Shown: piece after piece, positions 1-64,000 of the stretch
How the letters are laid out: every line of letters begins with the position of its first letter
Position numbering within the stretch: position 1 is the first letter of the stretch
Assembly: GCF_025612915.1 (NCBI RefSeq)
Contig: NC_069116.1
Location: 24,579,051 to 24,643,050 of the forward strand
Reading direction: 5' to 3'
Source: Crassostrea angulata
Taxonomy: Eukaryota
Length of the DNA stretch: 64,000 nucleotides
Program-made: the position numbers and the translations under genes
Notes under the pieces: model-generated
Database searches by the model: none
What the model was told of the DNA's origin: nothing
The model's input: only the letters and a program-made list of their open reading frames with translations

Positions 1-2235
1 GAGGTCTAGGATTTTAGGGGGAGGGGTTCTAAATAAAGGTATCATTGTTTTATGTAGCCTGTATTTAGATGGTTTGGTTTGGTTCTGTGATAACATCTTC
101 TATGTTTGTTGAAAGAGTTTGTCAAGTTTGGTCAGAATTGCGCATGGCCGTATGTTTGGGTAGCCCATTTCAATTCAGTGTCACATACACAGAAACTGCC
201 AAACAAAATCTCCACAAAATATCAGCTATCTGGATTTTTCTTTTCTTTCTCTATTCGCGGGTAACCTATGTTTTGGCCTGTGCACTTTGGCGTTTCCGAT
301 CATTTGTCATACCCCTAACGATGTCACACCGACTTTTGCAGTTTGTCATATCATAGCAATACAGAACGCCGATACTATTTCATGCCCAGGGTGTAATTCG
401 TCTTATGAAACATACACCTCAATCGAAGGTAGACAAAAAAAAAAGAAAGATTGTGTGTTTCTCCCGTAATAAAAAGTGTCACAATTATATCTGATACTCA
501 AATACTTAGTTACCGGTTTAATATGTGTGTGGTGACATATCAGTATAAAGTATCGCTTTTTTGCTTGAGTTTACATGTAACCTTATGCTTTTTGGAGAAA
601 AAAGCAATTCATTAACCTGTCCTCAAATTGTTTTTTTCTCTGGATGTATATTTGTTAACATTGCTTTATATTTTAAAAAAAGTTTGTCGAGAGATTGAGA
701 AAGAATATCATAAGTGTGTTGTAAACTTATTGTGCCTTTATATAAACCTCCATATTATTGAGAAATCCCCACAGAGAGAGGGGAGGAAAAAACGTTACTG
801 CCAGCAGATGATAAATCTAAATCGCGAGATATATGTTTAGATATGGATATAAATATTTATCAAAATATGAAATGTTGTTATACTTATATCAGAATTTTGA
901 TATATTCATACGATATGTGTTTTCATGCTTTTTATGACCTTCGTGATTCTTGTCATTTAGAGGTCAAAGTTAAAGAACAAAAAAATAAACCATACTGGAT
1001 GCCAATATGCTAAATGCTTGAAGTCTTAACGAGGTAGTTCTTTGTGCTGCGATTTCGAGCTTTTATTTTCAGACTGTGTTCAGTTTAATGCTACATGCCT
1101 TACATGACTGCATTTTCCAGTTTCAAGCTGAAGAATTGAACTTCAAAAAATTTTAAGCTATTAATATGTATTTATAAAAGATTCCAGTTTAATGAGGCGT
1201 GGATCTGGCGTTTGAATGAGGAAAGGCAGGGGACCAAATCGTATAGCATACACCCCGCTAACATAGATCCAAAATTTTAAGAGGAAATGAAATTGAATGA
1301 ACACTTTGCCGACTATGAAACTCCTGGATTGGCTTTAGAAAATATTCTACATTCTTTCAAAATAAAAGTTCAAAACCTGAAGAAAACTTTCATAACTATT
1401 CGGACAAAGTCATAAACCCACGGAGCAAGATTCATTCGAAATATCCTATTTGTCACAAATTTAAGAAATAGTTATACCCTATAAACGTCCATTTATTTGT
1501 TCCCATTGTTTAATTGTCGCCTCGCCGTGAAAACTAGCAACAAAGGCCGGAATAGTTAAACCATACCCCACACTGTTTTATGGTGCAGACATAAAATTGG
1601 AAAAGATTCATTTAATTATTAGGATAGCTTTCGTGACAAAGACGACTTAGACGACAAGTCATAAATATACAGCCCCTCATGTGGTCCGGCTATGTTCCAC
1701 GGCCCGATTCAACACCATTCAATTTATTTTATTCTCTTGGCTTTTGGTATTTCTCATTTTATGAAACCCCCTTCCATTTTTGACGATTTAATTTGATAGC
1801 AAGAGAGAGAGGGTGGTTAAAGAGAGAAATGCTATGTTCTCTACCGATTCTAGTTTTATGATTTTGTGACAATCTCTAGCTCCTACGTCTGGTCGCAAAA
1901 TAATGTTCCCTTTGCGATTTTCCATCGTTAAAGGACAAACATACATTTCAAAGCGGGGCGTTCTTTCGTTTTATCAGATTGTTCTCGGTGTATATCTTTG
2001 TTATTAGCATTTCATTATCATTCAAACGTGGTTTTCAGATTTCATTTACTCTATATCTACATATCGCAGACGTGAATTCAAAATGATAAGATCAATGCAA
2101 AAAAAAATCAAAGAGTCAATACAAGTTCATGGCACTGTGCTTTCTTGAACAATTTCGTCGTGTTTTATCGACAAAAGCGGATTAAGAGGGGAAAAAAGCA
2201 CAAAAGACTGAAATCCTTCATAATAAATAACTTAC

Positions 2236-2519
2236 CAAGCGGCCAGCCTCATTGTTGTGTAAATTCATTAATCTTCTCCCTGCATTCTTGCCACTTTTCT
2301 TTGACTTCTTCTCTCGGGCGTCCACAAATGTTTTAGAAAATGCTATCCCATATGCGATATTGTCTGAACATCCGGACCATTCGAATCCGTCCTTACTTGG
2401 TCCCTTTACAGTTCGGTCACAACCACACTTTGTGAGCTTTCCACTCGAACACGCCCGGGTCACTGCATGGGCCACACCTGCTGCTGATATAGCATGCACA
2501 AAAGATGCTTCTCTTGTTC
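2236..2519 (-). CDS. WNT4: Wnt4 orthologue, internal coding exon (284 nt). It starts in phase 1 and ends in phase 0. It encodes [72 protein letters not shown]...[14 protein letters not shown].
   Basis: Translation of ORF 2218..2541(-) shows Wnt hallmarks: [33 protein letters not shown]. The closest match is vertebrate WNT4 ([40 protein letters not shown]). The acceptor is ttttacctccag|GA and the donor is CGCTTG|gtaagt. The frame joins the upstream exon as ...LKLG|TREASF, matching WNT4 ...VTQGTREAAF. Confidence 0.85.
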
Positions 2520-3077
2520 CTGGAGGTAAAAATAGTACCAATCAATACAGAGCTTTGAAAACATTAAAAGATACTCTAGTTCTCAGTTTCAGTAGATTTT
2601 CAACAAAAATCAATGTTTCTAAACTTGGATCTTATACGGTCCACCCTTATTTAAACAAAATTAATATCCCGACTCAAAATAACTGTTGCATTCTATTGCA
2701 TATTTGATGTAATTATTTTTTCCTTTTATTGTGTTCATTTTTTAAAGTATCATTACAAGGGCAGAGAAAGTTATACTAGGTGGGAATACTTGATATCCAA
2801 TAATCTATTTAACATGACACATTGATAGTGTACCTAGATCAAAGCAGGAGAAAGCAAATAGAGTTTTCCCAATATAAAATGACGGTGTGGGGAGATTTAG
2901 CGACAACTACCTAAGTGATGCCTAAATAAAACTGTGTTTGTCTAAGTAAGAGTCCGATTATGTTAAAATACATGACAATCAAAAACAAATAGTTACCATT
3001 GATGATTTTCTAATGTAATAGCCCTTCGCAGACACCATCAATTTCAGCATACTTTGAACAGGAATTTTTCAACTAAC

Positions 3078-3316
3078 CTAATTTTAACACATTCCCAAAA
3101 AGTGATTTTGGATCCACCATGCTGCAATTCCAACGCCTATTCTTGAACTGGTATTGGCATTCTTGTATGGCCTCGTGCGCTCCTAGCTTGACGCTTTCCA
3201 TGACTTCTAAATTCTTTTTGCAGATTCTCCTCTGTCTTTTGACAAGGCCTACCAGAGAGTCGCAGTAATTGGCCGAACTAATGGTTGCAGTAGCTCCGGA
3301 AGACATGGCTAATGAG
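3078..3316 (-). CDS. WNT4: Wnt4 orthologue, upstream coding exon (239 nt). It encodes ...SLAMSSGATATISSANYCDSLVGLVKRQRRICKKNLEVMESVKLGAHEAIQECQYQFKNRRWNCSMVDPKSLFGNVLKLG.
   Basis: ORF 3073..3306(-) carries the N-terminal Wnt signature C..PGL...Q...C.....ECQ.QFR.RRWNCS. It matches WNT4 ([57 protein letters not shown]). The acceptor is a polypyrimidine tract ending ccctatag|CTC. The donor is AAATTAG|gttagt, phase 1. An in-frame stop upstream at 3346-3348 means this is not the first exon. The signal-peptide exon was not found. Confidence 0.8.
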
Positions 3317-4611
3317 CTATAGGGTATAGAAAAAAATTAACATTTCAAAAATCAAGACAAACATATTTTAAGGAAATGTATAATGCTGATTAATGAAATG
3401 AATTAATTAGTTTTTTTTCACTTTCCATGTCAATCATGACCTAGATCATACCCCCTACCATTCATCTTCATCTCTTATTCTGTGTTAATTGATGTTATTT
3501 ATATACCGGTAAATATATATCTGTGTGGAATCTCCGCTTTTTAACGCCCCGAGTGAAAGTAACCCACGATTTGCAAGCCTATCCGAGCATATTAACTATA
3601 CTAATACAGTGACTCGTCTAGACCAAGCCAATATTGATTTAGTTAGTGCCTTTCAATTTTCAGGTAAATAAAAATTGCGCTCTGTGACAAAAACGTCTTT
3701 TGAGAGTAAATATAAACTGAAAAATCGGCCAGCAACTCGAGGCGGATGCGCTTTTCATTTTCCTTTAGTTGTTATAATTTCTAGACCATTTAATTGACCA
3801 ATCATTACAAGTATCTTTATTTAGCCTGCAGAATAATCTTCGTCATAGCCTTCCATATCTGTCTCATCTTCGTGTTTCATTTAGCTCCAATTCAGAAGTA
3901 GCTCAATACAAAATGCGTTAATGCCAAAGATCGGAGGGAAACTGCAATTTGAAAGAAGTGTATGATTTTTTTGTAAACTTCTTATCGCTTCAAATTGTCA
4001 AAAACGTCCCAGTTCCTTCGTTTATGGCTCCTAAAACCTTCACACCAATTTTGCTTCTTGTGAAATATTTTTAAAACAAACGAATTGTGTCGGCGAAAAC
4101 TTGTTCGAACTGTTACCAAATTAGCCACAAGGATGTATAGATTTTAAATAGTATTTTGCCTTCGGCAATAAAAATGTTTCAAAGTTTTAAAATGCTACAC
4201 CTTAAATAGGTGAGAAAATTATCTATAATTTGGAGGCGTAATTTATTTCTCCATCAAAGTATGATTTGAGTACATGGTACCCCCGGCCTTGGATTAACTA
4301 GATTTCCATTCGTTGCTGATTGATATCTAACATCAATTTTAACAAGTTCAAGTTATACTCTTAATCAGCTGTTAATTGCTCTTCCGCTTGTTTTGTAAGA
4401 TAATCACTTATGCTGGTAACGGTAAATTTATTCAGAAAACAAACAATCGCCAGTAGAGTTGTTTTATATGCTGTCATTTTTCTAACTTAAACTGTACAAC
4501 CACATAATGTTTAGTTCTATACTTCACGGTAATGGAATTTGCATATTCCTTTTATATATTAGTTGCAATATGTGATAAAAACTGCTACATTATAACATAT
4601 TTATCGCCTAT

Positions 4612-4615
<4 letters not shown>

Positions 4616-4648
<33 letters not shown>
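4616..4648. repeat. (CT)16 microsatellite.
   Basis: Direct reading. Confidence 0.95.
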
Positions 4649-4651
<3 letters not shown>

Positions 4652-7600
4652 ATTTATTGTCGATTTATCTACATTTCTCCTACGAGCTTTGTTACAATAT
4701 ACAAGGGCTATTGGAAATAATTAAATGGAAACTTTCTCTCTTATAATCTGTATTTACAAGTTATCTGGTAATACTTTACCATTTCAGTAACAACGACCCG
4801 TGAACGTCTAGCAGGGCAAACAAACGAACAAAACCATATCTCGGGCAATTCTACATAGCTAGATAGACGATCAAATATATGTTGACCGAGGTCTTAAAAG
4901 CGACATTGTAAGTTTCATTTCTCACTTGTCTCTAGGTACTGTGATATTTCATGAGTTGCAATTCTATTTCAATGCGTTCGTGTTGCTAAAAGGGGTGAAA
5001 AGCTATATTGTTGAACTTTTTTATTTTTTGATTTATCGCGGGAATTCAGCAGACGAGAGACAGACCAAAGTTTTGACAGGAAAACTCACTCACTGCTTTT
5101 CTTCACTACGAGACGGGTTTTTTTTAAAACAGCAATAAAACACTGGCCTACAAGAAACAATCCAGTTGCCTTTGCTTGTTGTTTATCGAATATGTGTGAT
5201 TTATGAGCGTAATCTTACAATATGATGTTGGTGATGCGCCCGCGCACTGATTCAGCTGTCAAATCACGTGTGATAACGCAGCATCTGTACCGCTAACTAG
5301 ACAGGGCACGAGACTTGTCAGCATGGCTTACATAATTGTCTATGACAACAGCCCCAGAAACTTTTTGGCATTATTTGCCATCAAACAATACACAGAAAAT
5401 AGTTTCCGGATTAACCAACAACCCAATGACTCCAACGGGAAAAAATTCTGAATCGGAAGATGTTTTTTGAGTTATCTGAAGTCAAAGAAATATACTTACA
5501 GCCATTTAATACTGTCGGCAACAGACGTCAGGTATAAAAGTACGTAAACTCCCAGGAGAAGTGACAGTAAGTCCAGTCGATTCATTCTTTAATAACACAA
5601 CACCTCTTCAATTATACTTGACGGTTTTACTGAAGTAATCTTGGTATGGAACCTTGTCCTTATGAAATATCCAGTATAATTCCTGTAGTTCGAGTGTAAA
5701 GTTTCTCACTGTATAATTTTCTTTGAAGTAAATTCTTTAACTAGTACCAGTCCTCATCATTGTATGTTCATCCATCTATAGTTTCTCAGGAATATGACAA
5801 ACCGATTCTTATACATTCCATAAAGTCGATCAAGAATAAAAATGTTGAAAGTGAGAAAACTTCCTCCTCCTTTTCCACGTGTGTTGGATGTTATGGACAA
5901 ACTCCAAAAAAACTTCTCCTTATTTATAAATCCCACACTATTATCAATAAGTTATGATAATTTAGACTGACAATTATCTCAGTTGTTGTAGCCAGTACGA
6001 ATTGATATCATATGAATGAACCTATCGGCGACACGCAAGAGAAACCATTTGTCTCCTATTAACCCCCAAGCCTCACTGAGTTAGCTCCGCCCCCTCGGCC
6101 CAAGACGAATTTGGATTGGCTTCAGTGAACCGGATCACGCCTCCAATTTGTTGTAATTACTTGTTTGTCGGTAATTCGGAGTGATTTAGTTTTTTGAGTT
6201 ATTAGATTGTCTCACTTAAGCTTATCGGAACATTAAACGAATATTTAAAACTGTCCCTCTTCCCCATTCATACATTTGAAATAGTGTATATATACAAGTC
6301 TATCTTTAAACCCTGCGTCATGCGCCAAATTTTCAATGAAGTTAAAAAAAAGTTTGTGTACTAAACGCGCATTTCTTTTTCACCTGATTTTATTCGGCGA
6401 CGAGTGATAAGAGTATGAATGTTTAACTTTCAACTCTAAACGAACAAACATGAATAAGAAATATCAATAGAAAATAATAAAGGGAGAGTTCAATTGTTCA
6501 TAAAGAAAATTTTAAATATTGTCTTGGAATATCTAAATGACTAATCAATTAACACATCGTAGAGATTTTTGCCCCGGCACTGCCGTTTTCATTCAGAATT
6601 TATTTGTACACTTTGCGATATTCCACGTTTCTAAAAGGTTAGCAATTTCCGCCCAGGGTCTTTTTTCTTTACAAATACACAGAATCTATTCATATATATT
6701 TACTCCCCCTGGATGTGGGAGGAAAATAGGACTAAGGATATTTTGGATCAATGTCTATTTTTTCCCTCCCTTTAACTGCTAGATTTACGACAGTCCTTTC
6801 TTTTCCAAATTTATAATGCTCTCATCAATACAAGAACAATTACTCAGTTAAATCGAGTTTACTAGAGAATGTATGGTTTCTCAATACAGAGTAGTGGCCT
6901 GTCGAATATGATACCACATAAATCTTCTAAAATGTCTCGTTACTACATCCCTCATACGTCATTACTATGAAAACAATTACGCAACGATAAAAGTGAACGT
7001 TACACACAACTTAAAACATGGTTTCCCTTGCACATATAAAGTAACTTCCGGACTATATTATGGATTTCGCATGTTTTTCCTCATAAATCAAGAAAGGCGT
7101 ACTCCTCCCAAACATTGGATATGGGGTAGTAACATAGATAACACTTTTCCTGTGCAATAAAAAAAAAAATAATGAGAACAATTCATTGAATATAGAAATC
7201 CTCTTGAAAAAAAGAATCCATTGAACACTTTCATTAAAAACCGGAATGCATGTGCTTGTAACTTCAAAAGCAGGCTAACAACTGAACAGAAATAACTACA
7301 TATTCCAATAATAAACGTTGAAATTGATTGCAGATATGATTTTTAAAAAAGCGGGAAAGAGGGGGCTTCAAAGGATTAAGATGTTAATACCTTAATCTTT
7401 AGAAATTTCCAGAATTCAAAGGGAGGGTGTAAAACTTGATCCCCTACAAGAGTTGAATGAAGATAAAAATAAGCTTACCTTTTGAAAGTAATAAAGAAAA
7501 ACTTTGGTTAAACTGTTTCCTTCTCACTTTGCTCCTTTCTTTCTGGTAATTTCTCCGAAACTTCAGTTCTCCTCTGAAGCGCTTCGATACTTGTTTATAT

Positions 7601-10600
7601 TTGCTTATGTTCTCCTCATCTTGTTTTGATGCAAGCCCGGTCTTCGCATCTTTCAGCGTTAACATTCAATATACAACTGCAACAAAACTTGAAATTGCTT
7701 CTAATCTATCTTTTTGCCGCTGCCTTTGATGGTTATATCCAAGACGTTTTGGAAGAACACAATTGTCTATCATTTTTCGCTTAAACACTCTCTCAGAAAG
7801 AATTTTCCGTCGTATCAATAGCCAAATGTAAATAAAAGGGGGTAATTTCTATCTCCTCCTTTCATACAAAAACAGTTTTCTCGGTGGCTAAAGTCTGTAG
7901 TTTTTATTGAGAGTCTCGTTGTCAAACTGGATGAACGTTTTTTAATCAAACCTGTGGCTTATCTCAAAGATTTTTCAATTATATTCGTATTTGTCACATT
8001 ACGACCATTAATAATCGCCCAGTTGTTGAATTCCTGTTCGTCGTTTGGAGGGGGTCGATTCATGAGGGCCTCTAAAATCACGATCCAACCAAATCCCTTT
8101 TTGGCATATCACTTCTATTTCTTAGTTTGCTAACATTTTTTGAAACACAGAAGTTTTCCCCTTTTCGTGGACGTGTATTTCAAACAATTCCAAATCCCGC
8201 TGACATTCCGCGTAAACAACTCGTCAAGGATAAATGTCATTTCAATTGGATTTAGAAGTCAAACTTTTACATGATGTGCACGATCTTTGAAATCGGCACC
8301 GATTCTTATTCTACTCTTTATTTGAATTCACGACTTTTAATTCTTTGACAAATCCAACCCTTCCCCTGCCTCCAATAAAATGCATTGTAATATTATCATG
8401 TATGGTATTTTTTTGGTCACTTGAAATATCTGTTTTTGAATTCGAGAACTCGTAAAATATAAATTTTTCAATTCTTTTTGAAAATACGATTTCCCCAGAT
8501 TTGACAAATGTGATAAATGACCACAGATGACCCTTGCATTAGCTATTTTTTTTCTCGAATATAGTATGTTTTCTTGATGGATGGAGATTTAAACACGCTA
8601 ATCGCCGTGCAATGACAAAGGTGGAGAAAGGGGGAGATTCCGGTAAACAGTGGGCTTAGGCGCATAGTGCGGTGATACTTTACTTGATATTGGGCAAGGA
8701 AGAGAGATTAAAATCAACTCTCTAAAATAGAAATACCCCCAGAAGCAGGTCGACAACAAAAATAGAATGAAAAATTTATTTCCTATTATGGTTTATTGTT
8801 TAAAAGATTATAAGACAGTTTTACGCTTTAAAATTCTTTTTTAAATAATAATCTGAAAATATATTGCTGTAAATTCAAATTAATTGATATATTTTTAATT
8901 TATGTGTATTTCAATACTTGTTTTAACAATCCAAGAAACCGTTAATACTCTCCACATCAATTAACGATTACTCAACGTGGCGGCGACTTTTAAGATAATT
9001 TTGAGAAAACTGAAGGTTCGCAGACGACCAAATTAAAATTAAAACTCAATTTTAACCCAAATAGTACCGCCGCGCGTGGATTAATTACATAATTACCTTT
9101 AGATTATCACTTTCGCAGCACGCTTGTTTATTTTTAATCAAAACACCTGTTGTAGTTTGAGACACAATGCTTGTCCATATTAATTAGCACATTACGTGCG
9201 ATAATTGCTCTTTACGGGTACAAGAGAGACCGATACAAATCTAATTGCACACGTGTCAATCTTGTTGCAACTTGGAAAACTACTTATTAGCCGTATGTTG
9301 CCACACCTTTCTTGTGAAACTACCGACGCCATGGTCTGTCATATTTCCTTTCTCAAAATTTCAACTGGTTCTTCAATACTCGCTTTCCCGAAAGAAAAAG
9401 ATTTACAACATAAGAAAGCCTCATATAGCGTCTGTATTTTGCATTTGAAATCCCCCGAACCTGTGCATATTTTTTTCCCATACTTTAACATTATGTTACT
9501 AACAAGCTGAAAAATGAACAACTTTGATAAATGTAAAAGTTAAGTACATTAAAAATGTATGGTTTTTAACATATTTGTAGTTGATTTGTAAAAAAAATAA
9601 ACAAACAAGTAACTGAAGTATATTTAATCAAACACACACACTACATTTTTAACAATGAAAATAAGGCACATATATTTTGGTAAAGATTTATTACCAAATT
9701 ACCCCCCCCCCCCCCTTCCTTCCCTTTTAAAAAATACCCCGTGCACCGAAAACAAAAGCAATAACTGCATAATACCGCTTAGTGAGTTCTAAATATACCC
9801 TGTAAATAAGAGCAGACTGGAGGCTCTTCTATGTGTCAGTTTGCTTTATGGGGGACATGATGAGTAAGATGGCAGATTAATTCCCCTTTATTAGTGCCTT
9901 GTTTACAACTTGACCCCCCAAATGAGTGTAATTTTATAGCATTGATGGGTAATTGTCAGACCAGACGTATAATGAGATTCTAAAGTGTGTAAGGACTAAC
10001 AAACCTGTGGGGATCTAGCTGAATAAGGGCTCGTTGTAAAATGTGTGTCCAGATGTTTTACCTGATTTTCTTATTAGATACCCAATGAAATTACGGTGAA
10101 TAGAAAACAAATTCTTCTATTATATATGGATTTTATCACACCTCTTTTTAGTGCATATTCATCTTGAAACAAGTTAAAATAGATGTATGGGGGACAATTC
10201 TTATCTGGAAATTTACTCGCAAGGGCACATTTAATATATATAAAGATGAACATCAAGACCCTTTTTGCATATCAGATAATTAGAGAATGATTAAAACTGG
10301 CCTATAAGTAAAATCAACTTTTCAAGAGGGCCATAAATTGATCAATGCTTTTATTTGACACATTTTGAAATAATATAAAGAAAACGACATAATCTCCTCG
10401 CAACGTTTTAACATACTGTCAGTTTCTAGTTATGTTTTGTATATGTCAACAAATCAGTATATTTATTACTGATTTATATACCCAGTATTATCCACAGGAT
10501 ATGGATTAAAGAAGGATTTCAAGGCTTTATTTTATCGAAATCCTGATTTGTTCAGTCATAAAATCGTTTCCTTTTCACCGAAAGCGTGAAATTCACACCA

Positions 10601-13600
10601 AGACATGCATTTTGTTTGATTCCACGACTCACATATAAATTATAATGGGAAAACATCATATTGGAATTAATAAAACGCCTAGAGGAATTGATAGCTTCAA
10701 GTTTTTATCTTAAGTTTGAATTCGCTTCTTACATTAAATCAGATAAGTGAAATTTTAACGATTAGATAATACATGCAATATAAAATGTCGTAAATTATTG
10801 CATACACTTGCAGGCTTATCTATATTCCATTATACAAATCATTTTATTTCCCTCACCGTTTCATTCATAGAATGCCATTTTGCGGTGCTTTTAAGTGTGT
10901 TGTTCTAGCTATGCACATTAGATAAAACGCATATAAAACCACAACAAGAGCCAGTAATAAGGCTATGATTTTGCTTTGAAAAACTGCTGTGTTAACTTGT
11001 CCTATCAACAGCAACAGAGGATCAGAAATCATAAAAAAAAATGTCAGGGACTTGACGAGTCGCAGCTGTTGAATCGAACACACGGAACCAATACACCAAA
11101 AAGAAAGAGGATGGACATTTTCTCCATTAAAACCTACAGATTCAATGAGATTTATCGTAAAATGAAAGGAACAAAACGGAAGAGGCAAACTAGCCCCTTT
11201 CCAAAATGAGTCAGGAACATTATCAGTTATTTGAAAACAACAGAAAAATATTCTAACGTCTCTGAAATGTTAATCATACAATTCGAATGAAGAATTCCTC
11301 CATAATCTAAAGAATTGCTCCTTCTATTGAAGAAAATTTATTGACAGTAGATATTCTTTCCCTTTCCTTGATTTTAGAAGTGGGCGGGAGGAGGCAGAGA
11401 CTTTGAAGGTGCTAAATGATATCATTTAATTTCTTTTGTCCTGCTTACGCAGTTCAACATGTAAGTAAATATTTGTATTTACTTTCGCCAAATCCTTTTA
11501 TCTTTTGTAAAGCAAAAACACCGAACAACCAAAAACACACAACAGGTTCGCATAAACCTCAAAGGTAAACAACTGTTTGTATTCATTGTCACAGAACGTA
11601 ACAGAATTACTTTACAGAGAAATTGGTAGCAAACAACATTCATAAGCTGTCGTCGGAGTAGGGAAAACGGACTTGCAAGATTCTACTCAATTATTGTGGT
11701 TTATGAATTTTTTACGTTGGTGTAAATATGAAAATTATAACTTTAAGAGAGTAAAATTCCAAACTTGCAATACAAAATTATGCCATGCATGTGTTGAGTT
11801 TCTCAGAAGAAAGTTTTAGCTTGATAATTCAATAAAAATTAGTTGGGAGCCAAGGAAAAGATAATTTCTGGAGATCACAAAAGTTTACTATTCACAGCAT
11901 ATGAGTATTCCATTTTAAAGTTAAAAAATTGCTTTAACATTAAGAACTGGTGCTACAGCCGAGATAAAGTTACATCTTCTTGTAATATTTTACTTTGTGC
12001 GATTGTTCACATTTAAGCTTGCTTATGCTATGAAATTATATGTACCATAGAAATCATGAATTCATCACCTTGCTTGGAAGGATATGCATACAGTGCACAA
12101 AATTAGTAATCTCTTTGTAGATACAAATGTTCTTTTTCTATGGCACGATACATATGATAATTGTTTTGGCCATAAAACATTGGTTGATGAAAATCTGCAC
12201 ACATATACGTAAATATTTGTCTGATGTCCATAATATTACAAAAGTAGGATTTAAAAAGGAAACACGAAAGAAAAGCTCTACTAAACAGACCAACCAAAGG
12301 CATGTTTCCAAACCTCTTCTTTAAAATGAAAAATATTAAAACAATGGAAAACAATATTTCCATATATTGGCTTTAGCTGCATTTATATCATTTCTGGGAA
12401 TATGGTGACAAAAAAGAATTTTGATGTGATGAAATATGTTTTAATTTGGTCCTACATTTTCTATCATTCAAAATTGCTTGAAGCTATAACGCTTTCCTTT
12501 ATTATATTTAGAAAACACTTATCACTGGGGAAACATAATGTTGGTTCCAATACTGATGGATCATAATTCTCGATCTATTTTAGTGTTGATATTCACAACA
12601 GACAAGATAATTGTAACAAGAAACAAATAACAATATCAAACAAACTTTAAAAGGAAACGATGAAATGTACAGACGGTTGTCATCAATATTTTCCTTAAAG
12701 CCCGGGGGTCTATACAGAGGTTAGGACCAATGGAACGTCACCCGGAAATCTACCGGAAATCTAACCGTATGGATGTCGTAACTGTCTACATTTTTTCATG
12801 TAGTGCAGACTATGTGTAAAGGTAAAAGAAAAGATAAATAGAACTATGTCTATGAAAGATGGCAGCAATAAATTTGTAAAAAATAAAAAAAGAAAAGAAA
12901 AAAAAATGTTCACGTATTGCAAAATTAAGTCAAATACGTCTGTTTTGTAGCGTCAAGGTTACATAAACACGCAACAGAAATGAGGAATTTTTAATCTATG
13001 ATACAATCACATTGTGTTGGCGGTATATATTCCAGTTTGAGGTGGCGTTCTTTATAATTAGACATCTAGAGGGTTTGGTTGAAGATCGATCGTCTTTATC
13101 AATGACCATCTACATAATTGTCACTCCGCTTTTTTCTGCGAATGTAAACTGACACCTGGAAGCCATTTATTATAAACTCATCACACAGGTATTTTCTTCC
13201 CTCAATCTCCCTCTCTCCATGTTCCATCCAATTCATTGTTATTTACTCATCGATCTGAAAAGCGCAGTAGTTTAATCAGTGGTAGTCAAAAATAGGTATT
13301 ATTCTCATCACAGAATATTAGGCAGATTTGTACAGAAATTTGTCATTTAGTAGATTTGTTTTTGAAAAATTTACATGCAATAATATATACCAACCCACAA
13401 TAACATTTTAGGTTTGCATTTAAATTTTGAACACAGTTCATCAAGAGTTCAGTGGATAAAGACGACTTGATTAAATCAATTTTAAATTTGTTAGTATAAC
13501 AAAAATCAAGGTAAATATCGGTTTTTACATATATTTGAATATCTTTAAAATGTCATAGGAATCGGCTATCATACCAGTATTTTGCGCATGACCGGAAGTT

Positions 13601-14227
13601 GAGAAATGAGATTAATACTGTAACATTATTTGTCATAAACTTAGACACAATACATGAAACTACGGATTGCATGGTCATCTGAGCAATGCGTCAAGATGGT
13701 TTTAAGGTGGGTCCTGGATACGTAGTCATCAACAAGCCCATTGGTTTTCCACTTCATTTTATCACTTTCAAAATCATGAAATGGGACGAGACACAAAAAC
13801 GTATATTATACAAGCATTTTTAAGAATACAGATTTATATGATTATTGAAATTACAGGTGGTACTGATAACCCGTTGGCAAGTTGAACGTGTGCATGACGT
13901 CGCATCTTACATTTTATTTTAGTACAATATAATTGATTTATTTAGTATTGCTGCAAAATTTAGCACAGGTACATGTTGTATTTATCCAATATTCGTTATA
14001 AAAGTATTGTATTTACGTTTTTCTATACTGTCCCCTGTAGTTATCTAATTGTCTACAATGATATAAATATATAAAGATTTATGGAACTGATATCTGCAGT
14101 TTACATAATTTTCGCCAAATTGTCATATATTGTATCTATAGGTAAATGGCACTAACTTAACATGCACACGTGTGGAGATGTCACAAGACATACATGCATG
14201 GACTTATTCTTAATCAATTTGCTAATC

Positions 14228-14259
14228 TGAGAGAGAGAGAAAAGAGAGAGAGAGAGAGA
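14228..14259. repeat. (GA)n microsatellite, interrupted.
   Basis: Direct reading. Confidence 0.9.
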
Positions 14260-17200
14260 ACAAACTTTCAAACTTTATTATTTATATCCGTAGTTTGTGA
14301 ATGACAACATAAACAGTGAAAACTATAATACAGTTTGCGTCATAGTACTAGGTATGGATTTCCATTGAGGAGTTTTCACGTGTATTTGATTTCTTGATCC
14401 TAAACTATTTTGACAATTTGTCAAATTACACAAAGGGTGTGTCAAAAGAACAAGACTCCTAGTATCAAGCGAACACTTAGATAGGAGATAGCCATCTTGA
14501 CGAATTGATCTTGTACTTTAGACGTTTAAAATTTTCTAAATGTTTTCACCGAGAGATTTTTTTCTTCATGCTTTTATGCAACAATTAAAGTCGTATTAGC
14601 TTGGTAACCACCCATAATCAAGTTTACATTTGGGAAGTCATCATTTCAGAGAATGGCTGTGACACTTTCCATTATCAAACGCTGATCAGATATTCAATTT
14701 AACGGCTTTGTATACAAATCAAAGAACTTCGACGTTTAGAGAAAAAAAAAATGATCTGAGATTTGATAATCTTGGAACCTGCAATCAATGCAGTCTGCTT
14801 AAACATATTTAGAACAAACCTTTATTTCTTTTTTACCCACGCAACGAGATAAAGAAGAAACTTCACCGAATGATCACATTTGTCAATCTTATACGTTAAG
14901 TATGAATGACGACAAATTTTAAGTCCATCAAATTATGTAAAGACTTTGGATAGTAATTGCAGGGAGGGACCGGGGTCCATTTTGGTACCAGTGTATATAA
15001 CACTGGGTAGGTGGTGGCCCTTTTTTGACTGATGTCATGTACGTGATATGGCAACGACAGTTTTTTTTTCCTTTTTAGCAGCGGGCACATCAAAAAACAG
15101 TAGAGACCACCCAATTTACTGCAAACACTGACATTTTCGACGCTTTGATGAAATACTTGCTGCACTCTATGTGTGTAAATTTTGACAATATTTACTGTTA
15201 AAATTGCTTGAGTAATTTTTTTTTTTAAATTAGACTTTAAAACTATATTTTCTGAATAAAAAAGACATGGAGAAATAAAATTAAGCTTTGTCGTATGTTG
15301 GTATTCTTAAAGGAAAATTACAAATATATATGATATTTACATATATATGAAAAAAAAATTAAGAAAACGAGAAGAAAATTTAAGATACTTTTTAAAAAGT
15401 TAAGAAAATGTATACAATATGTGCAATGAAGCACAATAATACTTGATTTTGCTTTCGTTGATCTAGTATTATTACTTCTCTTTAAATCTCTTTTTCTTCT
15501 GTATGATAGTAAAAAAAAGGTAAAACTACAGAGAACATCAAGGCATTACATCATAAGCCTATGTAGCATATTGTCTGAATAATTTTCAAATACATGCATT
15601 GTTATACACTTCCTGTAGATATATTTTCAATCTGTACATTGACAGTATTTCATTTTCATTGCGCGAATATAAGATATATATTGATACAGGAATCGACAAC
15701 GAACAACCCCACGCGATAGTAGTTAAGTTTAGTGAAAATATTATAACTTATTAATAAAAAATCAATAATAACCGTTAAACTTTTCATATTCCCCTTCTTT
15801 CTTATTTAATTCTTTCATTTATTCTTTCTCTCTCTCTCATTTGAGCTTTAACTAAACGATGCTATGAGAAAACCTCAGTAGGATAACAAACAAAACTCGA
15901 TAAAATTAGAGATGTCCTGTTTCTCTATATTCAGCCACGCGCCTTCGTGAAATCAATGTAAAATTTGCCGTAGTACAATGCTAACCAAAATAGTCGACAA
16001 TTAAGTAATTCACCCCAATTAAATTATCATGGTGTAAATGATCCGAAAACGTTTGCTCATATCTTATTATGAATATCCGAGGGAAGAAAAATGGTTTCTT
16101 TCCGAACATAATTCTGTAGATTTCTAAAAATACAAAATCGCTTATTCTGTCCATCTCTGATGGCCAGTAACACAAAGAAGCTTTATTATATTCCATGAGA
16201 GACTACAGTTATCTTGACTTTTCCACCTTCAAATTCTGAAGAACTGTTTCCGGTTTTTAGACACTGGGCGTCGGAGTAGGAACAATAAATCTCTCTTGTC
16301 ATTTTCAAACATTTTAATATCTTTCAGAAATATTTTTTTAGAAAGGATATTCGACTACTTTGGACACAAGTGTCTTAAATTGCACAAAGAACGTATCAAG
16401 TATTGACACTGATACCTTGTGACGTCCAAATGGTGCTCATTTGATGTCTTTGACGTCATATTTATATTGACTATACATTTGAAAGAACTAAGCCCCGCTG
16501 ACAACATTTGTTTTAAAGTCAATTGTTTCTTTTTTGGAAAATGATCGATGCTATTTCAAACTACAATACTATTTCCATTGAGTATTTTCTCATATATTCC
16601 GATTGTTGTTTGGAACAGGGCACAATATTGTTTATAAGAAGTTGTCAACCGTTTTGCTGGATTTACTCGGTTAAAACAGGATGAAAGCACTTGACCAAAT
16701 TGGGCGATGTGTCAGAGGTCAGATACGGATTATCACTTCCATCTATAACGCACTTTAACATGTACATTTCAAACGTATTAAATTGTTTACATATTTACAA
16801 ACAGTATTTCTTCTTGGTTTAATCGGGTTTTGCGGTCTCAATCATTGTAATGAAAACTATACACAATCCAATGATTATGGTCATGATTTCTGAATAAGAG
16901 AAAAAATCTTCATATTAAGGTACACCAAGACTCTTCTGCTGAATTTAAAATTCCGATACATAACAAAATATGTTCGTAACATTACAGTATCCGACGTTAA
17001 TCTCTGAATGAACCCGTGATATTTGTTATTCTATTTGTCAACGAATATCTACAGGACTTCAAAAAGGTAGTTCTTGGTAATATTTCGATTAGCAACAAGT
17101 CATAAAATATCCGCAACTTTTACTTTCACTTTCAATATTGCGAGCGTTGCAAGGTTTAATTTGAGCATATTTTATAAAGTATGAGAAACAAGTTTTATCA

Positions 17201-18496
17201 ACTTACATGCTCTGTTCCTTATGTACAAGACTATTTGAAATTGTCATGTAAAGAATAGTAAAGGAAGTAACTAATACAATGCATTTATAAACAATATACT
17301 ATAATAACAACATAACAGAAAATAGATGACAAGTGATAACATTATTTTGAACTAAAACTTAATTATTATTATTATTATTAAAAGATTAATAATATTATTC
17401 TCTCAATAAAAAAACTAATACACACGAACATGTATATATACATGTTTATGTATTTGTTATGACGATAATAGATACTGATTGTGATTTATATCTTTATATA
17501 TAATACTGAAATAATATTCCATATTCATGAATAAATTTGCGAACTGCTGGGAAAACGAAGCAGTTAGTTACATGGGTAATCAAGAAGTCACGACTACCAG
17601 AATGTACATACATCTGTATGTAATACGTTGCTAATGTTAAAACCAGTACAATCCAAATCAATTTGAAAATTGTATTGAAGTTCAGCATTGTATTTATAGT
17701 TTCGTCCATACTAAAACGTGCAGGAAAAAAATAGTTGGCCTATAAAGTTTTGAACAGTCACCAATAATTTGGCACAAGAGCACAAAGGACAGTGTTCTGT
17801 CACACGGAAAATTTAACCTTGTTAGGCAACATTGTGGATTAATTGAGGAACCGTTTTACAGCAATTTGTAAATTTAGATTCCATATTGTTTTGTCTAGTT
17901 GTCACGCTTCTATCGCAGATTTCACAGATTTAGACAGAGATTAACTCAGTACAAGATGGTCAAGCGAAAGTGAGATCAAAACCCGAAACGTCATTAGAAC
18001 ACAAAGGGTATACTATCACAAAAAGCTAGTTTCCAGCAAATGAACACAATTATTCATCCAGGTGAATAATTGTTTTATAATATTTTACCACTATTTTGAC
18101 AAACGAATAGGAAAAATTCATGCAATGTATTCTTGGAATATTAAATCAAATCGACACTTTCCTGATGCTTTTTAGTTCACCTGAACCAAACGAGATTTAA
18201 CTTTTTGTTTGCATATCGTCAGTCTTAGTTTTTACATTCAGAACCACTGAGATATTTTTACCTAAGTTGGAACAATCAAACCTTAAGTACAACTTTTTTT
18301 TTGTAAATTGTTGAAATGATGGAACCAGATCCTTTAATGGAATATAAACAAGGAACGAAAATAAAAAAGAGTTGCTTTATAATTACTATTATTCTCGTCA
18401 AGAACCAAATAGCAATTAATGTAAAAACTGTTACATGAAGTTTCATATATAATTATGATAAGGTAGAAATTGAAGTTAATACAAATCGTGATACCC

Positions 18497-18780
18497 GGTT
18501 TCAAACACAAGTGCTTGAGGACAGGATCTAGATGGACAAAGTTAGCAATCTTCTTGTATTATATATGTAGAGGGTCTGATTTTTTAAAAATATTTGTTTT
18601 AGGTAATTTTGGACAATGAATGTATAAATTAGATTAGAAATATGTCATAAAAGGATAATTTAATAAAAAATAATAATAAAGTCCCGGGGGTCTATAATCT
18701 TTGGGGGGGGGGGGGGGGGTGATGTTGGATTGGGGGGGGGGGGGGTTTCGATCCTGTCCTCAAGCATCTGTGGTTTCAAG
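18497..18780. mobile_element. MITE-like element of about 280 bp with ~30 bp imperfect TIRs (TTTCAAACACAAGTGCTTGAGGACAGGATC). It contains long G homopolymers.
   Basis: The left TIR is at 18499-18528 and its inverted copy is at 18750-18779. Inside are G14-17 runs and the motif CCCGGGGGTCTATA, which also occurs at 12705. Confidence 0.5.
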
Positions 18781-20892
18781 AAGGTAGCCGAAATAGGGAA
18801 AGGGTAAACGAACACAAAGGGAAAAAAAAAGAGATGAAAATACTGTATAATCTTATTCTTATTGATACAAAGACTATTTATTAAAATAAGAAGGTATTTA
18901 TAAGTTTTAACTTCATATCATAGCCCCTTCATGTCAGAGAAAGAAGCAAGCTAGCATGAAGAAATTTGCAAATACTCTAGTACTTTGTTTGCTTTTTTTT
19001 CCACATACAGGATTAACAAGAAAAATAGTTTAAGTATTACATGTTCATAAAAAATGATGCATGTGATTGAAGAAAAAAAATCGATTGAAGATCATGATCA
19101 TGGTAGAAAAAAATCATGAAATTGAATTGTTTGGATGAACAAGCTAACAGTGACCTATGAATTCAGACGATGACAGAGTCCGAAAATGGTATACACAAGA
19201 ATGCGTTCAAAATGTTCTTAGTAATATGAAAGCATACAATGGTTTGTGAAATACTAGTAAGTATGTAAGTAAGGTTGTATTATCAGTTACAGTTTCTAGT
19301 TTATTCGACATGGACATGTACCTTGACCCATTCAAATTATAAAACGAACCAAATTTAATTTAATTTAAACATATTTTTATTCAATAAACTCAGGAAGATT
19401 GGACAACAAGTATAGCCTATGCAAATCCTCTCCTTGTATAAGAAAGTTAAACCTGAATACGAGTAGTTGTATACTAAATGATGAAAGGTTACAATAAAAA
19501 TAAAAATCAGAACGCTTTACGCATAATAGTTCTTTAATACAATTTACAATTGTTCTCCTATGATTATTCATATTTTGAAAAGTTTTAGTTGAAACTCCAG
19601 GACAGACTTATATATACATACAGCAATGTATGTCATCATACAGTTGCGCAAGAGGGTACAACAAAATTCTGACGTCATCAGTCCTAGTTTCTACAGATGT
19701 CATAAATCTAAATAAATATGATGGTTTGCAATTAACGACACGCCTTCCTGCTAAAAATGGGCCTTGTGTTATTGCATGAATTAACCTACAACAGAAACTA
19801 GGAAAATATTAATACACTGTACATTAATTTACGCTGCATTAAACATTTCCACATAATCCGGAACTACATCACAAAAACAATGGCCGGAGATATTTTCTGT
19901 GATACATACTTGTTACCTTTTTGAATTTTCCGATATAAGGTCGTGTAATTTTACTTTGGTGCTTAATTTACTGTGCTTTATGGCTATAGTTTGAGGATTT
20001 TGTCAGAAACGTTTTTTCTTTATCTGCGGTATTATATCGTCTGAGGTTCGGCCAACTTTTATGTAAAGATTTTTTTTGGACAATTTTATCAATTTCTTAA
20101 TTCAAGAAATGCCAAGAGGATTAGAAGATAATTCCCTTACGCGATATTGGCATTTACACTTATAGTAGATTGCTCCCAGAACATGCTTTCAACATTGCAG
20201 AACTGTTTGCACCTTACATTCTCTTTCCAATTCAAGAAAATCGCCGTTTAGTTGTGACGTATTCCAATGAAATAAGAAGTATTGAATGGTGTTCGAATTT
20301 CTTGCTCCATTAATATTTCCGGGGTCTAATAACTAGCGGAAATGCCATGTGAAGTAAATAGAATTATGATAGCTATTTGCTGATTATCAATATAGATTGA
20401 AATAATTCGAAAAATACCAATAACTCATTGGGAAAAAAGTTGAGATATCACAAGTTTGTTCGTATATTTATTGTGATAATGATTACATTTATTGATGTAA
20501 CACCGTAGTTATTTTGTTTCTTACTTTTCATTGGGGTCACTGGTTAGGTATGCTACTAGTACATGTACGTAACACGGAGACTTCGGGGATAATTCAATGA
20601 AATGAAATATTTACGTGAAAGCTTAAATCAAAGTACTGAAGAACTGACGGGAGTTGATTTTGTCGATGTTTATTTATTTTAAAAATCAATGATAAGTTAT
20701 TTTGCATGACAAGTACATGTTGTTTCTAATTTGAATTACGCACATTTTTATAATATGAATTTTCGGACTTTTTCGACAAGAATGTCGAGAACCCCCATAT
20801 GAATCATGTTAAATAATATTAAAAGATAAAATTAATTCAATCAAACTATGTATCAGTAATAGAAATATTTCTCGAAAATAGTATGGATCCAA

Positions 20893-21008
20893 GCAATATT
20901 GAACTCTAGTCTCGTTCAACTAAACGCTCGGCTGACACCGTAAATCTCCGGCAAGGATTTACGGAGACAGCCGAGCGTCGAATTGAACGAGACTATATTG
21001 AACTCTGG
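20893..21008. repeat. Hairpin of about 115 bp, flanked by short direct repeats ATATTGAACTCT.
   Basis: The stem is tagtctcgttcaactaaacgctcggctgacaccgtaaatc / ggatttacggagacagccgagcgtcgaattgaacgagacta. Confidence 0.7.
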
Positions 21009-21567
21009 CGTAGGAATACATACGACTACAAAAACTATTTAAATTGTTCGTACCATTTAAAATCTGACAATTTTCAAGGTATTTATAAATAAGTTTCCTT
21101 GAAAACAATGCTTTAGCATACATTACATCGAATTTATCAATTATTTTCAAGATTTAAGTCTTGTCAGCAGCAATGATTTGTGCTGAGGTCCAAACACTGT
21201 TTCACTTTCGGTTTGTCTGAGTAACTGCATAGGAAAGTTGATTAAAATCAACTTCAAAAAATCATGTACAACACATTTCATGTGTGGCGCAGACAAGGCA
21301 TTTAACAAATAATACTTGCATAAATCTGTTTACTCTTATTATATACTTTATTCAAAATTCAGATGTAGTGACATACTGTGTTTTTTGAACACATGCCTTC
21401 GCAAATACCTCGTACTTTATCCCACAACATTGACTACATGTACATTATACACTACATTATACCTATTTGTTCCTTCACTATTAAAAAGGAATTTATTTAT
21501 TTCCATTGTTTTTATATTGAACAGTACAATTGTCAAAATGTTAGTTTTACGTAATTTTTGTGTAAAT

Positions 21568-21604
<37 letters not shown>

Positions 21605-22080
21605 GAACAATAGGTATGATAAAGTCAGCTTAATGGAGCCATAATACAAACAATCTGGACAATGTACATTGTTATACTTTCATGTTAAATACTGAAATCT
21701 GATTGGTTAAGACGCAGTTAATAATATTTCCTATTACCCTCAGCGTTAGCAACGCACTTAGCAACGGGTAACATTAAAAAATGTTACATGCACGAAAATT
21801 ATGCGCGTACGGTTCGCTGTAGAATTCACGTTATTCCTATATAAAAACAGTAAAATTTTCTTATAAATTAAGACATTCAGTATTACAAAATAAATGGTGC
21901 CGGTTTGGGAGGGTAACAGTTGAAATTGACACCCCAGGCACTATTTATATAATAATACATGTAGATCCTGTATAAATAAAATCCATTTTCCCCCTTGGAA
22001 CTCGGATAGCCCTGATTGCTGCCAATATTTACAAGAGCAGACTTTAATCACCGCTCCTGCACATATATAGGGACTCAAAG

Positions 22081-22340
22081 TTACGCAGGCAGGGATGACC
22101 GCACACCTACACAACTCACAGGTACCAACGTTAACGCAAGCAGGGATGACCGCACACTTGCGCTAGAAAGGCCAGAACACCAGAAGTGATGACCATACAC
22201 TAGTGCTCCGCCGCAACCACCACCAAGACAAGCAAGTATGACCATACAATTGTATTAATGCGATACAGGGCAGGAAGGACCGCACACTCTGTATCGTAGG
22301 TTAGAAAAACACGAAAATTAGATTTAGCAGGGATGTCCAC
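22081..22340. repeat. Minisatellite of ~50-55 bp units built on CAGGGATGACCGCACAC.
   Basis: The motif recurs at about 22087, 22140, 22186, 22237, 22272 and 22327. Confidence 0.65.
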
Positions 22341-22837
22341 ACCCTCAACCTCTCCGTACCTGTTCAAGTTTAACCCCAAACAGTCGCTCGTCACAATGCA
22401 ATATACACTGTCCCTATATATGTGCCGGCTTAAAATAATTCATAGTGTCTAAAAATTGGAAATCAAAAATAAACAAACCAATCCGGCCTAACCCAAAACT
22501 ACTTATGCAGAACAACTTATATACATTGAATATTTATTATTGTATAAAATTAATTATCACAATAATTGGTTAACAGTGGATGCATTAATTAAAATAATCA
22601 AGAATCAATAAATCAAGGGCAATAACTCAAAACAGTAATACAAAAAGATTCTAATGTAAAAATAGCTGCCTGCTTCAATTTTAGAGTCATATCACATGTT
22701 GAGTATTGCAGTTCTCAAAAAGATCCTTTACAATTGTTTATATATGGGATATTTAGCTACATCAAACTCTGAACCTTCTTGTGAGGCCGAAGAATTGTCC
22801 TGGAGCCAAAGTCTTAACAATTATAAAGAATCATCTT

Positions 22838-23991
22838 CCTGATTAGTTTCTGAGAAGAAGATTTTTAAAGATTTACTCTATATATATTCCTATGTAAAAC
22901 TTTAACACCCCCCCCCCCCCCCCATGTGGCCTCACCCTACCCCCAAGGGTCATGATTTTCACAACTTTGAATCTACACTACCTGAGGATACTTCCCACAA
23001 GTTTCAGCGTTCCTGGCTGATTAGTTTCTGAGAAGAAGATTTTTAAATATTTACTCTATATATTCCTATGTAAAACTTCGACCCCCCCACACCCCCATTG
23101 TGCCCCACCCTACCCCCAGGGATCATGATTTTCACAACTTTGAATCTACACTACCTGAGGATGCTTCCACACAAGTTTCAGCTTTCCTGGCTGATTAATT
23201 TCTGAGAAGAAGATTTTTAAAGATTTACTATATATATTCCTATGTAAAATTTTAACACCCTCCCCCCCAATGTGGCCTCACCCTACCCCCAGGGATCATG
23301 ATTTTCACAACTATGAATCTACACTACCTGAGGATGCCTCCACACAAGTTTCAGCTTTCCTGGCTGATTAGTTTCTGAGAAGAAGATTTTTAAAGGTTTA
23401 CTCTATATATTCCTTTGTAAAACTTCGACCCCCCATTGTGGCCCCACCCTACCCCCAGGGGTCATGATTTTCACAACTTTGAATCTACACTACCTGAGGA
23501 TGCCTTCACACAAATTTCAGCTTTGCTAGCTGATTAGTTTCTGAGAAGAAGATTTTTAAAGATTTACTCTATATATTCCTATGGTAAACGTCGACCCCCC
23601 ATTGTGGCCCCACCCTACCCCCGGGGGTCATGATTTTCACAACTTTGAATCTACACTACCTGAGGATGCTTCCACACAAGTTTCAGCTTTCCTGGCTGTT
23701 TAGTTTCTGAGAAGAAGATTTTTAAAGATTTACTCTATATATTCCTATGTAAAACTTCGACCCCCCATTGTGGCCCCACCCTACCCCCGGGGGTCATGAA
23801 TTTCACAACTTTGAATCTACACTACCTGAGGATGCTTCCACACAAGTTTCAGCTTTCCTGGCTTTCTGGTTCTTGAGAAGAAGATTTTTGAAAATTTCTC
23901 GAAATTTTTCATTAATTTCTAATTATCTCCCCTTGAAAACGGGTGTGGCCCTTAATTTTCACAACTTTGAATCCCCTTTGCCTAAGGATGA

Positions 23992-24023
<32 letters not shown>

Positions 24024-24045
24024 AGTTCTTGAGAAGATGTTGAAA
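22838..24045. repeat. Satellite-like tandem array, about 6.5 copies of a 165-180 bp unit.
   Basis: The unit ctgattagtttctgagaagaagatttttaaagatttactctatatattcctatgtaaaact…ccccattgtggccccaccctacccccaggg…catgattttcacaactttgaatctacactacctgaggatgcttccacacaagtttcagctttcctgg recurs at about 22841, 23023, 23190, 23353, 23529, 23700 and 23867. The spacing is close to one nucleosome. ORF 23768..24025 is an artefact of it. Confidence 0.85.
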
Positions 24046-24060
24046 ATGTGAAAAGTTTAC

Positions 24061-24104
24061 GGACAGACGGACGGACAGACGGACGGACATACGGACGACA
24101 GACA
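24061..24104. repeat. (GGACAGAC/GGACGGAC)n microsatellite.
   Basis: The sequence is ggacagacggacggacagacggacggacatacggacgacagac. A related stretch caaacggacggactgacggacgcag lies at 46782-46806. Confidence 0.8.
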
Positions 24105-24119
24105 AAATGTGATCAGAAT

Positions 24120-24156
<37 letters not shown>

Positions 24157-24235
24157 CTCTTAGCATTTCATATGCAATTCGCGGGTGAAATATTTGCTGA
24201 CCAATCCTCCCCAATAAACTGATAATTGGTTCAAC

Positions 24236-24782
24236 TGCTACAAAGGTCCTTTATCGTCCTTCTCATCTACCACAAAGGACCTATATCCTCCTCTCAAACA
24301 ACCATATAGGACCTTCATCCTTCCTCTCCTCAACTGCAACTAACGACCATGGTCCTCCTCTAAAACTACTATATACATGTAGGACCTTAATCCTTCTTCT
24401 CCTCAACTGCAACTAACGACCATGGTCCTCTTCTTTGGCTACTTCAAAGGAAATTGGTTTTTATCAATTGCAACACAGGATGCGAGTCCTCTTCAACTGC
24501 AACAAAGTACTCGGGTCCTCCTCTTCAACTGTTACATAAGACTCGAGTCCTCTTTAACTGCAACTTCGACTTCACCGCAAAAAAGAACCTGGGTCATCCT
24601 CCTCAACTACTACAAATGACATCGATCTTACTCAACTGCAACATATTAGTCGTGTCCTCCTCAACTGTAACTTAGTACTCTTCAACTGCAACATAGGAAC
24701 CGGGTCTTCCTCTTTAACATAGGACATTGGTCCTCCCCTACAACTGCTACAAAGAACTTGAGTCCTCCTCCTCAACTGCTAT
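24236..24782. repeat. Minisatellite, about 14 degenerate copies of a 36-40 bp unit (GGTCCTCCTCTTCAACTGCAACAAAG…).
   Basis: Repeated gtcctcctc…caactgcaac motifs run throughout. The overlapping ORFs 24422..24619 and 24454..24675 are artefacts. Confidence 0.8.
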
Positions 24783-25244
24783 TAATTTAATGTTTCATTC
24801 ACAAGGTTGGATAGTGTACATTATTTGCAATGGGTTTTCAATACTGGCTAAAATTTTTATCAACAAGAACATGGTGTTTATTAAGCATAAATAATAAACA
24901 GCTACTGGTATTTAAAAAAAATGTGAAAACTGACTTTATTTCCTTCCATTCAAGTCAAACATTAAAAAAGAGATTCATATAAAATACAAGTGTATTGATT
25001 GACAGTCTGATGATCTGATCCTTATTTAGAAATTCTTTTAAGATCCAGTACTTGTCAGGAAACCATATTCCATCATATGAAATCTGAATATTGTGACATC
25101 CAAGTCATGTGACCATACACATACACCAATCATTGAACATATTACATACAGATATGTGAATTTAGTAAATTATATTCATTGCACACACTAACAAGTCCTT
25201 TCACAATTGCACATACAAGTTTTTCATAACATCTCTTGTTGACT

Positions 25245-25364
25245 TTAGTTTTCTTTCTTCTCTTTGGCAATATCTTCATCCTTCTTTTCTTTGCGCACCT
25301 TTAGAGGATTTTGTTTGCATTTTTGATAGATGTTATTGAGATCCAAATCGGCAACCAATCCTTC
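25245..25364 (-). CDS. TMX2: TMX2 terminal exon (120 nt including stop), encoding EGLVADLDLNNIYQKCKQNPLKVRKEKKDEDIAKEKKEN*.
   Basis: The acceptor is ttgctag|GAAGG. The stop TAA is at 25247-25245. It matches the human C-terminus [21 protein letters not shown]…KKDK, a lysine-rich tail with a di-lysine-like ER retrieval motif. A TTTATT (AATAAA on the minus strand) sits about 300 nt downstream at about 24946. Confidence 0.85.
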   Translation of the reverse strand, partial: EGLVADLDLNNIYQKCKQNPLKVRKEKKDEDIAKEKKEN

Positions 25365-25851
25365 CTAGCAAATAAAACAATGAAAAATGCATAGAATAAC
25401 CTGTTTTTTCAATCTTTCAAAAGAATAACAACCCAAAACATTTGAACAAGTCATACACCCCTGAATCTGATAATGAAATAAAAGTACTACTGGTCTGGCG
25501 ACTGTAATTCTGTACAACATTAAAATAACTTGATCTTTTCATGAATTCTAATGTTGAAATCACCCTTTAATATTCAAATTTAATAAAATGGTAATTGATA
25601 ATGTTAAGCCCAAAAATTAATATAAAACTGCAAGTAATTTAAATCAAATATGTGGTTAGAAAGTTTTGTGTTAATTCTTTTAAAAATTGATCTATTTATA
25701 CATCTTCTTAGGTATATATAATTCATATCTAAGTGCATAATTTTTACATTGGATTTGAATATTTTTCTACGGGTAATTAAAAGTTGGGAAGATATTTTCC
25801 ATGGAGGTACCAGATATATTGGAATTTAATCATTATCATAAAACTACACAC

Positions 25852-25981
25852 CTTTGTAAACCTGTAGCGTACGACTGTGCCCTTTGGTGAAATAAATGGT
25901 TTTCTGTTCGTCTCTTTCCCATTTTCAAACACAATCACAGATGGCAGTTGTTTTGACCAAGAACTACTGTCTACATTAAAC
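25852..25981 (-). CDS. TMX2: TMX2 exon 7 (130 nt), encoding KFNVDSSSWSKQLPSVIVFENGKETNRKPFISPKGTVVRYRFTK.
   Basis: It lies within the minus-strand ORF 25777..26052. The acceptor is ctttaag|G and the donor is ACAAAG|gtgtgt. It matches human [41 protein letters not shown]. Confidence 0.85.
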
Positions 25982-26246
25982 CTTAAAGAAAAAAAATTAA
26001 TTTTTAGCTCTTTTAATGACAAAAAATTTAACTCGAGTCCAAACCTATACAAAGATCTTTATGCTGTCGCAGCTGATACAAGCATTCATCATAAAATTAT
26101 CATTAATTGATCATTGATATATAATACTGTAGCAAAGACCTCAAAATCTATTAAAGATAGATATTATATATTCTCATATAAACACAACATTAAAACCTGT
26201 CATGTTTGCTGAGGAATGCTCAAGTTTTTAATTTGCTAGTACTTAC

Positions 26247-26312
26247 TTCTGTCCTACATCTGGATACCTTGACACATCAATTTTTCCAAATTTCAGGTTG
26301 TCAAGTTTGTAT
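26247..26312 (-). CDS. TMX2: TMX2 exon 6 (66 nt), encoding VYKLDNLKFGKIDVSRYPDVGQ.
   Basis: The acceptor is ttttttag|A and the donor is CAGAA|gtaagt. It matches human [24 protein letters not shown]. The phases are consistent, 2 in and 2 out. Confidence 0.8.
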
Positions 26313-28068
26313 CTAAAAAATTGAATGATTACAGTAATATGAGTGATGTTGTAAAATTCATCAACCACATCATTTAATATCATTGCTTAAAACAGCAATA
26401 AAGATATAGAACCATTTTAACAGGAGCTTGGACTTTGGGTAGTTGTGTCAAACAGCAATGTGACGTAGGCCTGTCTATTCCATTGCTGACCACTCAGCCA
26501 GGGCTCTTTGAAATCAACAGGATTTGTCTGACTTGTTTGAGCTAAGACTACACAATCGGTGCATATTTCGCTTGAAACCGCGTCATTTTTAACTTATTTT
26601 GACGCAAGAAATAGATAGCTACGTCCAACCGAAAGTCCAAGGTCTTGTTAAAATGGTTCTAACAGATGTTATAAACAAGATATCTGTGAGCCAATGCTCC
26701 CTAGTAATACCCCCGTTCTGATGTGAAAACTGTAGATGTGGAAAACATTACAGTGTTTTTAATTCACAATGTTCACGGTCAGACAATTTTCTGTGAACAT
26801 TAAGCCACCATGAATATTCACTACATGTTTTTGCCATCTCCATGTATGCAGCCATTACAGATGCTATTGATAGATGTGTGCCTGAGCAGGGCCTAAATTA
26901 CCACTTCCTTATTGTAATGATGGTATCTTTTTAAACGCAAGCATAAATATTATATATGATTAATACAACTAATGTTAATTAAACACTTATTATAACAGAA
27001 AATGTCACATTTATCTTTTTTACACCCCTCAGCTCGGTGACCTTATCAAAGCCATTGTTGTGAAGACGTGCGCAAGTTGTCACTTACTTATCTTGGAAAT
27101 CTCCAGTACAAAGATTCCCAAACACTCAGGTTGTTTGCTATCGGCTTTCATATTGTGCAGTTCACTTTTAAGATTAATTGATTATAAAGTCGTACAGGTT
27201 TTGAACAGATTACACCCTCATCCCTAATTTTCAGGTTCAAAATGTCGGATGTGCATTATACAATAGTGCGCATTATGACTATTATCTTCGACAAAATACT
27301 TAAATAATTTTATAAATAGTGTTTAACAGATTTAGGACAGTAACTTAACTGATACCAAAGAAAACTTATGTAAATGCATGGTAACATGTTCATTGGCATC
27401 ATATATTTTAAAAATCTTCATTTAAATTAAAACCGATTGTCTGTGAAATTAAAAACAACGTGAAAGGTACTAACACAGGAAATTGTGAAATTTTAGACGT
27501 GGAATTAAAGACGTTTACAGTATACAAAATGAGTCGACATTTAACAGGAAGCTGACATCCGATTGGTACAAAAATAGTTCCCACCATATGGCATGCCTAA
27601 ACAAAGAGTGTGTTAAAATTTCAAGCATCTGCAACGAATAGTTGCCAGGAAAAAACGACAGAAATTTTGGTTAAGGAAAGAAGGACAGACACACAAGGAT
27701 AAAACAGTATACCCTTTTTCTCCTCCAGAACAGGGGTATAAATATCATATAGTAAAACATGGTTATAGCAACTACACTTACAATGATTTGACTCTTACAG
27801 TGAGGTGATTTTCATTCCCCGTGAATTTATTACATGTTGTAAACCTGACAGATATAATCAGTCACACTTACAACGAAGCAAAATCACCTGTCCCTGGCAC
27901 TTTGTTATAAGCATGTTTTACTGTACTTAGTTAAAGAAAGCTATTCATTAATGTTCATGTTAAAATATTTTTAGAGTGGTTTCAAATACTGGGTGCTAAT
28001 GCTAATATATATAAGTAAGAATGAATGCATTGATTTGTTTCTGAAATTTGCAATGGATCAATAAATAC

Positions 28069-28181
28069 ACATACTGAGATGAAATTTCTGAGAAAATTGG
28101 AGCAAAAGTAACACTCTGAGGTGACCATGCAGCATAAAATGTGACAATCCAGGTTATTCTTTTGTCTCTTTCCAGTTCATC
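28069..28181 (-). CDS. TMX2: TMX2 exon 5 (113 nt), encoding DELERDKRITWIVTFYAAWSPQSVTFAPIFSEISSQY. This is the start of the thioredoxin-like domain.
   Basis: The acceptor is ttcattcag|GAT and the donor is CAGTATGT|gtattt. It aligns to human [39 protein letters not shown]. The catalytic-motif position reads SPQS here versus SNDC in human. Confidence 0.85.
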
Positions 28182-29470
28182 CTGAATGAAAGAGAAGAAA
28201 ATAATGCTACAGCAACAAGCTTTTCAAAGGACATTTTCATACAATGATCAATTGATCATCAATACACAGAGTAAGTTCTATAACTCATTTTTTTAAAATC
28301 ATATACAAGTACAATAACTGAATCATATTCAATTTGATTTAAAATTTTATATACCCAATTTAATGTTTCTTTCTATTTGTAGAATACTGACATTACATGC
28401 TATATTTATTTCATTAACTAATTTTGTACCAGGAGAAGCATACAAATCATATTTATAGACTAAATATCATGAATATAGTATATCATGTACATATATGTAA
28501 CAAAATCACGCGGGGGTGTTAAGGAAGCATATGGAATCTGAGTTACATGTAATTCCGTGAAATCACAAATCTTAGTTATTATGTACATATTCAAATATAT
28601 AAGCAACGAAACGTAGACCAAAAAACAAAGAAAAAATACTGAAGACAATTTTTGCCAGAAATTAGTTTGTATTACGTAGATTTACACATTGATGACGTCA
28701 TGACTAAAAGTTGAATGTCGTGTGAATTTGATCGGAAAGCATTGTAAACATATTCAAAATATAACTAATCTAAGAACTCTAATAAAGTATTGTGGTGTGA
28801 TTTATTGAGAATTGAACATAGGAATACTGGGGGAGATGTTAGTTTTATCAATCATTCGCTAAAAGGTATGTAAATTTGCTTTTATTTCTCGGCCAGGCTT
28901 TCCTCTGTCGTTGTTTACGATATAAAAATCCGACTAGAACAACACTACCCCGCGTATATTGAACTTGAAATTTTATACGTATCGTTAGTTTGATCAATGC
29001 TTAAATTGAAAAGTGCTGCTAGAATCCCATGCTGTGTGCTGTTTTAATGCAATTTGCCGTTTTCCGTGCAAACTTTATAAACGTTGGGAAGGTTTTATGA
29101 GAACCGGATGAATAACTTTTTAATAAGGAAAAACATAGGATTCTTGCAGCGGTTTTGATTAAACTGAGATGTTTTGCCTTCACTTGGTATGTTTATTTTA
29201 TTTTGGAAACCGCGGGGTAGTGTTGTTCTATCTCATTTTATGTTAAGGAATATACGTAAGCTATTTATAGTTGTCACGTGATAATGCACGAATGTGGCAG
29301 TGATGTACTACCCGATATTATTGCACTGACATCTATTTTAAAGGATAATACTAAGTTTTTGATCTTATTCAAAATAATTATTTAATTTCACGATTTTGAA
29401 TACAACAGTCAAAATAAGACGGCATATTGCCCATATGCTTCACACCCCCGCGCAAAAATGAAATTCATAC

Positions 29471-29547
29471 CTGTAAATTAGGTCCCCTGAAATATGTGAT
29501 ATATTCAGGTCCTTGATACACTGGTCTCGGAAGAACAATAGTGTGTA
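29471..29547 (-). CDS. TMX2: TMX2 exon 4 (77 nt), encoding LHTIVLPRPVYQGPEYITYFRGPNLQ.
   Basis: The acceptor is ttttgttttgtag|TA and the donor is TTTACAG|gtatga. It matches human [21 protein letters not shown]. Phase 1 in, phase 0 out. Confidence 0.8.
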
Positions 29548-29877
29548 CTACAAAACAAAAAAGTAAATAATAATGGCGATACAACATTTTCAAAAAATAA
29601 TTGCAAGGCTGAGTATAAATGTCTGATAGTCCAGCTCATTTTCAACTTCTATAGACTCTTATTCAATGGGAGTATTTTTCTCACCATTATGAAATAGTGT
29701 ATATGCAATGTAAATGTGACAACTTTTCAATTGACAAGTTAAAATTTTAGCTATGTTTAACCTTGATTTGTTGCTCAAAATGTGAAGGTACAGTGTACTT
29801 TTATTTTCCTTTCTTGGACACAGTTTAACATTTGTTGACATGCAATTATTAAAAATAATAGTTTTAAGTATACTTAC

Positions 29878-29991
29878 ACAAAACTGCAAGAAAATAAACT
29901 AATCCATAGATGGGGCTTGCTTTAAACAACATAACCCCATTCAAAAACTTAGCAAACATACAGGCAGTGTTGGCATAATCCAAGAACGCAG
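29878..29991 (-). CDS. TMX2: TMX2 exon 3 (114 nt), encoding SAFLDYANTACMFAKFLNGVMLFKASPIYGLVYFLAVL.
   Basis: The acceptor is cattttgcag|CT and the donor is GTTTTGT|gtaagt. It lies within the minus-strand ORF 29864..30070. It aligns to human TMX2 [43 protein letters not shown], the transmembrane region. The frame is continuous with exons 2 and 4. Confidence 0.8.
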
Positions 29992-30130
29992 CTGCAAAAT
30001 GAAAACTGTAGTAAAATATCAATTCTAAAAAAAAGATTTGTGATTTTAATAAATGATTAAAAATGAACATTAAGTTAATTTTAATGCCTGAAATTTATTC
30101 TTATATGATCAATAAATAATAAATACTTAC

Positions 30131-30191
30131 ACTGTCTGCGACCTTTTATCACTATAATGCACCCAAGAAATGTGATCCATTCCCATTCTTT
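30131..30191 (-). CDS. TMX2: TMX2 exon 2 (61 nt), encoding KEWEWITFLGCIIVIKGRRQ plus 1 nt.
   Basis: The acceptor is catttcag|AAAGAATGG and the donor is GACAGT|gtaagt. The exon starts in phase 0 and ends in phase 1. It matches the human TMX2 segment [21 protein letters not shown]. Confidence 0.75.
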
Positions 30192-30619
30192 CTGAAATGC
30201 CATTTCAAAAGGACTATTAATGCACTTAATTTTATATAGTCTTTTAATCATGTAGCTTATAACATAAATTCAAAAAAGGCATGTTTAATTCTTTATTAAA
30301 CCTCTGTAATCATTGATATCAATTATTGTTGTAGTTTAGAAACTTTTTTCAGATTTGAGCTTTTTAGAGGTCAATCCAATATGTTTATTCATAAATTTTA
30401 TACATGTATCAAATACTTTGGATAAGACAAATGTTATAATTCAGTAATTGCAAATCATTTTTGCCACCATTGACTCTGATTAGGGTACACAATAAACGTC
30501 TATTGTTGTACAATGTTATTAAATTTCAATTCTTGTTGACATATTGGATAAAACAGACGCCAAGTAGAGCGTCTTAATCAAGCCTCGAGGCATCAGCTGT
30601 TAGAAAGTTATTTTCTTAC

Positions 30620-30760
30620 CAATTCGAGAAAGCAATCATCAAAGAGGTATTCACAAATCGGACGATTGACCTTCAGAATATAGTATGTTAAAGAAAGAAG
30701 TACATTGGTCACCAAATGTAAGCTTAAAACATCTTTGATTTCGGCAATTAACTTAGACAT
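30620..30760 (-). CDS. TMX2: TMX2 (thioredoxin-related transmembrane protein 2) exon 1, carrying the start codon. It encodes MSKLIAEIKDVLSLHLVTNVLLSLTYYILKVNRPICEYLFDDCFLEL.
   Basis: The ATG is at 30760-30758 on the minus strand. The 141-nt ORF ends at donor GAATTG|gtaag. It aligns to the human TMX2 N-terminus (…PYYLLSALL…PPLCHGL…PCDFDWRE). The next exon continues KEWEWITFLGCIIVIKGRRQ, which matches [22 protein letters not shown]. Confidence 0.65.
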
Positions 30761-31081
30761 TTCGTTGACTCGTCTGTCCTCAAGTTTAATTTATCCGGAA
30801 GTTGATAGTAAGTTGTTCTAGTTCGTATTCGTTTATTGGCGAGGTATCACTTGACTATTATAGATACCAATAGAAGTAATACAAAAATATGTTTTGATAT
30901 AGCCTAAAACCCAACTAAAAATAAGAGCGCCAAGTTTCGGGAGCAAGAGTCTTCGCAAATCAAGACTACATTATATCCGAATCAAAAATCTTCCGACTAC
31001 TTTTGAAATGAAAATGAAAGTAGCAAGGGGTATGGAACATGTTTTGATGTAACATTATGGATTCTCTGTATTTGTGAGCTA
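30761..31081. promoter_or_regulatory. Putative bidirectional promoter between head-to-head TMX2 (-) and DPH4 (+).
   Basis: The two start codons lie 321 bp apart on opposite strands. No other ORF or exon is detectable between them. This is inferred from gene arrangement only. Confidence 0.4.
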
Positions 31082-31522
31082 ATGGAAAACTTATACAGTA
31101 TTTTGGGCTGCGAGGAATCGGCAACATGTGAAGAAATAAAAAAATGTTATCAGAAGCTTGCATTAAAGACTCACCCAGACAAAGTTGCTTCTCAAAGTAG
31201 GGAAAAGTTGTCGGATGCTAATGACGAATTTGCTAAGATTAGTTTTGCTTGGAAAATTTTAGGCGATGAAGACTTAAGAAACCAGTACGACATAAAGTGG
31301 AAACAAAGATGCATATCACAAGACTGGCCAATTCAAGATGACATTGAAATCGAAGAGTTCGAGATATGTGATACACCCGACTGTGATGATCATGTTTACA
31401 CTTACCCATGTAGATGTGGCGGATTGTATGCACTCTCGGAGACTGATGTTCAAATTAAATTCGACATCGTGTGTTGTGACACATGTTCTCTAAGTGTTCG
31501 GATTTTGTATAATACCAATTAA
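31082..31522 (+). CDS. DNAJC24: DPH4 / DNAJC24-type protein: an N-terminal J domain fused to a CSL-type (DPH-type) zinc finger. It is 146 aa and has no intron.
   Basis: The ORF is intact at 31082..31522. It contains YSILGCEE…KKCYQKLALKTHPDK (HPD motif of the J domain) and AWKILGDEDLRNQYD. It also contains CRCGGLY…CDTCSL (CSL zinc finger). This is collinear with human DNAJC24 (WYSILG…MYHPDK…AWKILGNEETKREYD…CRCGGKY…CDTCSL…LLHYN). A Kozak-like gctaATGG precedes it and an AATAAA follows at 31544-31549. Confidence 0.9.
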   Translation: MENLYSILGCEESATCEEIKKCYQKLALKTHPDKVASQSREKLSDANDEFAKISFAWKILGDEDLRNQYDIKWKQRCISQDWPIQDDIEIEEFEICDTPDCDDHVYTYPCRCGGLYALSETDVQIKFDIVCCDTCSLSVRILYNTN

Positions 31523-31543
31523 TGTAAATGTGAATAGAATATA

Positions 31544-31549
31544 AATAAA
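31544..31549 (+). terminator. AATAAA polyadenylation signal for DPH4.
   Basis: The hexamer sits 22 nt after the DPH4 stop codon. Confidence 0.5.
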
Positions 31550-31597
31550 AAGATTAACCAAAGAAAGTATTGATGATTATATTTCCTTGTACATTTG

Positions 31598-31617
31598 CCC
31601 CCCCCCCCCTCCCCAGC

Positions 31618-31686
<69 letters not shown>
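31598..31686. repeat. Poly-C tract followed by a (CT)31 microsatellite, immediately 3' of DPH4.
   Basis: Direct reading. ORFs 31554..31763(-) and 31570..31899(+), the RERERE/LSLSLS reads, are artefacts. Confidence 0.95.
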
Positions 31687-31688
<2 letters not shown>

Positions 31689-31904
31689 AATCATATTGTA
31701 TTTACAGAATACATTTATGATATCAGTAAATGAGGAAATTCTGCTAAATTTGATTGTATACAAGAGAAAAATCTTTGGGATCGTTTGTTTTTACAATTAT
31801 CAGGACAGGCACGTATGCACGTACAATAAAGCATCGGGGCGGGAAAGGAGTGGCAGCCCACATCCCCACTTTTTGTCGAATCAAATATTGTTGAATTAAT
31901 GATA

Positions 31905-32640
31905 ATAATTAATAATTTAATTCTGATTGTAACGCCTCATTTGATTGGCTAAACAAATTCATATATATCGTATAACATAACTTGCCTACGTCACAATAAG
32001 ACGTGCGAGCGAAACGTATTAATTCGCTTGACGTTACGTTTACATTTTGTACAAATTAACATATTTTAACTAACTAAGGGGCCTTATTATCTAATTTAAA
32101 TAGTAGAAAAATAAATGATAAGGAATAAATTTAATTTCTACCTACGTTATATGAGTATAACATAACTTGGAACAGTTTACGCTTTTTTATAAACCGCTTC
32201 GCGGTTTATAAAGTGTAAACTGCCCCAAGTTATGTTATATCGTATAACATAGGTAGAAATTTAATTCATTCCTTAAATAATTTAATTCTGGTTGTAACGC
32301 GCATTCTGATTGGCTAAAAATTATTTTATATCGTATAAAGAATGTTGCCTACGTCATAGTAAGACTTACGTCAAAAACGTATTAATACGCCTGACCTTAC
32401 GTTTGAATTTTGTACAATTTAACGTCATTTTAAAGGTCAAATGACCGTTTTTATTAAGGGATGAATTCAATATTTATTTGTTTTATACGATATAAAATGG
32501 TTTGGGACAGTTTACGCTTTATAAACTCTCTTTACGCTTTTTTATAAACCACTTTGCAGTTTATAAAGCGTAAACTGTCCCAAACCATTTTATATCGTAT
32601 AAAACAGATAAATATTGAATTCATTCCTTAAATTATAGTA
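31905..32640. repeat. Tandemly duplicated module of about 370 bp. Each copy is a ~155 bp direct-repeat unit (31905-32060 and 32275-32430) followed by a ~150-180 bp near-perfect palindrome (32122-32272 and 32458-32640).
   Basis: The A units share aataatttaattctgRttgtaacgc…tgattggctaaa…tatatcgtataa…gcctacgtca…acgtattaat.cgc.tgac.ttacgtttRaattttgtacaa. Each palindrome's arms are reverse complements around a central tttacgcttttttataaacc core. Confidence 0.75.
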
Positions 32641-33243
32641 ATAAATAATCTTAAATATACATATAAAAGAATCAATTAGTAAGAAGTTGTGTCCCCTCTT
32701 TTTTGAGTCAATGTAAAAAATTGAAGTAAAAATAAGAAAACGAACAAAGACATTGAATTCATAGGCGCATTACCCCACCCGCACGGAACGGAATAGGGTT
32801 TTTATAAATTAAGATGGTTGCCCTTTTTTTGGCAAAGATTACACCCCCTCTCCAACCTTTAAATACGATGCTACGTGCCTGTAGAAGATGAGATAAATGA
32901 TTATCATAAAAGCTATTCAGTTTTAGTTGCAAAACCTGTTTGTATAAAACACTTTTTTGTGCTAAGGGTAATGGCGTTCTATGCTAAAAGTTTTGCGATG
33001 TGACTGTTGGCACTGATGATACTCTTTATACAATTTTTGATTTATTTCAATTTTAATTATACATGACATTTTAAGTTGATGATAACAATTAGCAGATCGG
33101 AATGCTGTAAACGATTATGACGTCACAATGGCTTGCGTCACGTCCATTGTTGGATATAGATCATTGCCAACATAGCGGCTTTGACAACCGTTCTCAGTAT
33201 TCAGAGAAGTTCAAGGCGAAGAAACCCAAAAGACTTATAGAAG

Positions 33244-33267
33244 ATGGCATCAACTTCGAATAAGAGG
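33244..33267 (+). CDS. Unknown K/R-rich protein gene, exon 1 (MASTSNKR).
   Basis: A Kozak agaagATGG precedes it and the donor is AGG|gtaata. A perfect CRE palindrome TGACGTCA lies at 33127-33134 and a CCAAT-like box lies about 100 bp upstream. The frame joins exon 2 in phase 0. Confidence 0.45.
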
Positions 33268-33786
33268 GTAATAATTCAAGTATAATACTTATTTTTTATT
33301 TTACTGATTGAAACAGTACTACATACATGCATTATGATTTATCAAACACATTTTTAAATTTTAGTCCATATACTATGCATTATTGTTAGTATGACATATA
33401 CCCTCTTTGCTCTTGCATAACGTCCGCCAGACTTTCCACATGTCATATAAAAAAAAATAATGGGATATAGAAGTATTTTTAACTAAAGAGATCATTTTGA
33501 TTTGTAAGGTACATTGATTTTGTACATTTATTTGCTCTCTGTCTTTATATATCCGTGGAATTGCTATAGATCGCCTATGAACAACATCCTTCATTTAGAT
33601 TTAAATAAGCGATTAAAAACAGAAGGATATACATTTAAAGAATTATACATTTGTCTTTTTAATTTGGTAGTCATTTTTGTCGAGTTTCAGGTTGATAGCT
33701 TTCTTACAATTCAGTAGGTCTTCACATAAAGCGACTTTTTTCTTATTACTGCATAAGTCTTATCTAAATATTGTATCAACTTTCAG

Positions 33787-33885
33787 AGCATTGACGATTT
33801 AGAGTTAGAGGAGTGCTGCAGGGCCGTGAAGAGAATGGCGATTCGCTGGCCTCCTGCAACACTTGAGTCAGTGGATGGAGACAAG
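33787..33885 (+). CDS. Unknown gene exon 2 (SIDDLELEECCRAVKRMAIRWPPATLESVDGDK).
   Basis: Acceptor tttcag|AGC, donor AAG|gtaaca. It is 99 nt, phase 0-0. Confidence 0.55.
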
Positions 33886-34076
33886 GTAACATTTTTTTTT
33901 AAAATCGCAACGCTTTGTAAATGTTGGTTTGAGTTTTATATGATCTATAGAACAGCCCTGTCTTTTTTCACGAATATTTTAGAAACATGTTACATGTATA
34001 AATACGTAACTTCCGCTAATTTTCCGCTAATCAGTTAATAGATGAATAATTCTTCTATATATTGTTTTTAATATAG

Positions 34077-34124
34077 ATCACGACAACTGCTGCTAAAAGC
34101 AAGAAAAAACCTTGGCGACTTCAG
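34077..34124 (+). CDS. Unknown gene exon 3 (ITTTAAKSKKKPWRLQ).
   Basis: Acceptor atatag|ATC, donor CAG|gtacat. It is 48 nt, phase 0-0. Confidence 0.5.
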
Positions 34125-34398
34125 GTACATATTTTCAGGTGCCAAATTATGTTGCATTATTATATCTTTGTTGTAAATGGCCTATTTTTGGAATATTGTC
34201 TTGTCCGAAATGCATATAAATTCATATACTCGGTAGTCTTGAATCGTTGGAATATTTCAAAAATTTAAATAACCTATTCAAATCTCGGGTTATCTGGTTT
34301 GGATTTGTATTTGCTAATGCATGTATTTGCTTACAGGCGTAAAATCTTTTACTGTCAATTGGCATGGAATCCCGAATTAATAGTTAGGTTCTTTGTAG

Positions 34399-34461
34399 AT
34401 GCAGCCAAAAGATAGAGTCCCACAGAAGAAGACAACTCAGCAGAGTTGCTCCCCTTTAAAG
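34399..34461 (+). CDS. Unknown gene exon 4 (MQPKDRVPQKKTTQQSCSPLK).
   Basis: Acceptor ctttgtag|ATG, donor AAG|gttggt. It is 63 nt, phase 0-0. Confidence 0.5.
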
Positions 34462-34554
34462 GTTGGTTTTGTTTTTTTTTAATTTAATTTTACAAAGCTG
34501 TAAGAACTTCATTTGGTTGAATTAAAATCTAATTTTATTAAAATCATTTTCCAG

Positions 34555-34602
34555 GCTTTGGAAGAGCAGATTTCGGTTATGCTGAAAGCAATAAGAAACT
34601 CC
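34555..34602 (+). CDS. Unknown gene exon 5 (ALEEQISVMLKAIRNS).
   Basis: Acceptor ttttccag|GCT, donor TCC|gtaagt. It is 48 nt, phase 0-0. Confidence 0.5.
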
Positions 34603-34874
34603 GTAAGTAATGGAATATGTTATTCTAGTATTCTTTGTGATAAAATAAAATAAATCGGAAAGGGCACTTGTGAATTTAATTTTACTTTTCAATTCCGTAT
34701 GGTTATACAAATGTTTGGTGGGGTGGAACTTCATTTAACTTCAACCTTTAATATGTAAATCTAAGAAAAATGTCTGCTATGAATTTTTTTTTTTTTTTGG
34801 GGGGGGGGTTGCCCTCTCCTCTGCTCCTTTTTCCCGATGCAACGTTCCTGAAAGTTCCAATAATTTGTTGATAG

Positions 34875-35036
34875 TGTCCTAACATCGAAGAAACCAAGAC
34901 AAAGGCGGTAGAAGTAGACCTTACACCTAACCCCACAAAGAGAGGAAAACCCCGCATGAAAGGAGCAAGGAAAAAGCCATATCAAAAATCTGGCGGAGAG
35001 GACAACAAACGCAAAAATCCCGAAAAAGACGTACAT
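34875..35036 (+). CDS. Unknown gene exon 6 (CPNIEETKTKAVEVDLTPNPTKRGKPRMKGARKKPYQKSGGEDNKRKNPEKDVH). An alternative in-phase donor lies 6 nt upstream at 35030.
   Basis: Acceptor ttgatag|TGT, donor CAT|gtaagt, the consensus. GAC|gtacat is also in phase. It is 162 nt, phase 0-0, and strongly basic. Confidence 0.5.
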
Positions 35037-35168
35037 GTAAGTGGGCCTGGTTTCCAATGTTATTACCAGTAAACTGAATACTATGATTTACATCGCCATT
35101 GCTTGAAGTTAAAATTCCATGTCGTTTTCAATCTTTCAGTTAAACTTTATGCATAACTATTTTGACAG

Positions 35169-35261
35169 ATCCCCGTAGCCCCTTTACCTGTTTTGGTGGC
35201 ACCTCCCAGCTACAACTTGTTACGGAGTGAGAGTACATGTACCACCACCAAAACCAAAAAG
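35169..35261 (+). CDS. Unknown gene exon 7 (IPVAPLPVLVAPPSYNLLRSESTCTTTKTKK).
   Basis: Acceptor ttttgacag|ATC, donor AAG|gtatgc. It is 93 nt, phase 0-0. Confidence 0.5.
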
Positions 35262-35373
35262 GTATGCCGTCATTCACTGCGTCTAATAGTTCATTAGAGT
35301 TTATTCTTGTTGAATGTAGCTTTTGATTCATATACATGTGTATTGTGTTATTGCCTTTTATTTCTTTCGCCAG

Positions 35374-35454
35374 ATAAAGTGTACAAAGACTATTTCCTCT
35401 GTGACAGCAGACGTGGCGTGTTCAAGCAGCAAGAACACCGATAAAGCTGGAAAT
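35374..35454 (+). CDS. Unknown gene exon 8 (IKCTKTISSVTADVACSSSKNTDKAGN).
   Basis: Acceptor tttcgccag|ATA, donor AAT|gtacgc. It is 81 nt, phase 0-0. Confidence 0.45.
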
Positions 35455-35581
35455 GTACGCAACTACTTCTAGATCTCTTTTATTGTGTACAAAAGATCAT
35501 ATTGATGAAATCACTTTCAAATACCACATGTAATAATCACACCTAATGTTTTTTTTTTCCATCTATTTTTCTCATTTTCAG

Positions 35582-35704
35582 GCCACTCACAAACGTAAAC
35601 ATCACAGACAATCCGCAAAAAGCTCTATCAAGAAGAGAAGAATGATCCCAGAAGACTCATCTGTGGAAGAGCTCATCAGCAAGTTTGCCGAATTGGCACT
35701 GTGA
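35582..35704 (+). CDS. Unknown gene terminal exon (ATHKRKHHRQSAKSSIKKRRMIPEDSSVEELISKFAELAL*).
   Basis: Acceptor cattttcag|GCC. The stop TGA is at 35702-35704. It contains a bipartite-NLS-like KRKHHRQSAKSSIKKRR and a C-terminal amphipathic motif EELISKFAELAL. Confidence 0.55.
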   Translation, partial: ATHKRKHHRQSAKSSIKKRRMIPEDSSVEELISKFAELAL

Positions 35705-37597
35705 ATGGACAATTTACTTCCAACTTGCTCTGTTTAATTATTATTGATTTCAATATTATCTGTTTGCCTTAATCACCGATTTAAATATATTAATTAATTT
35801 TTTTAAAAATCAAATTAGATATGGATCGTTTTATAAATTATTTACAAACTTAACAATTGTCAGCTTGTATTTTCAAACAAGACGCCCATGGGCCACATCG
35901 CTCACTTGAACAATAGTTCTTGTATCATTCCGTTTTGAAAATTTTAATTAGATATGAAACTTGTTAAAATATTGTAGAACTCCTAGATTTGACAATACAT
36001 TAAATAAAGGAATCCTACTTTTTTGACATCATAAGCTACGGTTCGTTATTTTGTTTTTGGTTCGATTCAATTAAACATATATCAGCGTTAATATTTCTCA
36101 TTGTAAATAGAAAAACTTATCTTTAACTTGTACATATAGATTCTTTTACTTAAGAATAACAAAAAAAAAAATGTTATGTATTCTTTTCAAATTAATTATT
36201 TAGAGGATGAAAAACTTGCAGGAAACATGGAAAAACTTGTTGGCAAAACTGTACACAAAGAATACTTGATGACATTATTGGTTTACATGCTAATACAGTA
36301 ACTAAAAACGATTTCGAAAATAATTTGAAAAAGTATTTCAAATATAAATTTATCAGAGACATTAAGAAAAAAGAAATGGAAAATTGCCATTCTATAGGTA
36401 ATTATTAATTACACAAAATCTAAAAACAAGCTTGAAATTAAAACATGCTTAAATTTTTCCATTTCCAAGAAGCTTCTTTTTTTTTTTACTCAATTAGGAA
36501 TAAGTGCCCAAAAAATTACAGACAGAGGTTGTCAGATATCGTAACCTTATTATTCCAAGGGATAAAAGATATTGTATCAATTTTTATACTGTAGATGAAA
36601 ATTAACATCATTTACAACTACGAAGTGAATATTGTTCAGTTTTCACTTTTTAAAAACGCATGCATTTCTTATAAAATTCTTAAACAACAAGAATGAACAA
36701 AAGAAAATGTATGTACTGACTATATCTGTAACTATTGTCTGTATCATCAGGTCTCATTGACCCTCTGATATAATTTTTATTATATATAATTTTACTGTAA
36801 TATATCATTTCTAAAACTTATTAAAAAACAGTTCTTTTTGTTGAAATGCTTTTTACTACATTTCTCGACTAAGTCCCTGTTTAACTTGTGTCAAGCGTTA
36901 ACAATATTCAATAAATTATACACGTTAAGAAGTTAGGTACATATTAACACCATTCGATGCCACGAGGAACTTTGGGTGATTTACTAACAAATAACTTTTA
37001 CGTAATCACATGAAATTCAATTAAGAAAGCTTTTTGATGCCCCCTTTACTCAATTACTGTTCGGATAACGGATTAGTGCTGCTTTTGTTTAGTCCACGCT
37101 ATACCCTCCCCCCTTTCGGGTATGAGGTCCCCGACAGGGAAATTAGTGTGTCTTCTTTTTAACTTTAATATTGTATACCTATCGGTATACCTTGCCTTGA
37201 CCATGAGGAATTTTTGTATCAAAGCCCAGCGCGTCACTTTTTCTGGACGCTTCCTCAATAACAGACGTATTCTTAATATCTCAACTTTTGGTCATATTTT
37301 ACAGGTCATCGTTAATTATAAATTTCACCCCCCAATTCCAATATGACGAGTTGGTGAATGTCTCCTCAAAAATCCCAATGAAGAGCAGACCAATAAACTA
37401 CATGTACAGTACCAATAACAACGTTATTTTTACAAGATAAACGATAGGATAGGATTCACGCACGATATGATAGGATTAACGCACGATAGGATAGGATTAA
37501 CGCACGGTAGAACAGCATACACGCACGATAGGAAAGGATAATTAAACGATGTTCATGATAAACGTATAATCGCTTTTCACGATCTTCACAAATAAAC

Positions 37598-38823
37598 CAT
37601 CTTCTTCGCTAGCCAAGGGTTTTCGGTCCACTTTGCTACCCGTAAACCCTTGGCGGATTTCATTACGAAATCTCAGTGATGTGGTGGCGCTATCTAGCGA
37701 GCAACTTGAGTTGCACCCCTTGCATGTTTACATTTTAATCAAATTAAACAACGGGTTATATACACACTATAGCATTAATACAACTTAAAACATGTTGACT
37801 ACCGAACGTCGGAACATTATTAACGATGCCATTAAATACGAACCTGTGGAAAGCACGAAATGTTTCTTCATAGTGTTTTGTAAGGACCGGAGGACCGGGA
37901 GTGAGAAAGTCGCCGATTTATACGAAAGCTTTCATGCCATAAAACCAGGTATCGTTGTCGTGAATATTGCGGACCAAAGAAATTAAATAAAACAAAGCTC
38001 ATTGAACCTTTAAAAGCAACTAGAGGTACTGTGAGCAAGCTCACAATTGATACCCCCCGCTAAGAAAAATTTAATATTTAAACATTTTGAATCATTGGTA
38101 TACTGAGCCGGATTTTTTCCGAATTTTTTTTTCCACACATTTTTTTTTCCAAAAAAAAATTCATCGGGGCAGGCCATTTTCAGAGAGACGGGGATGAGAG
38201 TCTAAAAATAGTTTTATGTGGCCTGATACAGGCAAGCTTTGTGTCATATTTAAGCTTCTAATATTTCCATTAATACAAGACATGACACAGACAGAATTTA
38301 GCATTTTTAAAACAATGACCTTGAACTTCCTCAATTGACCTTGGGTCAAGGTCATGACACACCCTTAGGTCATAAGCAATCTTTGTGTGAAGTAAAAACT
38401 TCCAATGTTTCCCCATTAGAAAGATATGGACCGAACACAAATTTTGCACTTTTTCTGCCAGTGACCTTGACCTTTCCCAAATGACCTTGGGTCAAGGTCA
38501 GGACACACCCTTAGGTCATAAGCAATCTTTCTGTGAAGTAAGAACATTTACTGCTTCTCTTTAAGGAAGATATAGACCGGACACGAATTTTGCATTTTTT
38601 CTGCCAGTGACCTTGACCTTGCCCGAATGACCTTGGGTCAAGGTCATGACACACCCTTCGGTCATAAGCAATCTTTGTGTGAGGTAAGAACTTCCAATGT
38701 TTCTCCATAAGAAAGATATGAACCGGACACGAATTTTGCATTTTTTCTGCCAGTTTTCGTAATGAAATCCGCCATTGTTTATGGGGAGCAAAGTGGACCG
38801 AGAACCCTTGGCTAGCGAAGATG
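37598..38823. mobile_element. Non-autonomous DNA transposon, MULE-like. It is 1226 bp with about 75 bp TIRs, a 9-bp TSD CAAATAAAC, and an internal 3x ~150 bp tandem repeat.
   Basis: The left TIR is catcttcttcgctagccaagggttttcggtccactttgctacccgtaaacccttggcggatttcattacgaaa. Its reverse complement occurs at 38750-38823 with a few mismatches. Direct CAAATAAAC copies lie at 37589-37597 and 38824-38832. The internal ORF 37792..37986 (64 aa) has no recognisable homology. Confidence 0.65.
38330..38760. repeat. Three tandem copies of a ~150 bp unit, each beginning with the palindrome TGACCTTGGGTCAAGGTCA, inside the MULE-like element.
   Basis: Direct comparison of 38330-38470, 38470-38620 and 38620-38760. 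Confidence 0.7.
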
Positions 38824-39114
38824 CAAATAAACTGATACTGGCAGAATTTGAGAAAAAAACACGTACAAATAAAGATTTACGTGGAATTTCTTTTAAGTAA
38901 CAATTGCCGAGTTGTTAACCACCGCTGCATCATTTATAGAATGCATAAATATGACCAGTAATTTTTTTTAACTAAAATAATTAGCTTAAATGATCAATTT
39001 TTGTGTATCGTTAACACTGTTTTCATTACCGAACACCCTAGCCGATCGCCGCGAATATTTCAGCCCGAGATCAAATCACACGGAAAATAGCGGGTTCAAT
39101 TATAAAAATCAAAC

Positions 39115-39350
39115 TCTTGTTTAAAGTAAATATGAAATCTATCATAAATACCTTTTTTTCTGTAGAAGAAAATGATGCATTAAAAATGAATTATAGTACA
39201 TACAAGTTCAGTAAATATTTACGCAGATACACATTCTGCATACGAAAATATAAATTATATAAATACTTTTGTTTCTGTAAAATATGATGCAATAAAAACG
39301 AATTATATTGCATAAAAATTAAATGTTTACGCAAATAAACACTCCGCGTA
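39115..39350. repeat. Tandem duplication, 2 x ~118 bp.
   Basis: ataaatacctttttttctgtagaagaaaatgatgcattaaaaatgaattat… is followed by ataaatacttttgtttctgtaaaatatgatgcaataaaaacgaattat…. Confidence 0.7.
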
Positions 39351-39397
39351 CGATTTAATATATTCGATATACAGGTAATATGTTATCTTGTTCCTAA

Positions 39398-40206
39398 CAC
39401 CCCTACGAATGTGTTCGGACTGTTTTCTTTATCGTTGCTAATTATGTAATAAATCCAGAGGTGCTCGAATGAAAGTTCACGATACCTCACCGAGATTTGT
39501 TCAGTTCCTGTGAAATTTCGAGCGGTGTATCAGTGTTCGGATAATGTTCTCAAATACGTAAGTACTGGTCGTTTTTCATATCATATCCTTCTTTGATTTA
39601 TGTTAAAACATGAAAATCTTTTAAGATGTATGTCTTAGTTCACCACCTAGCGATCATTTATATTAAACGATGATATTCAGAACAGAGTTATCGTTCAACC
39701 ACGTGTAGAGTGGTCGAAAATATAAACATTGGGCTGCTTAATAAAATCATAGCCATGTTTGATGCTTGTGGTCTGCAATACGATATTTTTAGAAAAATAA
39801 TGGGTGTCTGTTTTGCATAAAAACCTATGTATATCGAGCCATTTTCAAGGAGTATTCTGCATAAAATAGTATAGTCTGTTTCACTATTGATGCTATTACT
39901 AGGTCAGGCGCGGATCGAAAATTTATCCTATAGGGGATCTCTGTTAAAGCATGTTAATTGTTGCTACAGCAGACAAAAACTATTTTTTTGTATTGTCACA
40001 TTTATTTCTAGAACACATTTTATCCACCAATTGATGAAGATAAAGTTTAAAATCCATAAACCTCTAGATTTTATATTTGATTACAAATACCTAGATTCTA
40101 TGAAATAGACTATAAACACGAGGCACGATTTTTACTGCGAAACTGAGAGGGTCAAATAAAACCACGTGGTCTAAAATTTAAATGACCATAACATTCGCAG
40201 GGGTGC
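39398..40206 (+). repeat. 5' LTR (809 bp).
   Basis: It starts CACCCCTACGAATG and ends CATTCGCAGGGGTG. The 14-bp termini are inverted copies of each other. It aligns along its length with 45736-46534. Confidence 0.75.
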
Positions 40207-40489
40207 CTAAGAACTTCGATAGATTAATTACATTAATTTTTCAATTCCAATGCTTATAGATACGATTTACATGTAATATTGGTTAATTTTTTATTTTAGT
40301 TTTGATCTAAATACTGAAGAAATTAGTATCATATTAGAATGCTGAATAGGATTTTACAAATCTTGTTAGATAAATTTTCGTATAGGCCGCATGCGCACTG
40401 AACGACTTGCAAATTTGGAATAAATTTACTTGCTTATGAAAAGGCACGAAACGATTAACACGATAGGGTAAACGGAAAAACTGTAAAAA

Positions 40490-40640
40490 TTGAACTATAA
40501 ACCTGATAGGATTAATGCATGATAAGATAGGATTAACGCACGATAGAACCGTATACACGCTCGATAGGATATGATTAACGCACGATAGAACAGTATACAC
40601 GAACGATACAATAGGATTGATACACGATACGATAGGATAG
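40490..40640. repeat. Short tandem repeats (GATAGGATTAACGCACGATAGAAC…) in the retrotransposon leader. A homologous block occurs at 37440-37560.
   Basis: Compare acgataggataggattaacgcacgataggataggattaacgcacggtagaacagcatacacgcacgatagg at 37440 with gataggattaacgcacgatagaaccgtatacacgctcgataggatatgattaacgcacgatagaacagtatacacgaacg at 40520. Confidence 0.6.
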
Positions 40641-40789
40641 AATTGTAAAAAATAACGTTGCGGGTACTGTACTACTTAAGAGATAGCCAACAAAAAGACC
40701 AATCTTCTGACTCACAGCAATCCAGCTCAAGTCAACCTTCCATCCAGTGAAAGCCAAATACCAAGCGAAGAGCATAATATACTAGCAAG

Positions 40790-41040
40790 TGAAAACAACA
40801 CATACGAGGAACAAAATACAGTAAACTCTGCAACCTCAAATAAAAACAACATACCCGATGAACAAAATACTGAAAACTCTGCAACTTTAAATGAAAACAA
40901 CCAATTCGAGGAACAAAATACAGAAATCGCTGCAGCCTCAAGTGAAAAAAACACGTCACACGAGCAGGATACAGAAAAACCTGCAGCTTCAAGTAAAAAC
41001 AACACATCCCACGTACAAAATATAGAAAACTCTACCAAAA
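40790..41040 (+). repeat. About 4.5 tandem copies of a ~57 bp unit in the retrotransposon leader upstream of gag. It is open in one plus-strand frame: …EEQNTVNSATSNKNNIPDEQNTENSATLNENNQFEEQNTEIAAASSEKNTSHEQDTEKPAASSKNN….
   Basis: Direct repeat comparison. The minus-strand ORFs 40727..41038 and 40732..41007 are artefacts. Confidence 0.6.
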
Positions 41041-41149
41041 ATCACATAGAAAACAGTGAAAGAATTATTGTGAATATGGCCATTGGAATAAATTTTTAGA
41101 AGTTTAGTGGTAGTGAAAATGTCCACTTCTGATTGTCCAACTTAGACAG

Positions 41150-41793
41150 TTGGCAGAAATTCACAACGTGACAGATGCTGCACTTTTAACAATTGGATGC
41201 AGTTTAGAAGGCCAAGCTGAAACCTGGCTACAGACATTGTCACCAAAACAGAGAAACAACTTAACGGAGTTTAAAGAGTGCCTGAAAAACAGATTCGCCC
41301 CTCAGGAAACAAACTTTACCCTCTTGTCCATAAGACAAGAAGCAGGGGAAACCACTGATGTTTACTTGTATAGGGCAGAAAAACCGCCCTTGGCAATGAT
41401 TTTCCAAAAATATGCAAAGTCCCATTCGCCACCCAATGACTGGAAAACCAGGAGAATGCAAAAGTGATATCAAAAGAGCCTAAAAAATTTCAGGAACTAT
41501 GCCATGCAGTGTCCCTAGCTAAAGCATTACTAAAATGCAACACCAGAGAAGATATGAACAATTTAACTCTGGTAGCATTAGCTGCTCAGCTGAAGGACCC
41601 CTTGAAAGCTGAAATGAGTGCTTTAACACAGAGTAATTTGCGAATCAAAGAACGGTCAGCCAGAACCATGGAACACAACCCCACCACCCGGATACAGTAT
41701 GCCAAACAAACTTTGCCCTTCCACCTTCCTCTTACTAACAGTAGCCCCCAGTGTAACCCCAGGTCCAGCCCTCAGCACAGCAGTGGCCCTTAG
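41150..41793 (+). pseudogene. Retrotransposon gag, spanning two ORFs joined by a frameshift.
   Basis: ORFs 41150..41467 and 41464..41793. A degenerate zinc-knuckle-like CEGCGKLYLPC lies at about 41820-41860. Confidence 0.6.
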
Positions 41794-42276
41794 CAACCAA
41801 CAATGGACAAATCCCCCGAGTGAGACAGTACCATTGAGCAAACCGAGTCTGCGAGGGATGTGGTAAGCTCTACTTGCCCTGCTTTTAATGTTAATGCTTT
41901 TATAAAAGATGTTTCAGATGGCGTCATTTTGCTTCAGTGTGCATGTGGTGGTTGGATAACATTGAAACTGCGGTGAACCTCCTACCAGCCTACAAGGACA
42001 CATTCCACAAATGCCTAACACACAATTCCACAACCACTCCTTAATGTCACACCACAATTCATAATGCTAGGTAAAACGCCTATCCTTTCCAAGAATTGTT
42101 ACCAAACTTACAGCACCCTCACTACAAACTCAGTGTATGCATAGCACGCTTAGATCGACTAACACTTGCCGTCAGATCATCAGTCCCTCTAACCAAGCCC
42201 CCCGCTCCTCATTAAAACCTACCCATCGCTTAAACCCAAGCTCAGTATTACAGCCAAATCGCGCAGTTCGGTTAAT

Positions 42277-42591
42277 TTGATTATGCCTATCATGAGAAAC
42301 ACTATTAGTGTTGATATCTATGATACTCCCATGCATGCATTGGTTGATACAAGTGCATCTATCTTATGTATAACATCCTCTCTTGTGACTAGGCTAGGTA
42401 TAGACAAGAGTTCAATTCAGTCAACTAATGCAACTGATGCGGTCGCTGTTGAAGGTAAAGTCCATCGCAGTCTTGGTGTTCTATCCTTGCCAATTTCTTT
42501 TGATGGTTTTGTTTTTACACATGATTTTCAGGTTTTTGACAAAATCCATCAACCTCTTATTTTGAAACTTAGATCTTTTAAGAGCAAATGA
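42277..42591 (+). pseudogene. Retrotransposon aspartic protease.
   Basis: ALVDTSASILCITSSLVTRLG is a D(T/S)G(A/S)-type active-site variant of retropepsins. Confidence 0.6.
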
Positions 42592-43202
42592 TGCTGTTCT
42601 TAGCACTGCACAGAACACACATACTCTCTCTTTTTCCCTCTCTTAAGGACCCTATTTCTAACCATGTCCTTGCAATTGACATTAATTCAGGTCTTGCTAG
42701 AGTTTGTCAAACAGCCACTGTCAATCCTGGGTGTGTCATGGCAATTGAGGTATTTATCTCAAGTTCATTAAGAGGTGCTCATGTTCTGTTGGAACTCTCA
42801 CAACAACTTTCTAAGCTAGGCCATGCAGGAGCCAAATGCTTAGATGATACCCTAAACAACGAGATTCATTATATGCAAGTCATCAATCCTACAACTGACC
42901 CAATTACTTTGTCAGCAATTACATGCATTACATCTCCCACAGTTGTAAATCCTAATACCGTACTATCTCTAGACAACCCAACACCATCCAATACACACTC
43001 TGACCTCCAACCACCTTATGGTTGTCCAATAGATGTTGATCTTTCTGACTCTGATCTTAATCTCACAAAAACAGGTCCTTCTAGCTTTTCTCAACAAACA
43101 GAGATCTGTTTTCAAACAGAATTAGGCAACTGTGCTGTTCAATTCCATCGCATAGAAACTGGTGATGCGTTTCCTGTCCGACAGCAATTGTATCGACAGT
43201 CC

Positions 43203-44460
43203 TCATAAGTAAATGCTGTGATGAATATACAACTAGAGGAGATGTTAGAAGCCAATATCAGAGTCAACATCTATGAGGCAAAGTCCCGTTGTCATGGTTA
43301 AAAAGAAAAATGGCCAACTACGTTTTGCAGTAGATTATAGAAAGCTAAAGGTATCACACCGGTAATCGACCAATCAAAATGAACTTAGAACTTAGTCAAT
43401 TGTAGTTCCATATATACTTCAGAATTAATTTTTTCCTTGACTGCATTTTAACATTTTCCTTTACTCAGTTTTAAATTTTTTTGAACCACTAAGAAGGATA
43501 TTTCATGTATTTTGTTAGGTGATGGTCTTCTTTCACAGGGACTACTTCTTTCAGGGCACATGCAGCAGCTTCCTGGAGAGTGTGCAGTCTGTTTACATAT
43601 AAATGGAAAACACGTGGTTTTGAGGGTAGACCTGTTTAGACCTGTGATGAGATAGGTAACAAATTACATTACCTCCGAATATTTTGTCATGAAAAATACA
43701 AATTGATTTTTAAGAATGTTTTCTCCTCTATAGTGCTACATAGTGAAAACAATTACCGGTGTGATACTTAAACTCTGTCACAAAACAATACACATTTCCT
43801 TACCTCGTTTGGAAGATGTTTTTGACACATTTGGGATTTCTAAAGCACAGCTATTTTCTACTCTACACTTAGCTTCTGTTTTTTGGCAAATACCTATAGA
43901 TCCTAAAATTGCCCACAAATCAGCATTGTTACCCCTACTGGAGTGTATCAGTGGAAACGTTTGCCCTTTTGCCTTGTCAATGCCCCGGCTAGCTTTCAGG
44001 CACTTATGACCGAAGTACTTACGGGTCTTAACTGGAAAACCTGTCTTGTCTATATAGATGATATTCTTTTCTTCTCTATCTCCTTTGAACAACACATTCA
44101 GCATTTGGAGAAAATCTTTTCTCGCCTTAGTTCAGCAGGTCTTACATTGAAACCTACAAAATGCTCTTTTGCTCAACGTCAAGTGTAGTATCTTGGTCAT
44201 GTTACTACCAATGATGAAGTCAAAGTGGGTGTTTCTAATACAGATGCTGTGAAGTCATTCCCAACACCAAAATGTACCAAAGATGTCAGATCTTTTCCTG
44301 GAACTACTATCGAAAATTTAAAGGACCATTAACAGCATTACTGAGAAAAGACAACAAATTTAAATGGTGCGATGAATGTCAAACAGCCTTAAATTTTCAA
44401 AGGATGTCCCTTTATGTTATGCAGTTACCTTGCCTTTACAGATCAACGTTAATTATATAT
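43203..44460 (+). pseudogene. Retrotransposon reverse transcriptase (Ty3/gypsy type). It is frameshifted and interrupted by a MITE.
   Basis: Motifs seen: SPVVMVKKKNGQLRFAVDYRKLK, LPRLEDVFDTFG, FWQIPIDPKIAHKSA, LPFCLVNAPASFQALMTEVL, the YxDD box CLVYIDDILFFS, and the RT/RNase H linker LLRKDNKFKWCDECQTALNFQ. Confidence 0.75.
43350..43767. mobile_element. A roughly 418 bp MITE-like insertion inside the RT ORF. It has 16-bp perfect TIRs GTATCACACCGGTAAT and probably a TTAA target-site duplication.
   Basis: The left end is ggtatcacaccggtaat and the right end is attaccggtgtgatac. Removing it restores the RT frame as AGA AAG CTT AAA CTC TGT CAC (RKLKLCH). The right flank is TTAA and the left flank is TAAA, one substitution away. 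Confidence 0.6.
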
Positions 44461-45735
44461 ATTTCAACACCCCCCCCCCCCCCCAATTCCAATATGACAC
44501 CTGTATGACTTGCGCCACATGTGTTTTTTATTTTTTTCGTAAAATTGAATTAAATAGAAATAGCAGACATCGAGCTGATAGATCCAGTTGTATATTTAAA
44601 TTGTGATGTACACTAGGTCGACTAGTTGTTGGTTTATTTCCTTTTCCATTAACTGTGTCCCCATGCACTTCTGAGCGTCTAAACTGACGACCATTTTTGT
44701 ATATACACGTTAGATAAATTTTGAACCGAAACGAAATCTTAAAATCCGGATTGGCGCATCGAATCAATAGGAATGAATCGCGGCGCAACTAACAGCACTA
44801 ATTTTCAAGCGGCGCATGGAGACTTGTTACAATGCAATATTTGCAAATACACTCTTCTCGCAACTAGAAAATATTTAATAGAACTGCACATAACAAGACG
44901 ACACGAAAGCAAACCATCAACACATTAACGTGGAATGTTTGGAAAACGGAAACTCCTTCCGAAATTCTGGGCCTTATCAGCCCGAGTTTTTTTTTATATT
45001 ATAGAACAAGGAGAATCGACCAAGGAGGTGTCTAGACGGCTCCATTACCGCCAGACGTCTACATGTACAGTTTCACATTCATCCCCTGTTGGAAAGACTC
45101 CTGGAGGCCCATCTACGCCAATCATCCCACTGAGATCTTCATCCCTCTGTGTGTCACTCGGAATTCATGTGGAGGTCGATTTATATGGAGTTAACCCTAC
45201 TACCTCTGAAAGGAGAGTGTTCGTTATGAGCACTTTACCTCTCATTTCCTTGCCATCTTTCAGTCAGCTTAGGGTCTTGACTTTTCCGGCTTTTTGTAAT
45301 CTCCCTGCTGCAACTTTTGTCTCATATCTGGGATTTTCAGTGACAGCAGTAATGCGTGTTCCTTCAGGATTACCGAACTTTCTTAAGCTATTTCTGAGAC
45401 GGTCTCATCTAATGTGAATGTTACATGTACCTCCTCTATATCTTCTGGAACATTCTCCCTCACTGAGTGAGAAAGTTCACACTGATCATCTTGGCCCTTG
45501 GCCAGTTCTCTATGCCAGAATTCGATTTCTGCGATTTGGATCATCAAAGTGATACTTTCCTATCTCTTAAGCCAGCTATGGAGCCTGTTCTACCTGTCCC
45601 AACTAACCAGGCCAAAAACTTTCAACCAGTCTCATGTTCCTGTGTCTATGACAACCTCTGAATCAACTGCTGCTACGAACAACACAGTCAACACTCCATA
45701 GAACATCTTTCATAAGGTGAATCCTTCCCTCCATC

Positions 45736-46534
45736 ACCCCTGCGAATGTGTTCGGAATGTTTTCTTTTTCGTTGCTAAGTATATAATAAATCCAGAGGTG
45801 CTCGGATGAAAGTTCACGAGACTTCACCGAGATTTGTTCAGTTCCTGTGAAATTTCGAGCGGAAGTATCAGTGTTCGGATAATATTCTCAAAATACGTAA
45901 GTAATAGTCGTTTTATATCATATCCTACTTTGATTTATGTTAAAACATGTAAATCGTGTTGGATGTATGTTTTATTTCACCATCTAGCGTTTATTTGAAT
46001 TAAACGATGATATTCAGAACAGAGTTATCGTTCGTGTTCAACCACGTGTAGAGTGGTTGAAAATATAAACATTGGTTGCTTAATAAAATCATAGCCATGT
46101 TTGATGCTTGTTGTGTGCAAAACCATGTTTTTAAAAAAATAATGGGTGTCTGTTTTGTATAAAAACTTAGTATATCGAGCCATTTTCAAGGAACATTCTG
46201 CATAAAATAGTATAGTCTGTTTCACTTTTGATGCTATTACTAGGTCAGGCACGGATAAAAAATAAACCCTTAGGGGGATCTCTAATAAGCATATTAATTG
46301 TTGCAACAGCAGTAAAAAACTATTTTTTTGTACTGTCACATTCATTTCTAGAACACATTTTATCCACCGATTAATGAAGATAAAGTTTAAAATCAATAAA
46401 CGTCTAGATTTTATATCTGACTACAAGTACCTAGATTCTATGAAAAAGACTATGAACATTTTACTGCGAAACTGAAAGGGTCAAATAAAACCACGTGGTC
46501 TAAAATCTAAATGACAATAACATTCGCAGGGGTG
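45736..46534 (+). repeat. 3' LTR (799 bp).
   Basis: It starts CACCCCTGCGAATG and ends CATTCGCAGGGGTG. It is the homologue of 39398-40206. Confidence 0.75.
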
Positions 46535-47292
46535 TCCATCATATCAGACGGAGGACTTGATGAATGACCACCAATTATTATATTATAATATATTTTCCCT
46601 ATGAAATGTTCATTCAACACGCATTCAGAGATAATTGCATAAGCAATGCACGTCCCCTACCGGTTTGTATTATTCTGTTAAAACGCTTCGCAGCATACAT
46701 CTATTTCAAAACTATTATAAACGAGATGTTATGCTTTAATCATAGATAAAAGAACAGAGGAAATTTAAACTACAGACGACAAACGGACGGACTGACGGAC
46801 GCAGAGGAAAGCTGTAGTCCCCTCCGGTGAAACTGACATCTTATTTATCAAGAACGTATTGACTTTGTTGTCAATGAACTGGTATTTATCCTCATTGTAT
46901 TTTGCCCGCATTTGAAGTAAATCTATTTTCGCTTTGAATTCTTCCAATACTAACCTTTCTCTTCTTACTCTCTGACTTTCGGACATTCCAAAACACTATC
47001 CTTCGGAATTTAAGCTGTTGATTCCAGAACTGTAAGTGTCGTTGTTTCTCTGACAATGTATTTATTTTGTCGGGGTTCTATTCACTTGTTGTTTCGGAAG
47101 ATATCGTGTCATAATCGCAATTGGTGCTCTCCCTTGTTGACGGACTTATTATAGTAAATTGCTTGCATTGTTAATCATGATTAAATTGCTCGAAATTTTG
47201 CATCAAATATTTAATATCAGACGTATCACTGCGGATTTTTTCATCGAAAAATCAATTTCATAGAAGATGCTGAGCAACTCCAACTAAATTTC

Positions 47293-47541
47293 ATGTCTCT
47301 AGAGAAAAGGGAACGAAGTTCGCAAATGGAATCCCCCCCGAAATGTACAGTCTTCCATGTCTTTAAGAAACAGCGACTCGTACACAACAAGTACCTTCTT
47401 CATGGACACTCCCTAGAGTCAGTTAGCAGTGAAAAGTACCTAGGTGATACTTTAAACATCAAGCTTAACTTGACGGAACACATCTATAATATCCGAGTCA
47501 AATCATGCAAAACCTTAGGCTTTCTTCGCCGCAATCTCTAG
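47293..47541 (+). pseudogene. Fragment of the C-terminal tail of a non-LTR (LINE) retrotransposon ORF2/RT.
   Basis: ORF 47293..47541 contains …KYLGDTLNIKLNLTEHIYNIRVKSCKTLGFLRRN. This is the typical LINE RT tail (KYLGV.ID.KL.F.EHI … K..K.LGFIRRN). Confidence 0.5.
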
Positions 47542-49330
47542 GAATGAGAGCTGACGCCAAATTTACGGCTCACAGTACAAGGTCAGAGGCTTATGTTGCT
47601 TCTCCAATGTGATCAATTCAGTCTTTATCCTCTCCGGAGTGTTATGGATATCCTTTCTATCAAGCCAAGATTGGATCTCTGCCTTCGGTGCCGACGAAGT
47701 CAGACACTTAGACTCAAGATCCAGATGACTGTGATAGTAAGGATATCCATCACTATGACTGAATTGGCCGGTAAAGTTAGGAAGTAACTGCTCAGTGAAC
47801 CACTTCGTGAAGTTTTCTGAGTTCCATTTCGTCATGATAATCCTGGATGCCTGTTTTCGAATCAAAAATGAAAGCAGATCCTGGGATCATGAACCTGTAT
47901 CCACAATGATAAGACGAGAGCCATTCCCAGATTAGACAAAACGCCCATGACCTCCACGATGAGACTCAAAGGCAAAGATAGATGTCATAGGACAGTCCAC
48001 CCAATCTCCCCTCGTTACATATTTTGTTCAACCAAGTCACATTTAAATACACAACAGGGCGAGCCTCTTCTCTAAACTTCCTATTAATGGTTGCATACTT
48101 ATTATATCGTACCTGTCACCGCTGTGACGTTGTTTGGAACCTGCTCTGTAGAATCTGGAAAAAAAATATACATGATATTTTTAATGCACATACCATTTTT
48201 GATTATCACATGTAAACAAATAATTGATGGTATGATCTGTTTTTGCTTGATCTAAATTGAATTAAAAAAATTTTTTTGGCCACTTCGTTAACTGTTATCA
48301 GTATCTGCGACTCAGGTGATCGTCTTGATCTGAAACCGTGTTGTTATTCTGCTAGTATGTGGTTTCTGACATAATTATTCATAATTTGGCTGTGCAGTGT
48401 GTGCACATATGTTATAATAATTTAATAATAAATACAAATCTGGAGGTTAAGAAGTTTGAAGCTGAGCGTTTCTGTCATTTCTAATCTTTTTTTAAATATT
48501 GGGAACATAAAGGCATCCCTCAAGTCGTCTGGCACTTTTCCAATATCAGCAAAGGTTGGAATAGTTTTGTCATGATCGAGTTATGTAGGAATAATGTTGG
48601 GAGTGCATTTCTGCAGCTTTGTGTACATTCAGACCCTCAACTAGCTTATACACACCGTTATTTCATACGTGGATGTTGGTTAAGGTTGGGTCTGGAGTAT
48701 CTCCTTTTGATGTTACTGCAGGCACAGGGGCATGGTTTCCGCTCTACACTCTATGACATATATATATATATGAATAATACACAAGAAGGACATGATTTGT
48801 AAACAATGTCAAAAAACAACTTACTTGACAAAAGTTACAGAAATCCTCCGACACAATGTTGTAAATGTTGTCAAAAAACACGTTCACATTGAAATATTCC
48901 CAATAAACTCGGTAAAAAGCGTTTTTATCCCATTAAAACCGCTGTCTGCTGCAGACATTCAATCTCTTCGCCCAAGAAAAGATAACTCTGTACTTTCTCT
49001 CACTATATGTTCAGTAATGATAGTAGACATTTCGGCGGTAAACTTTAAAATGACTATGTGTTTTGTTTATCATAAATTGACCTGTATTATCATCGTCGAG
49101 GAAATTCGGATTGAGTGTTTTTGTATGTTTCCAATCTATAGGCATTCTTTTGACATTATTTGCATATATTTACATTTTCCAGTGTCTTTGCCTGTGATAA
49201 CACTACGTATCGATTTTGTACTATATAACCCATAATACAAATGACGCCAAATTGAGGCGCCAGCGGGGTTTGCTTATTTATACTTAAATATTTAATCGTA
49301 CGATGGCTAAAAATTATATAAATATAAGTA

Positions 49331-49462
49331 ATAAGGAATCATTTTTGAATATTATGAGGTGATAATTTCGGTCGGGGCGTGATCAAATCGGGCTTTATTG
49401 GATTTGATCACGCCCCGACCTAAATTATCACCTCATAATATTCAAAGAATGATTCCTTATTC
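49331..49462. repeat. Near-perfect ~130 bp palindrome with ~60 bp arms.
   Basis: aataaggaatcatttttgaatattatgaggtgataatttcggtcggggcgtgatcaaatc [gggctttattgg] gatttgatcacgccccgacctaaattatcacctcataatattcaaagaatgattccttatt. Confidence 0.85.
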
Positions 49463-49735
49463 CTTATAGCTTTCAGTATAATCATACATATTGTAGATGT
49501 TTGTTTACATAGAGTTCCATAGTATTGTGTATTTGGTGGGAAACTGCACTAAGCATTGATTACGTCTGTTTTAACTTTTACCGGGAAATTTCATGATTTA
49601 TGTTGTAATAACCCGACCCGAACCCGACCTCGACTTGATTTATATTAATTATTTAATAAATATCGTAAATCTTGACTATTTGTACAGCAAGAACTTATAT
49701 TTTTTGTATTGTAAATAATGTTGTTGCATATATTT

Positions 49736-49782
49736 AAGCATTGAATCATTATTTTTTGAAAGATATAGTCTCATAACTGCAG

Positions 49783-49818
<36 letters not shown>

Positions 49819-49905
49819 GCGTTATGAAAATTTGTATGCACACACCGCTGCAGTTATGAGACTATATCTTTCAAAAAATAATGATTTAATGCTTATATTT
49901 ACATT
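49736..49905. repeat. Near-perfect ~170 bp palindrome with ~66 bp arms. Its centre AACGCGCGCTAGCGCGTT is itself palindromic.
   Basis: The left arm is aagcattgaatcattattttttgaaagatatagtctcataactgcagcggtgtgtgcatacaaatt. The right arm is its reverse complement. Confidence 0.85.
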
Positions 49906-50559
49906 TTTTAAAACTTCTTTCCTTGTCTGCATATGTGATTTTTACGTTTAAATTTTTGTTTTATCCTAAGGGTTAGTTCAAATTAATGGAAGAGCCACTG
50001 TAACAGCCATAAGCGTGAACTTTGATTCTCGCTTGTGACGTTGCATTTTATAGCGTTCAACGTTTGTGACGTCATAATAAAACCAATCATTCTAACCTTT
50101 GAGTACCCTGTGTGTGTTACGGTCTTATATCTGCAGTATCTTTTCACACACTTTACATGCAAAAAATATTTGTAATGTAAATATACTACTATAATTAAGA
50201 TTAAATAGTTATTATTGTACATATATACGTGTGTATTGCAATGACCTTGTTACGAAAATATACATTTAGCAGTTATAAATAAACGTACGGAGGTCCGTTA
50301 CGGAGAGAATCGAATTAGCCTTCAAGGGGTCAGGAAGGATATTTTATGAACAGAGAAGCTTTGAGTAACGAATGTTACAGGTATTTATTGATAGGAGTGA
50401 CTAGGTCACAGCAATTAGAATTGTTAAATATTTAATGATTATTCTGATTTTAATAGTTCATGTTTTAAATAAATAAAGTTTATCTATTTATTTAAATTAG
50501 AATTAAAGTTTTTATTTACGTAATTGAATTAATCCATAGTTCATAGAAAAATTGAAATT

Positions 50560-52420
50560 ATAATAACGTCTACCAAAATTGTAAATTTCATATCCCCTGG
50601 GAATGTAATTGTTAATGCATATAATGTTTAAAAATCTTCTCTACTCCCATATATCTGTAAGAAAAATTAAACTCATAATTATTTTACCAGGAAGCCTTCT
50701 ACCAAAATTTTATATTTCATGTCTACCGTAGTGAAGGTTTTAAATTTAGGGCGGGGCCAAAATAGGTCACATAGTGATAATGCATAGAATATTTAAAAAT
50801 CGTTTTATCTACTCACCTACATCTGTAAGAAATTCTATAACTCTCACTTGTGAGATCACAATACATCTGACACTCTTGGATTTTTCTCTAGGATCCCTCA
50901 TCAATTTAGTCCAGAATGATATAAATAGAACTTAATTTAAAAGTGATGTTTCCTCTTGCTTACTTATTGGACAAAATTGTTTTTAAAAAATAAAAAATAA
51001 AACAAATTAATGAAGTGTTTGACTACTTTACCATGGATCAGACAATATTTTTCAAGCATCGGACAGCTAAACAGGAGATATTAAATTTTTAAAAAAAATT
51101 AATTCTTTCAACAGCTATTTAGAATTGTTTTTATTTAAATCCTTGAATCAACATCAGGAATTCAGACGTGCTTCTTTTAAAAGGAATATTTATCACGAGG
51201 AGTTCTTTATCGTGCCACCACCTTTTTATTTAAATCCTTGAATCAGCAGTCAGGAATTTGTACTAGTGCTTCTTTTTCAAGGAATATTATGTCATGAGGA
51301 ATTCTTTATCGTGCCACCACCTACAGGAACTTTGGATTAAAAAGACAGTATCCATGAAACTCGAATCAAAAGTGCTCTAAGGAAAATGTTTATATCAATT
51401 ATTTTTTATTTTATTTTACTATACATTTAAAGTATATCACAAGGAAAGGGTACATAATTTATTTAATTATTTAAAAAAAATCATGCATTGAAAACTGTCC
51501 GAAGCGTGGTTAATGCGAGTCGGATCCATGGTGAAATGAAATTGAGCTTAAATGACCTGATCATTAATTGTTCAATTTCTTAGACCTCTTATAATCGAAT
51601 TTCGTTTCAAAACTTCTCTCTATTTTAGGCAGAGGGCGCATTTTCACTAATTCACAATCGCACAACATCCAAATACTGCTTTTTTGTGAAACCTTTGTAA
51701 CTAAATTTTCAAAAATGGCGTATTTGACGTCATTTTACGACGCTTATATTGCTTATATTTTTGCCAATTTGACTGTTAAAGTCTTAATCATAATAAAAAG
51801 ATCATTAGCTCTAATTCAAAGATTTCTATAATGATAACGTTCATTAGTTCTAATTCAAAGATATCAATAATGAATGAATGATAAAGTTCATTATTTCTAA
51901 TTCAGGGATATACGAAACAACACGTGAGCGCATGCACGATTCGTTGTATATTTTCAACCAAAGTTGTCCGATCAGAGGTATATGTTAGATACATGGTTAA
52001 CGTATCCTTAACGTAATTATTTATGTAGACCAGGAAGCCTTCTACCAAAATTGTATATTTCATGTACCCCAGATTAAGGGTTATGACTCTAGGGCGGGGC
52101 CAAAATGGTAATCTATAGGAAAACTGAATTCCTAATTATGTAGACCGGGAAACCTTCTATATGTGACATAATTGTCCCACGGGGAAGGGGTTTGGACTCG
52201 CTTAGCAGTCATGTAGTGATAATGGATTTAATATTTGAAAATCTTTACATCTCTGATGCTGAAAAAAATGACTGCATATTATAAAAAAAAATTATGTCCC
52301 ACAAGGTAGGAGTTTTGAATCTTGGGCGGGACTAAAACAGTCATTCTGTGTTTAGGGTAGGGATTCTTTCTGCAGCGTTAAGCCAAAATGGTCATATAGT
52401 GCTACTGTAGCCTATATAAT
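50560..52420. repeat. Loose cluster of a short interspersed repeat family built on …accaggaagccttctaccaaaattgtaWatttcatgt…ttagggcggggccaaaatRggtca…atagtgataatgcatagaatatttaaaaatc….
   Basis: Copies lie at about 50560-50640, 50690-50830, 52030-52110 and 52180-52250. Diverged copies lie at 52300-52420. Each holds a GC-box-like GGGCGGGGCC core. Confidence 0.5.
51137..51320. repeat. Tandem duplication, 2 x ~92 bp.
   Basis: The unit tttatttaaatccttgaatcaRcaKcaggaatt…ggaatattNNtcaYgaggaRttctttatcgtgccaccacc appears twice. Confidence 0.75.
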
Positions 52421-55400
52421 GTTTAAAAATTTTCTTTACGTCTTCTGTCACAGAATAAGAACTTGCTAAGAATTTAGAATAAAATCCATTAAACTGTCAT
52501 CTTTAATTAAAATTTCATGACACCAAGGGTTATGGCGGGGGTGTGGCATGTATAGTCTTATTATTTTGTTCTGCGCTAGAATTTCAACGAAAGCTATTAA
52601 GGAACTAGTAATTCACATCTATAGAAAAGAGTTAAGCTGTCTATCAAAATTAAGATATTGTGAAAGCATTCGGAGGGGGTGTAAAAGCTAGTGAAGATAC
52701 ACCGGTATTTCCTAACTTGTCCATAATGGAGTAATCTTCCCTTGCTTGTTCATATTTATTAATTAATAAGAAATAATTAATCATTGAAAATAATGTAATT
52801 TTGATTAAAAGAGTCATTGACGCCGTAATTTAGGTTTACGCTCTGGTCCTGGATACGGAAGAAACTGGACAACTTGCATCCACGAATAAACGTCTAAATT
52901 GGTCTTGTTTCTTCCATCCGATGTACAACCTGGCACAGATCACCAGTAATGACTGGGATTGTCAGCGCTCTTCCTCTTTATAGGACTACGCATCGTTTTG
53001 TCTGTTAGACGTATCGAAATCCCATTTTTGTTGCGATGAAACAATACGCCCTACGTTTCCGCAATATCATTTGACCGCAGTATCAAACAGTCGACCGTAA
53101 ATCGTCGTACCTGAAAAGTTCTGTATTGTTTGAAAAGGCAATCATAGCAATAATTTTGAAAATGACGGAGGCGAATCTGGCAATGTTTTTTTTTTTTGCT
53201 AATTGGTAGACCTCAAGTGTTTCCTTTTAAAGATAGGTGTATAGTGTTCATTCAGTCGGAAATTTGGTTTGGTAAAGTTGTGCGAGTTTGCGATACCGAT
53301 ATTTACAACGTTTATTTGCATGAAGTTCATAATCATCAGATTGCAATGTGAAGATAAATGTACATGAATGTTCGTAATTACAATTATTTCGTTTGTCTTT
53401 AGATCCCGTGCTTCCGAGTCTTGTAGTCAAACAATTTAGGGTATGGGTTTTCTTGGGTAGGCTTCCCATCGACGAAGCGTCCGGAACATATTCATATTCA
53501 GTAATGTTGGTGATTCTTAATCTTTTCGTTTGATCTGCTGTCTTTTTTACAGCAAGAACCCCCGGGAAATGCCGCAGTAAGTGTTGGAGGTGTTTGTAAC
53601 CCGAAATGGACCTTAGCTCCTCTAGGTGCCTACGGGCGCAGTGTCCTTGAGAGAAATTAGGTCTCATCTTTGTCTAACACGACTACCAAGTCATGAATAA
53701 CATTTTCTGTTTTATTAAACTGATAACGATATTTTTTGGCTTGTCATCGGGGTCATGAATAATTTGCATTTAATGACAGTGTACTTGAAACTAGATCTTT
53801 ATATTTTTGTTATTAAGATGATTCTTGTATATTAATGTTATGTTTTAGACACGAAAAATTAAGTAACTTTGAAAACTTTTAGCTCATCAAGAAGCTATTT
53901 TCGGCTTTTAACAAAAATATTCGAATATCGATGGACCTTTTGTTTTTACCGCGTGTTACCCCTTCGTTGGGATTCGTAATCTTATTTCAGTTCGCGTTAT
54001 TACATTTTGCATTGATCCCGACGCAAAATGTAATAACATAAATAAATTGTAATAATATGTTATTATATTTCCCAATGTTATTACCTTTTGCATTGCTACA
54101 TTACATACTATACACTTAAAAATTGAAGGAAAACAATATGTCCGCATAGTTTATGGTTTACTTTAGCAATACCTTGGATCTTGGATGATACCGATCTGCT
54201 AGTCCACTGGACAGACAATTAGACCAGGTGCATTGTGACAATCATGATGATTTACAATCGTTTTCAGCAGGGATATACAACATTGATGTCAATGGTTGAC
54301 GTAGTCATGCTCATGACGTCATTGTTAAACTCAAACAGAACTCTGAGTGTTTTCGGACGGAGAATTTTCCTCGATTTTCTTGCATTATAATTTTTTTCTA
54401 ATTTGTTTTATGCTTTGTTTTAAGTTGTGCGTTTATATCACACCAACTTTAAAGAGGAGTGAATTAGATAATGTATGTTACATCAATGCTAGTTAAAACA
54501 AAATAAAAAGATAACTATAATTTTTTAAAAAGACTTTTTTCATTTCCATGTATACAGTTGTAGTATCATCAATGCTTCAATTATATTAGGATCCAGGAAG
54601 AGAAAAGAAGTTGAAGCGCAACAAGTAATTTCTGTCTAGGAAAAAGTCCAATACATCTCTCGATGTAACATAAATGGCTGCCATCTCCCAGACATGCAGC
54701 TTCTGTTCTATAGAGTTCTACAGAGAAAGGTTTCGAGTTTGCTGGAGGTCAATGCAAAATGACAGGTCAATCCAAGATGGTTATAGTTTGGGTGCCATGT
54801 ATACTCCTGTATAGCTGGTGGAAAAAGAGGCATAATTCTTGTGGACAATAGTTTAGTTCTTTATTCTGGTCACACACGGTATAATGAAGGTCTCCGCTAC
54901 TGGGATTATCAAAACCATATGTACCTGGGTTGAAATTCTCAAGGTATTCCTCAGTGACCTCTAGGCTTCTGGCATATTATGGGATATTGGTGTTAGGCAC
55001 TAAGGAAAAAAAGCTCTGAACTGGTCCTGGATGGGGTTTTTTGGCCTTGCTGAAGTCCCTTCTTCATTTACCTTACATCAGCGTTGACACCATCTTGTTC
55101 CCTTGTTGGTACGTTGTCTTATTCTGTCAATTCATGATGTTTCTTTTTGGTTCATTCGTAACAAACTTCTTTTTTATCTTTCTCAATATTCTTGATGTCA
55201 GCCTTGTATCTGACGATCGACCATGAAACGGACAATCGCCGAGAAAGGTAGATCTGGTAATATTGTCGCATCCAATGGAATGTACTCAACTTCACTGAAA
55301 TGAGGAGTATCTAGAGGACTCGAAATATAAAGATGCGTTCAAGTTTAACATCGAATTGATCTCTTCTTTTGAAACGCTACACCCAAATCCTCTGCTAGCC

Positions 55401-58400
55401 GCTAAATAGAGTACTTTTTAAAACTTGTTTAAACTTTCCCTGGTGGTTATCTTTATTATTTTAAACAATGTTGTAACCAATGCTTAACCGGAAATTGCGT
55501 TCAGTAAATTTATATGTACATACTTGAAGAAAAAGAACTTTTTTTCAGTTTATTCATTTCATTAATAACATAGAGATAAACTTCGGAAAGTTAATGTTAA
55601 ATGGCGAAATTTACGTGTATTCCTTTTTAGCCACCCCTTAGGGGTTATGCACATGCGTGCATGTTACCCTGAAAGAGTCTATACAGGCGTCTCATACAGA
55701 AGATTTTTAAAGTCATCAAAACATGAAAATGGGGTCACAATCGATATATTACACGGAAACAAAAAATGAAAGCAAATAAGATATAAAATGATTCTATTAT
55801 TCAGTTATATATTTATCTTTTTTATGCATGACCGCTTAGAATAACTTTTACTCTACTCAGATTTGAGTTGAGTAAAACTCGACGTTCGTGGCCCCGTGGC
55901 CTGGTTTCGAAGAGTCCTGTTTCTGTCAATCAGTCTTAAAGGGCTTAGATGGTGTAAATTGGGTATAAACACTGGAACAAGTTTCCCAGTCAGAGGAAGT
56001 ACATTTCTGTTGCATGGACTGCACACACAGTTTCAGCTTCATCTTTCATCCAACAGGGAAGCAAACTGTTTCTGACTTTCATCTCCACTTTTATGTAATC
56101 AATGTTATGTCCTTCTGTCTTTCTGGCTATATAAAAAATTTCTGTCTTATTTTTCTCTGCAACTTTTCATTTTAGGTACTTGAAATTTTAAATACTCTTT
56201 GTAACGGCATGCCATGCTTTGGGATTTATTTTTGTACCAATCGGACGTCAACTTCCTGTTTGATAACGACTTTTTTTTGGTTTTATATGAAATTGCATAC
56301 AACATTTGTTTGAGGCAACATTTCCGCAGATACCCTCATTATATACCTCACCTGGGCTGCCAGGGTGCCCGTGGATCGAAAATTCTGTATCTAAAAATGA
56401 TGTTACATATACATTTAGATCTTAACAAAATAAAGTTAATAAAATAAAGTGATATAATTATATTCATAGTAGATATTACACAAACATATAACTTAACAGT
56501 GCGAATATCATTTTGCTTATGTAAAGATTTATTGAAAATATGTTAAATGACGGCTTATTTATTTGCAGCCTTAATTTTCAAACAAATTGTCGTCAAAGAT
56601 TTCTCAACAACTGTTCATTGCAGATGCTTGAAATATTTACACAATTGAACTCTTCTAACGAGGGAGATGAGATAAGAATGAAATCACCAAAACGCTTAGA
56701 AAATATGTCGGTTCCCTCCGTGATTAAAGCTTTCAACTACCGTAACATTAATTATCAGCTGTAATGTACAGAAAAAGTAAAATCGAAATAATATACTGTT
56801 TCCCTGCTATTGGCAAGACATATTTGTCATGTTATCTGCAACAGACGATCATAAATATGTGACGGATTATCGATAAAGGTGAGCAGATATAATATTTTCA
56901 CTTGAACCATATATGCATGATTAATATAAAACTAAAGTTCCATAGTATCATCTCTTGTATTGATCCCAACTTCCCAAATTTAAAACATTTGCAGTATAAG
57001 ACTTAGAGTAGAAGGAACGACAGAATCTTGAAAAAGAACATGTTTTTAATAACACACGTACATGTGTATCACTATGGACATCTAATGTATGTTTAAATAT
57101 GCATATGGTTGTTTATAATTTGTATTGTATAAAAAAAAAAAAGTAAAAGGCAATGTAACTACTTACATTTTGTTTTAAAGAGTTAAATATGAATATAATG
57201 CATTCATGTAAAATATAATTTTTCAGATTCAAACATTATCATAAGCACTACTAACCTTATTCCTACATTCTAGCATATACTTGTACCTTTTTAAAATTTT
57301 TCTTCGTGATTTTTTTAAATTTGAAAATTGGTCCCAAGTTATTTGAGACCAAGTAAAATCAAGAAAGACAACTCTTAAGGATCTTCAGGATCTTTCAAAC
57401 CAAGATTTTTGCAATAATTCAGTATTTCTTTTAAAGCAATATGAGCTGTATTTTTTAGAATTTTTTTTTTGCTGCAAAAACCTGCTAGTATGATAAGTCT
57501 GCCTATAACTTAAACTTTTATGATAAATAAGATTTTTGTACATGACGACAATAATTCAATTTTGCCCCGAACAAGGCTTCTTAATGGCATTTTCCACAAA
57601 AATATGGTCAACAGAAATTTAAAAACCATGATATTATTGTCATTTTAGTAAAAAAGAACATTTTAGTAAAAAAAAAAAAAAAAATTCAACATGAAAACTG
57701 CAGCTCATATTGCTTTAATTTTTCAATTTCATTCAATTTCATTTTTTCATCTCATTAACCAACGAATATTGTTTCTTTTTTCAGATTTTTGTGGAATTTC
57801 GACCTGCAGTTTTCCCTAAAATTTTTTTTAAATATTTTAGTTTCATCTTTATGTGGATTCAAATAAAAATCATACAACCTTAATTCATGATTTTTTTCAT
57901 TTTCAAACTTTTAACATTTCACTTTCAGAAGAGTTTTAAAACAGAAATGTTTAAAAATTTGACTTATAAGGGGTTATCTGGAAGCAGACTGATATTTTAA
58001 AAATTCTCTAAAAAACGTATTGTACTTTGAGGTATATTATTGTTGAATACTGTGCCTATTATTAGTAACAAATGTATGCAACAAAAATCTCCTACACTTA
58101 TTTGGTATACACATCCCCCTTAAATACAATCTCTGTTATGGCATGGCATACGTTGAGATCTATTTTTGTACTAATCGGACGTTCCTGTTAAATGTCGACT
58201 TTGCATATTGTGTATATTCACATCAGGGCGGATGTATGTGTGAGCATTGGCTCACAAATATGTTGTCCTGACTACGATATATCCCTAAATCGGAACACAG
58301 AGTGAAATGACCTATGTACTTCTCCCAGTCCTAGGATTCACTTTATGTCTCTGGCTTTACTGGCAATCCAGCATTCTCCTAATAATTCTTCATAGACATT

Positions 58401-61400
58401 GAATGTATCAAAGGTCTACAGTCCTCATGAGATCTCAACATATATGGTTCCTGATCCTCCTTTTTTGACTGTATATATCGCCCTGTCCTAGTTCATCACA
58501 TTTAGTAAGGCATCTTCTAGATCCCTGATCATGTTGATTAATGACCACTTTAGTATCAGAATCATTCGCATTTCGAATATCAACGAATATTAAATCTAAA
58601 ACATATTTACAAGATATATGTATACATGTTTGTCCACCAATTACAAAAGCCTCTCAACTGGGGTTCATATCCTGGCACTTTTGACTGTGACATTTAACTC
58701 CTGACACCATTAGCCTCATTGTCCTCTTTATGCTGTCAATGCTTCAGATATGTACCTTGTAGCAGTTTATTTATGTCATCACAATAAGCCTCTATAACAA
58801 TTTAATTTAGTTAACAAACTTAATTACACAATATCATATAGGGTCTCGTGAATGGTATGAGATAGCTAAATGAGCCCCAAGTCGTTTATAGAAAAATGGA
58901 GGATTAAAGGGGAACAATTCTTGTAATGTAGAGAGCTACTATGGGAGTAAACACAAAATAGATTATGTTTATTAGGTGTAACGTAGCAGTACCTGGTGTA
59001 TTTATAATATGGTTAAATAACGACCAAATAACTCAACCATTCGAAGAATAAGATATAAGACTTTGGTAAAGTTAAACGAACAAGTTTATTAACGATTTCA
59101 ACAAATAACAATTTATATTCATGAATAAATATGCAGCTTACATTCATCATACACACATGAATAAATAACGAATAATGAAAAAAAATAATTTATGGAGTAG
59201 CTGAATACATAAAAATATATCCTATAAAACAGACTACGAATTTTGAATAAAAATCCCAACCCGAAAAATATTATTTTAATCAATGACGCATATTAATAGG
59301 GGACAAGTCATAGTTATATGTAACTTGAGACTTGTTAAACAAAACAACAAATCGTGCTGTATTAAATTAACAGGTTTGACTTGTTTAAAAAAAATGCTAA
59401 GGGACCGTAAATCTCAGGTTTACAATTTTGATACGAATATTAATCTTAAAATTTCAATGAAAAATTTATGTTTTCAAAGTGTAGAAAAATCCAAATAATA
59501 AACGAGCCCTTTTGTTTGATCTCTCAACAATCGACTCAAAATGAGAGAAAGAGTACAAACTTGAAGTATAGCTACGTTGCCTGTATGAACAAAAAATTAA
59601 AATAAAATTGAAGCGAAAATTTTAATAAATGTAAAACCTAATTATCGGAAAAGAACTATAAAGTCTTTAGACTAAAGTTCTTTCAATATACCGTAATGGA
59701 CTATTATATTTTGGAAAAAAACCCTACGTGACCTACTAGGCCAAAAAGTTGCATGTGAATCTCGTGAAATTTCAGCGTCTCCGTTTATATATTAACCAAT
59801 CACAGAAAACAACAGATAATATATGAAAATATCGAATATTGACAGATTGATCAGTATGATAATATTATTGGTTTACATATAAAATTCTATAATTTCATTG
59901 GTCATTTCATACAATCATGGTGATGCATATTACGTACGACAATAATTATCGATTATTCCGAGGTATTCAGAAATAAAGGAAACACGTTTTGAATAACAAA
60001 CAAAAACATATCGATACACACTTAAAAGTGATAAAATTAACATTTTCATTAATTATAAGTTGCGAGAAATAGTACAAATTCATAAATGCGCGCCATGGAA
60101 CTTTAACTAAATTTATCGACTATACCATTTCCAACATCAACCGGAAATGAACAGAAGGAAAACAATGTGCTCTTCACATATACAGTGATATACACACATA
60201 TACAGTGCAATCAATTAATCAGACAACAATGAAAAGAAAAAGGGATGTTTTAAAAATGAATTATCACAATGATGCTGGATGACAACATGTTTTTAATACA
60301 CGTTTATGCATTCAACTCGAATTTTCTCTGCACATTTAATAAAATATATATTCATATTATGCATATTATTATACATGTATACACTCTCATGACATACAAA
60401 TGCACAATTCATATTAAGCAATCTTCTCTATATTCTGCCAATAGTTTAGTCACAACAATACAAACATTCAACACAAAAAAAATAATGCAAAAAAGGGGGG
60501 GGTACTCATATACTACACTGCCCCCTCTTTAACTGTTCATGTCCCTATGAACAATATCAATCTAGAAATTCTATAAGAATACACATAAACATAGACAAGG
60601 ACATCACATGCGTAAATAGTTTTTACACCTACACAGAAATATTACACATAAACATAAGATATAAATATCACACACACAACTTTCATGCAACTGTTCAAAA
60701 TAATAAACAGGACAAGAACAATAAAATGGTGATACTTGTACTGATTTACATCAAGTAAAATGCTAAAAAAATTCTGTACCACAGCAACAAAAGCCATACC
60801 CATGGTAACAAAAATTCATAATCATGCTAACAAAGGAAATTCCATGTCTCTAAAGAGGTTCTATATTATGCTAAAGAAAAACTATATGTACTACCGACTT
60901 AAGAATATCTAATTTTTTAGGACAAAATAGTAAACCTATTATTCACTTATAAACCAATATAAACAAATCAATTAAACTCCATTACTATAGATGTGTCATA
61001 TTCATCTTCTTCAAACATTTCTATCTACTACGATAGTGATAGACATAATACTGTAGTACTCTACAGAAAAAAATAGCTCACAATGTCAGCTGTAATGTCA
61101 TTTAGAATAACAAAATACATCTAGTTCTAATTTCAGGGACAACAGAAACTGGCAAGTGAATTGGATATGACACAAGAACATGATACAGTATATATGAGCA
61201 TAAACAATAATACACAGTACTATCAAAAGTCCATCTTTCACTATCAGTGGACAGTTTTAGTATATACATACCCCCATCCAAAACTACAACCAATACTTTA
61301 CCCTTAAATTTCTAAATACATACTAAGTACTCTTCTTGACAACTGACTTCATCTTCTTGAAGGGGGTGATGAGGACCTGGACCGGCTTCTTTCTCTTGTC

Positions 61401-62759
61401 AGTAAGGTTCTGGATCCTTTCCACCTCTCATCCCTTTGAATACCCCTACTCCTAGGGGGCACTGGCCTGTGAAGTCGTACAACAACTCATGGAAATGCTT
61501 AGGTGGCCTTCGTGGAGATCTTCTCTGCTTTCTGCTTACAACTGGAGTTGGAGGCCTGTCGGGCAAAGGAGTTAACCCACGCTGTGGTCCACTGTTGTAA
61601 AAATAGCCTGTGAGTGTCTTATTCAACTCTTGCCTTGGTCTGCTCTTGCAGAGCACGCACCTGTCTCTCTCCCTGTTTTCTGATTTTCTCTTTATCTGTT
61701 CTAACGCTGTCATTGATAGTCTTCTTTCTGTGGCCTATCTATCTCCACACTCTCTCCAACTCCCAGAAAATCTGGTAGGATATCTCAAATGGTGGTACTT
61801 CACTAAGAGGTTCGGGCGCCACAATGCCGGTGTTCTCTGTTGGCTCCATGTTCACTGTATTTGGAAGTCTGGCAGCCTCTTCTAATAAGTTCTGGATACT
61901 CTTTTCATCATTTTTCTTCTGTTGGTTCCCAATGGGCTAATGGTGAAGGCCGATCCCAACGTCTAAGGTGATAGTCCTTTCATACAAATGGTTTAGCTGC
62001 TCTGATGATATCCACTGGTAGATCCGTGTATTTATGCGGCCCATACCATTTCCCGTCGTTTTCGACATCGTCTAGGGTAAGTGAAACATAATCGCATTTA
62101 CTGCATGAAAATGGAACCTGGTCTCTTGTTATATGTGTTTTTAGATATATTTCATGGAATATTTCTTGATCTGTTCATAGTCGCAAATACTGCATTGAAA
62201 TACTCTTCCTTTCTTCTCTGCCTTGGAAATATCGATGGTTTTCTGTAAATTTTACAGATAATAAAGGTAAGTATAAGATACTTATATATCAATATCATAA
62301 ATCCATCCCCAATGTTTCTTATGCACCCATAGTTGTAGTCTGCTTTATGTACCAATATATCATTGTACATTTATATGTATATAATTCATAGAATGTTATA
62401 CATCATGTACATAATATTTTGACTGTAATATTAAAGTTTAAGTAAACTTCTGGAATTTCTTCAAAGCAGTCTTCATCCATGCCAATTTATCTCCTTGTTA
62501 TGGCTTAATTTTGTCATGATGAACGATTCTCTGCGTTCCCTTTTCATCTATTTGAACTCTTCATAATAAATCATTCAACTTTTGTAGGATAAGAAAAGGT
62601 CCATGATATTTCAACAGTAGTTTCGTGCTTTCCACGTCAAGTTGGGGCTGCTCATGTAACATCAAGACAAGATCTCCGAGACTATACAGGTTTAGAACAT
62701 TTTTGTATCATATCGATCTTTCTGTACTTTTGCTGACGTTTGTAGTTTTTTTCTGACAA

Positions 62760-64000
62760 TTAGATGGGCTTCACACAAATTATCACGTAAATTGCTGATA
62801 TACTCTCCGTAAAAAAGTTCTCATCGTTTTCATTTGGACAAAATAAAAACTCTAGAGTTAGTTTTAATTCTATTTTTAACATTATAAAGTTGGGGAGGAA
62901 ATTTATAGACTCCTGCGGCGTACATCTATAGGCCATCCTAAATTGAGGTCCCATTCGGTCTGTTTCCCTTTGATATAGGATTTAATCATGCTTACTAGAG
63001 TTCTGTTAAATCTTTCTACCATCCCATTGGTTTTGGGATTCCTAGGGGTTGTTCTTGTCTTTTTAATTTCTAAAAGTTGACACAGTTCTTTAAACTCTCA
63101 AAATTTCTGCCTTGGTCGCTATGTAAACTCAAGGGACATCCGAAACGAGCAATATACTCATTTAAAATTTTATCTGCACAGGTAATGGCAGTTTGGTCAG
63201 GCACTGCTAAAATTTCAACCCATTTGGTAAAGTAGTCCATAACTACAAGTATGTATTTATTTCCAGGAGAAGTTCTTTGTAATGGTCCAAAAATATCTGT
63301 GGCTACTCTATCTAATGGGACACCTATCTCCCAACGGTGCCTTCGGTGGCTTATTCATTTGACAAATTTGGCATTTATAGAGATCTTATTTTAATATCTT
63401 GTCTCATTTCAAACCAATAGAATTTTCTGCGTACTTTTGAAGTGGTTTTCTTATAACCGAGGTGACCAGAAATGACAGAATTTTTCATTTGATGTAAAAC
63501 ATCATCTTTTAAAACTCTTGGTGAAAGTATTTGAAGACTTTTTAAAGAACCATCTTTCGATAAGTTTCTCTTTTTTAATATACCATCTTCTAGTACAATA
63601 GAATCCCATATACAAAATTAATGCCTAGTAGCAGGACTTAAAGTCTGTATTTGCTGAAAATCAGGTTTCTTCTGTTCTCTTTAAGTTTCTTGAAGAATTT
63701 TCAGATCCGGGTCATCTTTTTGTATATGTTCCATATTGACAGGTATATGAAAGTCATTCCAAGTTGTAGCTTCAGATTTTAGTTGATTCCTTGTGACTGC
63801 ACGTATTTCTACATTATTTTTGTTTTCCGGCCATCTTTTTCTCTCTGGAGTTTCTTCCATACGCTTAGTACATTTTTACATGGTCCACACTTTAATGGTT
63901 CTAGAGCCTGGATCCTTAACATGGCGTCGTAATTTCATATATATCATGAATTCTGTTGAAGATTACGCCAAGCGATGGGCAAAATCTGGAAAAGAAGAAC
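62760..64000 (-). pseudogene. Integrase region of a second Ty3/gypsy-like retrotransposon (zinc finger plus DDE core). It is frameshifted and runs off the window end.
   Basis: The reverse complement of 62990-63420 translates to …DLYKCQICQMNKPPKAPLGDR… and …NKYILVVMDYFTKWVEILAVPDQTAITCADKILNEYIARFGCP…. It continues KKTRTTPRNPKTNGMVERFNRTLVSMIKSYI…TEWDLNLG. ORF 62760..62954(-) then reads MAYRCTPQESINF. These match the retroviral-type integrase catalytic core. Confidence 0.75.

Follow-up and report, generated by a model that had tools for sequence, protein, structure and literature searches.

Downstream of the DPH4 gene we find two non-coding repeat units, each made of a 5' module followed by a long 3' palindrome. 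We consider it probable that positions 31912 to 32636 of the 64-kb stretch of DNA analyzed here (the window) hold two head-to-tail copies of a repeat of about 365 bp that duplicated in place, and that one palindrome arm of the second copy was converted later. Judging from its recurrence at other loci, the repeat is a member of a dispersed, non-coding, mobile-element-like family.

The window as a whole has about 33 % G+C, contains microsatellites and few ORFs and is eukaryotic in character, and tRNA and Rfam scans of it returned no matches. DPH4 (DNAJC24-type) is identified from a 146-aa coding ORF at 31082-31522 on the + strand through the ORF list, Pfam and spliced transcript contigs. The product carries DnaJ and CSL zinc finger domains and its best named relatives are the DPH4 proteins of molluscs (bivalves, gastropods and Octopus) at about 50 % identity, while the transcript contigs are spliced, with 28319-28508 joined to 29453 onward. 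The repeat pair starts 389 bp downstream of the DPH4 stop codon. All DPH4 contigs from the same species (23/23) end at the stop codon or at most about 125 nt past it, at a poly-C/(CT)n tract; this poly-C/(CT)31 tract is located at about 31600-31686.

Self-BLAST found two direct units at 31911-32281 and 32276-32636, and repeat finding, alignments and nhmmer place their limits at 31912-32276 (unit 1, U1) and 32277-32636 (unit 2, U2), both on the + strand like all parts described below. The two units are joined head to tail with no intervening base, so that the array consists of exactly 2.0 units. BLAST gives 72 % identity between them and a gapped global alignment 80 %, with 77 % identity in the 5' module (module A) and 79 % in the palindrome; nhmmer recovers U1 at E = 1e-42 for module A and E = 1e-55 for the palindrome. 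Repeat finding, self-BLAST and global alignment therefore confirm the first-pass annotation, made from the letters of the DNA and its ORFs, in describing a tandemly duplicated unit-plus-hairpin 3' of DPH4.

Each unit contains a conserved module A of about 160 bp, then a unit-specific spacer, then a palindrome of 158-178 bp. In U1, module A (31912-32071; alignments, nhmmer) opens with the family 5' end ATAATTTAAT and is followed by a 47-bp spacer (32072-32118) homologous to the spacers of three family copies described below (L042, L027 and L057a; alignment columns about 262-320) and by palindrome 1 (32119-32276), with arms at 32119-32197 and 32200-32276. In U2, module A' (32277-32439; alignments, nhmmer) is followed by a spacer shortened to 14 bp (32440-32453), seen as gap columns in the alignment, and by palindrome 2, whose 5' arm lies at 32454-32527 and whose 3' arm, delimited by repeat finding, folding and alignment, lies at 32558-32631. 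The apparent 3' terminus of the element, TTAAATTAT, is at 32628-32636 by alignment and resembles the end of L057a. The first-pass annotation had A units of 155 bp directly before the palindromes; the two spacers stand in between.

The pair has no coding content that we can recognize, as first proposed, with ORFs of at most 44 aa that have no relatives by protein search. Alignments of the array flanks to the units score no better than shuffles and contain no remnants of further units, and self-BLAST and nhmmer find no further copy elsewhere in the 64-kb window. We also considered a larger enclosing element with inverted-repeat flanks and rejected it, the flank-to-flank matches, such as ACAGGCACGTA at 31805 and 32882, reaching only E >= 1.

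Both palindromes form long hairpins. The arms of palindrome 1 match at 68 of 75 positions (91 %) plus indels around a centre CCGCTTCGCGG at 32194-32204, and those of palindrome 2 match at 72 of 74 positions (97 %) with 30 nt between the arms. Folded as RNA, palindrome 1 reaches -89.6 kcal/mol (z -15.6) and palindrome 2 reaches -108.5 kcal/mol (z -23.3), with none of 200 shuffles as good in either case; folded as DNA the values are -55.7 and -72.6 kcal/mol. The folding check suggested at first pass thus gives hairpins far better than shuffles for both palindromes, and alignment of the arms bears out the claim that the two are homologous to each other. The hairpins had been described as near-perfect with stems of 65-70 bp: long hairpins they are, but with stems of about 74-80 bp. 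Module A folds with a z-score of -1.65, which is no significant structure.

Copies at other loci were searched for by scanning metagenome contigs with a 20-nt palindrome-core pattern conserved between U1 and U2, followed by BLAST against the module. Three contigs have extended similarity, L042 (OCZB010078657.1), L027 (OBLZ010037257.1) and L057 (OBLZ010039963.1), which between them add four copies of 67-89 % identity, arranged like the units here as module A, spacer and palindrome. The L042 copy has a full 5' end and a palindrome cut by the contig end, the L027 copy has a full module A and a rearranged palindrome, and L057 has two partial copies only 1 kb apart, one without the first ~100 bp of A (L057a) and one consisting of A without the palindrome (L057b). 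The family sample is therefore six copies at four loci, the four outside copies coming from metagenome contigs of evidently related organisms. L027 also has a second, different repeat in common with the window (at 23920-24132), and since it carries another repeat family of the window we take the contigs to derive from a related genome. With nhmmer profiles every copy is found again, at E = 1e-40 to 1e-55, and the window yields nothing further.

The copies range from 360 to 465 bp in length and have sharp ends. Five of them share their first base and open with AT(A/G)ATTTAAT directly behind unrelated sequence, and the 3' ends of U2 and L057a are alike (CCTTAAA(AA)TTATA). The flanks show no relation among the copies or to the DPH4 locus. 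The common sharp ends, the unrelated contexts and the truncated copies suggest that the family was mobile. This recurrence at unrelated loci supports the mobile-element reading of the first-pass annotation in general, as a non-autonomous mobile element, and with four further copies on three contigs the unit is not unique; a unique unit would have spoken against that reading. Neither an empty site nor a target-site duplication nor an autonomous partner of the family turned up.

Other searches did not extend the family. Scans of viral and prokaryotic genome collections gave nothing or chance matches only, and a match in a Priestia genome (L090), considered as a family copy, proved to be a chance pattern artefact. 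Exact look-ups and a protein search with the spurious ORFs of the module yielded no more copies or transcripts, and literature searched by sequence string or accession contained nothing relevant to the repeat. The ORFs of the metagenome contigs, scanned with Pfam, offered no hint of their taxonomy. A DPH4 contig from a related species (L106), with a coding sequence 74 % identical, includes 527 bp of 3' flank; this flank is unalignable and has no family member, which gives a slight hint that the insertion near DPH4 may be lineage-specific.

How did two units come to lie side by side? By raw identities U1 and U2 do not look like closest relatives, with U2 and L027 79 % identical in module A and U1 and L042 85 % identical in the palindrome. 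That reading is overturned by the informative sites of module A, ten of which join U1 and U2 against L042 and L027 while none supports either other split, and by the state of the 5' palindrome arm of U2, which appears to be overwritten. Because of this overwritten arm, the palindrome similarity of U1 to L042 is inflated relative to that of U1 to U2. The 10:0 sites also favour the tandem duplication claimed at first pass. Combined with the exact head-to-tail junction, they make the insertion of one element followed by an old duplication in situ the simplest account: a single element probably landed some 390 bp downstream of DPH4 and later gave rise to a tandem duplicate in place, after which the copies would have diverged to about 77-80 % identity. 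Equally well, U1 and U2 could group together because they belong to a species-specific subfamily of which two members inserted side by side, and it is possible that U1 and U2 inserted as one concatemer.

An alternative that we find unlikely is that two already diverged members of the family inserted independently, exactly end to end. The divergence between U1 and U2 (77 % identity in A, 79 % in the palindrome) does equal that to other loci, and the two partial copies of L057, 1 kb apart, suggest that copies can cluster. This alternative is opposed by the ten informative sites against none, by the inflated likeness of the U1 and L042 palindromes and by the junction itself, which would need an insertion at precisely the element end in a family with no evident target preference. 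We give almost no credence to an assembly artefact, whether from haplotypes that were collapsed or falsely duplicated or from a chimeric read with a palindrome. Assemblers are known to have trouble with palindromes and tandem duplications, but the units differ by 20-28 %, far above haplotype divergence, the arms contain mismatches and indels, and the architecture recurs in independently assembled contigs of other data sets. A collapsed assembly, which would have undermined the first-pass reading, is thus very improbable.

Between copies, the 5' arms of the palindrome are 84-88 % alike. Within a copy, the 5' and 3' arms are 74-84 % alike in U1, L042 and L057a and 97-98 % alike in U2. From this comparison the family palindrome is ancestrally imperfect, with fixed arm differences apparently inherited by copies at different loci. 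The arm-specific states are, for the 5' arm, a TTT bulge and GGAACAG where the 3' arm has GGG(G/A)CAG, and, for the 3' arm, ACGA. U1 keeps the asymmetries of the family (the TTT bulge, and GGAACAG versus GGGGCAG).

At each position that separates all other 5' arms from all 3' arms (the TTT bulge, the ACGA- motif and the A/G site), the 5' arm of U2 has the 3'-arm state, and it reads as an inverted copy of its partner, the 3' arm of U2. Of the old 5' arm, the inner 22 nt (TTT included) persist at 32531-32552 in the apical loop of palindrome 2 (TTTACGCTTTTTTATAAACCAC); sequence and alignments identify this relic as the "20-nt insertion" of the alignment between U1 and U2. Relative to the other copies, the U2 spacer has lost about 27-28 nt, and the gap lies beside the new arm. 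The 3' states in the 5' arm, the relic and the spacer loss together lead us to attribute the near-perfect second hairpin to one arm-copying event. We propose that in a single event at the DNA level the 3' arm of U2 was copied, inverted, over most of the 5' arm and part of the spacer. The mechanism would be of the kind known as intra-strand template switching (quasi-palindrome correction), in replication or repair. An ATAAC patch of U1, altered identically on both arms, may be a smaller case of the same process. With 2 mismatches in 74 positions compared to about 20 % unit divergence, the arm conversion is placed later than the duplication, and assuming neutral decay it would be much younger.

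Template switching at quasi-palindromes is a documented mechanism for clustered changes that equalize arms (PMC8794818, PMC5453318, PMC3820800). The changes described here resemble such correction in that they are clustered and equalize the arms, and in that an inverted arm copy lies beside a relic in U2 (PMC8794818, PMC5453318, PMC3820800, PMC13334657). The palindrome of L027, with its triple core resembling an inverted triplication, likewise looks like a product of quasi-palindrome correction. Unlike the short switches described, the U2 tract is about 74 nt long, and unlike observed switches, the U2 event is read from paralogous copies only. The arm conversion in U2 and the triple-core rearrangement in L027 agree with the first-pass view of the hairpins as recombinogenic, and the palindromes are likely fragile and prone to rearrangement.

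The family is most likely a relic of a non-autonomous DNA transposon, of unclassified superfamily. As far as the copies allow, its layout is unusual, a unique 5' module plus a 3' palindrome of 160-180 bp, and falls outside the definitions of Helitrons, HINEs and classical MITEs. In size and dispersal the family is like a MITE (<600 bp, non-coding, multi-copy), with six copies of 360-465 bp at four unrelated loci. It resembles palindromic long-arm MITEs and foldback-type transposons in being small (~365-465 bp), AT-rich, non-coding and dispersed with a long stable hairpin, and, like palindromic MITEs, it often lies near genes. Unlike palindromic MITEs, it has its palindrome only in the 3' half, after a unique 160-bp module.

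The label of foldback element given at first pass does not hold for the same reason, namely that only the 3' half is palindromic. In foldback elements the arms make up about the whole element, and here they make up the 3' 45-50 % while the 5' 160-200 bp are unique and unstructured. A satellite or tandem array is not the norm of the family either, with 2.0 units at this locus and single or truncated copies at the others. There is no abutting direct repeat that could be a target-site duplication around the array or L027 (intact ends being few and flanks AT-rich).

Terminal inverted repeats were considered as well. The U2 5' sequence ATAATTTAA and the 3' sequence TTAAATTAT are reverse complements at 9 of 9 positions, and 140 of 1000 shuffles reach an equal score in such AT-rich sequence. 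L042 and L027 have 10-13-nt inverted matches to the 5' end just before the palindrome, the best being 12 of 13 in L027, and 197-749 of 1000 shuffled ends are as good. Since shuffled AT-rich ends match in 14-75 % of trials, we do not count these inverted matches as evidence.

It is conceivable, if doubtful, that the family is a rolling-circle element (Helitron/Helentron, or HINE/DINE-1/pearl-like) in which the palindrome is the terminator and the pair of units a read-through concatemer. Like canonical non-autonomous Helitrons, the family has asymmetric ends with a hairpin near the 3' end, no detectable target-site duplication and an occasional head-to-tail array. The inner unit, U1, stops about 6 nt short of the end reached by U2 and L057a (CCTTAA compared to CCTTAAATTATA), and the literature notes tandem Helitrons whose inner copies are 3'-truncated (PMC7492417). 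The inverted 5'-end matches before the palindromes of L027 and L042 are also similar to subTIRs, which in Helentron-associated elements would measure 12-15 bp, the 3' one upstream of the palindrome.

By published criteria for Helitrons and Helentrons (PMC4067079), the label given at first pass is not supported. Canonical Helitrons have 5' TC, 3' CTRR, a 16-20-nt palindrome about 11 bp from the 3' end and insertion at A^T (PMC4067079). The five copies that begin AT(A/G)ATTTAAT have no 5' TC (the 5' end reads ATAATT), and in U1, U2 and L057a the 3' ends read ...CATTCCTTAA(ATTATA), with CCTTAA(ATTAT) in place of CTRR. Here the palindrome measures 158-178 nt, has 74-80-bp stems and lies 0-7 nt from the end, so that the hairpin is about ten times too long for a Helitron and reaches the terminus. 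On the 5' side the bases next to the copies are A, A, G, T and A, and on the 3' side, where only two ends are available, A and A; they show no duplication and, for the few ends at hand, fit neither an A^T site nor a T-rich target. The window has no Rep/helicase ORF.

The HINE/DINE-1/pearl group also offers a parallel. These mollusc and insect elements (DTC84, Cg_HINE) are modular and non-coding with a 3' palindrome and no clear target-site duplication (PMC4067079, PMC7492417, PMC3879986), and in bivalves HINE/pearl elements carry units in tandem whose junctions are each marked by a palindrome (PMC3879986, PMC7492417), which also speaks for a rolling-circle origin of the pair. On the features given for HINE and pearl (PMC7492417, PMC3879986) the match fails. 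Their palindromes are of 5-12 bp and their units of about 160 bp, compared to palindromes of 160-180 bp here; a short HINE palindrome (5-10 bp, 8-35 bp from the 3' end) is not what the 74-80-bp stems represent. In HINE/pearl, conserved flanking modules with 11-15-bp subTIRs plus a microsatellite enclose the repeats, and insertion is into T-rich or TT targets. In the present family it is the repeated unit that is dispersed, with unrelated flanks that lack similarity at the four loci and are not T-rich; the subTIR-like matches are at chance, and neither a microsatellite nor a conserved module on the left or right encloses the units. A (CT)n tract at 31624-31686 does lie 225 bp from the repeat pair and is not found at other family loci. 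We considered the two units as core repeats of a pearl/HINE element with this tract as its microsatellite and rejected that reading because the flanks are not shared with other loci.

We return to the proposed transposon relic and to the motifs of its module A. TGATTGGCTAAA is present in both units (31942-31953 and 32307-32318) and ACGTATTAAT is common to both modules. Module A of U1 also holds TACGTCA and TGACGTTACG, and module A' of U2 holds CTGATTGGCTAAAA at 32306-32319. The content of the module comprises CCAAT/NF-Y-like sequence, three CRE-like ACGT sites and a TATA-like TTTAAAT, and its best-conserved blocks across copies are TGATTGGCTAA and TTGCCTACGTCA. The first-pass annotation had listed an inverted CCAAT, a TGACGT and a third motif for the A units; the inverted CCAAT and the third motif are in both, but TGACGT is on the + strand in U1 only and on the reverse strand only in U2. 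On the alignment of copies, these CCAAT-, CRE- and TATA-like blocks are conserved sequence of the family. The simplest reading is that they are cis sequence from the parent element, for example a terminal promoter or a protein-binding region.

These motifs next to a stable hairpin raise the idea of a functional cassette, in which module A is a promoter and the palindrome yields a hairpin RNA that is processed to siRNA or miRNA, or in which the whole is a regulatory element for DPH4 or a neighbour. The order and spacing of motif block and hairpin are constant across copies, with TGATTGGCTAA and TTGCCTACGTCA best conserved, and the RNA stability of the hairpins is extreme. RNAalifold reports double-sided changes at 8 of 50 stem pairs among four copies, and in L042 the A end of the copy is separated by 21 bp from a putative first exon of the other strand. 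We nevertheless regard such a cassette as very unlikely. Three of four copies have decayed stems (74-84 %), the family occurs in unrelated genomic contexts and the 527 bp downstream of DPH4 in the related species hold no member. The double-sided changes are clustered and in U2 belong to one arm-copying event with footprints; arm copying explains the 8 of 50 pairs, so no selection on RNA structure is needed.

Comparison to Rfam points the same way. At the gathering score there is no match, and a permissive search gives only sub-threshold matches, driven by structure and found on both strands, to plant miRNA families derived from MITEs; the best of them scores 60 bits versus a threshold of 110. 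Stowaway-type MITEs gave rise to the plant MIR1120/1122 hairpins. The sub-threshold MIR1120 score is the same on both strands, which indicates that these are generic hairpin scores, and such generic-looking matches weigh against a cassette. Nothing points to a host function, and on present evidence the locus is best described as a repeat relic.

A more speculative idea, to which we assign a poor chance, is that the family is a self-contained promoter-plus-hairpin cassette, or an element whose 3' palindrome serves as a single-strand origin or terminator. If the former were true, module A would drive transcription into the palindrome and small RNAs from the hairpin could, for example, silence the autonomous parent. 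If the latter were true, the family would represent a new lineage of rolling-circle or hairpin-primed mobile DNA in molluscs.

Reading the locus as a repeat relic removes a false lead, in that the duplicated hairpins by DPH4 would be repeat-family DNA and not an RNA gene or a regulatory device. U2 provides a clean natural case of an imperfect palindrome that appears to have been perfected in one step with a relic of the old arm retained, and it illustrates that seeming compensatory evolution of a stem can arise without selection on RNA structure. Long palindromes near the 3' end of a gene are potential fragile or recombinogenic sites. The odd layout of the family may merit curation once copies have been collected genome-wide.

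The unstructured 5' part of each unit, module A, holds a third copy of the palindrome-arm motif with the core TATATCGTATAA. In U1 this copy lies at 31964-31979 and matches 32236-32251 in the 3' arm; in U2 the corresponding positions are 32323-32339 and 32587-32603. Each module A copy is identical to the 3' arm of its own unit over 16-17 nt and includes the flanking bases that are specific to that unit. Module A may have been derived from an arm, or the motif may reflect micro-conversion inside one unit.

Upstream of U1, transcript contigs of DPH4 (window 28319-31616) reveal splicing that joins approximately 28319-28508 to 29453. A leader of 1.6 kb precedes the 441-nt CDS, which occupies the extreme end of an exon of about 2.1 kb. 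Some alleles or relatives encode an N-terminally extended DPH4 form of 170 aa (proteins P0016-P0018). The tract at 31601-31686, 80 bp past the stop codon, consists of a poly-C run and then a perfect (CT)31 microsatellite. All short-read DPH4 contigs end at this tract, and one of them, L004, runs on into unrelated sequence.

Elsewhere in the window, an ORF at 41150-41793 is retrotransposon gag-like (PF03732, E = 2.6e-6) and lies within a G+C-richer block at 40-48 kb together with several unannotated ORFs reaching about 45400; this region is probably an LTR-retrotransposon remnant. A direct repeat of about 45 bp (35875-35916 and 21569-21613, 89 % identity) is otherwise unexplained. A second, distinct interspersed repeat at 23920-24132, within the locally G+C-richer 22-24 kb block, is shared at 73-80 % identity with positions 26-346 of metagenome contig L027 (OBLZ010037257.1).

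The same contig carries, at 2132-2355, a copy of the U1/U2 family with a rearranged palindrome containing three CGCTTCGCG cores in an arrangement resembling an inverted triplication. This three-core structure would fit template switching at the palindrome during replication. Within 1093-1290 of a second metagenome contig, L042 (OCZB010078657.1), the strand opposite the element holds an ORF of 55 aa whose ATG is 21 bp away from the element's 5' end. This ORF terminates at a donor-like GTAAAG and is possibly a first exon; the CCAAT motif of the element would fall about 65 nt upstream of its ATG.

Follow-up and report, generated by a model that had tools for sequence, protein, structure and literature searches.

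Within the window, a 64,000-nucleotide stretch of the Crassostrea (Magallana) angulata genome, nine small exons separated exclusively by phase 0 introns raise the question of whether they form a gene in their own right, what such a gene might encode, and whether its uniform intron phases are accidental. An earlier note had described them as an unannotatable gene for a basic protein.

Gene model and transcript

Rebuilt from the sequence, the model of the earlier note has nine exons whose lengths are all multiples of 3, GT...AG boundaries at 8/8 introns, and a product of 246 aa (Table 1). Spliced mapping of the RefSeq protein XP_052718311.1 (label P0001; 244 aa) onto the window matched these exons exactly save for the end of exon 6, bearing out the nine-exon, all-phase-0, GT-AG gene; all boundaries but one are as in RefSeq, the exon 6 donor being off by 6 nt. 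Since RefSeq already lists the model as LOC128190329, the locus is not unannotatable, though the product is named "uncharacterized protein" there.

The end of exon 6 reads GAC/GTACAT/GTAAGT in C. angulata versus GAC/GTAAGT in the M. gigas ortholog (slashes mark donor sites), the 6-bp GTACAT insertion thus generating tandem in-frame donors. The donor at 35036 used in the earlier model has a much stronger U1 complementarity than the RefSeq donor at 35030 (-6.6 versus -0.9 kcal/mol). Phase 0 is kept with either donor, the product being 244 or 246 aa, and the insertion makes the C. angulata/M. gigas pair a natural test case for tandem donors.

The only member for which transcript contigs turned up was a recent paralog of the window gene (paralog ii). 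Two of these, L004 and L005, are fully spliced, with nine blocks, and confirm all eight equivalent junctions; for the window gene, the junctions are supported by the RefSeq model and by homology with these contigs. With ends transferred from the paralog ii contigs, the LOC128190329 transcript would span ~33178-35853 and correspond to an mRNA of ~0.95 kb. The inferred 5' UTR has no upstream ATG and carries an in-frame TAG at 33238-33240, two codons before the ATG.

Table 1. Features of LOC128190329 and its promoter (positions are those of the window)
Feature	Position	Strand	Remarks
Full CRE/ATF palindrome TGACGTCA, proximal promoter	33118..33125		119-126 nt upstream of ATG
Second conserved promoter block GCGTCACGTCC	33135..33145	+	Holds CRE half-site CGTCA and ACGT core
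Inferred 5' UTR	33178..33243	+	33178 = 5' end of longest paralog transcript contig (L004 base 1)
Coding exon 1	33244..33267	+	24 nt, MASTSNKR; start codon context A at -3, G at +4
Exon 2	33787..33885	+	99 nt; conserved helix H1 IDDLELEECCRAVKRMAI encoded at 33790-33843
Exon 3	34077..34124	+	48 nt; conserved basic-aromatic motif KKKPWR at 34101-34118
Exon 4	34399..34461	+	63 nt; last residues CSPLK = S-P-x-K pattern, start of helix H2
Exon 5	34555..34602	+	48 nt; codes exactly ALEEQISVMLKAIRNS, body of helix H2
Exon 6	34875..35036	+	156 nt with 35030 donor (RefSeq) or 162 nt with 35036 donor (earlier note)
Basic cluster KRGKPRMKGARKKPY	34938-34982, in exon 6	+	Fits PY-NLS-type pattern
Tandem donors GTACAT/GTAAGT	35031..35042	+	GTACAT = 6-bp insertion versus M. 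gigas ortholog and paralog ii
Exon 7	35169..35261	+	93 nt; linker rich in proline and hydrophobics, poorly conserved
Exon 8	35374..35454	+	81 nt; Ser/Thr/Lys-rich linker, poorly conserved; weak donor AAT/GTACGC
Exon 9	35582..35704	+	123 nt with stop; bipartite-NLS pattern KRKHHRQSAKSSIKKRR 35591-35641, helix H3 DSSVEELISKFAELAL 35654-35701
TATAAA, likely variant polyadenylation signal	35832..35837	+	Paralog transcript contigs stop at equivalent of ~35853

The very small size of the exons and the low complexity of the coding sequence might suggest that they belong to another, longer gene or to a non-coding host transcript (e.g., a snoRNA host) in which the ORF is incidental. This possibility is largely refuted by the paralog transcript contigs, which run between the equivalents of 33178 and 35853 with only these nine exons; by the neighboring DnaJ/CSL ORF (31082-31522) and thioredoxin-domain gene, both of which are separate genes; and by an ORF that has been kept open across copies with saturated dS. 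A snoRNA host is further contradicted by Rfam, blank in 32500-36500 (at E <= 1, just two sub-threshold miRNA-like matches were obtained, both outside the gene), and by the introns, which show no more conservation than synonymous sites, their identity to paralog ii (~80%) being near the expectation from a dS of ~0.2. Overall, LOC128190329 is an ordinary lineage-restricted gene, protein coding and stand-alone as the earlier note had it.

An oyster family and its intron phases

Full-length similarity links the product to other Magallana proteins (E-values of 3e-149 to 3e-17) and, with E = 3.4e-8 over the full length against a profile built without Saccostrea, to a Saccostrea echinata homolog of ~23% identity. 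The detected members are this homolog, the M. gigas ortholog, whose flanking synteny is at 96-98% nucleotide identity, paralog ii, and an old paralog (iii; 39% identity). In RefSeq the family consists of "uncharacterized protein" genes, i.e., LOC128190329 (C. angulata), LOC133171742 (S. echinata), LOC109620564, LOC105337529, and LOC117684688/LOC128165007 (M. gigas/C. angulata). The members have in common three helices and basic motifs in a constant order, a CRE-containing promoter block, and the nine-exon layout, which in Saccostrea is reduced to eight by the fusion of exons 4 and 5 (111 nt). No feature separates the window gene from this unnamed Ostreidae family, of which it is a member.

No relatives outside oysters were found among the 5.8 billion and 1.84 billion proteins of two very large libraries, no family member had a Pfam match at E <= 10, and a PDB search gave no match, bearing out the impression that the protein could not be assigned to any known family. 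We found no literature on these oyster genes, and the family has neither a name nor a Pfam model. Conservation of the C-terminal ~40 aa in other invertebrates, which the earlier note had put forward for checking, was not borne out, the C-terminal helix being conserved only within Ostreidae. As far as detectable, the family appears to be restricted to true oysters (Ostreidae: Magallana and Saccostrea). What is new here is the delimitation of a previously undescribed Ostreidae-restricted family that has three conserved helices, a cassette exon whose skipping deletes H2, and a CRE invariant across genera.

One source names the M. gigas ortholog (P0022) unc-89/obscurin. Obscurin is a giant protein with Ig/Fn3 repeats and DH-PH and kinase domains; the ortholog comprises 242 aa, Pfam domains are absent from all family members, and the name is spurious.

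Spliced protein mapping placed every intron in phase 0 at all five loci, i.e., the window gene, the M. gigas ortholog, both paralogs, and the Saccostrea homolog. Using the human frequency of phase 0 introns (46.3%; PMC3632108), 8/8 would arise by chance with p ~0.002 per gene; all-phase-0 genes are uncommon, yet a number are expected per genome. Because it is common to the ortholog, both paralogs, and the Saccostrea homolog, the layout is inherited and not accidental. Uniform phase 0 is indeed accompanied by exon skipping in the family: two paralogs have RefSeq isoforms from which precisely exon 5 is missing, P0020 mapping on locus L002 with exon 4 spliced directly to exon 6 and P0007 likewise without exon 5. 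The value of these results is mostly that of a clean negative, in that a real gene, correctly read and already in RefSeq, owes its unusual-looking phases to a family trait.

A link between symmetric exons, protein disorder, and alternative splicing is known (PMC3632108), and the intron phases of the oyster family fit this association, a tidy but not extraordinary case. As in the genes considered by Schad et al. (2013; PMC3632108), every internal exon is symmetric, there is one exon per conserved motif, and the protein is disordered, with alternative splicing of a symmetric exon that carries a motif. The worked example that these authors give in the context of exon shuffling is a human gene of 1,1 exons, whereas the oyster gene is lineage restricted, has only 0,0 exons, and gives no indication of domain shuffling or internal repeats.

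Conservation of the protein and promoter

The product has a pI of ~9.9, with 52 K+R in 244 aa, and is mostly disordered by prediction. AlphaFold (five-sequence alignment, pTM 0.15) places helices at residues 10-27 (H1), 76-94 (H2), and 229-243 (H3), the remainder being of low confidence. These predicted helices are short, amphipathic, and conserved and constitute, rather than the basic clusters, the best-conserved parts of the protein, the exon 5 peptide being the best conserved in the family. Two basic-aromatic motifs, KKKPW and RKKPY, are conserved among the Magallana copies, each basic cluster having a conserved aromatic residue; exon 3 shows zero nucleotide differences from paralog ii, and the RKKPY/PY-type motif is absent in Saccostrea. 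A bipartite NLS pattern and an NES-type C-terminal L-xxx-F-xx-L-x-[LI] are present in 5/5 members, the last ten residues of the window protein being L-xxx-F-xx-L-x-L. In shuffled sequences the NES pattern occurs in 0.12% exactly at the C terminus and in 24% anywhere. Short NLS-, NES-, and pseudosubstrate-like patterns are common in basic amphipathic sequence.

The dN/dS ratio is 0.40 versus paralog ii (p = 6e-4) and 0.17 versus paralog iii (p = 9e-8), with regional values of 0.1-0.2 for the conserved blocks as against 0.5-0.7 for the linkers. As judged from these sequence comparisons, H1, H2, H3, and the two basic-aromatic motifs are under purifying selection between fast-evolving linkers.

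The CRE palindrome that the earlier note had reported upstream of the ATG is real and conserved, but at 33118-33125 and not 33127-33134, i.e., 9 nt off. It sits in a block, ATT[AG]TGACGTCAC, located ~120-150 nt upstream of the ATG and invariant in 5/5 family promoters in a five-way alignment, as is the ACGT core of the second conserved block. The palindrome is over-represented across the window (7 sites versus 0.67 expected), and its presence alone is therefore not specific. Visual inspection of the promoter alignment revealed no conserved TATA element. The CCAAT-like box also mentioned did not hold up, as the window promoter has no exact CCAAT/ATTGG; ATTGG is kept in the promoters of paralog ii, paralog iii, and Saccostrea and lost in those of the window gene and its M. 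gigas ortholog.

The loss of this box would fit the notion of a window copy in decay, a redundant duplicate of a young gene specific to the lineage, with little or no function of its own. So would a dN/dS versus the M. gigas ortholog of 0.64 (6 synonymous and 14 non-synonymous changes), indistinguishable from neutrality (p = 0.25), the in-frame 6-bp indels between the orthologs, one at the exon 6 donor and one in exon 7, and the restriction of transcript contigs to paralog ii. However, only 2 of the non-synonymous changes fall in the conserved blocks, the C. angulata and M. gigas copies both have an intact ORF and canonical splice sites throughout, the CRE promoter is preserved, and RefSeq models the gene as coding. 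We consequently deem decay improbable.

Candidate functions of the product

Overall, the reading we favor, and hold to be reasonably probable, is that of an Ostreidae-only basic disordered protein acting as a nuclear adaptor with modular binding helices. The bipartite cNLS-pattern and PY-NLS-type clusters would carry the protein into the nucleus, where it would serve as a flexible adaptor with H1, H2, and H3 as putative partner-binding modules, the C-terminal H3 being a site for partner binding or, alternatively, a CRM1-type export signal. Skipping of exon 5 would yield a variant minus one module (H2), and transcription is probably driven by a CREB/ATF-family factor. The nuclear or chromatin-associated regulator proposed in the earlier note is a putative role drawn from sequence patterns, namely the NLS patterns (bipartite and PY-type), the pI of 9.9, and the predicted disorder, and was overstated as worded. 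For studies of oyster-specific nuclear regulators, the family would offer a small and tractable case of a modular disordered protein confined to one lineage.

The same basic composition and disorder, the aromatic residue conserved in each basic cluster of the Magallana copies, and the fast-evolving linkers, typical of such proteins, could instead point to a basic nucleic acid or chromatin binder (e.g., nucleolar/ribosome biogenesis related, or of germline chromatin) in which KKKPW and RKKPY make direct contact with RNA or DNA, the helices being of secondary importance. We consider this unlikely, albeit the strongest of the alternatives, because the helices are better conserved than the basic clusters, conservation of RKKPY does not extend to Saccostrea, and Pfam shows no known nucleic-acid-binding domain.

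A more specific proposal is that of an oyster-specific functional analogue, not a homologue, of PKI: a shuttling regulator in which the end of H1 would be a pseudosubstrate for a basophilic kinase such as PKA-C, the C-terminal helix a class 1a CRM1 export signal, and the CRE the closing element of a cAMP feedback loop. The CRE-induced protein would then enter the nucleus by means of its NLS-type clusters, bind the kinase via the H1 end, and carry it out by means of the C-terminal helix, with exon 5 skipping tuning the complex. The H1 end, R20-xx-K23-R24-x-A26-I27, matches R15-xx-R18-R19-N-A21-I22 of PKI (sequence verified against PDB 3wyg_D and 1apm_I) at P-6, P-3, P-2, P0, and P+1, with A26 invariant; the C-terminal pattern of the 5/5 members matches L-ALK-L-AG-L-D-I of PKI; and the CRE is conserved. 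We nevertheless regard the proposal as very improbable. No homology was detected, the Pfam PKI model (PF02827) being unmatched and hhalign against PKI-alpha giving a probability of 0.1%, P-3 is K and not R, the H1 segment is predicted to be helical and not extended, the strong NLS-type clusters are lacking in PKI, and motifs this short arise easily in basic amphipathic sequence. No aromatic residue occupies the position equivalent to PKI F10.

Compared with PKI, the oyster protein is likewise small and disordered, with a basic-x-Ala-hydrophobic segment and a class-1a NES-type pattern, but three times longer, strongly basic, and endowed with NLS-type clusters. The pseudosubstrate-like segment reads R-AV-K-R-M-A-I in the window gene and paralog ii, R-SI-K-R-L-A-V in paralog iii, and S-AF-K-K-M-A-L in Saccostrea, where the residues are thus partly conserved and the P-6 Arg is missing (S..KKMAL).

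Gene model of LOC128190329 and transcripts of a paralog

We show that the window gene is a real, conserved, spliced, protein-coding gene. The model, rebuilt from sequence 32800 to 36100, has nine exon segments with GT...AG introns throughout and lengths that are all multiples of three (see table). Its ATG is fixed because an in-frame TAG lies two codons upstream, and the joined exons give a 246-aa product that is 99% identical to XP_052718311.1 (P0001; 244 aa, "uncharacterized protein LOC128190329 [Crassostrea angulata]"), which places the window in C. angulata (Magallana angulata). Exact spliced mapping of P0001 onto the window reproduced eight of the nine exons identically, exon 6 ending at 35030 instead of 35036. 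The nine-exon, all-phase-0 model of the earlier note was therefore correct but for small coordinate errors; its description of the gene as unannotatable was not, the gene model being already public in RefSeq as LOC128190329 and merely unnamed. No second copy of the gene was found by tblastn within the window, and exact look-ups of proteins P0001, P0003, P0004, and P0009 in the contig index returned none on record.

Positions of features in the window
Feature	Position	Strand	Remark
Exon 1	33244-33267	+	24 nt
Exon 2	33787-33885	+	99 nt
Exon 3	34077-34124	+	48 nt
Exon 4	34399-34461	+	63 nt
Exon 5	34555-34602	+	48 nt
Exon 6	34875-35036	+	162 nt (donor of the earlier note)
Exon 7	35169-35261	+	93 nt
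Exon 8	35374-35454	+	81 nt
Exon 9	35582-35704	+	123 nt
TATAAA	35832-35837	+	seen in the sequence
TGACGTCA sites	16451, 19670, 28693, 33118, 50067, 51725, 54314		
Retrotrans_gag match	41150-41467		
Aspartyl protease	42277-42591		

The 6-nt discrepancy at exon 6 exists because a 6-bp insertion in C. angulata creates tandem in-frame donors, the window reading GAC/GTACAT/GTAAGT and the syntenic Magallana gigas ortholog GAC/GTAAGT. The downstream donor, chosen in the earlier note, is far stronger by U1 complementarity (-6.6 versus -0.9 kcal/mol for the upstream one); the intron 8 donor of the same gene is equally weak as the latter. Phase 0 is kept with either donor. In-frame splice-site micro-variation was seen twice in the family, the other instance being a tandem acceptor (tag/cag) in the Saccostrea echinata homolog (L003 12821/12824), which yields RefSeq isoforms X1 and X2, one Gln apart. 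In intron 5 of the window gene, a T15 run abuts a G10 run (34785 to 34809), an arrangement that the paralog alignments do not show in this form.

Transcript contigs were found for LOC105337529 (paralog ii) and none for the window gene itself. The two Logan contigs, L004 (955 nt) and L005 (918 nt), come from separate runs; each contains an uninterrupted reading frame for the entire 247-aa paralog ii protein and aligns to its locus (L002) in nine blocks that coincide exactly with the nine exons. On the window they delineate the homologous exon boundaries, 35030 among them, and their ends correspond to about positions 33178 and 35853. A longer gene model for these exons was rejected on the basis of these contig ends and blocks and of the neighboring genes. 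A snoRNA-host reading was likewise rejected, an Rfam scan of the gene and its flanks having given nothing.

An oyster family with one motif per exon

A word-indexed search of 5.8 billion proteins, queried with the single protein and two profiles, gave matches from oysters only. When 1.84 billion cluster representatives were searched exhaustively by HMM, the hits were again confined to oysters, being proteins and short genomic fragments. Neither the window protein nor any other family member had a significant Pfam match, and the only hit of the family profile in a PDB sequence search was topoisomerase II at an insignificant E = 0.17. The observation that no family could be assigned thus held, with no relative found beyond oysters in any of these searches, which show a family detectable only in Ostreidae. 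A scan of JGI metagenome contigs with the family motifs confirmed nothing, and no papers turned up in the literature under the LOC, XP, or UniProt identifiers or the run accessions.

Cluster look-ups and locus retrieval sorted the members into four groups: (i) the orthologous pair of the window gene and M. gigas LOC109620564 (P0022, L006), with syntenic flanks that are 96 to 98% identical; (ii) the recent paralog LOC105337529 (P0002, P0021, P0023; L002) on another chromosome, of which only the gene body and patches to ~1.2 kb upstream (seen against L006) align, at ~80% identity; (iii) an old paralog, LOC117684688/LOC128165007 (P0006; L001), at 39% identity, exons of which were also found on short genomic contigs of other oyster species; and (iv) S. 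echinata LOC133171742 (P0009, P0014; L003), at about 23% identity. P0002 was rejected as the ortholog as its flanks fail to align, the true ortholog being P0022 on L006. One source names the latter "muscle M-line assembly protein unc-89"; this we regard as spurious for a 242-aa protein without a Pfam domain and probably a low-complexity artifact of automatic naming. In the M. gigas ortholog, intron 1 carries a 4.2-kb insertion (L006 10115 to 14322), probably a transposable element, that is absent from the window (where intron 1 has 519 nt) and from paralog ii. In M. gigas the old paralog LOC117684688 is a nested gene, lying wholly inside the span of a same-strand fibrinogen-C-domain gene (L001 34 to 21778).

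Spliced mapping identified nine coding exons at each of loci (i), (ii), and (iii), all multiples of three, and eight in Saccostrea, in which a single 111-nt exon (63 + 48) combines exons 4 and 5. The introns are in phase 0 without exception across the family. With a phase-0 frequency of 46.3%, as in human data (PMC3632108), the probability that all eight introns of a given gene are in phase 0 is ~0.002, which is rare, yet within what a genome supplies. The layout is one inherited trait, not five independent events. It is also modular: the conserved blocks fall one per exon.

The earlier note had proposed that uniform phase 0 allows any internal exon to be skipped in frame. This was borne out for one exon only, exon 5, in the RefSeq isoforms of two paralogs: isoform X2 of paralog ii (P0020) splices exon 4 straight to exon 6 on L002, and the corresponding 16 residues are missing from the X2 isoform of paralog iii (P0007). 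Exon 5 codes exactly for ALEEQISVMLKAIRNS, and the cassette takes out the second predicted helix.

Protein features, selection, and putative role

An AlphaFold2 model from a five-sequence alignment was globally poor (pLDDT 55, pTM 0.15), with helices predicted at residues 10 to 27 (H1), 76 to 94 (H2), and 229 to 243 (H3) and the remainder unstructured. The three helices coincide with conserved blocks of the family alignment; the Magallana members share two more conserved motifs, KKKPWR and R[KR]KPYQKS. The window protein is basic (pI 9.9; 52 K+R residues). dN/dS was 0.40 against paralog ii (synonymous excess, p = 6e-4) and 0.17 against paralog iii (p = 9e-8), with 0.1 to 0.2 in the conserved blocks versus 0.5 to 0.7 in the linkers; in the comparison with the M. 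gigas ortholog, which is very close, it was 0.64, inseparable from neutrality (p = 0.25).

At the pattern level, all five members have a bipartite-NLS pattern 10 to 25 residues ahead of H3, and the Magallana members a basic cluster ending in R-x-x-P-Y, a pattern of the PY-NLS type. All five also terminate in L-xxx-F-xx-L-x-[LI]-stop, a class 1a NES pattern that occurred exactly at the C terminus in 0.12% of shuffles and anywhere in 24%. D-box/KEN, PIP-box, RVxF, Ku-binding, Sin3-SID, HP1 PxVxL, and AKAP helix motifs gave no convincing fit, save for a loose doublet pattern of the AKAP type in H3.

The C-terminal NES pattern is of the type found in the cAMP-dependent protein kinase inhibitor (PKI); together with the R-xx-K-R-x-A-I that closes H1 and resembles a pseudosubstrate, and with the CRE in the promoter, it could point to a PKI-like protein. 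This is a low-probability lead, however, as homology to PKI is absent by Pfam and by hhalign against PKI-alpha (the PKI sequence used was checked against PDB entries) and the key residues are kept only in part in Saccostrea. From its sequence we infer instead a nuclear, disordered adaptor, whose three helices would bind partners and whose module set splicing would vary, possibly with shuttling via H3. The tentative view of the product as a small nuclear or chromatin-associated regulator is a reasonable one. The gene itself is ordinary: restricted to one lineage, it encodes a disordered protein and is already in RefSeq.

The conserved CRE and the gene neighborhood

The promoter CRE palindrome TGACGTCA reported in the earlier note is present and conserved, at 33118 to 33125 rather than 33127 to 33134, ~53 to 60 bp upstream of the inferred transcript start. 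All five promoters share the block ATT[AG]TGACGTCAC unchanged, even that of Saccostrea, where the surrounding sequence is no longer alignable, and a second ACGT core ~15 to 25 bp downstream is invariant too. These comparisons show that the CRE is conserved in the family promoters. The CCAAT-like box, also proposed, was not borne out in the window: the promoters of paralogs ii and iii and Saccostrea keep ATTGG, but the window gene and its ortholog have lost it. One caution is the general abundance of TGACGTCA in the window, with seven sites where shuffles predict 0.67; no shuffle out of 100 gave as many. The flanking contexts differ from site to site, so the seven do not stem from a single repeat.

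On the same strand, 1.7 kb upstream of the gene, lies an intronless 146-aa ORF (31082 to 31522, + strand) with a DnaJ domain and CSL zinc finger (DPH4/DNAJC24-like), behind which a perfect (CT)31 microsatellite spans 31624 to 31686; the gene calls listed at L006, the syntenic locus in M. gigas, do not include the ORF. A 166-bp tandem repeat (22918 to 23897; 5.8 copies, 90% matches) sits in a 2.65-kb segment (21574 to 24228; GC 0.40, strong negative GC skew) that M. gigas lacks at the syntenic position. In length the unit resembles Cg170, a 166-bp satellite of oysters associated with Helitron-type elements. Degraded LTR-retrotransposon-like ORFs occupy 41150 to 45417, and the sequence around them matches L006 at 88 to 96% nucleotide identity, in places more than once.

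Follow-up and report, generated by a model that had tools for sequence, protein, structure and literature searches.

The Helentron-associated non-autonomous elements (HINEs) are defined by a set of substructures, namely subTIRs, an IR, a microsatellite, central repeats and a 3' palindrome (PMC7492417; PMC4067079). Their prototype is DINE-1 of Drosophila, which has subTIRs, IR, microsatellite, central repeats, a 3' stem-loop and a TT target (PMC4067079). In the oyster C. gigas, the Cg_HINE elements have a 5' subTIR, an IR, a GTCY-type microsatellite, a short satDNA-like array of ~146-bp repeats and a 3' subTIR followed by a palindrome, and they enter T-rich/TT targets without TSD (Vojvoda Zeljko et al., 2020, PMC7492417). 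Similarly, the tandem-repeat-containing bivalve 'MITEs' pearl of C. virginica (Gaffney, 2003) and DTC84 of Donax trunculus (PMC3879986) are built as L + (core repeats)1-5 + ACGG/GTCY microsatellite + R, and the conserved palindrome of each core repeat lies where variability is low. For the core-repeat palindrome of DTC84, a role as a hotspot of changes in array length has been put forward. With regard to cut-and-paste elements, MULEs have TSDs of 8-11 bp and TIRs of 14-500 bp (PMC6446971), and they were found in all genomes examined in a mollusc survey (PMC10294476).

We analysed a stretch of 64 kb from Crassostrea angulata (the window), in which a 1,226-bp feature had been predicted to be a single MULE-like element with its own internal tandem repeats. 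This feature very likely consists of two nested transposons, a TIR cut-and-paste element outside and a 5'-truncated HINE inside (Table 1). The inner part resembles Cg_HINE in its short ~146-bp array, its 3' subTIR followed by a palindrome and the TT seen at its 3' junction, and the 5' subTIR, IR and GTCY-type microsatellite of Cg_HINE are found in its sister copies (L011, L004-L006). On the other hand, the window copy is 5'-truncated and lies inside another transposon, and in its family the variable spacer separates the array from the 3' module instead of following the microsatellite. The nearest known system is probably Cg_HINE_6 with CL6 repeats (Repbase Helitron-N18_CGi / Helitron-27_CGi), judging from monomer length and GC: CL6 forms 598 arrays in C. 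gigas with a 146-147-bp monomer and a GC of 39.6%, and the window units are 146 bp long with a GC of 40-44%. Pearl and DTC84 share the general plan and the palindrome in every repeat, but their repeat sequences are unrelated, and DTC84 has the palindrome TTGTCCGGACAA at the unit end versus TGACCTTGGGTCAAGGTCA here. DINE-1 has the same set of substructures, though it belongs to another phylum and has no sequence similarity. A Cg170/CL1 array is also present in the window (22918-23897), which marks this DNA as coming from Crassostrea; it is 90.4% identical to a published C. gigas array.

Table 1. Positions of the outer element and the nested HINE fragment in the window.
Feature	Position	Strand	Remark
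TSD left copy CAAATAAAC	37589-37597		perfect 9-bp direct repeat
Left TIR	37598-37673	+	76 nt; cut-and-paste element
Internal region 'A'	37674-38019	+	family-wide, non-coding, with decayed 64-aa ORF
HINE 3' end, intact	38020-38064	-	tail, palindrome and subTIR; L010 match
HINE terminal tail	38020-38029	-	10 nt
HINE 3' palindrome	38030-38045	-	TGTGAGC-AA-GCTCACA (minus-strand reading TGTGAGC-TT-GCTCACA, 38045-38030); hairpin predicted
HINE 3' subTIR GCGGGGGGTAT	38050-38060	-	complementary to L011 5' subTIR TATACCCCCCGC
HINE variable spacer	38065-38227	-	array to 3' module; contains poly(T)/poly(A) runs
Degenerate partial fourth unit	38228-38315	-	nhmmer, model positions 57-138, E 2e-4
Three 146-bp central repeats	38316-38753	-	TRF: 38316-38754, period 146, 3.0 copies, 87% matches
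Array/right TIR junction	38752-38754		3-bp microhomology AGT
Right TIR	38752-38823	-	72 nt kept of ~81
TSD right copy CAAATAAAC	38824-38832		perfect 9-bp direct repeat

The outer frame of the feature agrees well with the original prediction, which placed TIRs of ~75 bp and a perfect 9-bp flanking duplication at 37589-38832 and saw no transposase ORF. The TIRs measure 76 and 72 nt; aligned over 76 columns, they agree in 66 (86.8%), and the alignment has two indels, one of 3 bp and one of 1 bp. The same nonamer, CAAATAAAC, stands on both sides, and the TSD is exactly 9 bp because the bases immediately outside both copies differ; given the local composition, a 9/9 match is expected by chance at ~9e-6. 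The symmetric element termini CATCTTC...GAAGATG directly adjoin the TSD copies. An 8-bp TSD as in hAT or P, extended by one chance base, needs asymmetric termini and is thus less parsimonious. The length of 9 bp is a single case, read from the one complete copy with both flanks, and the seven related contigs all end or begin inside the element, so that a TSD is readable on none of them. No ORF in the feature exceeds 76 aa, and no above-threshold Pfam match was obtained. The 64-aa ORF in region A (37792-37986) was considered as a captured gene fragment and rejected, as it has no Pfam match and is broken by frame-breaking indels among the copies; its products are 63-67% identical between the window and L001-L003 versus 84-89% identity of the DNA. 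The predicted class, a non-autonomous TIR DNA transposon with a 9-bp TSD, is thus supported by the TSD, the TIRs and the missing coding capacity. The left TIR contains a hairpin of 11+3 bp (GCCAAGGGTTT..AAACCCTTGGC, 37612-37654) besides a second small one, and folded as single-stranded DNA it reaches -18.3 kcal/mol (z -6.8). An Rfam scan of the whole 64-kb window returned no family. Neither TIR core has a further copy in the window, and none is expected there by chance.

Public assemblies yielded seven further members of the TIR family (L001-L003 and L012-L015), 76-89% identical. L001, L002 and L003 share with the window element the left TIR together with 346 bp of the interior, and the DNA identity of region A to them (83.5-88.9%) ends exactly at 38019. 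The same left terminus is present in L012, L013, L014 and L015 with unrelated flanks. The right TIR and the right end of L001 agree at 91.8% of positions and have the common terminus ...GCTAGCGAAGATG. Typical family copies are ~0.9 kb long with TIRs of ~81 nt. All three of the other copies that reach the interior (L001-L003) lack the array and have a different segment of ~330 bp, 'B', instead.

The outer element is an insertion, because a homologous uninterrupted site exists in L013 (279-517). The joined flanks of the window align with this site in one BLAST HSP (71.5% identity, E 6e-27), gap-free across a single TSD copy, and the extension of the match into the right flank outscores 2000 shuffles and 1728 control 50-mers. 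The alignment scores 135 when one TSD copy is assumed, 131 with none and 121 with two; the empty site is diverged and fixes the duplication length only to ~6-11 bp. As an orthologous locus, L013 was rejected: the NHL-repeat exon upstream in L013 is without a match in the window, so that the site represents a dispersed flank repeat in a paralogous or heterologous copy. Ten ORFs from the flanks or junctions were looked up by exact match, which returned neither filled nor empty alleles of this locus.

The superfamily of the outer element is best guessed as Mutator-like from the 9-bp TSD and the ~80-bp TIRs. Both the TSD (9 bp, one copy) and the TIRs (72-76 nt; ~81 in the family) fall inside the MULE ranges, 9 bp being the typical TSD length of MULEs, and a Mutator-like transposase would be the most likely mobilizer because the TSD is 9 bp. 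Long TIRs are a feature not specific to MULEs. The element is like non-autonomous MULEs in having a 9-bp TSD, longish TIRs (~80 bp) and a non-coding, heterogeneous interior that accepts foreign DNA. It differs from plant MULEs in its shorter TIRs, and from MULEs in general in that each TIR has its own strong hairpin. For the TIR 21-mer CCTTGGCGGATTTCATTAYGA, JGI metagenomes, GTDB genomes and IMG/VR offered nothing beyond chance: L007, L008 and L009 were dismissed as bare 21-22-bp chance matches, and the IMG/VR viral scan gave no match. The TIR is also absent from the supplements of three papers on bivalve TEs and the C. gigas satellitome (PMC10294476; PMC7492417; PMC8268682). Neither these supplements nor the metagenome, genome and viral scans provided an autonomous partner or transposase for the TIRs. 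We consider it somewhat doubtful, yet a serious alternative, that the element belongs to Merlin or to one of the unclassified Repbase 'DNA9' families. Merlin elements, whose transposase is IS1016-like, reportedly produce TSDs of 8-9 bp. Such an assignment would be in accordance with a TSD measured on one copy, a terminal motif CATCTTC matched to no superfamily, the lack of a transposase and the occurrence of Merlin in bivalves, but the TSD and TIRs lie in the MULE range (PMC6446971), MULEs occur in all surveyed molluscs and Merlin is rare there, and a curated mollusc library holds 39 MULE versus 3 Merlin families (PMC10294476).

The interior of the element is of a different nature. Judged by its sequence, the segment 38020-38754 on the minus strand is a fragment of a HINE, nested in the outer element. 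The minus strand from 38020 reads CTTAGCGGGGGGTATCAATTGTGAGCTTGCTCACAGTACCTCTAG; over 52 bp it matches the 3' end of L010, an independent copy, at 98% identity, and beyond this end the two flanks no longer agree. The matching 5' end in L011 consists of TATACCCCCCGC..GGGGGGGTATA, then (GTCY)n of GTCC/GTCT repeats and then the array. The order of array, microsatellite and subTIR is alike in L004, L005 and L006, and with respect to the microsatellite and the 3' end the array is oriented alike in L004, L005, L006, L010 and L011. The 5' subTIR, the complementary IR and the (GTCY)n microsatellite have no counterpart in the window, and since this 5' module is present in L011, L004, L005 and L006, the window HINE is a 5'-truncated member. 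The spacer region is 72% identical to the array-adjoining region of L006 (window 38078-38727) and is absent from the TIR-family copies. At the 3' junction, the outer-family consensus is GGTTAT/TGC on the minus strand (the slash marks the junction) with TT as the target, and the flank of L010 starts with TTTTATATG; the 5' junction is deleted. The point where the outer-family homology stops, 38019, coincides to the base with the HINE 3' terminus.

The array comprises 3.0 to ~3.6 units of 146 bp in total. The whole 64-kb window has exactly three occurrences of the 19-nt palindrome TGACCTTGGGTCAAGGTCA, which lie at 38336, 38482 and 38628 with a spacing of 146 bp. The three internal units of ~150 bp in the original prediction are therefore real, with a length of 146 bp, but that the palindrome heads each unit is a choice of phase (its offset is 21 in the TRF phase). 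The same repeat is found in L004, L006, L010 and L011 and a diverged version in L005, and it is joined to the GTCY microsatellite and the subTIR/IR module in L004, L005, L006 and L011. The palindrome forms the most conserved 19 columns over 17 units (0.935 versus a mean of 0.776). Its exact sequence had no match in paper full text, and a search for the repeat in the supplements of PMC10294476, PMC7492417 and PMC8268682 gave only a related GGTCAAGGTCA motif, in CgiSat21 and CgiSat10. The box is conserved across diverged HINE families and is seen in CgiSat21 and L005 as well. The palindrome thus belongs to the central repeat of the HINE as a conserved box, comparable to the palindrome of the DTC84 core repeats, and does not form a module of the outer TIR transposon.

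The original prediction took the palindrome-headed array as an intrinsic module of one MULE-like element, which could act as a portable cluster of transcription-factor sites, the palindrome resembling a nuclear-receptor-type inverted repeat. The TSD and TIRs are indeed real, no stretch of the unit is more conserved than the palindrome, and YCAAGGTCA, an SF-1/ERR-type extended half-site, has all nine of its window matches in the array (three per 146-bp unit) versus 0.83 expected. Nevertheless, a single element is highly improbable: the array is missing from three of three other interior-covering copies, at other places it has HINE ends but not these TIRs, and a complete HINE 3' terminus sits exactly where the family homology stops. 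The idea of an intrinsic array is thus contradicted. The nine conserved half-sites are arranged as palindromes. By their resemblance, they are candidate sites for nuclear-receptor-type binding. We also think it very unlikely that the array, bracketed by functional TIRs, was handed to a cut-and-paste transposase and could thus spread by another mechanism, together with a palindrome box kept by protein binding, not mere ancestry; the binder proposed there is either the Rep protein of the Helentron or a nuclear receptor of the host.

The right junction gives insights into how the two elements came together. The array normally continues as ...CTGCCAGT followed by GACC and the family right TIR reads ...CACCGAGT followed by TTTC, and the window has CTGCCAGTTTTCG. 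The HINE 5' module is missing at this junction, as are region 'B', which spans ~330 bp in L001, and roughly the innermost 9 bp of the TIR. We infer the following order of events. First, a non-coding element of the TIR family would have integrated at CAAATAAAC, duplicating 9 bp. Second, the HINE, a rolling-circle non-autonomous Helentron, would have entered this outer element at TT on the minus strand, contributing the 146-bp central repeats, the 3' subTIR and the terminal hairpin. Third, one deletion with AGT microhomology would have taken the HINE 5' module (subTIR, IR, GTCY microsatellite and some repeat units) and, at the same time, ~330 bp from the outer element plus the innermost part of its right TIR; this deletion would have brought the array up against the right TIR, which it now adjoins. 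Alternatively, the HINE fragment may have been gained in one step by template switching or filler-DNA capture in double-strand-gap repair after excision of the TIR element, in a Pack-MULE-like manner. This capture predicts an identical sequence, the HINE 5' junction being lost, and it accords with a right junction having only 3 bp of microhomology, as is typical of template switching, with the family segment 'B' being replaced and not interrupted, and with the cut-and-replace events discussed for oyster repeats (PMC7492417). We regard it as unlikely, however, because the left junction is the genuine HINE 3' terminus to the base next to the host-consensus TT, a match expected for Helentron integration and a coincidence under random template switching.

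Finally, nesting of a HINE in a TIR element is an ordinary arrangement in oysters, where HINEs are well-known carriers of tandem repeats (pearl, Cg_HINE, DTC84), and its practical importance is small. The locus illustrates how a plausible single-element annotation ("MITE with internal tandem repeats") can conceal two transposons from different classes, one nested in the other; this trap recurs in the genomes of bivalves, which are rich in Helentron-borne satDNA-like arrays. If the composite is mobile, it would provide a concrete route for satellite-like repeats between transposition systems. Moreover, oyster Helentron repeats strongly conserve the GGTCAAGGTCA-type palindrome, which may be a modest lead on the maintenance or recognition of these arrays.

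Window positions 37400-39000 were read directly and with repeat finders including TRF, and the terminal inverted repeats (TIRs), perfect 9-bp flanking duplications and lack of a transposase ORF claimed in the original prediction all held. The direct repeat CAAATAAAC is exactly 9 bp long because the neighbouring bases differ, and the probability of a 9/9 match for this target-site duplication (TSD) is about 9e-6 at the local base composition. The adjoining termini are symmetric (CATCTTC...GAAGATG), and the TIRs are identical in 66 of 76 aligned columns, with indels of 3 bp (CTT) and 1 bp. Each TIR is strongly self-folding when folded as single-stranded DNA (-18.3 kcal/mol, z -6.8), with an 11+3-bp stem, GCCAAGGGTTT.CGG ... 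CCG.AAACCCTTGGC, and a second small hairpin. No ORF in the element is longer than 76 aa or has a Pfam match above threshold, no Rfam families were found across the window, and the TIR cores do not recur in these 64 kb, where none is expected by chance.

Features of the window and of related contigs (window positions unless a contig is named; / marks a junction)
Feature	Position	Details
Outer TIR element	37598-38823	
TSD copies	37589-37597; 38824-38832	
TIRs	37598-37673; 38752-38823	
TIR hairpin	37612-37654	mirrored in right TIR
Inner element, minus strand	38020-38754	
Partial degenerate fourth unit	~38228-38315	
Tandem array	38316-38754	146 bp × 3.0, 87% matches (TRF)
21-bp minisatellite	37441-37539	ACGATAGGATAGGATTAACGC, 4.7 copies
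Same minisatellite, ~3 kb downstream	40504-40639	42-bp period
Second HINE, Cg_HINE_1/2 type	22918-24100	
Its array	22918-23897	166 bp × 5.8, TRF score 1529
(GGAC/AGAC)n microsatellite	near 24059-24095	after 166-bp array
Short tandem array	24286-24642	73/78 bp × 2
Short tandem array	40792-41033	51 bp × 4.7
Short tandem array	51128-51322	99 bp × 2
DnaJ ORF (+)	31082-31522	intronless, 146 aa
(CT)31 microsatellite	31624-31686	after DnaJ ORF
Lone further unit	L005 8936-9044	
~105-bp array rich in AAGGTCAAGGTCA	L005 ~9400-9950	own GACA microsatellite at end
Diverged ~146-bp array	L005 10142-10705	ends in microsatellite and subTIR
Left-end junction, flank/element	L013	GTGACCGCA/CATCTTCGCCAGG
Left-end junction, flank/element	L014	TTAAAATCT/CATCATCACTAGCC

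The outer element belongs to a real transposon family and is a real insertion. Three metagenome contigs (L001-L003), retrieved with a 64-aa ORF from the unique internal part, match it over the left TIR and a further 346 bp of interior (83.5-88.9% DNA identity), ending exactly at 38019. L001 also carries the right TIR with the same end, ...GCTAGCGAAGATG, followed by unrelated flank. The 64-aa ORF was rejected as a gene, its products being only 63-67% identical with frame-breaking indels between copies. One of the metagenomes in which relatives turned up, PRJEB12083, is a survey of a UK river and effluent, and oyster DNA from food may plausibly account for them. A profile of the reading frame through the left TIR found four Logan contigs, each with the family left end (76-85% identical) preceded by unrelated flank; the TIR stem sequence is kept in three of them (L013-L015). 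None of the four holds both ends, so that the 9-bp TSD length rests on the window copy.

One of these contigs, L013, also contains at 279-517 a homologue of the left flank, a single target copy and the right flank without interruption. A joined-flank construct matched it in one BLAST HSP that spans the join at 71.5% identity (E 6e-27). Right-flank sequence of 50 bp scored 23, against a shuffle mean of 3.4 ± 2.6; this score was reached by 0 of 2000 shuffles and 0 of 1728 other window 50-mers. Constructs with one, no or two TSD copies scored 135, 131 and 121, divergence limiting the resolution to about 6-11 bp. L013 was rejected as the orthologous locus on account of an upstream NHL-repeat exon with no counterpart in the window, and it is therefore a paralogous-type empty site, which shows that the outer element is an insertion. 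The minisatellite directly upstream of the element is part of the left flank, and with about 100 bp of surroundings it is a dispersed repeat present also in L013; the site that the TIR element entered was thus itself a repeat. L013 further carries, at 1-341 and 683-898, the 3' end of the NHL-repeat (TRIM-like) coding exon and, apart from it, a small element with inverted repeats (GGATGTGCGGCCATTTT ... AAGATGGCCGCACATTCC); about 470 bp separate the empty site from the TIR-family left end downstream of it.

With regard to superfamily, MULE ranges are 8-11 bp for TSDs and 14-500 bp for TIRs; 9-bp TSDs occur in several animal groups, and one group, Spectre, has TIRs of 74 bp (PMC6446971). A mollusc survey found MULEs in all genomes examined, with 39 MULE and 3 Merlin families in the curated library (PMC10294476). 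Because TSD and TIR fall within MULE ranges and all surveyed molluscs have MULEs, a Mutator-like identity is our best guess, held with modest confidence; the defining link would be to a MuDR-type transposase. DNA scans with the TIR gave chance matches only.

The internal tandem repeats headed by a palindrome were recovered as three units, the 19-nt palindrome occurring exactly three times at a spacing of 146 bp. It is the best-conserved stretch of the unit (0.935 over 19 columns, mean 0.776, in a profile alignment of 17 units from six sources), even in L005, a contig with only about 70% overall identity. YCAAGGTCA matches three times per unit; across the 64 kb there are nine matches (0.83 expected), every one inside the array. 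At the sequence level these motifs do resemble nuclear-receptor extended half-sites (SF-1/ERR/FTZ-F1).

The array is not a module of the TIR element, and the original prediction of a single element that brings its own array of transcription-factor sites was not supported: past 38019, L001-L003 share a segment of about 330 bp (segment B) running into the right TIR, and the window is wholly different there. A protein search with the repeat ORF gave eight products, whose contigs have the same ~146-bp repeat without the outer TIRs. In L004, L005, L006 and L011 a (GTCC/GTCT)n microsatellite adjoins the array and is followed by TATACCCCCCGC..(loop)..GGGGGGGTATA, a subterminal repeat (subTIR) with its complementary inverted repeat. 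The opposite end, in L010, consists of array, spacer and CTTAGCGGGGGGTATCAATTGTGAGCTTGCTCACAGTACCTCTAG before a T-rich flank; GCGGGGGGTAT is the 5' subTIR reverse-complemented, and TGTGAGC-TT-GCTCACA is predicted to fold as a hairpin. The window's minus strand from 38069 to 38018 matches this 3' end (98% identity over 52 bp), with flanks diverging beyond. HINEs are defined by a 5' subTIR with complementary inverted repeat and GTCY microsatellite, central satDNA-like repeats, and a 3' subTIR then palindrome, with TT or T-rich targets and no TSD (PMC4067079; PMC7492417). Judged on its sequence modules, the array family fits this definition of non-autonomous Helentrons. This modular build is shared by pearl and DTC84, two bivalve 'MITEs'. 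In DTC84, as in the window units, each core repeat has a conserved palindrome, which there lies in a low-variability part and has been suggested as a hotspot at which array length changes (PMC3879986). L005 (ENA ERZ26168041, 21 kb) has two unlike HINE-like arrays adjacent at 8900-10750.

At the left junction 38019 is the last base with TIR-family homology and 38020 the first of the HINE 3' terminus. Read on the minus strand, the family consensus is GGTTAT/TGCTTTT, which places the break within a TT, as would be expected of a genuine Helentron integration. At the right junction an intact array would read ...CTGCCAGT/GACCTTGACC and the family right TIR reads ...CACCGAGT/TTTCA, while the window has CTGCCAGTTTTCG, with AGT (38752-38754) shared. 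The window copy lacks the HINE 5' module, some repeat units, segment B and about 9 bp at the inner edge of the TIR (~81 bp in the family). In the simplest history, a HINE would first have inserted at TT in minus orientation, and a single microhomology-mediated deletion would then have occurred. Template switching during gap repair could have captured the HINE piece in one step and left an identical sequence, but this leaves unexplained that one of the junctions falls on a genuine HINE end. No second copy of the array/TIR junction was found among the very few copies in accessible data.

In C. gigas, cluster CL6 comprises 598 arrays of about 4 monomers (146-147 bp, GC 39.6%); its carrier is Cg_HINE_6, and it corresponds to Repbase Helitron-N18_CGi / Helitron-27_CGi (PMC7492417). 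The window units (146 bp, GC 40-44%) are probably CL6, judging by length and GC. Over 407 columns the window's 166-bp array has 90.4% identity to a CL1/Cg170 array of C. gigas (PMC7492417 supplement), which places the window in Crassostrea (Magallana); with its microsatellite this array is a second HINE. A related GGTCAAGGTCA motif occurs in the C. gigas satDNA CgiSat21 (441 bp = 3 × 147) and the second array type of L005; CgiSat21 has TTGACCTTGA...AAGGTCAAGGTCA motifs in every third, and CgiSat10 terminates in CCAAATGACCTTGACCTT (PMC8268682 supplement). A GGTCA-repeat box seems a recurring theme of oyster Helentron-borne repeats.

Elsewhere in the window, the DnaJ ORF has DnaJ and CSL zinc-finger domains (DPH4/DNAJC24-like). 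Its exact protein occurs in 7 Logan contigs, and its 90%-identity cluster of 183 members suggests a highly polymorphic, much-sequenced species.

Finally, the element is an ordinary one. It is a non-autonomous transposon with TIRs, probably of the MULE type, with a truncated Helentron-type HINE inside it, and both kinds are abundant in this oyster genome. What stays mildly interesting is a strongly conserved palindrome box and a Helentron array that may now lie between functional TIRs.
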